A stretch of DNA of 64,000 nt, from the NCBI GenBank assembly GCA_028826165.1, contig JAPDFW010000094.1:186001-250000 (forward strand), written 5' to 3'. This DNA comes from Anaeramoeba ignava BMAN (lineage: Eukaryota; Protista; Anaeramoebae). Below the pieces are notes generated by a model that worked only from the letters and a program-made list of their open reading frames with translations, had not been told where the DNA came from and did no database searches. Numbering within the stretch: the stretch's first letter is position 1; each line of letters opens with the position of its first letter. Shown one piece after another: positions 1 through 64,000 of the stretch. The translations under genes and the position numbers were made by a program.

Positions 1-3000
1 TATTTCCAAAGATTTAAGTAAAGTCAACAAGAAAAGTTGTTCTTTAGGTTGATTTAATGTAACTTTTCTAAATGTAACTGAACCAGAGCGCAATAAATTA
101 GGAGCAAAAACTAATGCTAAATTAGCAGGATTTGTTCCTGTTTGGTTCATTACTTCAGGTTCATTAAATTCTCTTAAAAATTTGATAATATAAATTAATG
201 TTGTTAATTGAACTGGTGTTAATTGCTTTAAAACTTCTTCTTCTTCTTCAATTTTTCCAGCAGAAGTAAGACATTGTTGACTAAATTTTAATTTTAATTT
301 TAATTTTAATTTTATTTTTAATTTTAATTTTAATTTTAATTTTAATTTCAATATTAATTTTAATTTTAATTTTAAATATAATTTTTAATTTTAATTTTAA
401 ATTTTAATTTTAATTTTAATTTAAATTTTGATTTTAATTTTAATTTTAATTTTGATTTTAATTTTAAAATTCAAATTATTTCCTAAAATGTACTAAAATT
501 TAAGAGGAATTAATGGTTCAGGAAGATCTCTGAAAAATTGTTTTAAAAGTGAAGCTGCATCATTTGGATCTTTAAAAGAATATGTATAAATTCCATGATC
601 AAATTGTGATTTTGCTGATGTCATTTCATCAGTTCTTCCAGGTGTTCTAAATATTCCTTGAGTTTTCATTCCTGAAAAAATAATTATTTAATTTAATTTT
701 AATTTTAATTTTAATTTTAATTTTAATTTTAATTTTAATTTTAATTTTAATTTTAATTTTAATTTTAATTTTAATTTTAATTTTATAAATGAATTTAATT
801 TTAATATTAATTATAATTTTAATTTTAATTTTAATTTTAAATAATTTTAATTTTAATTTTAAATTTTACCTCCTTTATCTTTAATTGCTTGACATAAAAA
901 TGGTATAATTTTTGGAATTAAAGTATCTGGATCAGTTGTTCTTTGAAACCACATTACTTCTTCAACAGAAACACCAAACAAAGCAACAGATTTTGAAGGA
1001 GCAGTCTAAAAAAAAAAGAAAAACATTAAAAAAAGAAAAAAATAATAAAATAATTCCAAAACTTACAGAAATATTTTCAATTAATTCATCTAAAGGCATT
1101 TGGAAATCATCTTTATTTGCTCTTAAATTACAAATTGTTATGAATTTTAACATGCAATATTGTGAAAGTTGTGATATTATTCTTTTTGATTTTTTTAAAT
1201 GAGATGCAATATGACTTTTCAAATAATTTTCACTTTCTTCAGAAGGTGGAAAAGTTGAACAAACTAAAGTTAATAATTGCCAGCATCTTCGTTGGATTTC
1301 ACTAAATTTTAATTTTAATTTTAATTTTAATTTTAATTTTAATTTTAATTTTAATTTTAATTTTAATTTTAATTTTAATTTAATTTTAATTTTAATTTTA
1401 ATTTTAATTTTAATTTTAATTTTAATTTTAATTTTAATTTCAATTTTAATTTTAATTTTAATTTTAATTTCAATTTTAATTTTAATTTTAATTTCAATTT
1501 TAATTTTAATTTTAAATTTTAATTTTAATTTTATAAATGAATTTTGATTTTGATTTTAATTTTAATTTTAATTTTAATTTTAATTTTAGATTTTGATTTT
1601 AATTTTAATTTTTTTTAATTTTTAATTTTTTGAATTTTAATTTTGATTTTAATTTTAATTTACATATCAGGTGCTTGTAATTGTTTCATAAGCTGAAAGT
1701 AAATTTCATCACGAATCTCAGGAAATTCAATTCCTTTTGCAAGTATTTTTTTTGCAAACTCAGGTTTTTCAATTGTTTTTTTTCCTTTTGCACCAATATA
1801 AATTAAAATATCTTTTTGTTTTTTGAAAAAGAATAAAATATAAAAATAAATTCAAAGAAAGAAAAAAAAAAGCAAAAAAAAAATGAATTACTCTTAAAAA
1901 CTTCATTAGCAGCACTTTTATGCTTGCTATTCTTTGATTCAGAAACAGCTAAAAGAACAGCTTTATTAATTCCTTTGGGTTCATATTTAATGAGATCACG
2001 ACCATCAACAGCTCGATTTTTTTTAGGAGGAGTAAAAAATTTTTGTGCAAATTCAATTAAATTATACTGTTTGTTTTCAAAAATTTCGTTTGAAATTTCA
2101 GGATATCCTTGAGAAGGAGGCCAAGAAGTAACTTCTTCAATTTCTTTTTTAGGTCTTTCTATTTGAGGCGATTGATTTTTTGAGTTTGATTTTGAGTTTG
2201 ATTTTATTTCTTTTTTAGTTTGTTTTTTTGATTTAGTTTCTTTTTTAGTTTCTTTTTTTGTTTTAGTTTCTTTTTCAGTTGGAATTGGTTCGTTGGGAAT
2301 TGGTGGTGGAATATTATCAAGACCAGTTAAAGGTGGTGGAATATTTTCCAAATTTGTGGTTAAAGGTGGTGGAATATTTTCTAAATTTGTAATTGGTGGT
2401 GGAAGATCATCCATTATTGGTGGAGGAAGATTGTCGAAACCAGTTAAAGGTGGTGGAATATCATCCATTATTGGCGGAGGAAGAGTTTCCAGTGTTGGTG
2501 GTTGTGGTTCTATAATTGGTGGTGGTGTTGGTTCTAATTGAACAACAGGCGGAGGCGTTGGTTGCTTTGTCGTATTTTTTGGTGGATTAGGTTGCATTTG
2601 AATTATTGGTGGTGTTGGTTTTTTTTCCAGTTTTGTTGATTTCGTTTCAACTGGAGGAGGTGTAGGTTGCATTTCAATAACTGGAGGAGGTGTTGGTTTC
2701 ATTTCAATAACTGGAGGAGGTGTAGGTTTCATTTCAACAACTGGAGGAGGTGTAGGTTTCATTTCAACAACTGGAGGAGGTGTAGGTTTCATTTCAACAA
2801 CTGGAGGTGGTGTTGGTTTCATTTCAACAACTGGAGGAGGTGTTGGTTTCATTTCAACAACTGGAGGAGGTGTTGGTTTCATTTCAACAACTGGAGGAGG
2901 TGTTGGTTTCATTTCAATAACTGGAGGAGGTGTTGGTTTCATTTCAATAACTGGAGGAGGTGTAGGTTGCATTTCAATAACTGGCGGAGGTGTTGGTTTC

Positions 3001-4793
3001 ATTTCAACAACTGGAGGAGGTGTTGGATTCTTTTTCTTTTGTTTTTAAATTGATTTGAATTTTGATTTGAATTTTGATTTGAATTTTGATTTGAATTTTG
3101 ATTTGAATTTTGATTTGAATTTTGATTTGAATTTTGATTTTAAATTGATTTAAATTTTGATTTTAATTTTGATTTTAATTTTGATTTTAATTTTGATTTA
3201 AATTTTGGTTTTAAATTTTGGTTTTAAATTTTGGTTTTGAAAATATGATAAATGTATTTTAAATAGTGTATATTTTTTCTCAATCGTTACTTTTGGTTGA
3301 GGTTTTGGAATTTCTGAGACTGTTTGACCAGTTTTTTTATTGAAATAAAAAGCTTCACCTGTAAATAAATCAAAACTTTCTATCCATTCATCCTTTTCTT
3401 GGTCATCTTGTTTTTCACTATCATTATCATCAGGATCAGAGAAAGTAAAATCATCTGAGGCTATAATATCCTCTATTTCCTCTTGTTCCTTTCTTTTTCT
3501 TTCTTCTTCTTCTCTTTTTATTCTTTCTTCTTCCTCTCTTTTTATTCTTTCTTGTTCTTCTTTTCTTCTTATTCTTTCTTCTTCTTCTCTTTTTATTCTT
3601 TCTTCTTCTTCTCTTCTTTTTCTTTCTTCTTCTTCTCTTCTTTTTCTTTCTTCTTCTTCTCTTCTTTTTCTTTCTTCTTTGAATTTTTTCTTTCTTTTCT
3701 TTTCTATTTTTTTTCTTTCTTCTTCTTCTTTCGTTTTCAATTTCTTTTTTTTTCTTTCTTTTCTATTTTCTATTTCTTCTTCTTTCTTCTATTGAATTCA
3801 AAATATTTCTTCTCTTTTTCTTTCTGGTTTTTGTTTTTTCTTAAAAATTTCAAACAAAAATGTTTAGTTTTTCTTTCTTTTCTTTCTTCTTTCTTTTCAA
3901 AAATTTTTTTTCAGTTTCTTTTTCTTTTTCTTTAAAAAATTTTCTTTTTTTCTTTTTCTTTTTTATTTCTTTATTTTATTTATTTCTTTTTTTCTTTTTT
4001 TCTTATTCTTCTTCTTTTTTTCTTTTTCTTTTTCGTTTTCTTCTTTCTTCTTCTTTCTTTCTTCTTTCTTCTTCCTTTTTTCTTTTTCTTCAAAAACATT
4101 CTAATATTTTCTTTTCTTTCTTCTTTTCTTAAAAAAAAGATCTTTTCTTTTCTTTTCTTCTTCTATTTTTCTTTTCAGGTGGTTTTCTTCTAGCACCTTT
4201 TTAATTCAGTAATAATGTTTTTCTTATTTGGATTTTTTTTCTTTCTTCTTCTTCTCTTTGAAAAATGAAAAATGAAAAATTTCTTCTAAAAATATGTTCT
4301 TTTTTTATTTCAAAAAGATACATTCTTTATTTTTCAAACAATTTTCAAATTTTTCTTTTTATTTTTCTTCTTCTTTTCTTCAAAGATTCTTTCAATCTTC
4401 TTCCTTTTAAAATTCTTTTTAAAAACAATTAAGTTTTTCTTTTATTTACTAAAAAGAAGAAACGAAAAATTTCAAAAATTTCAGTTAAAAATTAATTTTC
4501 TTCTTTCTTCTTCAAAAAGTTCATTTAAAAATTGATTTAATATTTGATTTTTCTTTCTTTAAGTTATTTAATTTCTTTTAATATTTGATTTTCTTCTTCT
4601 TCTCTTTTAATTTAATATTTAATTTATATTGCCTCTTTTTAAGATTTTTTCTTAAATTTTTGCAATATTTCATCTGGATCAATAAAATTCAAATTGGTTT
4701 TTTGATCCATGATTTGGGGGCGCCTGTTTGTGGATTTCATAGTAATAATGTTTCCTATGTATTTGGATCAAAATGTTTACTCCAACCTGACAT
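1..4793 (-). CDS. WW-WW / coiled coil / Pro-rich / MyTH4 / RhoGAP protein (ARHGAP39-like); 3' end runs off the window; 5' exon has frameshifts
   Basis: Exons ~4793-3291, ~3029-1892, 1811-1664, 1301-1067, 1005-870, 671-494, 280-<1 with GT-AG ends. WW (WIESFDLFTGEAFYFNKKTGQT), MyTH4 (IRDEIYFQLMKQL), RhoGAP Arg finger (GIFRTPG) and NLALVFAPNLLR. Start MSGWSKHFDPN is a disrupted first WW. Confidence 0.85.
2652..3027 (-). repeat. Coding 30-bp tandem repeat, (M[KQ]PTPPPV[VI]E) x ~12-13
   Basis: Unit atttcaacaactggaggaggtgttggtttc repeated in tandem. Confidence 0.95.
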
Positions 4794-5324
4794 TGAATAT
4801 AATTAGAAAAACAAAAATAATGAAAAATGAAAAAAATGAAAAATGAAAAAAATGAAAAATGAAAAAATAAAAACAAAAAAATATGTTCAAATTGCTTTTA
4901 AAATGTTAATTTCAAAAAGATACAAACAAAAAAATCTAATTATTTTTTTTAAAACAATTTTACAATCAAAAAAAATTCAAATAAAAAAAAGACGAAAAAA
5001 TTTTTTTTCTTTTTTATTTTTTTTAATTTAAAGGAGAAATTTTTCAATTAAAAATTAAATAAAAAAAAAAAAATAAAAAAAAAAGATTTGATCAAAAAAC
5101 AATCCAAAAAAATTAAAATTAAAATTAAAATTAAAATCAAAATTAAAATCAAAATTAAAATTAAAATTAAAATTAAAATTAAAAACAATTAAGTTTTTTT
5201 TCTTTTATTTACTAAAAGAAGAAACGAAAAAAATTTCAAAAAAAAAATTTCAGTTAAAAAATTAATTCAAAATTGAGTTGCAAAATTTATTTGAAAAAGT
5301 GTCAAAAAGTTCATTTAAAAATTG

Positions 5325-6040
5325 ATTTAATATTTGATTTAATATTTGATTAAATATTTGATTTAATATTTGATTTTAATATTTGATTTAATATTTGATT
5401 TAATATTTGATTTAATATTTGATTTAATATTTGATTTAAAATTTGATTTAATATTTGATTTAAATATTTGAATTTAAAATTTGATTTAAATTTGATTTTA
5501 ATATTTGATTTAAAATATTTAATTTAATATTTGATTTAAAAATTTGATTTATTTAAAATATTTATTTGATTTAATATTTGATTTAATATTTTTGATTTTT
5601 AATAATTTGATTTAATATTTGATTAAATATTTGATTTAATAAATATTTGATTTTAATATTTGATTTAATATTTGATTTTAATATTTGATTTAATAATTTA
5701 TTTTGATTTAATATTTGATTTAATATTTGATTTAATATTTGATTTAATATTTGATTTAAAATTTGATTTAATATTTGATTTAATATTTGATTTAATATTT
5801 GATTTAATATTTGATTTAATATTTGATTTAATATTTGATTAATATTTGATTTAAAATTTGATTTAATAATTTGATTTAATGATTTTTGATTTTTAATATT
5901 TGATTTAATATTTGATTTAAATATTTGATTAAATATTTGATTAAATATTTGATTTAATATTTCATTTAAAATTTGATTTAAAAATTGATTTAAAATTTGA
6001 TTTAAAATTTGATTTTAATATTTCATTTAATATTTGATTT
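5325..6040. repeat. Intergenic ~12-bp minisatellite (atttaatatttg)n
   Basis: Direct reading. Confidence 0.9.
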
Positions 6041-6053
6041 AAAGATCGGAAAA

Positions 6054-7577
6054 TTAAAGCTCCTTTTTTTCAATCTTATCTAAAGATAACAAAGAATTTG
6101 ATATGATAAAAGAAATGACATTTTCAGGAGTTCTTTGGGCAGTCAATCTTTGGAAAGGTTGAGATTTATCTTTTGGAAAAAAAAGAACAGTAGGCAAACT
6201 AACAACTTCAAGAGCAGGATCAAGATCATTTTTCATAACATTGAACTGACCGAAATTGATTCCGTTAACTTTATAAAAAGAAGAGGCAATTTGGGAGAAA
6301 ATGGGATTGAAAGATTTGCAATGAGAACAAGAATCTGACATGAACTCAACAACCCATTCTTCATCCGAACCAGTAACATAAAGAGGAAAGTTGTTTGCAG
6401 TGAGAATTCTAACGGCTCCATTGTTCTTTATGGGTTCTTTTTCGGATTTGACTTGAGGAGAGAGCTTATTTTCATAAAATTCAAACATCCACTCAATAAT
6501 TTCATTGATTTTCAACGCAATTTCATGACGTTGTTTTCTTTTGAAAGGAAATATTGTTCTTTCACTTGGATTGGTGACTATCAAATGGGGATAAATTACA
6601 ACAGCAGGATCAATCTTGAAAAACTCTGCCAAATTTTGACTCTTGTCGATATTATGGATGTAAAAAGGAATCGGATTTCTCAAAAAATAGTTATCTTTAA
6701 TTGGCGTTATTTTTTTCAGTTCTTGATTCAATTTTCTTAAGAAACTGCTTTGTTTCGGAATTTCTTTTTCGTGGCAGAAAAGAACCAAAACAGGCGTGTG
6801 AATGTTGAACAAATGCCTTGCGTAATTTGAGGATGTGAGCTCAGTGACAATCTGTTGTTTGTTTTTGTCGATGAATTTTAAAAGAGATTCAAACAAACTG
6901 TCAGAAGTTGATTTTTCTTTAATGGATTCAAATTGGTCAAAAAAAACGGGCGGCTCTCCTGGCTTGATAATTGCAATTGTGTTCTCCTTTTTCAGTTTAA
7001 CACTTTTCGCGACTGTCATGGAATCGAAGTATCCGAACCGCAACTCAAACTGAAGAAGCTTGGCGACTTTTTGGAGCGCCTCAAATTGGATCGAATTTGT
7101 TTTTTTAAAAAAACCGACAATTTTGACATCATTATTTGAAAAAAATTCCAGCTTGTTATCTCGTGTTATAAGAACCACTTTGGGGTCTTCCACCGTCGAT
7201 AGTTTCTCTGCCATATAATCCACGTTGCCTGGAACGCTGAACTCTCTATAATTGCCATCGATATAAATGAAAATTTGTTTTGGATAAGATGCTCCAATTT
7301 GTTTCACAGCTTGTGGATCCTCTGAAAAATCAATTTTGGCAACAGTAACATGCGGCACGCGCGATGAAAGTAGTGAGAGTATCTGTTCTAGTGCATCGCA
7401 TTCAAGGCAGTTTGGTGCTGTTATTAGAATTAGTGTGGGATTGTGTGTCTTCATAAATTGTTTTAGATTTGTGCTTGTCAACTTATTTTCAATTGGATTT
7501 CCATAATTTCTAACGGAAAATATTGAGATTAAAATTATAAAAATAACGAGATAAAATTTACTAGTTGACAAACTCAT
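6054..7577 (-). CDS. Protein disulfide isomerase-like ER protein (a-b-b'-a'), intronless
   Basis: Signal peptide, CLEC and CSHC CxxC motifs, LPTVLFFPK, C-terminal KKEL retrieval-like signal. Confidence 0.88.
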   Translation of the reverse strand: MSLSTSKFYLVIFIILISIFSVRNYGNPIENKLTSTNLKQFMKTHNPTLILITAPNCLECDALEQILSLLSSRVPHVTVAKIDFSEDPQAVKQIGASYPKQIFIYIDGNYREFSVPGNVDYMAEKLSTVEDPKVVLITRDNKLEFFSNNDVKIVGFFKKTNSIQFEALQKVAKLLQFELRFGYFDSMTVAKSVKLKKENTIAIIKPGEPPVFFDQFESIKEKSTSDSLFESLLKFIDKNKQQIVTELTSSNYARHLFNIHTPVLVLFCHEKEIPKQSSFLRKLNQELKKITPIKDNYFLRNPIPFYIHNIDKSQNLAEFFKIDPAVVIYPHLIVTNPSERTIFPFKRKQRHEIALKINEIIEWMFEFYENKLSPQVKSEKEPIKNNGAVRILTANNFPLYVTGSDEEWVVEFMSDSCSHCKSFNPIFSQIASSFYKVNGINFGQFNVMKNDLDPALEVVSLPTVLFFPKDKSQPFQRLTAQRTPENVISFIISNSLLSLDKIEKKEL

Positions 7578-7789
7578 TTAAAGCAAGAAAAAAAATAAAA
7601 AATAAAAATTAAAAAATAAAATTAAAAAAATTAATTAAAAAAAAAGGGAAAAAAAATTATTCTCCTTTTGTTTTTTTTGTTTTGTTTTTTTTTATTTAAA
7701 AAAAAATTTTTTTATTTTTTTAATTGACTCATCATTTTTCTTCTTTTTCTTTTTCTTTGTTTCATCATTTATCTCTTTTATTTACAAAA

Positions 7790-10700
7790 ATGTCAAGATT
7801 GAAGGGTAAAAAAATTGGTTTTATTGGTTCAGGAAACATGGCTGAAGCGCTTGCAAGAGGAGTTATTAATGCAAAATTAATAAAAGCTGAAGATGTTATG
7901 GGTTCTGATATTAGTAAACAAAATTCAATAAAATAAAAATTCAATTAAAATTCAATTAAAATTCAATTAAAATTAAATAAAAATTCAATTAAAATTCAAT
8001 AAAAATTCAATTAAAAAAATTAAAATTAAAAAAATCAATCAATCAATTAAAAAATAAAAATTCAATTAAAATTCAATAAAAATTCAATTAAAAAAATTAA
8101 AAATCAATTAAAAAATTAAAATTAAAAAAAATTAAAATTAAAATTAAAATTAAAAATTAAAAAAAAATTTTAAATTAAAAAATTAAATTAAAATTTAAAA
8201 TTAAAAATTAAAATTAAATTAAAATTAAATTAAAATTCAATTAAAATTAAAATTAAAATTCAAATAAAAATAAAAAATTAAAATTTAAAATTAAATTAAA
8301 AAAATTAAAATTAAAATTAAAATTAAAATAAAATTCGAATTAAAAATAAATTAAAATTAAATTAAAATTAAAATTAAAATTAAATTAAAATTAAATTAAA
8401 ATTAAATTAAAATTCAATTAAAAAATTAAATAAAAAATTAAAATTAAATTAAAATTAAATTAAAATTAAATTAAAATTAAATTAAAATTAAATTAAAATT
8501 AAATTAAAAAAATTAAAATTAAAATTAAAATTAAATTAAAATTAAATTTAAAATTAAATTAAAATTCAATTAAAAAAATTAAATTAAATTAAAAAATTAA
8601 AATTAAATTAAAATTAAATTAAAAATTAAAATTAAAAAAATAAATTAAATTAAAATTAAATTAAAAAATTTAAATTAAAAATTAAATAAAAATTAAAAAT
8701 TAAAATTAAATTAAAATTAAATTAAAAAAATTAAAATTAAATTAAAATTAAATTAAAATTAAAATTAAAATTAAAATTAAAATAAAAAAATTAAAATAAA
8801 AAAATAAAATTAAAATTAAATAAAAATTAAAATTAAAAAAAAAATTAAAAAATTAAAATTAAATTAAATAAAATTAAATTAAAATTAAATTAAAATTAAA
8901 TTAAAATTAAATTAAAAAAATTAAAATTAAATTAAAAAAAAATTAAAATTAAAAAAATTAAATTAAAATTAAAATTAAAATTAAAAATTAAATTAAAATT
9001 CAAAATTAAATTAAAAATTAAATAAAAATTAAAATTAAAATTAAAAATTAAATTAAAATTAAATTAAAATTAAATTAAAAAAATTAAAATAAAAATAAAT
9101 TAAAAATTTCGAATTAAAATTAAAAATTTAAAAATTCAATTAAAATTCAATTAAAAATTCAATTAAAATTAAATTAAAATTAAATTAAAATTAAAATAAA
9201 AAATAAAAATCAATAAAAATTAAATTAAAATTCAATTAAAATTCAATTAAAATTCAATTAAAAAAATAAAATTCAATAAAAATTAAAATTAAAATTCAAT
9301 TAAAATTAAAATTAAATTAAATTAAAAATTAAATAAAAAAATTAAATTAAAAAAATTAAAAATTAAATTAAAAAATTAAAAAATTAAAAAATTAAAATTA
9401 AAATTTAAATTAAAATTAAAAATTCAATTAAAAAAAATTAAAATTCAATTAAAATTAAAAAAAAAATTAAAATTAAAAAAATTAAATTAAAATTAAATAA
9501 AAAAATTAAATTAAAATTAAATTAAAAAATTAAAAAAATTAAAAATTAAAATTAAAATTAAAATTAAAATTAAATTAAAATTAAAAATAAAAAAATTAAA
9601 AAAATTTAAAAAAATTAAAAAATTAAAATAAAAAAATTAAAATTAAATCAAAAATTAAAATTAAAATTAAAATTAAAAAAAAAAAAATTAAAAAATTAAA
9701 AAAAAAATTAAATAAAAAATTAAATTTAAATTAAAATTAAAAATTCAAAAATTCAATAAAAATTCAATTAAAATTAAATTAAATTAAAATTCAATTAAAA
9801 ATTAAAATTTTTTAAATTAAAATTAAATTAAAATTAAATTAAAATTAAACTAAAATTCAATTTTCAAAATTGGAACAAAAATTCAATTAAAATTAAATTG
9901 GGTGGGAATTAAATTAAAATTGAATTAAAATTGTTCTTTAAAAACAATTAAAAAAAATTAAAATTAAATTAAAATTAAAAAAATTTTAGAACATCTTTAA
10001 ATTAAAACAATTAAAAAAATTAAAATTCAATTAAAATTAAATTAAAATTCAATTAAAATTAAAATAAAAAATTAAATTAAAATTAAAAAAATTAAAATTA
10101 AAAAAATTAAAATTAAATTAAAAAAATTAAAATTAAAATTAAAATTAAAATTAAAATTAAAAATTAAAATTAAATTAAAATTAAATTAAAAATTAAAATT
10201 TAAATTAAAAAAAATTTAAAAAAATTAAAAATCAAAAAATTAAAATTAAAATTAAAATTCATTTTGAAAATTAAATTAAAATTAAAATTAAAAAAAATTA
10301 AAAAAATTAAAATTAAAATTAAAATTAAAATTAAAATTCAAAAATTAAAATTAAAAATTTTCAATTAAAATTAAAATTAAAAAAATTAAAATTAAAATTA
10401 AAATTAAAATTAAATTAAAATTAAAATTAAAATTGTTCTTGAAATTCATTTTAAAAAATTAAAATTAAAATTTAAAATTAAAAAAATTAAAATTAAAATT
10501 AAATTAAAATTAAAATTAAAATTAAAATTAAAATTAAAATTAAAATTGAAATTAAAATTAAAATTAAAATTAAAATTCATTTTGAAAATAAAATTCATTT
10601 TGAAAATAAAATTCATTTTGAAAATAAAATTCATTTTGAAAATAAAATTCATTTTGGAATATAAAAAAGATTATTGTTACAATTATGGCAGGTAAAACAA

Positions 10701-11218
10701 TCGGATGGATTCAAGAACAAATCAAAGTACCAGCCCGAATTGTACGAGTCATGCCGAACACACCAGCTTTAATTGGAGAAGGAGCAGCAGGATTAGTTGC
10801 ATGCAAAGATGCAAAAGAAGGAGATTGCGAGACAATTTTAGAACTTATGCAATCAGTTGGAGTAGCAAAAATTTTTGAAAAAGAAGAAGATCTTGACGCT
10901 GTAACTGGATTAAGTGGAAGCGGACCTGCTTATGTATTCAGAATGATGGAAGCCATGATTGAAGGAGCTAAACAATCCGGTCTTGAAGAAGAAAAAGCAC
11001 TTAATTTAACAATCCAAACTGTCATTGGCGCAGGAATTCTCGCCCAAAAACGTCTTAAAGATAATATTAAACCTGATAAACTTCGTGAAATGGTCACTTC
11101 CCATAAAGGAACAACTGAGGCTGGCTTGAACTTCATGAAAGAACACAATTTCTTCGATGTTGTTCGTGATGCTGTTAAAACTGCTACTGCTCGTTCTAAA
11201 GAACTTGCTAAGATCTAA
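7790..11218 (+). CDS. proC: Pyrroline-5-carboxylate reductase; exons 7790-7913 and 10670-11218, middle exon(s) not recoverable
   Basis: KIGFIGSGNMAEA Rossmann motif; RVMPNTPALIG, DAVTGLSGSGPAY, VTSHKGTTEAG. Confidence 0.92.
7914..10669 (+). repeat. Intronic (aaatt/aaaatt)n low-complexity array, ~2.7 kb
   Basis: Lies between the GT at 7914 and the AG at 10669. Confidence 0.85.
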
Positions 11219-11518
11219 ATAAATTCTTTTGCAAAATGGCAAATTTTTGTTTTGCCTTCATTTTAGTTCTCAATTTTTTCAAAAAAAAAAAAACTTTTAA
11301 AAGCAGAAATTTTTCAAAAGAAACGGTTTTTTTTTCTTTCAAAGAATTTACTTTTTTTTTTCTTTCATCAATTCTATTTTGTTTCAACAAAAAAAAAAAC
11401 AAATTCAGATTTTAAAAGAATGAAACAATTCAAAAAACAAAATTAAAAACAAAATTGATTTGAACTTTTTCAATTAAATTTTTTAATTAATTTTAATTAA
11501 AAAAATTTAAATTAATTT

Positions 11519-14032
11519 TCAATGTGTTGGCATAAAAGGATCAGGAAAATCATCTTCACTTAATTCAATTTCTCCTGGTTCTTCTTTTTCTTTCTTTTGA
11601 TATTTTTTAGTATCAATTAAAATTGGAAATTTTTCAACTTCACTTAATAATTTAGAATTTGTATAAAAAGGAGGAGAAAGTTCTTTCCAAGAAAGATCTG
11701 ATTTTTCAAGATCCCAAGGATTAACACTTCTCATCCATTTAACACTTGATGCTATTGAACCAGTTTTTGGATTTCTTCTTGAATAATGAATTACTTGACA
11801 ATTATGGATTCGATTTCCTTTTTTTGCATTTTCTAAACTTAATTCTCGAAATCTAATTTGTGAAATTTGTTCAATCAAAACCATAAAAGTTGAAATGATT
11901 TCTCCATGTGAAACAATAATAACTTTTTTTTCACTGCATTCTTCTTTTAGAATACTTAAAATTCTATCTAAACGAAGACAAACAGTTGCAATAGATTCGC
12001 CTAAATTTTAAATTAAATTTTAAATAAATTTTAAATAAATTTTAAATAAATTTTGATTAAATTTTAAATAAATTTTAAATAAATTTTAAATAAATTTTAA
12101 ATAAATTTTAAATAAATTTTGATTAAATTTTAAATAAATTTTAAATAAATTTTAAATAAATTTTAAATAAATTTTGATTAAATTTTTATTAAATTTTAAA
12201 TAAATTTTAAATAAATTTTAAATAAATTTTAAATAAATTTTTAAATAAATTTTAAATAAATTTTAAATAAATTTTAAATAAATTTTAAATAAATTTTAAA
12301 TAAATTTTAAATAAATTTTAAATAAATTTTAAATAAATTTTGAATAAATTTTAAATAAATTTTGATTAAATTTTGATTAAATTTTAAATAAATTTTGATT
12401 AAATTTTAAATAAATTTTTAAATAAATTTTAATTAAATTTTAAATAAATTTAGATTAAATTTTTAAATAAATTTTGATTAAATTTTAAATTAAATTTTGG
12501 ATTAAATTTTAAATAAATTTTGATTAAATTTTAAATAAATTTTAAATAAATTTTAAATAAATTTTAAATAAATTTTAAATAAATTTTGATTAAATTTTTA
12601 ATTAAATTTTAAATAAATTTTGATTAAATTTTGATTAAATTTTGAATAAATTTTAATTAAATTTTAAATAAATTTTAATTAAATTTTAATTAAATTTTGA
12701 TTAAATTTTAAATAAATTTTAAATAAATTTTAAATAAATTTTAAATAGATTTTAAATAAATTTTAAATAAATTTTAAATAAATTTTAAATAAATTTTAAA
12801 TAAATTTTAAATAAATTTTAAATAAATTTTAATTAAATTTTAAATAAATTTTGATTAAATTTTGATTAAATTTTAAATAAATTTTAATTAAATTTTAAAT
12901 AAATTTTGATTAAATTTTGATTAAATTTTAAATAAATTTTGATTAAATTTTAAATAAATTTTAATTAAATTTTGATTAAATTTTAATTAAATTTTAATTA
13001 AATTTAGATTAAATTTTAATTAAATTTTGAATAAATTTTGATTAAATTTTGATTAAATTTTGAATAAATTTTTTTTGCTTTTTTTTATTGATGTTTTTTT
13101 TTAGACAAAATTCTTACCACTTGGAGGAGCAAAAAAAAATGAATCTCTTTCTCTTCTTTGCATTTGATGTTTGAATTTTTTCCATCTTTCTTCACTTGTA
13201 AGACCTTCAAATTGACCCCAATCTCTTTCTCGAAGATAAGTTGCAGTGTTCCATCTTGCATCAGGTAGATCTAAATAAGCTGCTGTTTCCATTGCTCGAA
13301 GATATTCACTTGTAAATGCTCGATCAAAATATGGTGAAATATTTTCCCGAATCCATTTTCCTGCAATTTTTGCTTGTTCTTTTCCTCTTTCTGTTAATCT
13401 CCATAAAGAAACTAAGAAATTAAAATTGATTTTGAAATTGAATTTAGAATTGAAATTAAAATTGAAATTAAAATTTAATTTGAATTTAGAATTTATTTAG
13501 AATTTATTTTGAATTTTGAATTTGAATTTATTTTGAAATTGAATTTAGAATTTAGAATTAATTTTGAATTTAGAATTTATTTTGAATTTAGAATTTATTT
13601 TGAAATTGAATTTGAATTTATTTTGAATTTATTTTGAAATTGAAATTAGAATTAAAATTGAATTTATTTTGAATTTAGAATTAATTTTAAAATTGAATTT
13701 ATTTTGAAATTAGAATTTATTTTGAATTTAGAATTTATTTTGAATTTAGAATTTAGAATTTAAATTCATTTGTGTTTTTTACCTGGACGCTTTAAAAATT
13801 CATCAGGAAATTTCTCTTTGGAATGACGGAAATAAAAATTTCCTTCACTTTCACCATGTCGAACAAAAACTAAATCAATAGGAAGTTTTTTTGTTGTTTC
13901 TTTTTTAAAAGGTAATTCTTGTTTATTAGAAGAAATTGAAAAATTAAATCCCAAATTATTTAAATTGAAATTTTGAAAAAAAGTTTTAATTGTATTTTCA
14001 ACTCTTTTTTCGTTAAAAATTAATTTAATCAT
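11519..14032 (-). CDS. Histidine phosphatase (phosphoglycerate mutase-like); exons 14032-13783, 13411-13118, 12000-11519
   Basis: LVFVRHGESEGN, LTERGKEQA, LRERDWG, PPSG|ES, IVSHG motifs; splice phases consistent. Confidence 0.9.
12001..13117 (-). repeat. Intron filled with 11-bp repeat (aaataaatttt on + strand)
   Basis: Direct reading. Confidence 0.9.
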
Positions 14033-14140
14033 TTTAAAAGAAAATGAAAAATAAAAGAAAAATGAAAATGAAAAAAGAAAAATGAAAATTGAAAAATTGA
14101 AAAATAAAAATGAAAAATTGAAAAATGAAAAATGAAAAAT

Positions 14141-14485
14141 TTGATTATAAAAATTGTTTCATTCTTGGAAATTATTTGATTATAAAAAATTGTTTTATTC
14201 TTGGAAATTATTTGATTATAAAAAAATTGTTTTATTCTTGAAATTTAATTATAAAAAAATTGTTTTATTCTTGAAATTATTTGATTATAAAAAAATTGTT
14301 TTATTCTTGAAATTATTTGATTATAAAAAAATTGTTTTATTCTTGAAATTTAATTATAAAAAAATTTCCCGAAAAGAAAAAAAATTTTTTATTCTCGAAA
14401 TTATTTGATTATAAAAAAATTGTTTTATTCTTGAAATTTAATTATAAAAAAATTTCCCGAAAAGAAAAAAAATTTTTTATTCTCA
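14141..14485. repeat. Intergenic ~33-36-bp tandem repeat (ttattcttgaaattatttgattataaaaaaattgttt)
   Basis: About 9 head-to-tail copies with no spacers. Confidence 0.85.
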
Positions 14486-14492
14486 ATTTTTT

Positions 14493-17400
14493 TTAATCTT
14501 TTTTTTCTTCTTTTTCTTCTTTAATATTCTCATTTGATTCTAAATCAACAGAATTAGATTGAATAGGAATTTCCTTAAGATCCAATTTCGCCAAAAGTTT
14601 TCCAGCCTCTAACAAAGAATCTCTACCGACATAAAGACCTTCAAAAGATCTATTTTCGATATTTTTAAACCAACGATTTGGGATCCAAGAAGATCCATAT
14701 AACGAACCAATCAACGCACCGAGAATAGCAGCAACAGTATCAGCATCGCCGCCCAATATAACGATTTCTTCGAGAGCTTGCTCGGGATTTTTACCGAATT
14801 TTCCCATGATATAACAAACAGAAGCAAGAGCATCTGCTGTGCGAATTTGGAACGTTTTACCGAATTCATTAGGTTCTGTAACAAGTTCCACTACTTGAAG
14901 TGGAGTCATTTCCTTATGCAAACATTCCAAAACAACTTCAAGTCTTTTTTTGATGAGCTCAACCTTCGACATATTGATTAGTTCATTGATCCATTGATCC
15001 GCATCAAAATCTTTTGGATTCATCTTTGTAAATTTTGCTATTGAAAATGCTTGTAGAAATGTCCCTTCAATTGCTTCAGGATGCACGTGTGTAGGAAGAA
15101 GCGCCAATCGCACTGCTTCGTGCATTACTTCTTGGCTTGCATTTCGAAAACTAAATCCAATTGGTGATATTCTCATTAATCCCCCATTTGCATATGAACC
15201 TTCAGGAAAAATCATTGTTCCTGATTCTCGATAGTCTATTTCTCCTTGGGATATTTTGCGAAGGATTTTGGAAACTGATGGTCCATATCCTCTTTGTGGA
15301 CGAGAATCAAAATATCGACCTTTTATTTTATATTTAAATAAATTAAAATATAATTATTTATTTTTGTTTTTAAATTTTTACCATAAGTTTTTGCTAAATG
15401 TTCAGCATTTAATCCTTGATTTTTAATTAAACTATCACAAACAGCAAGTGTCATTTCAGTATCATCTGTATATTGACCACTAAAATAAATTCAAATTAAA
15501 TAAATTCAATTAAATAAATTCAATCAAATAAATTCAATTAAATAAATTCAATTAAATAAATTCAATTAAATAAATTCAATTAAATAAATTCAATTAAATA
15601 AATTCAATTAAATAAATTCAATTAAATAAATTCAAATTAAATAAATCCAAATTAAATAAATTCAAATAAATAAATTCAAATAAATAAATTCAAATAAATA
15701 AATCCAAATAAATAAATTCAATTAAATAAATTCAATTTAAATAAATTCAATTAAATAAATCAAAATTAAATAAATTCAATCAAATAATCCAATTTAAATA
15801 AATTCAATTTAAATAAATTCAAATTAAATAAATCCAAATTAAATAAATTCAATTAAATAAATTCAAATTAAATAAATCCATTTAAATAAATTCAATTAAA
15901 TAAATCCAAATAAATAAATTCAAATTAATAAATTCAAAATTAAATAAATTCAATTAAATAAATTCAATTAAATAAATTCAATTAAATAAATCAAAATTAA
16001 ATAAATCCAATTTAATAATCCAAATTAAATAAATTCAATTAAATAAATCCAATTAAATAAATCCAATTAAATAAATCCAAATTAAATAAATTCAATTTAA
16101 TAAATTCAATTTAATAAATTCAATTAAATAATCAAAATTAAATAAATTCAATTTAAATAAATTCAAAATTAAATAAATTCAATTAAATTCAATCAAATAA
16201 TCAAAAATTAAATAAATTCAAATAAATAATCAAAATTAAATAAATTCAAATTAAATAAATTCAATTAAATAATTCAAATTAAATAAATTCAAATTAAATA
16301 AATTCAATTTAAATAAATTCAATTAAATAAATTCAATTTAAATAAATCAAAATTAAATAAATCCAATTAAATAATCCAAATTAAATAAATTCAATTAAAT
16401 AAATTCAAATAAATAAATTCAAAATAAATAAATTCAATTTAATAAATTCTATTAAATAAATTCAATTAAATAAATCCAAATTAAATAAATCCAAATTAAA
16501 TAAATTCAATTAAATAAATTCAATTAAATAAATTCAAATTAAATAAATTCAATTTAAATAAATTCAATTAAATAAATCCAAATTAAATAATTCAATTTAA
16601 ATAAATTTTAATAAATTCAATTTAATAAATTCAAATAAATAAATTCAATTAAATAAATCCAAATTGAAAATTCAATTTAATAAATTCAATTTAAAATAAA
16701 TTCAAATTAAATAAATCCAAATTAAATTCCAAATTATTTCCAATTAAATAAAATTCAATTAAATAAATAAAATTCAAATTAAATAAATCCAAATTCAATT
16801 AAATAAATCCAAATTAAATAAATTCAAATTAAATAAATTCAATTAAATAATCCAAATTAAATAAATCCAATTAAATAAATTCAATTAAATAAATTCAATT
16901 AAATAAATTCAAATTAAATAAATCCAATTAAATAAATTCAATTAATTAAATTCAATTAAATAAATCAAAATTAAATAAATCAAAATTAAATAAATTCAAT
17001 TAAATAAATTCAAATAAATAAATCAAAATTAAATAATCAAAATTAAATAATCAAAATTAAATAAATTCAATTAAATAAATTCAAATTAAATAAATCAAAA
17101 ATTAAATAATCAAAAATTAAATAATCAAAATTAAATAAATTCAATTTAATAATCCAAATAAATAAATTAAATTAAATAAATTCAATTAAATAAATTCAAT
17201 CAAATAATCAAAATTAAATAAATTCAATTTAATAATCCAATTTAATAATCCAAATTAAATAAATCCAATTTAATAATCCAAAATTAAATAAATTCAATTT
17301 AATAATCAAAATTAAATAAATTCAATTAAATAAATTCAAATTAAATAAATCCAAATTAAATAAATTCAATTTTAAATAAATTCAATTAAATAAATTCAAT

Positions 17401-18189
17401 TAAATAAATTCAATTAAATAAATTCAATTAAATAAATTCAATAAATTCAATTAAATAAATTCAATTAAATAAATTCAAAAATTAAAAAATTAAATTTAAA
17501 TAAATTCAATTTAATAAATCCAAATTAAATAAATCCAAATTAAATAAATTCAATCAAATAATCAAAATTAAATAAATTCAAATAAATAAATCCAATTTAA
17601 TAAATTCAAATTAAATAAATTCAATTAAATAAATCAAATTAAATAAATCCAATTAAATAAATCAAAATTAAATAAATCCAATTAAATAAATCCAATTAAA
17701 TAAATTCAATTAAATAAATTCAATTAAATAATCAAAATTAATAAATTCAAATAAATAAATTCAAATAAATAAATTCAAATTAATAAATTCAATTTAATAA
17801 ATTCAAATAAATAAATTCAAATAAATAAATTCAAATTAATAAATTCAATTTAATAAATTCAATTAAATAAATTCAATTAAATAAATCCAAATTAAATAAA
17901 TTCAATTAAATAAATTCAATTAAATAAATTCAATTAAATAAATTCAATCAAATAAATTCTGTTAAAAAATATTTTACAATCTTCTTTCATTTGAATCTAA
18001 AAAACTGTGTACTCTTTTATATTTTTTTTGTAATTTCTTTGGTTTGCTAAATTCACAATTTGCTCCTAAAATATCTCCACAACAACAACCTAATAACATT
18101 CCAAGACATCTATCAGTTATTTCATCTTCAGAAAGTTTGTCAATTAATGTTTCATCTTCTAAAGGTGGTAAAATTTTTGATAAAGCCAT
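14493..18189 (-). CDS. ADP-ribosylglycohydrolase (ARH/DraG family); exons 18189-17978, 15479-15382, 15319-14493
   Basis: GCCCGDILGA, GQYTDDT, RGYG, GSYANGGLMRISP, GGDADTVAAILGA. Confidence 0.93.
15480..17977 (-). repeat. 2.5-kb intron of ~14-bp repeat (ttcaattaaataaa on + strand)
   Basis: Direct reading. Confidence 0.9.
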
Positions 18190-18303
18190 TTTTAATTTTA
18201 ATTTTAATTTTAAATTTTAATTTTAATTTTAATTTTAATTTAAATTTTGATTGAAAAAATGAAAATTAAAATTTCGTAAAAAATTTTTTATTAATTTTAA
18301 TTT

Positions 18304-20969
18304 TTATTTGCGTTGATTTTCTATTGAACGAGAATAATAAAATCTTTCTTGTAACTTCCCAAACAGTTCAAAAGCTTGAGTAAAAGGGAGATTTTTCTGT
18401 TCAAAAATAACAAAAATCATGCAAGTTTCTGATCTTCCAGCAAAAATCCAATATTCTTGACTTTGTAAAATAATTTCTTTTGGTGATGGATTTCGATTAT
18501 TGAAATCTTTAAACAATGAAAGAATATAACGAATATTTTTCTTTGAGAAATGGGAACGATTTTTAACGGAAAAAAACTGTTTCATGTTAGTTAAAGGAGA
18601 CCAAAAAAAGATGATCGGATTAAGTGGGAACTCCTCATGTTTTTGCAAAGATAAATCCCCAATATTGATCCCAATAGTAAAGATCTCGTTTGCAATCATC
18701 ATCTCCAATTTCTGATAAAAAGAAACATCGATCGAAACTTGAGGATCGACAATGAAGACAATGATAATTTTATAGACTTGGTAAATAACCAAACTGTTTT
18801 CTTTTTCCTCTTTCCCAGTAAAAACCCTGATTGTGTTGAACGCAGTATTTGGATCCTGAATATTTTCCGGTCCCATGACAAATCTCGGCAATTTATTCCA
18901 CGATACATTTCCCTTATTGGCTTTGGAAACTGTCTGATTCTCTGGCAATTTGCTGTCAGTTTGGAAAGAATCAAAATTATAAATTAAACTTTTCATTTTT
19001 TGCTCATTGAAACTTTGAGAATTCTTCATTTTGTGCAATTTTCCTTGGTTTTTAGAAGAAGTAATGTCTTTTTGGCTTTGGGTTTTATGTTGAGAAATGA
19101 AAGAGGTTTCTTTGTTTTCTTTGAAGTTATTTTGAATATTTAAATTTGAATGTTTTGTTGATTTGACTTGAACTTTTGTTAAAAAATTTTCAAATTCTTG
19201 ATCTTGTTTATCCTCTTCATTTGAACCCATTTTAACTGAAAACAATTTCTTTGATAAAAATTCTGTTAATAAAATTGTTTGTTTTTCGTTTAAAGAACTC
19301 CATAAAAGTTGATCTTTATAATAAAAGAGTGAATATTTAATACTTGGAAGATTTAATTCTATTTGATTTAAAAAGCATTGAACTCGAAGGAAAATTTTTG
19401 GGTTTAAAGAAAGATAAGGGATTCCTATATTTAATATAAATTTGAATTAAATTGGATATTGATTTAAATATTAATTTAAATATTGATTTAAATATTTGAT
19501 TTAAATATTAATTTAAATATTAAATATTAATTTGAATATTAATTTAAATATTAGATTTAAATATTAGATTTAAATATTTGATTTAAATATTTGATTTAAA
19601 TATTTGATTTAAATATTTGATTTAAATATTTGATTTAAATATTTGATTTAAATATTAATTTAAATATTAATTTAAATATTAATTTAATTATTAATTTAAA
19701 TATTAATTTAAATATTAGTTTAAATATTGATATAAATTTGAATTAAATTTGAATATTAATTTAAATATTAATTTAAATATTAATTTAATTTAAATATTTG
19801 ATTTGAATTGCATTTGGAAATGTTTTCAAAAATACCATCAAAAACAACATTTATTGAATTATTTATATTTGATTGTGAATAATCAATTGATGTTAAATAA
19901 TTTGGCATAAATAAATCAAGTTTATTTTGTAAAGTTCTTAAAGAAAATCGTTCTAAAATTCTTTTAAATGATCCATGAAAAAAACAAAACATTTCATAAG
20001 CTTGAGTAAGTATTTTTTGTAATACAGAATTATTTTGCATTTTTTTGTCTATATTTGAATTTATATTTGCTTGATTTTTAGATTGAATTGATGGATTCGT
20101 TGTGACCTTTTGAATTTTTTTTTAAATTTAATTATTTTTCATATTAAATTGTTTTTCAAATTTAAATTGTTTTTAAATTTAATTGTTTTTCATTTTAAAT
20201 TGGTTTCAAATTAAATTATTTCCAAATTAAATTGTTTTTAAATTTAAATTCTTTTTGAAATTGAATTGATTTTGAATTTGAATTGTTTTTGAATTTAAAT
20301 TATTTTTCAATTAAATTGCTTTCCAAATTAAATTGTTTTTCAATTTAAATTGTTTTTGAAATTTAATTATTTTTCATATTAAATTGTTTTTCAATTTAAA
20401 TTGGTTTTGAATTAAATTCTTTTTGAATTGTTTTCCAAATTAAATTGTTTTTGAATTATTTTTCATATTAATTTCAAATTAAATTATTTCCAATTTAAAT
20501 TCTTTTCCAAATTAAATTCTTTTTCAAATTAAATTGGTTTTGAATTCTTTTTCAATTTATAATTACAAGAATCATCCAAAAATTTGGTTCACATTGAAAT
20601 AAATTAAATCTTTGCTTTTGTAAATGAACAGATAATCGATTTCTTTTTTGTTCAAAAGTTCTTATCAAAAAAAATAAAAATAAAAATATAAATAAATAAA
20701 ATAAAATCAAATAAAATCATTTCGATAAAATAAACAAAAAAATCAAATCAAAAGAAATAAAATCTTGACAAACAAATTCTGTAAATAATAATTTACTGTG
20801 TAAATGTTATTAATCCTTCTGCAAAACCAATTAAAGATAATTTTTTTTGAATATGAAATTCACTTGGAAAAAAGTGGATTATTTTTGATATTTCGGATTT
20901 TTGTGATTCTTGTAAAGAAGGATTAAAAACAGCAAAAGAAAATAATTGAGGAGAAATTATATAATTCAT
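18304..20969 (-). CDS. CCZ1: Vacuolar fusion protein CCZ1-like (longin-domain Rab7 GEF subunit); exons 20969-20797, 20660-20567, 20106-19836, 19424-18304
   Basis: SFAVFNP...KIIHFFP...IGFAEGLITFT, EPNFWMIL, LTQAYEMFCFFHGSF, GIPYLSLNPKIFLRVQCF resemble CCZ1; HPS4 not excluded. Confidence 0.75.
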
Positions 20970-21162
20970 TTTAAAATTAAATATAAAAAAATAAATCAAA
21001 AAAATAAATGAAAAAAATAAAATGAAAAAAAAAATGAAATTTTGTTTTATTTAAAAAAAAGAAAATTGAAAAAAAAATTTATTTTGTTCTGTTTGTCAAA
21101 AAAATAAACTCTTCTTGTCTTTATTTTTTCTGAATCTTGTTATTTTTTCTGTTTAATTTTTT

Positions 21163-21530
21163 TTAACCGAAAAATATTTTCTTCATAAAATGAATAACCA
21201 AAATAAACAGAACAAAAGCTCCAAAAACTGTTAAAACCATTTGCGGTGAGAGTGGAATTCCTATTGTAGAAAGACTTGAATTCTCAGAATAAATTCCAAA
21301 ATGACTTGAACCTCTTCCAAGTGAAGATTTTGATTTTATACTGAATTTTTATTATTTTAATAAAAAATTTTTTTTTAATTTATTTTCTTTTATTAATTTC
21401 TTTTATTTATTTATTTACCTTTTTCCTTTTCCTGACTAAATTTTAATTTTGAATTGTTTTATTAAAAATTAAAATTTAAATTAAATTAATAAATTAGATT
21501 TTAAATCATTTATAATTAAAATAATACCAT
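21163..21530 (-). CDS. SEC61B: Sec61 beta subunit (tail-anchored); exons 21530-21528 (ATG only), 21435-21419 (17 nt), 21340-21163
   Basis: M|SGKGKS|IKSKSSLGRGSSHFGIYSENSSLSTIGIPLSPQMVLTVFGAFVLFILVIHFMKKIFFG* has the Y-[ST]-E ... P..VL ... H ... K pattern of Sec61beta. Not in the ORF track. Confidence 0.8.
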
Positions 21531-21579
21531 TTTAAAAAAAAATGAAAAATGAAAAATGAAAAAATGAAAAAATATTTTT

Positions 21580-22530
21580 GGATTTATTTTAATATTTATT
21601 TTAAGATTTATTTTAAGATTTATTTTAAGATTATTTTAATATTTATTTTAATATTTATTTTAAGATTGATTTTAAGATTTATTTTAAGATTGATTTTTAA
21701 GATTTATTTTAAAGATTTATTTTAAGATTTATTTTAAGATTTATTTTAAGATTTATTTTAAGATTTATTTTAAGATTGATTTTAAGATTTATTTTAATAT
21801 TTATTTTAAGATTTATTTTAATATTTATTTTAAGATTTATTTTAAGATTTATTTTAAGATTGATTGATTGATTGATTAATTGATTGATTTTAATGATTGA
21901 TTGATTAATTGATTAATTGATTGATTGATTGATTAATTGATTGATTGATTGATTAATTAATTGATTGATTGATTGATTGATTTTAATAATGGATTGTTAT
22001 TGGTGATTGATTAATTGATTGATTGGTAATTGGTAATTGGATTAATTGGTGATTTTGGTAATTGGTAATTGGGTAATTAATTGATTGGTAATTAGTAGTG
22101 GTAATTAGTGGTAATAATTAATAATTATTATTTTATTATTAGTGGTAATTGGTAATTGGAAATTGGTAATTGGTAATTGGTAATTAATTGATTTATTAAT
22201 TATTGGTAATTGTAACCCAATAATTATTGGTAATTGGTAATTGGTAGTAATTAATGGTAATTGGTAATTGATTAATTGGTAATGGTAATTGGTATTATTT
22301 GATTAATTAATTAATAAATTATTGAGTTTTTAATTAATTGGTGATTATTTTGACAATTTGATGGTAATTTGGTAATTGGTTGATTGATTGATTTTAATTA
22401 GTGATTATTGATTGGTGATTAATTAGTAATTGATTGATTAATTGGATTGGTTGATTGATTAATTGATTAATTGATTGATTGATTGGATTGATTAATTGAT
22501 TGATTGGAATTTTAAGATTGATTGTTTGTT
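21580..22530. repeat. Intergenic compound microsatellite: (ttttaagattta)n, (gatt)n, degenerate (ggtaatt)n
   Basis: Direct reading. Confidence 0.85.
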
Positions 22531-22567
22531 TGTCATCTTTTTAAAAAATTTGTGATTTTTGAGGTTT

Positions 22568-24523
22568 TTAAAAAATTAAACATTTTTCTTTCTTTTGATT
22601 TTGATTATTAAATTTTTTAATTAATAAATCAAATAAATTTGGATTTGTTTGATTTAATTGAAAATAATCAATTCCAATTTCAATTTCTTCAATTATTTCT
22701 TGTGTAATTTGAATTTCTTCTTTAATTTGATTTGAATAAATCCAATATTCAAATATTTGAAATGATTTATTACTTAATTCACTATAATCTGTAACTTTAT
22801 TAGAAGTATCATTTGTTACAGATAAAAACATTCCTCGATATAATTCACTTCTCATTATTAATATTAATTTAGGAAATTTATATTGTTTTTCTTTTCTTTC
22901 AATTATAAAATCTTTTTCATTTTCATTTTTATTTAAATAAATTCTTTTCATTGTTTCTTCAATTTTTTCATTGTAATTTATAATTTCTTTAATTTCAGAA
23001 TATAATTTTGGATTTATTTTGGAATTATTTGAATAAATCATTTCAAATATTTGATTTGATTCTTTAATTGATTTATTTGAAATAATTTCTTGAAGTTTTT
23101 CAATTTCATTTTGATTTTGATTTAATCTATATTTCAATATTAATTTATGAGCTTCAATTATTTCTCCATTTTTGGTTTTAAATGAAATATCACAAAATTC
23201 TTTTCTTTCAAATAATTTTATCAAATCTTCTTCAAGATTGGAAAAATAAGGAGGAGAATAATAAAGGAATGATCTTTTATATCCACAATAAATATGATAA
23301 TTAGAAATATATTCATTAAATCTTAATTTAGGAAGTTCAATCTGAGATAGAATTAATTGATCTTTTATATTTCCAGTTCCTAATTGACCATATTCATTAT
23401 CTCCGAATATAATCATTTTTCTTTTGGAAGTTAAAATTAAATTATGATTAGTTCCAACAGAAAAATCAAGAATATTATCATCATTTTCAAATAAAGATGA
23501 TTTGATTTCAGTAAATTCACAAGTATCTTTGTTAAGTAGATTATATTGATAATTTCCACACGAATAAAGTGTTCTTTTTGGATTTTGATTTTGATTTTGA
23601 TTTTTATTTTGATTTTTATTTTGATTTTGATTTTGATTTTGATTTTGATTTTGATTTTGATTTTGATTTTGATTTTGATTTTGATTTTGATTTTGATTTT
23701 TATTTTGATTTTGATTTTGATTTTGATTTTGATTTTGATTTTGATTTTGAATTTCATTTTCAATCAACATTATTGAATGCCAATTTCCACATTGAATATC
23801 AATTATTTTGCCTTTTGGAATATTTTGGATTTTGGTTGATTTATCGATTTTTTCTTCTTTTCTTGATTCTCCTAATCCAAGTTGTCCAAATCGATTATCA
23901 CCGCATCCAAATAATTCTTGATTTGAATTTAAAAGAAAAACATGTTTTGAATTACTTTTTGAAAATATTTTAGAAACATTTTTCATCATTAAAATTGGTT
24001 TTTCTGTTTTATAAAGTGTTTCAGAATCAAAACCAAGTTGACCATAATCATTTGAACCAATTCCATAAGCATTTTGATTTGAAGTTAATAAATAAATTGA
24101 TTGATATCCGGAAACAATATCTTGAATTATTCTATCATTTGTATCTTCAATTAATGATGAAATATTGATAAATTCATTTGGATTATCTGGATTAATATCA
24201 ATTCCTTTGGCAAATACATTTCCTTCTATTGCTAAAATAGCTTCATTTCGATAACCAACAGTTACTTTTTGAATATTTTCTTCAATTTGGATTTTTTCAG
24301 GATTTTGTTTTGAATCATTTTCACTTAAATATTCTATTGCTTTTCCATTTTCAAAAAGGAAAATTGTTGAAAATCTTCCTGATGAAATTTGTTTAATTTG
24401 TTTTTCATTTTCATTTTCATTTTCAAATTTAAATTGAATTGGTTTTGTTATTTTATCTGGTTTATTTTTGAAAAGAATTGGATATTGATTTTGACCAACA
24501 AACCAAATATCATTCATATTCAT
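22568..24523 (-). CDS. RCC1-repeat / BTB-BTB protein, copy A, with (NQ)n insertion and C-terminal CLIF
   Basis: GSNDYGQLG, GDNRFGQLGLG, GDNEYGQLGTG; FCDISF..AHKLIL; ILIMRSELYRGMFLSV. Confidence 0.9.
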   Translation of the reverse strand: MNMNDIWFVGQNQYPILFKNKPDKITKPIQFKFENENENEKQIKQISSGRFSTIFLFENGKAIEYLSENDSKQNPEKIQIEENIQKVTVGYRNEAILAIEGNVFAKGIDINPDNPNEFINISSLIEDTNDRIIQDIVSGYQSIYLLTSNQNAYGIGSNDYGQLGFDSETLYKTEKPILMMKNVSKIFSKSNSKHVFLLNSNQELFGCGDNRFGQLGLGESRKEEKIDKSTKIQNIPKGKIIDIQCGNWHSIMLIENEIQNQNQNQNQNQNQNQNKNQNQNQNQNQNQNQNQNQNQNQNQNQNKNQNKNQNQNQNPKRTLYSCGNYQYNLLNKDTCEFTEIKSSLFENDDNILDFSVGTNHNLILTSKRKMIIFGDNEYGQLGTGNIKDQLILSQIELPKLRFNEYISNYHIYCGYKRSFLYYSPPYFSNLEEDLIKLFERKEFCDISFKTKNGEIIEAHKLILKYRLNQNQNEIEKLQEIISNKSIKESNQIFEMIYSNNSKINPKLYSEIKEIINYNEKIEETMKRIYLNKNENEKDFIIERKEKQYKFPKLILIMRSELYRGMFLSVTNDTSNKVTDYSELSNKSFQIFEYWIYSNQIKEEIQITQEIIEEIEIGIDYFQLNQTNPNLFDLLIKKFNNQNQKKEKCLIF

Positions 24524-24578
24524 CTTTTTTTTATTTTTCATTTTATTTTTGAAAAGAAAAAAATGAAAAAAAATAATT

Positions 24579-26357
24579 TTAATTTTGATTATTAAATTTG
24601 TTAATTAATAAATCAAATAAATTTGGATTTGTTTGATTTAATTGAAAATAATCAATTCCAATTTCAATTTCTTCAATAATTTCTTGTGTAATTTTAATTC
24701 CTTTTTTGATTTGATTTGAATAAATCCAATATTCAAATATTTGAAATGATTTATTACTTAATTCACTATAATCTGTAACTTTATTAGATTTATCATTTGT
24801 TACAGATAAAAACATTCCTCGATATAATTCACTTCTCATTATTAATATTAATTTAGGAAATTTATATTTCTTTTCTTTTCTTTCAATTATAAAATCTTTT
24901 TCATTTTCATTTAAATAAATCCTTTTCATTGTTTCTTCAATTTTTTCATTTAAATTTATAATTTCTTTAATTTCTAAATATAATTTTGGATTTATTTTGG
25001 AATTATTTGAATAAATCATTTCAAATATTTGATTTGATTCTTTAATTGATTTTTTTGAAATAATTTCTTGAAGTTTTTCAATTTCATTTTGATTTTGATT
25101 TAATCTATATTTTAATATTAATTTATGAGCTTCAATTATTTCTCCATTTTCTGTTTTAAATGAAATATCACAAAATTCTTTTCTTTCAAATAATTTTATC
25201 AAATCTTCTTCAAGATTGGAAAAAGAAAGAGGAGAATAATAAAGGAATGAATTCCAGTATCCACAATAAATATGATAATTAGAAATTTCTTCATTAAATC
25301 TTAATTCAGGAGGACGTACTTGAACTGGAATTTTATAATCAAGATAGGGGTAATCAATAATATTAAATTGAGGGAAATAATTCTTGCCAAATTCGATCAT
25401 TTTTCCATTTTCTGTTAAAATCAAAGTATGTTCATTTCCAACAGAAACTTCTCGAATATTATCATCATCTTCAAATAAAAATGATTTGAGTTCAGTAAAT
25501 TCATAAGTATCTTTGTAAAATCCATTCGCTTCCTCAAATCCACATGAATAAAGTTTTCTTTTTGGATTTTCATTTTGATTTTCATTTTCAATCAATATTA
25601 TTGAATGAATATATGTAGTTTGAATATCAATTATTTTGCCTTTTGGAATATTTTGGATTTTGGTTAATTTATGGATTTCTGTTTCTTCTTTTAATGTTTC
25701 TCCTAATCCAAGTTGACCGAAATTATTTCTTCCACAACAAAATAATTCTTGATTTGAATTTAAAAGAAAAACATGATTTGAAGAAATTCCTGAAAATATT
25801 TTAGAAACATTTTTCATTATTAAAATTGGTTTTTCTGTTTTATTAAGTGTTTCAGAATCAAAACCAAGTTGACCATATTCATTATCACCAATTCCATAAG
25901 CATTTTGATTTGAAGTTAATAAGTAAATTGAATTTCTTGAACAAACAATATCTTGAATTATTCTATCATTTTTATCTTCAATTAATGATGAAATATTGAT
26001 AAATTGATTTGTATTATTTGGATTGACATCATTTCCTTTTGCAAATACATTTCCTTCTATTGTTAAAATAGCTTCATTTTGAAAACCAACAGTTACTTTT
26101 TGAATATTTTCAATTTGGATTTTTTCAGGATTTTGTTTTGAATCATTTTCATTTAAGTATTCTATTGCTTTTCCATTTTTAAAAAGGAAAATTGTTGAAC
26201 AATAACCTGATGAAATTTGTTTAATTTGTTTTTCATTTTCATTTTCATTTTCATTTTCATTTTCAAATTTAAATTGAATTGGTTTTGTTATTTCTTTTGG
26301 TTTATTTTTGAAAAGAACTGGAGTTTGATTTTGACCAACAAACCAAATATCATTCAT
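24579..26357 (-). CDS. RCC1-repeat / BTB-BTB protein, copy B (tandem paralog)
   Basis: Near-identical to copy A over long stretches; likely start MNDIW at 26357. Confidence 0.9.
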   Translation of the reverse strand: MNDIWFVGQNQTPVLFKNKPKEITKPIQFKFENENENENENEKQIKQISSGYCSTIFLFKNGKAIEYLNENDSKQNPEKIQIENIQKVTVGFQNEAILTIEGNVFAKGNDVNPNNTNQFINISSLIEDKNDRIIQDIVCSRNSIYLLTSNQNAYGIGDNEYGQLGFDSETLNKTEKPILIMKNVSKIFSGISSNHVFLLNSNQELFCCGRNNFGQLGLGETLKEETEIHKLTKIQNIPKGKIIDIQTTYIHSIILIENENQNENPKRKLYSCGFEEANGFYKDTYEFTELKSFLFEDDDNIREVSVGNEHTLILTENGKMIEFGKNYFPQFNIIDYPYLDYKIPVQVRPPELRFNEEISNYHIYCGYWNSFLYYSPLSFSNLEEDLIKLFERKEFCDISFKTENGEIIEAHKLILKYRLNQNQNEIEKLQEIISKKSIKESNQIFEMIYSNNSKINPKLYLEIKEIINLNEKIEETMKRIYLNENEKDFIIERKEKKYKFPKLILIMRSELYRGMFLSVTNDKSNKVTDYSELSNKSFQIFEYWIYSNQIKKGIKITQEIIEEIEIGIDYFQLNQTNPNLFDLLINKFNNQN

Positions 26358-26384
26358 TTTATTTTTGAAAAAGAAAAAAAATAA

Positions 26385-26445
26385 TTTTTCATTTTTCATT
26401 TTTCATTTTTCATTTTTTTCATTTTTCATTTTTTTCATTTCATTT
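26385..26445 (+). promoter_or_regulatory. Tandem TTTTTCA (Inr-like TCATTT) array just upstream of an ATG; representative of many in the window
   Basis: The same motif occurs in sense orientation before most start codons. Confidence 0.55.
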
Positions 26446-26451
26446 TTAATT

Positions 26452-29400
26452 ATGGAAACTGAAAGTAAAATTAAAATTAAAATTAAAATTAAAATTTAAA
26501 ATTGAAAGTAAAATTAAATTTATAAATAAATAGTTTGGTATGAATTGTATGATTTACAATATCAACAAGAATATTATCACAGTCCAATTTATCAACGAAC
26601 ACAATGGGAAAGACCAACAGAAGCAAGTAAAATTTTAAGTGTAGCAGAAGAATTAAGAAAAGGAGATAAAGAAGCAGCAATAAAAAAGTTAGAAGAGTTA
26701 GTAAATACAATTAAGAGAAAAGAAACAGTAAAATATTTTATAAGTGATCAAGAAGAATTAGAAAAAGAAGAAAAAATAAAAGAAGAAAAAATAAAAGAAG
26801 AAAAATTACAAAAAAAAGAAGAAAAACAAAAACAAGAAAAGAAAAAAATAAAAAGAACAATTACAAAAACAAGAAGAATTGAAAAAACAAGAACAATTAC
26901 AAAAACAAGAAGAATTAAAAAAACAAGAAGAATTGAAAAAACAAGAAGAAAAAATAAAAGAAGAAGAATTACAAAAACAAGAACAATTACGACTTCAAGA
27001 ATTACAAAAACAAGAAGAATTGAAAAAACAAGAAGAATTAAAAAAACAAGAAGAATTAAAAAAACAAGAAGAATTGAAAAAACAAGAACAATTACGACTT
27101 CAAGAATTACAAAAACAAGAAGAAGAATTGAAAAAACAAGAACAATTACGACTTCAAGAATTACAAAAACAAGAAGAATTACAAAAACAAGAACAATTAC
27201 GACTTCAAGAATTACAACAAGAAGATGAAAGACAAGAACAATTACGACTTCAAGCATTACAACAAGAAGATGAAAGACAAGAACAATTACGACTTGAAGA
27301 ATTACAGAAAGAAAATGAACAAAAAATTCAACGGAAATCACCACAAAACTTACGGGGCATACCCCCACCTATTAACATACCAAAAGCACCCAGAGGTCGG
27401 TCACCAAAAAGAATCTCACCGAGTCGATCTCTTCCGAACCAAAGGGGAGCGAGGAATGTTTCACCTCGTGGAAGGAAACCCATAAGCATCAAAGACAAGC
27501 AAGCGATGTTTGAACAAAAATCGAGGGCACAAACGCCCAAAGAGGAAAGCATAAAAAAGCCTTTTGATTTCCAGCAAATGAAGAATAAATTTGGTGCTCA
27601 AAATCCCCCTGTTAATGAGAATCAAAATACCCCTTCTTTGCAGAGAAATCAAGATAAAGACCAGAGAAGAAAAACTCTTCCTCCAAGATCAAATAAATTG
27701 GCTGCTTTGCAATCTAAGCTTTCTATGACTTCGCAAATTCAGGTTTCTATCCCTCAACCTTCTAGAACTGCTGAGGATGTTGATGTTGTTCATAATGCTC
27801 TTGAAAAAACTACTGTTAAGAATCCTCAAGATGATGATACTCAAGTATTTTTATTTTTTGGAATTTAAAATTATTTAAATTAAAATATAAATTAAAATTA
27901 AAATTAAAATCAAAATTATTTAAATTAAAATTAAAATTAAAAATAAAATTAAAAATTAAAAATAAAATTAAAATTAAAATTAAAATTAAAATCAAAATTA
28001 AAATCAAAATAAAATTAAAATAAAATTAAAATTAAAATAAAAATTAAAATTAAAATTAAAATTAAAATCAAAATAAAATTAAAATTAAAATTAAAATTAA
28101 AATTAAAATTAAAATCAAAATTAAAATTAAAATTAAAATTAAAATTAAAATCAAAATTATTTAAATTAAAATTATAATTAAAATCAAAATTAAAATTAAA
28201 ATCAAAATTAAAATTAAAATCAAAATTAAAATTGAAATTAAAATAAAAATTAAAATTAAAATCAAAATTAAAAATTAAAATTGAAATTAAAAATAAAATT
28301 AAAATTGTTTAAATTTAAAATTAAAATTAAAATTAAAATTAAAATTAAAATTAAAATTAAAATTAAAATTAAAATTATAATTATAATCAAAATTATAATT
28401 AAAATTAAAATCAAAATCAAAATAAAAATCAAAAGGACAACCAAAAACCTAAAAAACTTAATGATAAATTAAACAAAGATATCCAACGTTTTCAACTTTC
28501 TGGTTTTGCAGAAAAACATTTTAAGAAAAGAAAAAATGGAATAATTTTTAAAAGAGAAGTTCCTGTTAAAAAATTATTATCTTATTCCAAAAATCCAATT
28601 AAAACTTCATTATTACGTTTACCAACTGTTGAAGATTGTAGATTAGCAGTTGATGCTTTTCGAAGTATAAATTTATATTAAATTATTTGCAATTACATGA
28701 AATCAAATTACATGAAATCAAATTAAATTAAATTAAATTAAATCAAATTAAATTAAATTAAATCAAATCAAATTAAATTAAATTAAATTAAATCAAATTA
28801 AATTAAATTAAATTACATGAAATCAAATTAAAATTAAATTAAATTAAAATTAAAATTTTTGAAAATAAATATTTTAGATGTCTTGATTTATTGCGGAGAA
28901 AGAACATCAAGATTTTCAAATCCTATTATTGCTCTAACACAAAATTTACAATTTGGAATACGCTCACCACAACTACGTGATGAATTATATATTCAGATAT
29001 GCAAACAAACAAATGATAATTCAAATTCAGCAAGTTTGAAAAAAGCTTGGCAAATCTTTTCATTATACAGTCAAACATTTCCACCAACACGTGATTTTGA
29101 GAATTATTTGACTAGTTTTCTTCTTCAAGAATTGGAAAAAAAAGATCAAAATGTTTGTGCTCATGCTAAATATACTCTTAGAAAGCTTAAATTCATTTGT
29201 ACTCATGAATTTAAAACTGATATGCCTGGTGCTAATATTATAGAAAATATTGCTAATGAACCTTTTAAACCTTTTGTTTTTGGAGTTACTCTAAGTGAAT
29301 GTATGGTTCATCAAAAGAAAGATTTCCCAAGTTTACAAATTCCTCGTGTTTTAAATCTTTTTGTTGAGAAAATTATTGCTAAAAATGGTATAAATTTTAA

Positions 29401-30522
29401 ACATTTCAATTTAATTTACAAAATATTTCAAATTACAAAATTATTTCAATTTACAAAATATTTCAATTTACTAAATATTTTAATTTACTAAATATTTCAA
29501 TTTACTAAATATTTCAATTTACTAAATATTTCAATTTAATAAATATTTTAAATTACAAAATATTTCAAATTAATAAATATTTCAAATTACAAAACATTTC
29601 AAATTATTAAATATTTCAATTTACAAATTATTTTAAATTATTTCAATTTAATAAATATTTTAAATTACAAAATATTTCAAATTAATAAATATTTCAAATT
29701 ACAAAATATTTCAATTTACTAAATATTTCAAATTACAAATTATTTCAATTTACAAATTATTTCAAATTACAAAATATTTAAAATTACAAAATATTTCAAA
29801 TTACAAAATATTCCAATTTACAAAATATTTCAATTTACTAAATATTTCAAATTACAAAATATTTTAAATTACAAATTATTTTAATTTACAAAATATTTCA
29901 ATTTACAAAATATTTCAATTTACAAAATATTTCAAATTATTTCAAATTACAAAACATTTTAATTTAATGAAAAAAAGGAGCAACAACACGCGGAATTTTA
30001 AGGTAAAAATTTTTCATAAATAAAATATTATCAAAACTAAAAAAAATTAAAAACATGATTAAACTTTAAAACAGACCATCACGAAGCACAGAAACAGCAG
30101 AGTCTATCAAAGAAAAAATTGATCAAGGAGATTACACAATTGATGAAGATGATCCAGCAACATATGTGACACTTCTGAAAATGTGGCTCAACGAATTAGA
30201 AGAACCATTGATTCCATATGAAGAATATGAAAACTTTATTGATTGCGCAACTAATTTTTCCAAACTTAATAAAATGATTAAAAAATTACCTCAATTAAAT
30301 CGACTTGTTCTTGCTTATTTAACTAGTCTTTTCCAAGAATTTGCAAAAGAAAAAAATTCTACTCTTTCAAGATTAGATCCTGACCAAATAGGAGCTTTTT
30401 TCGGTCCTGTTATTTTGAGATCTAAAGCTTCTGTTATCAGGGATTATTATCAAGAAAGAACTATTCGTTTTATTGTTACTTTGATTTCTCAATGGAATGT
30501 TTCCAAAATTTTGAACTTTTAA
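26452..30522 (+). CDS. WW / coiled coil / MyTH4 / RhoGAP protein (second ARHGAP39-like gene); exons 26452-26464, 26534-27844 (one apparent frameshift ~26850), 28436-28664, 28878-29387, 29978-30002, 30075-30522
   Basis: WW (WYELYD..YYH....TQWERP), MyTH4 (LRDELYIQICKQT), RhoGAP (GIL R|PS; LLKMWLNELEEPLIP; FGPVILR). Confidence 0.88.
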
Positions 30523-31310
30523 TTTCAATTTCAAATTCAACTTCAATTTCAATTTAAATTTCAACTTAAATTTTAATTTCAAATTTAATTTCAAATTCAA
30601 TTTCAAATTTAATTTCAATTTAAATTTCAACTTTAATTTCAAATTTAATTTCAAATTTAATTTCAATTTAAATTTCAATTTTAATTTCAAATTTAATTTC
30701 AATTTCAATTTCAATTTCAATTTCAATTTCAATTTCAAATTCAATTTCAATTTTAATTTCAAATTCAAATTCAATTTCAATTTCAATTTCAATTTCAAAT
30801 TCAAATTCAATTTCAATTTTAATTTTAATTTCAATTTCAAATTCAACTTAAATTTTAATTTCAAAATAATTTTTCATTTTTCATTTTTATTTTCAAATTT
30901 TTTTAATTTTTAATTATTTTTCAATATGGGAGATGATTTCAATTTCAATTTCAATTTCAATTTCAATTTCAATTTCAAATTCAAATTCAAATTCAATTTC
31001 AATTTTAATTTCAAATTTAATTTCAAATTCAATTTCAATTTCAAATTCAAATTCAACTTAAATTTTAATTTCAAAATCAATATCAATTTCAAATTCAAAT
31101 TCAATTTCAATTTCAATTTCAAATTTCAATTTCAATTTCAATTTCAATTTTAATTTCAATTTCAACTTCAATTTTAATTTCAAATTCAAATTTCAATTTC
31201 AATTTCAATTTCAATTTCAAATTCAAATTCAAATTTCAATTTCAATTTCAATTTCAATTTCAATTTTAATTTCAATTTCAATTTCAATTTCAATTTCAAT
31301 TTCAATTTTT
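30523..31310. repeat. Intergenic (ttcaat/ttcaaa)n microsatellite
   Basis: Direct reading. Confidence 0.9.
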
Positions 31311-31422
31311 TTACTTTGAATTTTCCTTTTTTTTTCATTCAAAATAAAAAGAGGAAAATAATTTTTTTCATTTTTCATTTTTTATTTTTCATTTTTTTGC
31401 TTTTTTTAATTATTTTTTCAAT

Positions 31423-32396
31423 ATGGGAGATGATGGTATTAGAGCAGTTTTAGGAGGATTTGCTTTTTGTCTTTTAATTGTGTCAATTTGCTTTATTCCT
31501 GTATTTTTATTTTTATTTTCATTTATTCAAAAAAAATAAAAAAAATTTATAAAATTTTCAATAAAAATAAGTTTGGAATTGTTTGTCTTATTGTTGGAAG
31601 TTTTCTTGGAAGTACAACATGGTTAGTTATTGGTTATCTTATTTTATTCCTTCCTTTAGCTTTAGTTATTGTTTTAATCATTATTTTCTGTTATCGAAAA
31701 CCAAGGTAAATTAATTATAATTATAAATATAAATATAAATATAAATATAAGTATAAATATAAATATAAATATAAATATAAATATAAATATAAATCTAAAT
31801 ATAAATATAAATCTAAATATAAATCTAAATATAAATATAAATATAAATATAAATATAAATATAAATATAAATATAAATATAAATCTAAATATAAATATAA
31901 ATATAAATATAATTATAAATATAATTATAAATATAAATATAAATATAAATATAAATATAAATATAAATATAAATATAAATATAAATATAAATATAAATAT
32001 AAATATAAATATAAATATAAATATAAATATAAATATAAATATAATTATAAATATAATTATAAATATAAATATAAATATAAATATAAATATAAACAAATTT
32101 CCTTAAATAGATCTATTAGTTACAACGAAAATGATGCTGTAGTTTCTACAACACAAATCCAATATCAACAACCACCATTGAATCAACAACAATATCAACA
32201 ACCACCAATGATGAATCAACAACAATATCGACAACAACCAATAATTCCACAATATCAACAACCACCAGTAAATCAACAATATTTCCAACAACCACAAATG
32301 ATGAATCAACAACAATATTTACAACAACCACCAATAATGAATCAACCAACAGCTCCATTGGAAGAAACTCCAAATCAACAAACAGAAAATAATTGA
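31423..32396 (+). CDS. Small membrane protein with Q/P/Y-rich tail ending PTAPLEE; exons 31423-31500, 31572-31705, 32111-32396
   Basis: MGDDGIRAVLGGFAFCLLIVSICFIP|FGIVCLIVG...; in-frame splicing; paralog immediately downstream. Confidence 0.8.
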
Positions 32397-32639
32397 AACA
32401 ATTTTCTTGTTTTTTCAATTTCAATTTTAATTTTAATTTTAATTTTAATTTTAATTTCTATTCTTTTTGGAAAACAAATTTATTTTATTAAAAACCAAAA
32501 AAACAAACAAGAAAAAAAAAAGTGGAACATTTATTTATTTATTTTTTATTTATTTTTTTGCTTTTTATTATTTTCCCTAAATAAATTTTTTTTTTGATTT
32601 TTTTTTTTCATTTTTTCTTTTTTTATTAAAATTTTTAAA

Positions 32640-33355
32640 ATGAGTAATGATGGTTTAAGAGCAGTTTTAGGAGGATTTACTTGTTGTCTTTTAATTATCT
32701 CCATTTTCTTTATTCCTGTATTTTTATTTTTATTATTTTCATTTATTCAAAAAAAAATAAAAAAAATTTTAAATAAAAAAATAAAAAGGTTGGAATCATT
32801 TTTATTATAATTGGTAGTACTTTTGATAGTCCAGGATGGATAATACTTGGATATATTATTTTATTTCTTCCAGTTGGTTTAATAATTGTGATAATAATTA
32901 TATTCTTTTATAAAAGACCCAAGTAAGAAAAAAGCAAAAAAAAAAAAAAATCAATCAAAAAAATCAATCAAAAAAATCAATCAAAAAAATAAAAATTTAT
33001 TTTATAAAATAGAACTGTTATTTATTCAGATGAAGTAGTTATTTCAAAATCGGATATTCCTTATCAACAAATTCCACCAAATCAATATCGACAACCAAAT
33101 CAATATCAACAACAATATCAACAACCAAATCAATATCAACAACCAAATCAATATCAACAACCAATAATGAATCAACCAAATCAATATCAACAACCAATGA
33201 TGAATCAACCAAATCAATATCAACAACCAATAATGAATCAACCAATAATGAATCAACCAAATCAATATCAACAACCAATAATGAATCAACCAATAATGAA
33301 TCAACCAACAGCTCCATTGGAAGAAACACAAAACCAAAAAACAGAAAATAATTAA
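32640..33355 (+). CDS. Tandem paralog of the previous small membrane protein; exons 32640-32717, 32789-32922, 33013-33355
   Basis: Same exon 1 and 2 lengths (78 and 134 nt), same intron phases, same PTAPLEE end. Confidence 0.8.
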
Positions 33356-33483
33356 AACAAAACTTTTTTCTCATTTTTGATTTGATTTGATTTGATTTGA
33401 TTTGATTTGATTTGATTTTTTATTTTTTTGGATCAAAAAAAAAAAAATAATTAAAATTATCTTTCTTCGTTTTTTTTTCTTTC

Positions 33484-35064
33484 TTAAATATATCGATTTG
33501 AGTCAAAATCATAAGTTCGTTTGTTTCTTTGATAGTTTTCATAAGCTTCTATAATAAGAATACCAATAATTAACAAATTTCCCAAAACTTCAGGAATCAA
33601 AATGGGTAAAGAAATAAGCCAATAAGAAATACTTAATTTATTATCCCATTTACGCAAAAGCATGATTTCAACAGCAAAAAAAGTAGTACCAACAATTAAT
33701 TGAATGAAATTAAGTTGGTGAATTGAAGAATAATAAACATGAGAAGTTGTAGCTCTGTATAAACAAGCCATTGTAATTCCAATCACAGGAAGAAAGTCAC
33801 AAATAAAAAGAGGAATAAAACATTTAGTCCATGATAAATCAAAATTATAATCCACTTTCAAAGAAGCAAGAATCAAGAAAATGGAGAAGAAAATTGTATA
33901 AATTGGGAAGTAAATGATCAACGAAATTGTTGTGAAGGAAAAATAAAACGGATATCGTTTGTCTCGATATTGCTGAAGAATTTGAAGAGTAACTAGAGTG
34001 GAAATTAATATGGATAAAACAAAAAATGGAATAGCACAAACAAAAATAGGAGTATCTTTGAAAATGCCTTTTTGATCCAATTTTAAACCGCCAAATATTA
34101 AAGAAATCATAAAAATCACTGATCCAGCAGCAAGTGACCAAAACAAAAAAATATCCCGATCTCCATGTCCTTCTCCTTCAAGTATTTTGACTGATCCAAC
34201 CATTCCAAGATGGATGCAAGTGTAAAAAATTGGTAAAAATGCAACAACCCAAGAAATATCAATTTTATTTTCAAGTTTTAAAATTATTAAAATTAACGGA
34301 ACTGTCATTCCCAATATAAAAGCTAATCCCATAACAAATGGATTAAGTACAATTTTGTCTTTGAAATTTGACACTCTATTTTCAAAATCTATTTTTCGCT
34401 TGTGTTTTTCATACATTTTCTTTAATCCGTTTATTTTCATTGCTTGATTTTGAAATACTTTTCTTGGATCCTTTTCAATTTCTTCTGTAATTTTTTTCAG
34501 TTGATTTTCATCCACAATTTTAATATTTTGATCCTCAAAATCCAAATATTCATTTTGATATTCACTTTTTTTCTCATTTTGAATTTCATTCTTATTTTCA
34601 TTTTCATTTGAATTTTTTAAAAAATATTGACAAATTCCATTTGATCCTTCCATTTCAAAATGTTTTGCATCTCGATAATTTAATTTTAATTTTAAAAAAT
34701 CCAATTTATCTCGATATTTTTTTAACATTGGTTTCCAAAGTGACCAATCATTTGAAATTCTATTAAATTGATTATTTACACATGAACAAAATCCAAGTTG
34801 AAAAGGTTTATCAAGATATTGAAAAATTAAGAGCATCACTAAAAAAATTCATCAAAAAAAAAATTTTTTTAAATTTGAATTTTTCAATTTGAATTTTTTC
34901 TTCTTTTAAAACAAACATTCATCAGGAAAATTTTCAAAATAATTTTCTGAATTTGGATTTGGATTTAAATTTGAATTTTCTTCCAAATCTTTAAGTTCTT
35001 TTATTGTTTCTGGTTTTAACCAATCTAAATGAAATTCAAGAGTTAGATAAGTTTGAGGATTCAT
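33484..35064 (-). CDS. F-box + multi-pass membrane protein (TMEM185/FAM11-like TM repeats); exons 35064-34917, 34838-33484
   Basis: FPDE|LMLLIFQYL...SCVNNQFNRISNDWSLW F-box; repeated KL[ED]...SW..FLP / SWTKCFIPLF / SYWLISLP membrane units. Confidence 0.75.
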
Positions 35065-35292
35065 ATTTGATATTTGATATTGATATATTTTTTTAAAGAA
35101 AAGAAGAAAAAGAAAAGAAAAAAAATGAAATCTAATTTTAAAAAAAAAATAAATTGTTTTTTAATGTTTTAAAATGTTTTAAATGTTTTTAAAATGTTTT
35201 AAATTGCCGGAAATAATTTTAAAAAATGGAAAAAATTAAAATCATTTTTTTTTTCTCATCTTTTTCAATTTAAATTTCAATTTTAAAAAATA

Positions 35293-36930
35293 ATGGAATT
35301 AAAAGTGGAAATCAAACAAAATCCAAATACAAAAAATCATCCAGGAGCAAAATACGGACAATGTATGGGAATTTATAAAGAAAATATATATATATTTGGA
35401 GGAGTAACAATGCAAGGATATGACAATAGAATTTCTGCATATAACATGAAGAAAGATGAATGGATTGAATTAACAGAACAAAACACAGAGGAAAGACCAA
35501 CACCAAGATCTGGGCATATGGGGACTTATCATGACGAGAAAATGTATATTTTTGGAGGACTTCATCGACACTTATTTTTCAACGACCTTTATTGCTTCGA
35601 CATGAACAAGCACAGTTGGAAGAAAATGGAAACAAAGGGTGAAGCGCCTGAGACGCGCTCTCGATTTGGGTTTACTTACTTCGATTCAAAGCTGTTTATT
35701 TTTGGTGGATTTCATGAAACAAATTATGTCAACACTCTCTATTCATTGGATCTTTTGACAAGCACTTGGTCGAAATGTGAAACATCAGGCGACACTTTCG
35801 TTGAAAAGGGAGGCTTCTCTACAGCTCTCGCAGAAACAATGGCGCGGCTGTATTTGTTTGGAGGGGTTCGTTTCAGACAGCACGATAACGACCTCTTCGA
35901 ATTGGATTTGAAAATGTATTCAATCAAGAAAATTATTTGCAATGGAAATGTACAGCCTTGCCCGCGTAGAAATCATTCAGCGATTGTCTACGATCAACGG
36001 ATGTTTGTCTTTGGGGGAAAAACTCAAGATGATGTGCCTCTAAATGATATTTTTATGTTTGATTTTAAATCACTTACTTGGACTGAAATTATTTATGATT
36101 CTTCCTCTGTTGTTCCTAGAGTTGGCTTTGCTATGGATATTGATAAGCGGTTTAATTGCTGGATTTATGGCGGTTATAATTATACTTTTTTGGATGATCT
36201 TGTCTGTTTTAGTTTTCCTAATATTTTCAATGATTCTTTATTTATTGATTTAAAATCTTTATTTATTCGCCAAGAATTAACAAATGAAAATATCATTTCC
36301 AAGGAAGGCTCCAACATCGGTTTCCACTATGTTCTTGTTCACCATCGTCTCAAGAGTCATTTGATTCGCACAAATAAATCTTCTTCTAAATCCCAAATTG
36401 AAAAACTTAAATTGACAAGTCGTAATTATGACGAAAGTGTTTTGAAATGCTTTTTGGTGTATTTATATTCCGCTATTGTCGATCTTAAAATTTTGCGTAA
36501 TTCTTTGCAATCGCTTCAACAACTCGAAGCTTTGGCGCGGAAGTTCCATTGCGATCCTTTAGTGGAATATCTAGAATTTCAAACATTCCAAAATAATTTA
36601 TTTGAGTTCTTAATTCAAGATTTAAAAGAGCTCAAAAATCAAGAAGAAACAAAGGATTTTACGATTAAAATTCCCAATGAAAACAAGCATATTCGTGTTC
36701 ATTCTTTGATTTTGTTGGCTAGAAGTGAACTTTATAGAGGCATGTTAATTAGTGTTAATGATGAAAGTAAATCAGCTCCTGATTTTTCTGGAAGAAGTTT
36801 TAAATCAATTAAAAAAATTGTGAAATATTTTTATACTGGAAAAATCAAAGGATTAACTACTCAAATTCGTGAAGAACTTGAAGATGCAAGTGATTATTAT
36901 GGATTTTCAGATTCATTAAAATTGGATTAA
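35293..36930 (+). CDS. Kelch-repeat / BTB-BTB protein (LZTR1-like architecture), intronless
   Basis: Multiple YIFGG kelch repeats; HSLILLARSELYRGML. Confidence 0.9.
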   Translation: MELKVEIKQNPNTKNHPGAKYGQCMGIYKENIYIFGGVTMQGYDNRISAYNMKKDEWIELTEQNTEERPTPRSGHMGTYHDEKMYIFGGLHRHLFFNDLYCFDMNKHSWKKMETKGEAPETRSRFGFTYFDSKLFIFGGFHETNYVNTLYSLDLLTSTWSKCETSGDTFVEKGGFSTALAETMARLYLFGGVRFRQHDNDLFELDLKMYSIKKIICNGNVQPCPRRNHSAIVYDQRMFVFGGKTQDDVPLNDIFMFDFKSLTWTEIIYDSSSVVPRVGFAMDIDKRFNCWIYGGYNYTFLDDLVCFSFPNIFNDSLFIDLKSLFIRQELTNENIISKEGSNIGFHYVLVHHRLKSHLIRTNKSSSKSQIEKLKLTSRNYDESVLKCFLVYLYSAIVDLKILRNSLQSLQQLEALARKFHCDPLVEYLEFQTFQNNLFEFLIQDLKELKNQEETKDFTIKIPNENKHIRVHSLILLARSELYRGMLISVNDESKSAPDFSGRSFKSIKKIVKYFYTGKIKGLTTQIREELEDASDYYGFSDSLKLD

Positions 36931-37126
36931 ATTTTTAATTAAATTTTTAATTAAATTTTTAATTAAATTTTTAATTAAATTTTTATTTAAATTTTGGATC
37001 AAAAAGAGCAAAAAACAAAAAACAAAAACAAAAACAAAATTAATCAAGAAAATCCTTCTTTACAAAATGCATTCAATTTAGAAATCCTGATTGAATAAAA
37101 AATATTATTCTCTTTTTTTTTTAAAA

Positions 37127-40100
37127 TTAATTTTTTGAATTTTCATTTTGATTTGAATTTTCATTATTATTTTCATTATTATTTTCATTATTAATTTCAT
37201 TATCATCTTGGTCTAAATTAACTTCTTTAAGTTGAGAAGAAGAAAGAATTTGGGAAGTTTGTTGAGATAAACCATCAAGTTCTAAAAAGATTTTTAATTG
37301 AATTTTTAATTGGAATTTTTTAATTGAAATTTTAATTGGAATTTTTACCAAATTGAGTAAAATTAAATAATGAAGATGAATTTTTTCCATTTGGAAGTTT
37401 AAATTTAGAATCACGAAGTTGATTAAAAAAAGGATGAGCCAAAGCATCAGCAGAACTTATTCTTTTTGAAGGAGAATAAACTAATAATTTTGATAAAAGA
37501 TCAATTGCATCATTTTCAATATTTTTTGGTAAAATTTGTGAAATTGGTTGAGGTTTAATAATTGGAAAATCATTTTCTGGAAATTCTGGATTCATTTCAT
37601 TTAATTCTTCTTTTGTTGGTGATCCTAATACTTTCATAATTTCAATACTTTGTGAAATTTTATCTTTTCCTTTAAATAAGGTTTTATTAGTTAAAAGCTC
37701 TACAAGAATGCATCCGATTGACCATAAATCTATATATAATTTTATATATAATTTTATATATAATTTTATAAATAATTTTATATTTAATATTATAAATAAT
37801 TTTATAAATAATTTATATATAATTTTATATTTAATTTTATATTTAATTTTATATTTTATTTTATATTTAATTTTATATTTAATTTTATATATAATTTTAT
37901 ATTTAATTTTATATATAATTTTATAAATAATTTTATATTTAATTTTATATATAATTTTATAAATAATTTTATATTTAATTTTATATATAATTTTATAAAT
38001 AATTTTATAAATAATTTTATAAATAATTTAATAAATAATTTTATATTTAATTTTATATTTAATTTTATAAATAATTTTATAAATAATTTTATATTTAATA
38101 TTATAAATAATTTTATAAATAATTTATATATAATTTTTATATTTAATTTTATAAATAATTTTATAAATAATTTTATATATAATTTTATATTTAATATTAT
38201 ATTTAATTTTGTATTTAATTTTATAAATAATTTTATAATTAATTTTATAAATAATTTTATAAATAATTTTATATTTAATATTATAAATAATTTTATATTT
38301 AATTTTATATTTAATTTTATTAATAATTTTATAAATAATTTTATAAATAATTTTATATTTAATTTTATAAATAATTTTATATTTAATTTTATAAATAATT
38401 TTATAAATAATTTTATAAATAATTTTATAAATAATTTTATATTTAATTTTATAAATAATTTTATAAATAATTTTATATTTAATTTTATATATAATTTTAT
38501 ATTTAATTTTATATATAATTTTATATTTAATATTATAAATAATTTTATAAATAATTTTATAATTAATTTTATAAATAATTTTATAATTAATTTTATATAT
38601 AATTTAATATTTAATTTTATATTTAATTTTATATTTAATTTTATAAATAATTTTATATTTAATTTTATAAATAATTTTATATTTAATATTATAAATAATT
38701 TTTATATTTAATTTTATATTTAATTTTATAAATAATTTTATAAATAATTTTATAAATAATTTTATAAATAATTTTATAAATAATTTAATAAATAATTTTA
38801 TATTTAATTTTATATTTAATTTTATAATTAATTTTATAAATAATTTTATATTTTATTTTATAAATAATTTTATAAATAATTTTATAAATAATATTATAAA
38901 TAATATTATAATTAATTTTATATTTAATTTTATAAATAATTTTATAATTAATTTTATAAATAATTTTATAAATAATTTTATATTTAATATTATAAATAAT
39001 TTTATATTTAATTTTATATTTAATTTTATTAATAATTTTATAAATAATTTTATAAATAATTTTATATTTAATTTTATAAATAATTTTATATTTAATATTA
39101 TATTTAATTTTATAAATAATTTTATATTTAATTTTATATTTAATATTATATTTAATTTTATAAATAATATTATAATTAATTTTATAAATAATATTATAAT
39201 TAATTTTATAAATAATTTTATATTTAATATTATAAATAATTTTATATTTAATATTATATATAATTTTATATTTAATATTATATTTAATATTATAAATAAT
39301 TTTATAAATAATTTTATAAATAATTTTATATTTAATTTTATAAATAATTTTATAAATAATTTCTTTACCAATTTTAGTTGAATATTTTCTTGATCCAAAA
39401 ACTAATTCAGGAGCTCGATAAAATCTTGATCCAATATAATAAACACTAAACTCATCTTTTTCAATAAATTTTGCACTAAAAAAAATAAATAGAAAAAATA
39501 AACAGAAAAATTAAATAAGAAATGAAAAAAATAAACTAACCTTCCAAAATCACATAATTTTAATTCTCCATTTTCAGGATTTATTAATAAATTTTGAGGT
39601 TTAATATCTCTGTGACAAATTTCTAATTTATGTAAATAATTTGTAGCTCGAAATAATTGATAAATATAAAGCTAAATTAAAATTTAAATTAAAATTAAAA
39701 ATTAAAATTAAAATTAAAATTAAAAATTAAAAATTAAAATTAAAATTAAAATTAAAATTAAAATAAAAACAATACTTTTACAAACGAAATTGGAATTAAT
39801 TGATTTAGTTTTCGATATTTTTTAATTAAGAAAAAAATAGTTTGAGGAAAATAATCAAGAACTAAATTCAAAAAAATTTCTCTCTAAATTTAACAAACAA
39901 AAAAATTAAATTGTAAAATTTTCATTTGGAAAAAAATAACGTTAACAACTCAAAAAGTTGAAATATTTAGTTGATTTATAATAAAATTACGTTTGAAGAA
40001 GTTGTATAAAAATAATTTTGTAATTTAATTATGTTTGGATGATCGAGTTTTTTCATGATTTCAAGTTCCCGGTTCTTGAGAGTAAGTTTTGATAATTAAT

Positions 40101-40317
40101 TGAATTATGTTTTGTTTTTATTTTTTTATTTTGGTTCGTTTTTATTGCGAATGATGTTTTGAAAATTTACTTTGAATTTTGTATCTTGATGCACTTTTTT
40201 AATCACAATTTTTGCATTTGAATTTAATTGTTTTGCTAAATAAATTGTTGCAAAACTTCCTTTTTGAATGATTTTAATTGCTTTATATGTTGATTTTTGT
40301 TGTGAATTTGTTGTCAT
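37127..40317 (-). CDS. GSK3: GSK3-like Ser/Thr kinase; exons 40317-40171, 40074-39991, 39883-39776, 39671-39541, 39475-39369, 37729-37349, 37281-37127
   Basis: QDTKFK|[34 protein letters not shown]|[26 protein letters not shown]. Confidence 0.9.
37730..39368 (-). repeat. 1.6-kb intron of 12-bp repeat (ttttataaataa/ttttatatttaa on + strand)
   Basis: Direct reading. Confidence 0.9.
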
Positions 40318-40453
40318 TATTTTATTATTTTGATTTATTAAAAAAAAAAGTGAAAGAAAAAAAATGAAAAAATTTTTTGGAATGAAAAAAAATTTTTTTA
40401 TTTTGAAAGAAAAAAAAAAAAATTTTAAATTGAAATTTTTTTAAGTTGAAATT

Positions 40454-42097
40454 CTATTTTTTGCTAAAAGGTTTTCTTTGCATATTCTGTTTTGGTTGAT
40501 TTTTTCGAAAAGGCTTCTTCTTTTTCTTCTTCTTTTTCTTTTGTTGGTTCCGGTTTTGAGATTGATTTTGGTTTTTATTGATTTTTTCGTTTTGATTTTG
40601 ATTTGTTTTTTTTTCGTCTTTATTTTTTTGATCAGGTCTAAAACTTGATAACGGACGAATAAAATGAGGCGTAGAAAGTTCGACTTTGGGTTTTGCGACC
40701 TCTTTATTTGCAAGCATTGGGGGAACATATTTGCCAACTTTTTTGGGGATAATTTTCTCTTGAGAATTTTGGTTTTTGGGGGTATTTTCATTTTGGATTG
40801 AATTTTGATTTAGGGATAAAAAGTCGAAATTTTCTTTTGATAAAGTAAAAACTTGATCGAGTTGGTCTTTTGGCAGGGGTTTCCAATCAACCTTTCTTAT
40901 TGTATCAGCGGGGATTGTTTTTATTGCGAGACCATTATGGGAAAAGACTCTGAACTCGTTATCAACCTTCATTTGTGGGAACAAAACAGCGGTAAGTAAA
41001 AAATTGCTGCAATCAGACCATTTGGTAAGAACAGAGCACTCAGCCTTATTCTTGCGAATCAAACGGAAGTTCTCGATATCCCAGAAATGGATTTCGCCGC
41101 TCAGATTCCCGAACCCAGTAAAGACGGCGTATTTACCGTTTGGACTAAAACTGACACCGTTACAATGGATATTTCCAAAGTCATAAACTTGGTCGCATTT
41201 TTCGTCATATAAAAACGGTTTTCCAGGCATGAAACCGCTGATAACAATGAACTCGTGGCGTGTGGGATGGAACGCATAGTCATAAACGGGGCCCTCAAGA
41301 AGAGGCACATGAGCAAAAAACGAGCCGTTTGATTTTAGGAAAAAAAGTTTAGTCGATCCAAAATAGTTTTTATCTGTTTGATCGACACTAGAATTGGATC
41401 CGACCAGCAGGTATTCTTTGTCGTAACTCCACTTGACGTCGAGTTCGTCGACGGAGCCGAGCTGCTGCTGGTACAGGGCCTGAGAACGGGGATACTCACA
41501 AATGCGGAACATGGAAGACATTCCTTTCTGTTTTATAAAGAATAAAAGAAAATATTGTCCGAGTTTCTTTCCGCTCACAAACTCGAACGACGCGATACCC
41601 TTAACTCCCATTGTTTTGATCGGGTTCAGATGGATGTTTTCGGTTGTGAAGAAAATTATCTGATTATGATCCATTCTTGCACAAAGTTGCTCATCTTCAG
41701 TAAAAATAAAGTGTTTGCTTTTGTCGTTGAAGTTGATCTGCGTGAAACGTTGGACTTCCTTTCCTTTCTTAAGATCCCAAACGGCTATGTTCCCCTTCTT
41801 GTTTTGCTGGTGATCTGGTGTCATTTTTTCATATGTGATTAGGTAGTTATCTAGTGGTGAAAATTCCATTTTGTATGGCTTGGAAAATTGCTTTAATTCT
41901 TGCTCGGTTTTTCCTGTTATTATGTTCTTGATTTTGATTTCTAATTCGTCCAGTATTGCTATTTTCTCTCCTTTATTACTGTACTCAAAATTCGTCCCTT
42001 TTTCTTCTTTTTCTTGTTTTAATTCGAATGGGTTTGTGTATGTTATTGTTCCTGCTTTGCTTATTATTGTGATTTGTTGTTGTATTTTTTCTGTCAT
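40454..42097 (-). CDS. EIF2A: Eukaryotic translation initiation factor 2A (WD propeller), intronless
   Basis: VDQTDKNYFGST, EGPVYD, GFMP, GFGNLSGEIHFWD, MKVDN, GKYVPP. Confidence 0.92.
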   Translation of the reverse strand: MTEKIQQQITIISKAGTITYTNPFELKQEKEEKGTNFEYSNKGEKIAILDELEIKIKNIITGKTEQELKQFSKPYKMEFSPLDNYLITYEKMTPDHQQNKKGNIAVWDLKKGKEVQRFTQINFNDKSKHFIFTEDEQLCARMDHNQIIFFTTENIHLNPIKTMGVKGIASFEFVSGKKLGQYFLLFFIKQKGMSSMFRICEYPRSQALYQQQLGSVDELDVKWSYDKEYLLVGSNSSVDQTDKNYFGSTKLFFLKSNGSFFAHVPLLEGPVYDYAFHPTRHEFIVISGFMPGKPFLYDEKCDQVYDFGNIHCNGVSFSPNGKYAVFTGFGNLSGEIHFWDIENFRLIRKNKAECSVLTKWSDCSNFLLTAVLFPQMKVDNEFRVFSHNGLAIKTIPADTIRKVDWKPLPKDQLDQVFTLSKENFDFLSLNQNSIQNENTPKNQNSQEKIIPKKVGKYVPPMLANKEVAKPKVELSTPHFIRPLSSFRPDQKNKDEKKTNQNQNEKINKNQNQSQNRNQQKKKKKKKKKPFRKNQPKQNMQRKPFSKK

Positions 42098-42476
42098 TAT
42101 ATTTTAAAATTTTAAAATGAATGAAAAAATGAAAAAATGAAAAAATGAAAAAATTTTAATTTTAATTTTAATTTTAATTTTAATTTTAATTTTAATTTTA
42201 ATTTTAATTTTAATTTTAATTTTAATTTCAATTTTAATTTTAAATTTTAATTTTAATTTTAATTTTAGTTTTAAATCAATTATTTATTTGATTTCAATTT
42301 TAATTTTAAATTTTAATTTTGATTTTGATTTTAATTTTAAATCAATTATTTATTTGATTTCAATTTTCCAAAAAAAAATTTGTTCTTCTTTTTCATTTTC
42401 TTTGTTAAAAAAAAAGCTTAAATTTTATTAAAAAAAAATTTTTCTTTGGTTTTTTCTTGATTAAAATAAAATCAAT

Positions 42477-43244
42477 TTAATATTTAAGAATGTCATCATC
42501 AAATTGATTATAATCAATATCTTCATTTACACGTCTTGGAACTCGCATATATTGATTTCTGTTTTTTCTTCTGATAAATTTAAATCTAATAAAACAACCA
42601 ACAAAAAATAAGAAATAAGCTATTCCACTTCCAAAAAGATAATAAGATAAATCTTTATTATCTTTTCCATTTAAACTTCCAATATTTCCTTGTTTATTAA
42701 AATAAAAGAGAATTCCAAGAAATGTCTAAAAAATAATTGAAATGGATTTTAATATTAATTTTAAAATGAATTTTAATATTAATTTTAAATTTTAATTTTA
42801 ATTTAAATTTGAATTTTAATTTTAATTTTAATTTTAATTTTAATTTTAATTTTAATTTTGATTTTAATTTTAATTTTAATTTTAATTTTAATTTTAATTT
42901 TAATTTTGATTTTAATTTTAATTATAATTTTAATTTTAATTTTAATTTTAATTTTAATTTTAATTTTAATTTTAATTTTAATTATAAATTTAATTTTAAT
43001 TTTAATTTTAATTTTAATTTTATAAATGAATTTTAATTTAATATTGATTTGAATTTAATATTGATTTTAATTTCAAAATAAATTTGTAATTTTTGTTAAA
43101 ATGGTTAAATTGAACTAAAATTTAAAATTAATTTTTTGTTTAGTTTCATTTTTAATTTGATACAAGCATAATTGTGCCCCAAAAACCAAGAACAATACAA
43201 CAAACTGCACATTTAAGACCTGGAACAATTACTTTTAAACCCAT
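42477..43244 (-). CDS. RNASEK: RNASEK / V-ATPase subunit f-like two-TM protein; exons 43244-43164, 42725-42477
   Basis: PGLKCAVCCIVLGFWGTIML|TFLGILF resembles the RNASEK N-terminus ([26 protein letters not shown]); second TM followed by a basic tail with QYMR. Not in the ORF track. Confidence 0.78.
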
Positions 43245-43373
43245 TTTATTTTTATAATTATAATTATTAAATGAAAAAAAATGAAAAAAATGAAAAAATG
43301 AAAAATTGAAAAATTTTTTTTTCTTTTTTTTTAATTTTTTTTTCTTTTTCTTTTGCTTTAAACAAATTTTAAT

Positions 43374-46300
43374 TCATTTAAATTGATTTGATTGCCTCGT
43401 CATTGTGATCCAAAACATAAAAACAGGAATCATTAATAACACTTGAGCAACCATTTCAATTGAAATAATCGATTCTTTCAAACCATATCTAAAAAAAAAA
43501 TCAAAATCAAATTTAAAATGAAAAATTATAATTGAAATTAATATCAATATCAAAATAAATATAAATATAAATATCAATATAAATATCAAAATCAAAATCA
43601 ATATCAATATAAATATCAATATCAATATCAATATCAATATCAATATCAATATCAATATCAATATAAATATCAATATCAATATAAATATCAATATCAATAT
43701 CAATATCAATATAAATATAAATATAAATATAAATATCAATATAAATATAAATATAAATATAAATATCAATATAAATATCAATATAAATATCAATAATATA
43801 AATATAAAATATGAAATATCAATATAAATATCAATATAAATATCAATATCAATATCAAAATATCAATATCAATATCAATATAAATATCAATATAAATATC
43901 AATATCAATATCAAAATAATATAAATATAAATATCAATATCAATATCAATATAAAATAAATATAAATATCAAATCAATATCAATATCAAAAAAATATAAA
44001 TATCAAAATCAATATAAATATCAATATCAATATAAATATAAATATCAAATCAATATGAAATAATATCAATATCAATATCAATATCAATATCAATATCAAT
44101 ATCAATATAAATATCAATATTAATATAAATATCAATATAAATATAAATATAAATATAAATACTAAATATCAATATCAATATCAATATAAATATCAATATA
44201 AATATCAATATCAATATAAATATAAATATCAATATAAATATAAATATAAATATAAATATAAAATATAAATATAAATATAAATATCAATATCAATATCAAT
44301 ATCAATATCAAATATCAATATCAATATCAATATCAAAATATCAATATCAATATAAATATCAATATCAATATCAATATAAAATATAAATATAAATATCAAA
44401 ATCAAAATCCCAAAGTAAATATAAAATCAAAAATCCAAAATATAAATATCAAAAATCAAAATCAATATCAATATAAATATCAAAATCAAAATCAAATATA
44501 AATATCAATATAAATATAAATATATAAATATAAATATAAATATAAAATATAAATATCAATATATAAATAAATATCAATATAAAATATGAAAATCGTATCA
44601 AATATCAATATCCCAAAATCAATAAATATAAATATAAAATATAAATATAAATAAAAATATAAAATATAAAATATAAATATATCAAAAATATAAATATAAA
44701 TATAAATAAAAATATCAATATCAATATAAAATATAAATATCAATATAAATAATAAAAATATAATAATATCAATATAAATATCAATATCAATATAAATATA
44801 AATATCAAAATCAATATAAATATAAATATCAATATCAATAAATCAATATCAATATCAAAATAAATATCAAATATAAAAAATATAAATATCAAAAAAATCA
44901 AAATAAATATCAATATCAATATCAAATATCATCAATATCAATATGAAATATAAATATCATAAAATCAATCAATATAAAATCAATATAAATATAAATATAA
45001 AATATAAATATAAATATCCTCCAATATCAATATCAAATATATAAATATCAAAAATATAAATATAAATATAAATATAAATAAAATTCTAAATATAAATATC
45101 AATATAAATATCAATATAAAATAATAATATCAATATCAATATCAATATCAATATAATATAAATATAAATATAAAATAATATCAATCAATATCAATATAAA
45201 TATCAATATCAATATCAATATCAAAATCAATATAAATATAAATATCAATATCAATATCCAATATCAAATATGTAAAATATAAATATAAATATAAATATAA
45301 ATATCAAGTAAATATAAATAATATAAAATATCAATATCAATATCAATATCAATATAAATATAAATATAAATATCAATATAAATATAAATATCAATATCAA
45401 TATAAAAATATAAATATAAATATCAATATCAAATATAAATATCAATATAAATATCAATATCAAAATCAATATAAATATCAATATCAATATCAAATATAAA
45501 TATCAAAATAAATAAAAATATCAAATCAATATCAATATCAATATAAATATCAAGTAAATATCAATATAAATATCAATATAAATATAAATATAAATATAAA
45601 TATAAATATAAATATATAAATATAAATATAAATATCATCATATAATTATAAATATCAAAATAGAATAAATATCAATATAAATAAATAAAAATATAAATAT
45701 AAATATCAATATCAATATCAAAATATAAATATGGAAATCCAAATATAAATATCAATATAAATATAAAATATCAATATAAATATCAATATCAATATCAATC
45801 AATATAAATATCAATATCAATATATAAATATAAATATAAATATAAATATAAATATAAATATATAAATATCAATATAAATATGAAAAATATCAATATAAAT
45901 ATCAAAATCAATAAATATCAATATAAATATCAAATATAAATATAAATATCAATATCAAAATCAATAAATATCAATATCAATAAATATAAATATAAATATA
46001 TCAATAAATATCAATATCAAAATATAAATATAAATATAAATATAAATATCAAATATAAATATCAATATAAATATCAATATATCAATCAATATCAAATATA
46101 AATATAAATATCAATATCAATATCAATATATCAATATAAATATAAATATCAATAAATATCAATATCAATATAAATATCAATATCAATATCAGCCATCAAT
46201 ATCAATATCAATATCAATATCAATATAAATATCAATATCAATATCAATATCAATATCAAATCAATATAAATATAAATATCAAAATATAAATATCAATATA

Positions 46301-49300
46301 AATATAAATATAAATATCAATATCAATATAAATATCAATATGAAATATAAATATCAATATCAATATCAATATCAATATCAAATCAATATCAATATCAATA
46401 TAAATATAAATATAAATATAAAATATAAATATAAATATCAATATCAATATAAATATCAATATCAATATCAATATAAATATCAAAATCAATATAAATATAA
46501 ATATCAATATAAAATATTAATATCAATATCAATATAAATATCAATATCAAAATCAATATAAATATAAATATAAATATAAAATCAATAAATATAAATATCA
46601 ATATCAATATAAATATAAAAATCAATATAAATATAAATATCAGAAATCAATATCAATATAAAATATCAAATATCAATATCAAATAAGAAATATAAATATA
46701 AAAATCAAAATAAAATCAATATCAATATAAATATCAATATAAATATAAATATCAATATATCAAATAAAATATCAATATCAATATCAATATCAATATCAAT
46801 ATCAATATCAATATCAATAAATATAAATATAAATATAAATAATATAAATATAAATATATAAAATATATGGAAACAAATATAAATATAAAAATAAATATAA
46901 ATATAAAGAAATATAAAATAAATATAAATATAAATATAAATATGAAATATAAATAAATATAAATATAAATATAAATATAAATATAAATAAATATAAATAT
47001 AAATATAAATATAAATATAAATATAAATATAAATATAAATATAAAAATCAAAAATAAATATCAATATAAATATAAATATAAATATCAATATCAATATCAA
47101 TATCAATATCAATATCAATATAAATATAAATATAAATATCAATATCAATATCAAAATCAAAAATATAAATAAAATATAAAAATAAAATATAAATATCAAT
47201 ATAAATATAAATATAAATATAAAATATAAATATCAATATCAATATAAATATAAATATCAATATCAATATCAATATCAATATCAATATCAATATCAAAATC
47301 AAAATCAATATCAATATAAATATAAATATCAATATCAATATCAATATCAAAATAAATATAAATATCAATATCAAAATAAATATAAATATCAAAATCAAAA
47401 TCAATATAAATATAAATATCAATATCAAAATCAATATCAATATCAATATCAATATCAATATCAATATCAATATCAATATCAATATAAATATCAATATCAA
47501 TATCAATATCAAAATAAATATAAATATCAATATCAAAATAAATATAAATATCAAAATCAAAATCAATATAAATATAAATATTAAAATAAATTTATACTGT
47601 CGTGAAAGAACATAAGTTAAAAGTGAAAGTGGTAAAGAACTAATAATAATCATCATTTGAGCTCGTTCTCCTTTAAAATTTAATATAAAAACAGTTAACA
47701 TTGAAATAGAAGGATACAAAAAAGCTTTCATTAAATAATATAAAATAACACTTTTCCAAGAAAATTTTGTTTCTTTTTTTTGTGAAATAAATAATCCAAT
47801 TGAAACTAAAGCTAATGGAAAAACAAGTGAAGCTTTTTTTTTGGATTAAATATTGATTATTTTAAATTGATTATTTTAAATTGATTTTAAATTGATTATT
47901 TTGAATTGATTTTAAATTGATTATTTTGAATTGATTTTAAATTGATTATTTTAAATTGATTTTGAATTGATTTTAAATTGATTATTTTAAATTGATTTTA
48001 AATTGATTATTTTAAATTGATTTTAAATTGATTATTTTAAATTGATTATTTTAAATTGATTTTAAATTGATTTTAAATTGATTATTTTAAATTGATTATT
48101 TTAAATTGATTTTAAATTGATTATAAATTGATTTTAAATTGATTATTTTAAATTGATTTTAAATTGATTATTTTAAATTGATTTTAAATTGATTATTTTA
48201 AATTGATTATTTTGAATTGATTTTAAATTGATTATTTTAAATTGATTTTAAATTGATTATTTTAAATTGATTATTTTAAATTGATTTTGAATTGATTATA
48301 AATTGATTTTAAATTGATTATTTTAAATTGATTTTAAATTGATTATTTTAAATTGATTATTTTAAATTGATTATTTTAAATTGATTATTTTAAATTGATT
48401 ATTTTAAATTGATTATTTTGAATTGATTTTAAATTGATTTTAAATTGATTATTTTGAATTGATTATTTTAAATTGATTATTTTAAATTGATTATTTTAAA
48501 TTGATTATTTTGAATTGATTATTTTAAATTGATTATTTTAAATTGATTATTTTAAATTGATTTTAAATTGATTTTAAATTGATTATTTTAAATTGATTTT
48601 AAATTGATTTTAAATTGATTTTAAATTGATTTTAAATTGATTTTAAATTGATTATTTTAAATTGATTTTAAATTGATTATTTTAAATTGATTATTTTAAA
48701 TTGATTATTTTAAATTGATTATTTTAAATTGATTATTTTAAATTGATTTTGAATTAATTTTAAATTGATTTAAATATTGATTATTTTGAATTGACTTTAA
48801 ATTGATTATTTTAAATTGTTTTTAAATTGATTATTTTAAATTGATTTTGAATTGATTTTAAATTGATTTTAAATTGATTTTAAATTGATTATTTTAAATT
48901 GATTATTTTAAATTGATTTTAAATTGATTATTTTAAATTGATTATTTTAAATTGATTTTAAATTGATTATTTTGAATTGATTTTAAATTGATTTTGAATT
49001 GATTATTTTAAATTGATTATTTTAAATTGATTATTTTAAATTGATTTTAAATTGATTATTTTAAATTGATTTTAAATTGATTATTTTAAATTGATTATTT
49101 TGAATTGATTATTTTGAATTGTTTTTAAATTGATTATTTTAAATTGATTTTAAATTGATTTTAAATTGATTTTGAATTGATTTTGAATTGATTTTTTTTA
49201 CAAGTAGTTTCAAGTACTCGATCAATTAATTTTGGCAAAGGAATTCTAAGTATCGAATATAAAAGTCCTAAAAGTGTTGAAATCATTAAAGGATTAATAA

Positions 49301-50171
49301 AAGATTTTTTAATCAAAATAAAAAGTAATCGCTTTTTTGAAAATCTCTTTCTTTGATTTGCTTTTTCTGTAAAATTATCTTCTGAAAAATCAATTTCAAT
49401 CCATTGATCTTTTTTCACAAAATTTTGTTGATTTTTAGTAAGACTAACTTCTTCCAAATTAGAATCAGAAATAGGAACAATCTCCTTTCGATATTTCCTT
49501 TTCATATCAAGAATTTCAAAGAGAACAATACAAAAAGGTAATTGAGTTAAACATCCTGCAAGATTTGCTAAAGTAGGATAAATTCGGGATTCTTTTCCAT
49601 ATAAAGAATCAAAAATCGGAAATCCAAAAACAATATTGTTTGTAAAAGTAATTAAAATTAAATTGCTCATAACAGATGTAATTGATCTTCCTTCAATTAA
49701 CATTGCTCCTAAAACAACAATTGTACAAGCTTATATATTGATATTTTTGTTTTTGAAAAAAAAAAAAAAGTGGAACAAAAAAATTTTTTTGAATTGGCAA
49801 AAAAAAATAATATAATTTTATTAATAAATTAATTTAAAATACCTATAAATATAAAAACAAGATATGAAAGAAAAAATTTCCATTCAATTTTATCACTATT
49901 AAAAAAATGGGTTTATTTTTAAAAGAAAAAAAAAATTTTTAATTCATCAAATTATTTTAAAATTTAATTTGGAAAAAAATTTTAAGTACAAATCAAATTT
50001 TGCAATTGTTTGAAAAAGTAGAGCAGATAAACCAAATTGAAAAACAAGAGAATTGTAAATAAGACTAAATTGAGTTGGTATTATTTTTAATTTCCCACAT
50101 AAAAAACCTAAGAAAATTACTGATAGAATTGAAATTCCAACTTCAACTAAATCTAAATAAATGTTTGACAT
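43374..50171 (-). CDS. PIN-like / auxin efflux carrier (Mem_trans) family transporter; exons 50171-49990, 49895-49843, 49729-49202, 47832-47598, 43488-43374
   Basis: IFLGFLCGKLKI, NSLVFQFGLSALLF, FTNNIVFGFPI, FINPLMISTLLGL, PLALVSIGL; 5+5 TM with a central loop. Confidence 0.85.
43489..47597 (-). repeat. 4.1-kb intron of (atatca/atataa)n hexamers
   Basis: Direct reading; source of the spurious Ile/Leu/Phe ORFs. Confidence 0.9.
47833..49201 (-). repeat. 1.4-kb intron of mixed 11/14-bp repeat (ttgattttaaa / ttgattattttaaa on + strand)
   Basis: Direct reading. Confidence 0.9.
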
Positions 50172-50225
50172 GAAGGAAAAAATGAAAAAATTTTTTCATT
50201 TTTTTTTCATTTTTTTTCTTTTCAA

Positions 50226-53200
50226 ATGGAAATTATTGATTTAATTTTAAAAAATAGATTTGGAGAAATTAAAAAGAAATTTAATAAAGATGATCCAATT
50301 TGGAAATTTAAAACTGTAGAATTGTTATTATAATTATTTTTCTTTTAAAGAAATAATCAAAAAAAAAATTTATTTAAAATTTAAAATTTAAAATAGAATT
50401 GTGTAAAAAAATTTTTTTTAACTTTGAAAAAAAAAGTTTGAATATTAAAATTTACATTTTATTTAGCAAGAAACACTTCTTCATTTAATTATGTGTAAAA
50501 AACCAACAACAAAACAAATTTTATTTTTATTAGAATATATTCAAGTTGATGTTGAATCTGTTTGAAATTAAAAAAATTAAAAAAATTAAAAAAATTAAAA
50601 ATATAAAAATTAAAAATAAAAAGATTGTAAAAATAAAATTTAATTAAAAATAATTGATTAATGTTTATAAATTTAAATAAAAAAGGCTGTAAAAAAATTA
50701 TTTTTATTTTTATAATCATTTTTTAAATATTATTTTTAGGGAATAACTCCTCTTCATTATGCAATAGAAAATAATGTTGATTTTGAAATTATTAGATTAC
50801 TTATTGACATGAATTCTGATATTGAAAAAAGAAATGTATAAAATCATTTTATTAATTTTAAAATCAAAAATATTTTTTATTATAATTTTTTCATTTAAGA
50901 ATGTAAATATTATTTTTTTAAAAAAATAAAACTTCTTTTATTAAAAAAATCTAATTCATTTTTTTGTAAATTAAAGATTGTAAATATTTAAAATATTAGA
51001 AATAATAAAAGAAATTAATTTTTTAGTTGAAAAAAAATTTAAGGGAGAAACTCCTTTATTTATTGCATTAAGAAAACAAAATTCAGATGCTGTTAATTAT
51101 TTAATTAAAAAAGGTGCAAGAATTAGCGCAATAGAAGTATTATAGATAATATAAATAATAATATAAATAATAAAAATAAACATTTTGATTTAGGGAGTAT
51201 TTTTAAAAGAAAAAAAGAAATTTTGAATTAAATAATTATTTAAATTTTGAAAGAGAGTAAAATTATTTAAAAATATTATTTATAAAAATATTTATATATA
51301 ATATATTTAAAAAGGGAAATTCTGTGTTACATTATGCTTGTCAATATCAAGCATCAACTTCATTTATAAAGGATTTAGTAGAATCAAGATTAGATATTAA
51401 TCAAGAAAATGTGTAAAAAAAATATATATTTACAATTTTTAAAAAAGAAAATAATTCTTTAAATTTATTTTTCTTGTTTATTTTTTGGATTAGATTTTCT
51501 TTTTTTTTAAATTTATTATTTGGAGAAAAATCTCAATTATTTAATTAATCAATAACCCATTTTTTTAAACAAAAAAAGCATCAAAATTCAACTTCTTTTC
51601 ATTTAGCTTTAAGTACAGAAAATCCAAATATTGAAACAATTAAATTTTTAATTTCAAAAGGAGCTGATCTTAATAAATCAAATGTAAATAAATTACTTCC
51701 AAAAATCTAATTAAAATATTCAAATTATTTTAGAAAGTAAATATTAAAATATTTAAAAAAAAGAAGAAATTAAATTAAGAAAATGAAAAATTATTTTTTA
51801 GTCTGTAAAAAAATTTAAAAAAATCTAATTTAAATTTAAATTAAATTAAATATCAAAAATGATATAATTTTAGTCAATGACTCCTCTTCATTTTTTATCT
51901 ACATTTTCTGATGATGTTGAAGTTTTAAAATTATTATTAGATTCTGGTGCTTTAATTGATAAATTAGATGTAAATATTAAATATTTTATTTTTTCAAGTA
52001 TTTAAATAAATAATATTTGAAATAAATTTTTATTTTTATAAGTGGGTAAATTTAATTCTTCTAAAAAAATAAATTTTTAATAATTATATTGATTAAATTC
52101 AAAAACAAAAGAAAGTAAAAAGAAAAATCTTTTTGAATATTATTTTTTTGATTAAAGATTAATTTGGTTTTTTTTTAAAAAAAAAATAAAAGAAAAATAA
52201 TCCTGTTGATATTGCTTTTCAAATGGGACATTCAAAGATTTTGGATTTCTTTTTGGGAAATGGAAAAAAATTTTCAAGACAATTAGAAGTTTGTTAAACA
52301 AAAAAATTTACAATCATTTTTTTATATTAATTATTATAATTATTTATTAGGAAGTAAAATTTTATTTCTTATTCATTTTATATCAAAAAAATGATTTTTT
52401 TAATTTTAAATTTTGAATTTAGATTTTTTTGGATTTTTTTAGAAATAAATCAGATCCAAAAACATTAGAAGTTTTAATGGATAATATGTTTATTTTCAAT
52501 TTGAAAATTGTAAAAAAGGAAATGAAAAAATTTAATTATTTAAAAAATATTTACAAAATATTTTTAGCAAGTAAATTTAAAAAAAATATTTAAAAAAGAT
52601 TTATGAAAAATATTTATGAAAAATTTGAAGGATTTTTCCAATTTTATTTTTAATTTTGAAACAACGGAAACGATAGATTTATTACATTTTATTAAACCAA
52701 GAGATGATTATAGATTTTTAATTGCAAAATCATTATTTAATTATGGAGGAGAAGTACTTTTAACAGAAGTAAAAAATTTAAAATTCATTTATAAAAATTT
52801 AAAATTAAAATTAAAATCAAAATCAATATTAAAAAAAGGATGATTCCGAACTTCAGGAATTAAGAGATAAAAATTTAAGTATAATTGATGATTTTAAAAC
52901 TTTATACAAAAATCAAGAATTTTGTGATTTAACAATTCATTGTATTGATGGAAAAATTAATCTTCACAAAACAATATTTAATGCAAGAGTTAATGACTTT
53001 ACAAAAGCAATAAATTTCCTTCAAGATCAACCTCTCAAATCCACAAAGAGAATTGTGAAGTTTTTATACACAGGAATGATAAAAAAAGAAACAGATTTTT
53101 CAAATGTGAAGAATTTTTATGAGAAAATAGATGAAAATTATAAAAAAAGAATAGGAAAAAAAGGATTAATTTCTGATATATCTAAACTTTATGAGAAAAA

Positions 53201-53546
53201 AGATACAAGCAATTTCATAATTAAAGTTTTGGATCAAGAAATTCATGTTCATCGAGAAATTTTAATTGCAAGATGCGGTTTATTTCAAGGAATGTTTTTG
53301 GCAGCTAGAGATGATAAATCAAATTTTGTTAATGATTACAGTGGAAAATCTTTTCAAGCAATTTCGTTGTTTATCAAATTCTTATATTTTGATGTTTTGG
53401 ATGATATCCAAAATTTAGATTTAATTGATGAATTAAATGATGCTCATGATTATTACCAATTAAATTCTAATTCAATTTTTTATTCGGAATTGGAAAAAAT
53501 TAAGGATAAAACAAATTATTATTATTATATTGATTCAAAAAAATAA
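50226..53546 (+). CDS. Ankyrin-repeat / BTB-BTB protein; 11 conventional exons (50226-50315, 50467-50559, 50740-50835, 51044-51136, 51315-51410, 51579-51683, 51874-51969, 52193-52288, 52423-52509, 52631-52768, 52839-53546) plus 13 micro-exons
   Basis: One ankyrin repeat per exon (GITPLHYA, GETPLFIA, GNSVLHYA, MTPLHFL); BTB motifs FCDLTI..LHK and HREILIARCGLFQGMFL; all introns phase 0. Confidence 0.88.
50397..52570 (+). other. Array of micro-exons: 50397-50402 (NC), 50624-26 (I), 50686-88 (A), 50900-02 (N), 50977-79 (I), 51194-96 (G), 51254-56 (R), 51734-36 (K), 51802-04 (S), 52043-45 (W), 52112-14 (K), 52351-53 (E), 52568-70 (Q)
   Basis: Each is AG-codon-GTA; 12 of 13 donors are GTAAA(A/T). 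They are evenly spaced, giving 50-81-nt introns, and restore full ankyrin repeat length. Confidence 0.82.
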
Positions 53547-53599
53547 TAATAATAAAATCTTTTTTTTAAATTTCATTTTTTTCATTTTTTTTTTAATAA

Positions 53600-55079
53600 A
53601 TGCTTTCAACTCCAATAATTTTTCAAGAAATTCAAAGAAAAGTTAAATTTTCTCAATCAAAAGACAAAGAAATTAAACAACAAGGTTTTAATCCTTTTAA
53701 ATTACTTCCAAATGAAAGTAAATTTATGATTTAAAAAAAAAAAAGCAAAAAAAAAACGTTTTTCCGTTTATTTTTAAAAACAAAAAACAAAAAACAAAAA
53801 AAGTTCTTCTTGAAATTTTTTCATATTTATCACCAGGAGAATTAATATTAAGTGGATTTGTAAGTAATAGATTTCAATACATTTCAGATGATTTTATTTT
53901 ATGGAGAGATTTATTAGTTCAACATTCAGAAGAACTTGATTTTTTAAAAGTGACATATGATCAATATGGATATAATTTTATCCAAAAATCAAATTTATCT
54001 CAAAAAATAGAAATGAATAATTCACAACCAGAAGAAACAAAAAAACAAAAATATGAAATTGTTATGAATGAATTTATCCCTAAAATTGGAGAAAATCCCA
54101 AAAAATGTTTTGAAAATCAATTCAAAAAATATTCAAAAGCTCTTAAAGATTATAAAAGAAGAAAAAAGATCAAAGATTTAATTCGAGGTTTTGATAATTT
54201 TTTCAGAAATGATTTCAATTCATTTTTTCAGAAAACAACAATGATTTTTATAATCATAATTTCGATATTTTTTGCTGTTAAATTTGACCATATTTTAAAT
54301 ATTCCGTTTTGGATCTTAATTATTCCTATATTTTTGTGGATTTTTATTGTATTTGCTTGGGCAGTTTTCAATTTATTAACGAATTATAATTCTTTTTATG
54401 AAGTTGTTGGATTTTCTGGAATTATTTTATGTGCTTTGGGAAATTTAAGTTATTTGTTTATGATTGCTTTAAGATTTGATGGATTTAAATCATTTCCTTT
54501 TCATTATTTGCTGATTCCGTTTCTATTTGGTTCAATTAGTTTAATTGTATTTTGGACTATTTTTCTTATTACTTATTTTAAGAGTAAAAATTTTTTCTTT
54601 TTAAAAACAAAAACAACAAAAAAAACGAAAAAATTATTTGCTTTTTTTCATTTATTTATTTAAACAAAATAGATGAAGGTTGGAGAACTTTTTATTTTAG
54701 ATTCTCTTTTTTAGGTTATTTTCTTTTTCTTGCACTTGGATTTTCAATAACTCATGTTCTTCTTGTTTACAAATTTGAATACTTTTATAATTTTAAATGG
54801 TTTACAATTTTTTTACCTATTTTTTTGGTTCAATTAATTCCTTTTATTGAAAAATTCTTATTAACATTTGTATTCAATCGCGCATTTTTTGATAATTGGG
54901 AACTCAACAGATTTAAAACTGAAAATATTTTGAAAATGATCATTAATTCGATTTTTTTTCTTTCTCAATTGATGATATTATTTAGATTTAATCAAATTTT
55001 GAATATTTATTGGTCTTTTATTTTTTTACCTTTTTTTATTTTTGGAATAAGTTCAATTATTTTTTTCTGGAATATTTAA
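53600..55079 (+). CDS. Second F-box + multi-pass membrane protein; exons 53600-53717, 53804-54583, 54673-55079
   Basis: LLPNE|ILLEIFSYL...FVSNRFQYISDDFILW; KFD..PFWILIIP, RFD..FHYLLIP, WFTIFLP, YWSFIFLP membrane units. Confidence 0.75.
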
Positions 55080-55089
55080 AAAGAAATTG

Positions 55090-57010
55090 AATTAAATTAT
55101 AATAAAAAAATTAAATAAATTTTTAAAAAGAAATTGAATTAAATTTTAATAAAAAAATTAATTAAATATTTATTCTATTTTATATTAAATTTTATAATAA
55201 ATTTAAATTATATTTATTAAATAAATTTATTTATAAAATTAATTTAAAATTAATTATTTATTTAAAATTAATTAAAATTGATTAAAATTTTAATAAAAAA
55301 ATTAATTAAATATTTATTCTATTTTATATTAAATTTTATAATAGATTTAAATTATATTTATTAAATAAATTTATTTATAAAATTAATTTAAAAATAATTA
55401 TTTATTTAAAAATTAATTAAAATTGATTTGGATTATAATAAAAAAATTAATTAAATATTTATTCTATTTTATATTAAATTTTATAATAGATTTAAATTAT
55501 ATTTATTTAATAAATTTCTTTATAAAATTAATTTAAAATTAATTATTTATTTAAAATTAAATAAAATTGATTTAAATTATTATAAAAATTAATTAAATAT
55601 TTATTCTATTTTATATTAAATTCTATAATAGATTTAAATTATATTTATTAAATGAATTTATTTATAAAATTAATTTAAAAATAATTATTTATTTAAAATT
55701 GATTAAAATAGATTTAATTTATTATAAAAAAATTAATTAAATATTTATTCTATTTTATATTAAATTTTATAATAGATTTAAATTATATTTATTAAATAAA
55801 TTTATTTATAAAATTAATTTAAAAATAATTATTTATTTAAAATTGAATAAAATTGATTTAAATTATAATAAAAAAATTAATTAAATATTTATTCTATTTT
55901 ATATTAAATTTTATAATAGATTTAAATTATATTTATTAAATAAATTTATTTATAAAATTAATTTAAAAATAATTATTTATTTAAAATTGAATAAAATTGA
56001 TTTAAATTATAATAAAAATTAATTAAATATTTATTCTATTTTATATTAAATTTTATAATAGATTTAAATTATATTTATTTAATAAATTTATTTATAAAAT
56101 TAATTTAAAATTAATTATTTATTTAAAATTGATTAAAATTGAATTAAATTATAATAAAAAAATTAATTAAATATTTATTCTATTTTATATTAAATTTTAT
56201 AATAGATTTAAATTATATTTATTAAATAAATTTATTTATAAAATTAATTTAAAAATAATTATTTATTTAAAATTAAATAAAATTGATTTAAATTATGATA
56301 AAAATTTAATTAAATATTTATTATATTTTATATTAAATTTTATAATAGATTTAAATTATATTTATTAAATAAATTTATTTATAAAATTAATTTAAAAATA
56401 ATTATTTATTTAAAATTGAATAAAATTGATTTAAATTATAATAAAAATTAATTAAATATTTATTCTATTTTATATTAAATTTTATAATAGATTTAAATTA
56501 TATTTATTAAATAAATTTATTTATAAAATTAATTTAAAAATAATTATTTATTTAAAATTGATTAAAATTGATTTAAATTATAATAAAAATTAATTAAATA
56601 TTTATTCTATTTTATATTAAATTTTAGAATAGATTTAAATTATATTTATTTAATAAATTTATTTATAAAATTAATTTAAAATTAATTATTTATTTAAAAT
56701 TGATTAAAATTGATTTAATTTATTATAAAAAAATTAATTAAATATTTATTCTATTTTATATTAAATTTTATAATAGATTTAAATTATATTTATTTAATAA
56801 ATTTATTTATAAAATTAATTTAAAAATAATTATTTATTTAAAATTGATTAAAATTGATTTAAATTATAATAAAAAAATTAATTAAATATTTATTCTATTT
56901 TATATTAAATTTTATAATAGATTTAAATTATATTTATTAAATGAATTTATTTATAAAATTAATTTAAAAATAATTATTTATTTAAAATTAATTAAAATTG
57001 ATTTGGATTT
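55090..57010. repeat. ~143-bp satellite, ~13 copies, intergenic
   Basis: Landmark tattctattttatattaaatt recurs at 55171, 55315, 55460, 55602, 55746, 55890 ... 56891. Confidence 0.93.
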
Positions 57011-57208
57011 AAATAAAAATTGAAAAAAGAAATTAAAAAAAAGAAGAAGATTAGTAATTATTATAAAAAATGATTTGTTCTCAGTTTTATTTTTTTTTTC
57101 ATTTTTTCATTTTTTCATTTTTTTCATTTTCCTTTTCTTTTTTTTCCTTTATTCCAAAACAAAATTTAAAACCACAATTTAAAAAAACAATTTTAAAAAC
57201 AATTAGAA

Positions 57209-58680
57209 ATGGATCCAACAAAAAAAACATTGTAAAAAAAATAATAGAAAAAAAAAGAAAATTGAATTAAAAAATTGAATTAAAAAATTGAATTAAAAAT
57301 TTTTTCAAAAGACAACCTTATGTTACAGGTTCTTCAGTTCTTGCAATTAAATATAATGAAGGAATTATTGTTGCTGCAGATACTCTAGGTATTTATAATC
57401 AATTTAAAATTAAAATAAATTTATAATCTAATAAAAATTTAATTAAAAATTAAAAATTAAAAATTAAAAATTAAAAATTTGATTAAAACTGGAATAAATT
57501 TATTAAAGGTTCATATGGATCTTTGGCGAGATTTACTGATTTACAAAGAATGAGTAAAGTTACAAATCATACTTTGATTGGAGGATCTGGAGATATATCT
57601 GATTTACAACAAATTCAAAAAACAGTTGAATCTTTAATGTAAAAAAATTTTAAATGGAATTTAATTTCAAATTATATATTTAAAAATGAATTTAAATCCA
57701 AATTATTTTAAAATTGAATTTAAATCCGAATTATATATTTAAAATTGAATTTAATTTCAAAATATATATTTAAAATTCAATTTAAATTCAAAATATATAT
57801 TTAAAATGAATTTAAATCCAAATTATAATTTAAAATTCAATTTAAATTCAAAATATATATTTAAAATGGAAATATATTTAGTCTTGAAAATACTGGTTTT
57901 AAAAAAGATGAAGAACCACTTACTCCAAAAGAAATTCAACAATATATTTCAAGAGTTATGTATAATCGAAGAAGTAGATTTGATCCTTTATGGAATCATA
58001 TTATTGTTGCAGGATATCAAAATAATGAAAGGTAAAATTTAAAATTAAAATTAAAATTAAAATTTAAAATTAAAATTAAAATTAAATTTAATATTAAAAT
58101 TAAAATCAAAATTCATTTATAAAATTAAAATTAAAATTAAAATTAAAATTAAAATTAAAATTAAAATTAAAACTAAAATTTAAATTTAAAATTAAAATTT
58201 AAAATTAAAATTAAAATTAAAATTAAAATTAAAATTTAAAATCTAAAGTTTTCTTGGAGCTGTTGATATTTTTGGTACTTTTTATGAAGATAATACAATT
58301 GCTTCAGGATTTGGTGCTTATTTTGCACAACCATTATTAAGAAAAGGATACAAAGAAGATTTAACAAAAGATGAAGCAATTGATTTAATTAAAACTTGTT
58401 TGAAAGTATTATTTTATCGAGATGCAAGAACAATTAATAAAGTAAACAACAATTTATTAAAATATAATTTATTAAAATATAATTTATTAAAATATAGTTT
58501 ATTAAAATATAATTTATTAAAATTTAATTTATTAAAATATAATTTATTAAAATTTAATTTATTAAAATTTAATTATAGTTTCAAATTGCTGAAGTTTCTG
58601 AAGGTGGAATTACAATTTCCGATCCTTTTGAATTAGAAACTCATTGGGAAATTGCAGATTGGCAAGAAGGTCATCTTTAA
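57209..58680 (+). CDS. PSMB4: 20S proteasome subunit beta7 (PSMB4/Pre4); exons 57209-57231, 57312-57388, 57509-57638, 57882-58031, 58249-58441, 58579-58680
   Basis: QPYVTGSSVLAIKY, AADTL|GSYGSLARF, SGDISDLQ, MYNRRSRFDPLWN, LFYRDAR. Confidence 0.95.
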
Positions 58681-58834
58681 ATTTGATTTCATTTCCTTTC
58701 TCTCAAAATTTTTTTTCAATTTCCTTTTTTTTTTTTCATCTGAATTTTTGATTTCTTTCTAAAATTCAAAATTAAAAATTCAATAAAAAAATCAATCAAA
58801 ATAAAATATTTGTTTTTTTGTTGTTTTTTTATTT

Positions 58835-59627
58835 TTATTTTGAAATAATTTGTTTTTGATTTTTTTGATGTTTTAAATTTGTTCCACTTTCTAATTCAAA
58901 TTCCACTTTTTTTTCTTTTTTTTCTTTTTTTTCTTTTTGATTTTCAATTTGATTTTCATTTTCATTTTCATTTTCATTTTCTTTTTCATTTTCATTTTTA
59001 ATTTTAATTTCATTTCCATTTTCTTTTTCAATTTCATTTTCATTTTCATTTTCATTTTCATTTTCATTTTCTTTTTGATTTTCATTTTCATTTTCATTTT
59101 CATTTTGGAATTGATTTTGATTTTGATTTTGATTTTCTTTTTGAATTTTTTGATGTTTTAAATTTGTTCCACTTTCTAATTCAAATTCCACTTTTTTTTC
59201 TTTTTTTTCTTTTTTTTCTTTTTTTTCTTTTTTCAGTTTCTTTTTTGGTTTTTTTTCCTTGTGCTTTTTATTAGAATTTTTATGTTTTTTAGTTTCTTTT
59301 TTTTCAATTAAAGGTCTTAAAATTCTTCTCTAAAAAATAATCAAAATTAAAATCAAAATAAAAATCAAAATAAAAGTCAAAATAAATTATTACTCTGGCA
59401 TTGATAAAGAAATTATTAACTTGTGTTAATGTCAAATTTGCTTTTTCACATAATTTTACTTTTTCTTCTTTTGTTGGATAAGGATTTTCTAATGAATTAT
59501 AAAGCCATTTTAATAAGATTTTTTTACTTTGTAAATTTAATTTTCCTTTTCTTTGAGTTTCTTTTTCAATTTCTTTTTCTATTTCTTTCTTTGATTTTGA
59601 AATTGATTTTGAATTTGATTTTGACAT
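58835..59627 (-). CDS. TALE-class homeodomain protein; exons 59627-59394, 59329-58835
   Basis: LLKWLYNSLENPYPTKEEK...LTLTQVNNFFINAR|RR; tail has VEFELESGTNLKHQK twice around an EN repeat. Confidence 0.88.
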
Positions 59628-59920
59628 TAATGTTTTGAAATTGAAAAGAAAAATTGATAAATCAAAAAAAAGAAAAATTTTTTGGATTTCTTTTATTTGT
59701 AAAAAATTTAAAAAGAAAATTAAATTTTTAAAAAAGAATTTGAAATTGACAACTAAGAAAAAAAAAAATAAAAGAAAAAAATTTATAAAAATGACATTTT
59801 TTAAAAAGAGAAAAATTAATAAGATTAAAAAGTGGGAAAAAAAAATTTTAATCATTTTTAATTTTTCATTTTTTTTTTCATTTTTTTTTTCTTTATTTTC
59901 ATTATTTCATTTTTTTGGAA

Positions 59921-60416
59921 ATGTGTAATAAATTTTCAAAAAAGTGTTTTGAGAATTTTTGTTGTTATATTTTATTATTTACAACAATAGTTGCTCCAGT
60001 AATTTTTATTAAGAATTTTTAAAAAAAAAAAAAAAATTTAAATTAAAAAAATTTTAATAAAAATTTTAATTGAAAAAATAAATAAAAGTTTGGATTTATT
60101 TTATTAGTTTATGGACATGTAAAAGAAAATATAACATTAATGATAATTGGAGGAACAATTTTTGGACTTCCATTTCTATTTTCAATTCAAATGTGTTTTT
60201 GGAAAAAAAAAACAAAGTAAAAAAAAATTATTTTTCTTTTTAGAAAAATTTTAAATTAAATTTTTAAATTAAAAAAATTTTTTATTTAAAAAAAGTGATT
60301 TTTCTTCTGCAAGTGTAAATCAAACTGTAAATGTTGATGATCATCAAACAGAAATTGGAACATCTGAACAAGTAAATATAGATGAGGATAGACCTGCTTT
60401 TGAATTATGGTTTTGA
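59921..60416 (+). CDS. Third member of the small membrane-protein family; exons 59921-59998, 60089-60216, 60296-60416
   Basis: 78-nt first exon ending P|FG and a phase-2 second intron after the TM plus basic patch, as at 31423 and 32640; open frame to TGA. Not in the ORF track. Confidence 0.7.
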
Positions 60417-60522
60417 TATATTTTTTTTTTGAAATTTTTTTTTGAAATTAAAAAAAGAAAATAAAATTTATTTAAAAAAATTATTTTTTCATTTTTTCAT
60501 TTTTTCATTTTTTTTTTTAATA

Positions 60523-63500
60523 ATGTTTTTAAAACCAACAAATTCACCAGATACAGAACATACACTTACAAATAAAGTGTTTGTTTCTCAAGATGATTAT
60601 TATCAAATTATTTCTGATCAAAACAAGTAAAAAAAAATAATAAAAAAAAATAATAAAAATAATAAATAAAAAAAAAATAAAATTAAATTTAATTCAAAAT
60701 ATTTTGTTTAAATTAAAATTTATTTATAATTAAAATTTTAAAATTTCTTTTCTTTTATATTTTATAAATAATTATTGTAGAGAACCTCATCATTATGCTA
60801 TGATTAATGGGCATTTTATTTACAATATTTCACCATCTCCAAAAATATCAAAAGGACAAGTTGCCTTATCAAATATTCAAAGAATGACTTGTTCTATTGG
60901 ATATTCAGACATGGTTGAAGTAATTATTTATTTTTTTATGTTTAAAACTTATTAATTTATTTTTTATTTAATTTAATTTATTTAAAAAAAAAAGTTAAAA
61001 CAATTTTTTATTCCTGAAGAAGATTTTTATATTTCAGATTTAACTTTAGAAATGGGTTTAGCTGTTAAAAATCCTGTTGCAAAAAAAACTAAAATTGATA
61101 GTGGAAAACTTTGTGAAAAAATAATTAGAACTCTTAATAATCAAGTTTGGATTTAATTTATAAAATGAATTTAATTTATAAAATGAATTTAATTTAATTT
61201 AATTTATAAAAATTAAAATGAATTTAATTTATAAAAATGAATTTAATTTAATTTAATTTAATTTAATTTAATTTAATTTAATTTATAAAATGAATTTAAT
61301 TTAATTTAATTTAATTTAATTTAATTTAATTTAATTTAATTTAATTTAATTTATAAAATTATAGGTTTTAACTCTTAAACAAAAATTTATAATTGATTAT
61401 GAAGTTCTTTTCTTAAAATGTCTTGTTAAAGATGTTAAAGTAGTTTCTCTTTCTGAAATGATGGGAGAAAGTTCAGAAATTTCAGAAATATCAGTAAAAG
61501 AAGATAGTAAGAATTAAAATTAAAATTAAAATTAAAATCAATATTAAAATTAAAATTAAAATTAAAATTAAAATTAAAATTAAAATTAATATTAAAATTA
61601 AAATTAAAATTAAAATTAAAATTAAAATTAAAATTAAAATCAATATTAAAATTAAAATTAAAATTGAAATTAAAATTAAAATTAAAATTAAAATTAAAAT
61701 TAAAATTAAAATTAAAATTAAAATTAAAATTAAAATTGAAATTAAAATTAAATTTAAAATTAAAATTAAAATCAAAATTGAAATTAAAATTAAATTTATA
61801 GAAGATAATCCACAATTTAGAGGATTATTAACATCACAAACACAAATATTCTTTGAAAAAACTGGAGAATCAGAAATTACAATTTCAGGTCAATCAAAGT
61901 AAAAGAGAAAATTAAAATTAAAATTAAATTCAAAATTAATTAAAAAATTATTTATAAAAATTTATTAGTCGAACAAGAACATCAATTTTTAGACCAGATT
62001 GGAATTTTGAAAGTATGGGAATTGGAGGTCTTGATAAAGAATTTAGTGATATTTTTAGAAGAGCTTTTGCTTCTCGTGTTTTTCCACCATCAGTTATTAG
62101 AAAATTAGGAGTTTCTCATGTTAGAGGTATTTTATTATGGGGTCCTCCTGGAACTGGTAAAACTTTAATGGCAAGACAAATTGGAAAAATGTTAAATGGA
62201 AAAGAACCAAAGGTTGTTTATCATTTTAGAAAAATGAATTTAATTTAATTTAATTTAATTTATGAAATGAATTTAATTTAATTTAATTTAATTTAATTTA
62301 TAAAATGAATTTAATTTAATTTAATTTAATTTAATTTAATTTAATTTAATTTAATTTAATTATTAAAATGAATTTAATTTAATTTATAAAATGAATTTAA
62401 TTTAATTTAATTCAAAAAATGAATTTAATTTAATTTATAAAATGAATTTAATTTAATTTAATTTAATTTAATTTAATTTAATTTCATTTAATTTATAAAA
62501 TGAATTTAATTTAATTTATATTTTTATATATTAATTTATAAAATGAATTAAAATGGATTTAATTTAATTTGATTTAATTTATAAAATGAATTTAATTTAA
62601 TTTATATTTTTATATATTAATTTATAAAAGGTTGTAAATGGACCAGAAATCTTGAATAAATACGTTGGACAAAGTGAAGAAAACATAAGAAAACTATTCG
62701 AAGATGCAGAAAAAGAACAATTAGAAAGAGGAGATGAATCCGATTTACACATTATAATATTTGATGAAATCGATGCAATATGTCGAAAAAGAGGAACAAG
62801 AAACGATGGAACTGGAGTAGGAGACACAGTAGTAAATCAACTATTAGCCAAAATAGATGGAGTTGATTCACTTAATAACATTTTAGTAATAGGAATGACA
62901 AACAGAAAAGATATGATAGATGAAGCACTATTAAGACCAGGAAGATTAGAAGTGCAAATGGAAATCAACTTGCCAAACGAATACGGAAGAATCCAAATCT
63001 TCCGAATTCACACTTCAAAAATGCAAAAAGAAAAAATGTTGGCAAAAGATGTTAATTTGGAAGAATTGGCAAAATTAACAAAGAATTTCTCAGGAGCAGA
63101 AATTGAAGGACTTGTCAAAAGCGCAACATCTTTTGCATTAAACAGAAGAATTGATCCCGATAATTTATCCAAACCAGTTAGTCTTGAAGGGATCCAAGTA
63201 ACAAGAGATGATTTTTTAACAGCATTAAGAGAAGTAAAACCAGCATTTGGAGTTGAAGAGGATCAATTTGAACCGTGTTTAAGAAATGGAATAATAAATT
63301 ATGGATCTAGATTTGATAAATTATATGAAATTGGAATGTCGTATCTTCAACAAGTATCAGTTTCAGAAAGAACACCTTTAATTTCCGTTCTTGTAAAAGG
63401 AGCCGCAGGAACAGGAAAAACAGCATTTGCTGCAAAATTATCAATGGATTCAAAATTTCCGTTTGTCAAAATGATTTCCGCTGATTCAATGATTGGAATG

Positions 63501-63992
63501 TCGGAAATCGGAAAATGTAATCAAATTGGAAAGGTTTTTGATGATGCTTATCGTTCTCCTTTTAGTATTATTGTGATTGATGATATTGAAAGAATTTTTG
63601 ATTTTGTTCCTATTGGTCCAAGATTTTCTAACTCAGTTTTACAAACATTACTAGTAATGCTTAAGAAAATCCCGCCTGTAAATCGAAAACTACTTGTTTT
63701 TGCGACTACTTCTTCTCCTGATGTTCTTCAGGAAGTCGGTTTTGAATCTGTTTTTAGTGCTCATATTACTGTTCCTCAATTGGTTGGTTTTAATGAAATT
63801 TCTTCTGTTCTTTTGAAACTTAATGTTTTTAATGATAAAGAATTAAAAGATAATTTTTCTCGTTTGGATGATAAAACTATTGGTATTAAACAGTTGATTA
63901 TGGTTATTGAAATGTATCAACAAATTAAAAAGAAAAAAGGTTCAAATTTTGATTCTTTTTTACAATGTTGGGAAGATTTTATTCTTAAATAA
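60523..63992 (+). CDS. NSF: Vesicle-fusing ATPase NSF/Sec18; exons 60523-60626, 60781-60919, 60995-61144, 61365-61506, 61802-61898, 61969-62212, 62631-63992
   Basis: [52 protein letters not shown]. Confidence 0.97.
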
Positions 63993-64000
63993 TTTTAAAC

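Follow-up and report, generated by a model that had tools for sequence, protein, structure and literature searches.

Putative single-codon micro-exons at the hairpin tips of ankyrin repeats in a BTB gene of Anaeramoeba ignava

An ankyrin-BTB gene of Anaeramoeba ignava BMAN raises the question of whether isolated triplets in its introns, each preceded by AG and followed by GTA, are intronic sequence or exons of a single codon. The gene lies on the plus strand of a 64,000-nucleotide stretch of contig JAPDFW010000094.1 (assembly GCA_028826165.1, positions 186,001 to 250,000), here called the window, whose own numbering is used below. The initial annotation, made from the letters alone, had read 13 such islands, 12 of three bases and one of six, as exons hidden in introns that are otherwise G-poor. 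All 13 AG-NNN(NNN)-GTA islands were recovered at the same coordinates with the same triplets and donors, and the introns contain only 2 to 10 G each. Such a pattern might arise by chance or from faulty assembly where DNA is very rich in A+T, as the region is about 85% A+T and GTAAA and TAG or AAG are common words. However, a count of AG-N(n)-GTA in the 10 introns of the public gene model (1623 nt) gives 12 matches at n = 3, one at n = 1, one at n = 6, and none at any other n from 0 to 9, and the lone n = 1 match overlaps an n = 3 island. The 12 islands at n = 3, the only enriched spacer, compare with 0.88 on average, and never more than 5, in 5000 conservative shuffles that preserve every AG and GTA word. 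An AG stands exactly 3 or 6 nt before 13 of the 15 internal donor-like words GTA[AT][AT]. The introns are no more similar to one another than shuffled introns are, which excludes a collapsed repeat and makes any duplication old, and paralogs show the same layout on their coding strand, as does another species whose genome was assembled separately. Chance and artefact are refuted by the shuffles and by the paralog transcripts described below, and we give this explanation practically no credence.

With the islands used as exons, the proposed count of 24 exons holds, and a single frame of 579 aa is obtained, with 23 GT-AG introns, all in phase 0, and with every exon symmetric and frame-neutral. 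Searches and comparisons used individual exons or public protein models, the joined frame serving for translation only. The public model, KAJ5070582.1 (P0001, annotated as an "ankyrin repeat-containing protein"), joins 11 large exons directly into 565 aa and lacks the 14 island residues, which correspond to 42 of 1740 coding bases and 14 of 579 residues. Exon 1 (50226 to 50315; 30 aa) begins with the start codon and is identical to residues 1 to 30 of the public model. It is followed by a 6-nt micro-exon for Asn-Cys (50397 to 50402), which holds both hairpin positions together and is missing from the public model, and by a large exon with a divergent first ankyrin repeat (50467 to 50559; 31 aa), supported by the frame and the public model. 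The single-codon exons that follow are each inferred from an AG-NNN-GTA island and from the frame. Ile (50624 to 50626) and Ala (50686 to 50688) precede an ankyrin exon of 32 aa (50740 to 50835; Pfam Ank positions 2 to 32 of 33), Asn (50900 to 50902) and Ile (50977 to 50979) precede one of 31 aa (51044 to 51136; match from Pfam Ank position 2), and Gly (51194 to 51196) and Arg (51254 to 51256) precede one of 32 aa (51315 to 51410; Pfam Ank positions 2 to 32). A 98-nt version of this last exon, with a donor at 51413, was rejected because it breaks the frame. After an island-free intron comes an ankyrin exon of 35 aa (51579 to 51683) that starts with His-Gln at the island positions and whose residue 4 corresponds to Pfam Ank position 3. 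Lys (51734 to 51736) and Ser (51802 to 51804) then precede an ankyrin exon of 32 aa (51874 to 51969; Pfam Ank match), and Trp (52043 to 52045) and Lys (52112 to 52114) precede the last, divergent ankyrin repeat (52193 to 52288; 32 aa), which has no Pfam match alone. The linker comprises Glu (52351 to 52353), a large exon of 29 aa (52423 to 52509), Gln (52568 to 52570), and a large exon of 46 aa (52631 to 52768); the two large exons rest on the frame and the public model, and the two micro-exons are without a repeat-register control. The last exon (52839 to 53546; 235 aa and the stop codon) is identical to the end of KAJ5070582.1 and contains two BTB/POZ stretches (PF00651, E value 7e-13, 49.1 bits against a cut-off of 20.5). 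The product is presumably a putative Cullin-3-type BTB adaptor that would bind substrates through its ankyrin repeats, a function that is inferred and untested.

The introns so defined measure 50 to 81 nt, as proposed, with a median of 64 nt, except for one of 168 nt, and those leading from an island to the next exon measure 51 to 78 nt. Each ankyrin repeat would consist of one large phase-0 exon, encoding the helix-turn-helix in 31 to 32 aa, and of tip residues on separate exons. Two consecutive single-codon exons would encode the variable beta-turn tip residues at five of the seven junctions, a 6-nt exon would do so at one further junction, and two more single-codon exons would lie in the linker. 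The claim that separate tip exons recur in almost every unit is supported with this qualification, as the remaining junction (51411 to 51578) has no island and consists of the 168-nt intron, with a GTGTAA donor. GTAAA follows 12 of the 13 micro-exons, so the donors after micro-exons belong to the strongest class. A second donor class in A. ignava, GTTTG, is present at 50560 and 52289 and also follows micro-exons elsewhere (locus L004, after residue 296 of KAJ5078719.1); counts based on GTA are therefore lower bounds. No branch-point consensus at a fixed distance was found in the introns of the gene. Two candidate micro-exons were seen outside the ankyrin gene, both in AT-rich context, one of 1 nt (ag|A|gttaaa at 61373, minus strand) and one of 8 nt (59991 to 59998, plus strand).

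The ankyrin fold provides a register against which the islands can be read. Five of the large exons taken singly match PF00023, three of them above the curated cut-off, and because single large exons match positions 2 to 32 of 33, two positions per repeat are left over. Repeat spacing is 33 to 35 aa with the islands, as the initial annotation had it, and 31 to 34 aa without them, rather than the 31 to 33 aa given there; the idea that islands lengthen repeats does not apply to those at 52351 and 52568, both of which follow the last ankyrin repeat. Outside Anaeramoeba, 248 of 257 ankyrin repeats have a distance of 12 from G(A..N) to T(PL). In public Anaeramoeba models this distance is 10 in 28, 11 in 6, and 12 in 28 of 63 repeats, a set that takes in a few A. 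flamelloides and transcript-derived proteins. With the islands, all six inter-repeat junctions of the ankyrin-BTB gene have a distance of 12 by hand count. The gene also contains an internal control, in that the only island-free junction precedes the 35-aa exon, which itself begins with both tip residues. In the motif D-x-x-G-x-T-P-L-H, the islands supply both residues between D and G, where the hairpin varies most, and these residues are among those randomised in libraries of designed ankyrin repeat proteins (DARPins). Judged from the predicted protein, the islands restore the ankyrin register by supplying the two beta-turn residues on which normal repeat spacing depends.

The initial annotation described this layout for a single gene. 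It is present in that gene but is not confined to it, and recurs genome-wide. Seven of nine other BTB-family loci have between 5 and 11 three-base islands apiece, which are on the coding strand and lie almost entirely upstream of the BTB exon. At the mapped paralog junctions, the number of islands mostly equals the number of missing residues: two missing residues correspond to two islands, a next exon that begins a residue earlier to one island, and complete sequence interrupted by a single short intron to none. Among the exceptions, some junctions remain one residue short, and one, after residue 355 of KAJ5069329.1 (L009), has four islands (Phe, Asn, Leu, and Gly) where two would suffice, which suggests either that the loop is longer there or that codons are chosen from several. 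As a control, five composition-matched introns (106 to 424 nt) of two WD40-BTB genes contain no island. The proposed comparison with control introns came out low for both shuffled and WD40-BTB introns, with only these five of the latter compared. The BTB family is greatly expanded in the A. ignava genome, with 150 scored matches, and the window itself contains three further BTB genes with long open frames, two RCC1-BTB and one Kelch-BTB, at 22568 to 26399 and 35293 to 36930.

Across the 42.8-Mb assembly, 1075 tandem pairs of WAG-NNN-GTAWW lie 45 to 75 nt apart, compared with 43 pairs for a 4-nt spacer and 103 for a 2-nt spacer, and many of the matches in these spacer controls are simple repeats or coding repeats. 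The figure of 1075 includes overlapping pairs within chains, misses GTTTGA donors, and is not an exon count. A reversed-pattern control gave a high number of matches (552), which were read, without a check, as the coding word ATG-NNN-GAW, and the spacer controls are preferred. Within the first island of the pairs, TAA or TAG never occurs, compared with 47 occurrences of TAT or TAC. This avoidance is as expected of translated phase-0 codons, and competition between splice sites could partly explain it. As many as six 3-nt islands follow one another in chains on the minus strand at G000:C2:7157-9206, where the introns between them are unrelated, and at G000:C1:1058077-1073174, where they are related; the triplets ATG, ATT, TTG, and GGG of the latter look, from the letters, as if they were in a different phase. 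At G000:C1:408000-413200, also on the minus strand (L011 to L033), an exon for BTB and coiled coil is followed by long runs of single-codon islands, about 30 in all, with nearly identical A+T introns of 67 to 91 nt between them; in a few units the donor has been lost. This region is, on its sequence, a young tandem duplication of an intron-plus-codon unit, and it may represent a low-complexity tail encoded codon by codon or a decaying array.

Whether island codons reach mRNA can be judged from paralogs in EukProt EP01156, a set of A. ignava proteins whose names indicate de novo transcript assembly and ORF calling. The EukProt protein P0363 (616 aa) is equal to the NCBI model KAJ5069543.1 (P0032, 614 aa) with an additional K-S in an ankyrin hairpin. 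The flanking exons are 241 nt apart (G000:C93:196028-196268), and the gap holds ag|AAA|gtaatt and, 62 nt further on, ag|AGT|gtaaaa, which define introns of 67, 62, and 106 nt. The genomic pattern used for this gap specified only the Lys island, and the Ser island had not been asked for. K-S in P0363 together with both islands places two consecutive one-codon exons in an mRNA in the predicted order. A second protein, P0099, is equal to KAJ5076420.1 (P0391) over the shared part, with one hairpin Ser in addition and one substitution elsewhere, and at the Ser the genome has ag|AGT|gtaaaa, a 64-nt intron, and the next exon. All three extra residues, in both informative pairs, map to islands. Both pairs are paralogs of the gene in the window, and the support amounts to three residues from assembled ORFs rather than reads. 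Homolog and cluster searches of EukProt found no transcript-derived copy of the window's ankyrin-BTB gene. Of the remaining proteins, none of which is informative on this point, P0003 and P0043 reach only the BTB exon, P0048 is identical to its own NCBI model, and P0009 gave no island upstream of its BTB anchor, which a long intron or a split anchor may explain. P0009 (EukProt EP01156 P002626) also appears chimeric, as residues 1 to 79 match contig C82 and the remainder C104, and the transcript set contains assembly errors.

These data bear on the possibility that the islands are intronic, either as recursive splice sites, with the triplet lost in stepwise splicing, or as decayed remnants, and that the 565-aa public model is the product. 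In the public model the large exons directly follow one another, and the evidence includes no read or transcript of the window gene. Aligners are, however, expected to produce such direct joins, which do not show that the codons are skipped. A recursive site has an AG|GT of zero length, and the introns of the ankyrin-BTB gene contain none (n = 0); the spacers are 3 or 6 nt, and a recursive, or ratchet, site was rejected. Removed triplets would not need to be exactly 3 nt long, to avoid stop codons, or to match missing residues, and the paralog transcripts contain the island codons. We consider an intronic origin very improbable. The preferred reading, held with high confidence, is that the islands are exons of the window gene's own mRNA, which encodes 579 rather than 565 aa. 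The single-codon-exon interpretation of the initial annotation is supported in this form by frame, intron size, register, complementarity across the family, stop avoidance, and paralog transcripts, and inclusion in the window gene itself remains an inference without a transcript of that gene.

Similar islands are found in Anaeramoeba flamelloides. In KAJ6250262.1, a 333-nt hairpin intron contains ag|TTT|gtaaga, which raises the distance from 11 to 12. In KAJ3443821.1, a 363-nt gap contains ag|AAA|gtaatt and ag|GGA|gtaagt, which yield a distance of 12 provided that splicing uses a donor 15 nt further along, and the public model seems from the sequence to use a donor 15 nt too early. Both A. flamelloides loci (L045 and L046) have single-codon islands at matching hairpin positions with strong donors. 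In the same species, no convincing island was seen in the two introns that P0384 has at hairpin positions (2.7 and 3.4 kb), and none stood out in the A. flamelloides search for P0373, P0377, P0371, and P0089. The single-codon layout probably predates the split between A. ignava and A. flamelloides, a judgement made with neither transcripts nor a shuffle test in A. flamelloides.

It is inferred that the major spliceosome removes each nearly G-free GT-AG intron of 50 to 81 nt singly, by intron definition. If introns are removed successively, a 3-nt exon need never be recognised as an exon, as the codon would simply form the end of a larger exon once one flanking intron is gone. Each AG and each GTA would be an unambiguous site because the introns are short and G is so rare. 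The layout is inferred to have originated by phase-0 intron gain at adjacent hairpin codons of an ancestral repeat and may have spread as the symmetric repeat module, and also whole genes, were duplicated. A refinement that does not exclude the preferred reading is that the islands are real exons and alternatively spliced, with one, both, or none skipped, varying the length and residues of the binding loops. All exons are symmetric and frame-neutral, the islands encode the most variable hairpin positions, and one paralog has four islands where two give the usual spacing. Introns of 200 to 400 nt are also spliced in the A. ignava genome, which leaves room for the large exons to be joined directly. 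However, both informative transcripts include every island seen (3 of 3), skipping would shorten a hairpin of nearly fixed length, and the donors after the micro-exons are of the strongest class. Alternative use of the islands is accordingly regarded as unlikely, though not negligible. Still more speculative, and somewhat less probable, is the proposal that optional single-codon exons at the ligand-contacting beta-turn act as a splicing-encoded diversity generator in Anaeramoeba. If that were true, tip residues would be included, skipped, or chosen, and one gene would yield a DARPin-like repertoire of BTB substrate adaptors.

With the islands read as exons, the gene takes exon architecture to its limit, with consecutive one-codon exons as a routine feature of a genome. 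In A. ignava, both pure intron definition and the existence of a minimum exon size could then be tested directly. The layout also bears on intron gain and retention at adjacent codons and on their location at the most variable, target-contacting residues of the repeat. Many public Anaeramoeba protein models are expected to be short by one or two residues per repeat, with the number of introns underestimated.

Vertebrate ankyrins have one repeat per exon, with introns at matching repeat positions. The A. ignava gene resembles such one-repeat-per-exon genes in the matching positions of its introns, and we know of no described ankyrin gene with tip residues on their own exons. The A. ignava genome paper reports introns of 91.86% A+T and does not mention microexons (PMC11550330). 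No paper on microexons in Anaeramoeba was found, and none on consecutive single-codon exons running through a domain family, in agreement with the initial annotation, most subscription journals being outside the search. NAGNAG tandem acceptors likewise produce single-codon differences between splice forms (PMC3250501), but this mechanism was rejected here, as full introns separate the codon from both neighbouring exons (51 to 78 nt in this gene and 62 to 106 nt in the paralogs). In the micro-exon genes (MEGs) of Schistosoma, which share with the A. ignava gene very small symmetric exons and the possibility of frame-neutral skipping, the greater part of the coding sequence consists of micro-exons, a signal peptide is present in every product, and variation by skipping is documented (PMC4350168). 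By contrast, only 14 of 579 residues of the ankyrin-BTB protein are on micro-exons, of one codon each apart from the 6-nt one, skipping is not shown, and no signal peptide is obvious by eye; MEG membership was rejected on the small share of coding bases in micro-exons.

Also among the closest systems are the microexons of animals (3 to 27 nt) and plants (1 to 15 nt), among which cases of 3 nt and 1 nt have been described (PMC8831610; review, PMC13149111). Like the A. ignava islands, these are tiny, lie between canonical GT-AG introns, often preserve the frame, and are often missed in annotation. The islands meet the microexon criterion of an internal exon of at most 27 nt between canonical introns of normal size, and also the coding criterion, with the frame preserved and stops avoided (TAA and TAG, with TGA outside the test). 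The criterion of presence in mature mRNA is satisfied by islands of this type in the paralogs and is inferred for the window gene. In Caenorhabditis elegans, the usual helper PRP-40 is dispensable for microexons whose flanking introns are very short, and the authors of that study attribute this to intron definition (PMC8378409); those introns measure 49 to 58 nt, compared with 50 to 81 nt in the A. ignava gene. There, two exceptional microexons are involved, whereas in A. ignava a large gene family has this arrangement as its standard form, and whereas animal and plant microexons are mostly single in the cases consulted, A. ignava has consecutive one-codon exons at nearly every repeat and more than 1000 tandem pairs. 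The islands behave as ordinary microexons and meet the criteria tested, and they are a new, extreme variant of microexons.
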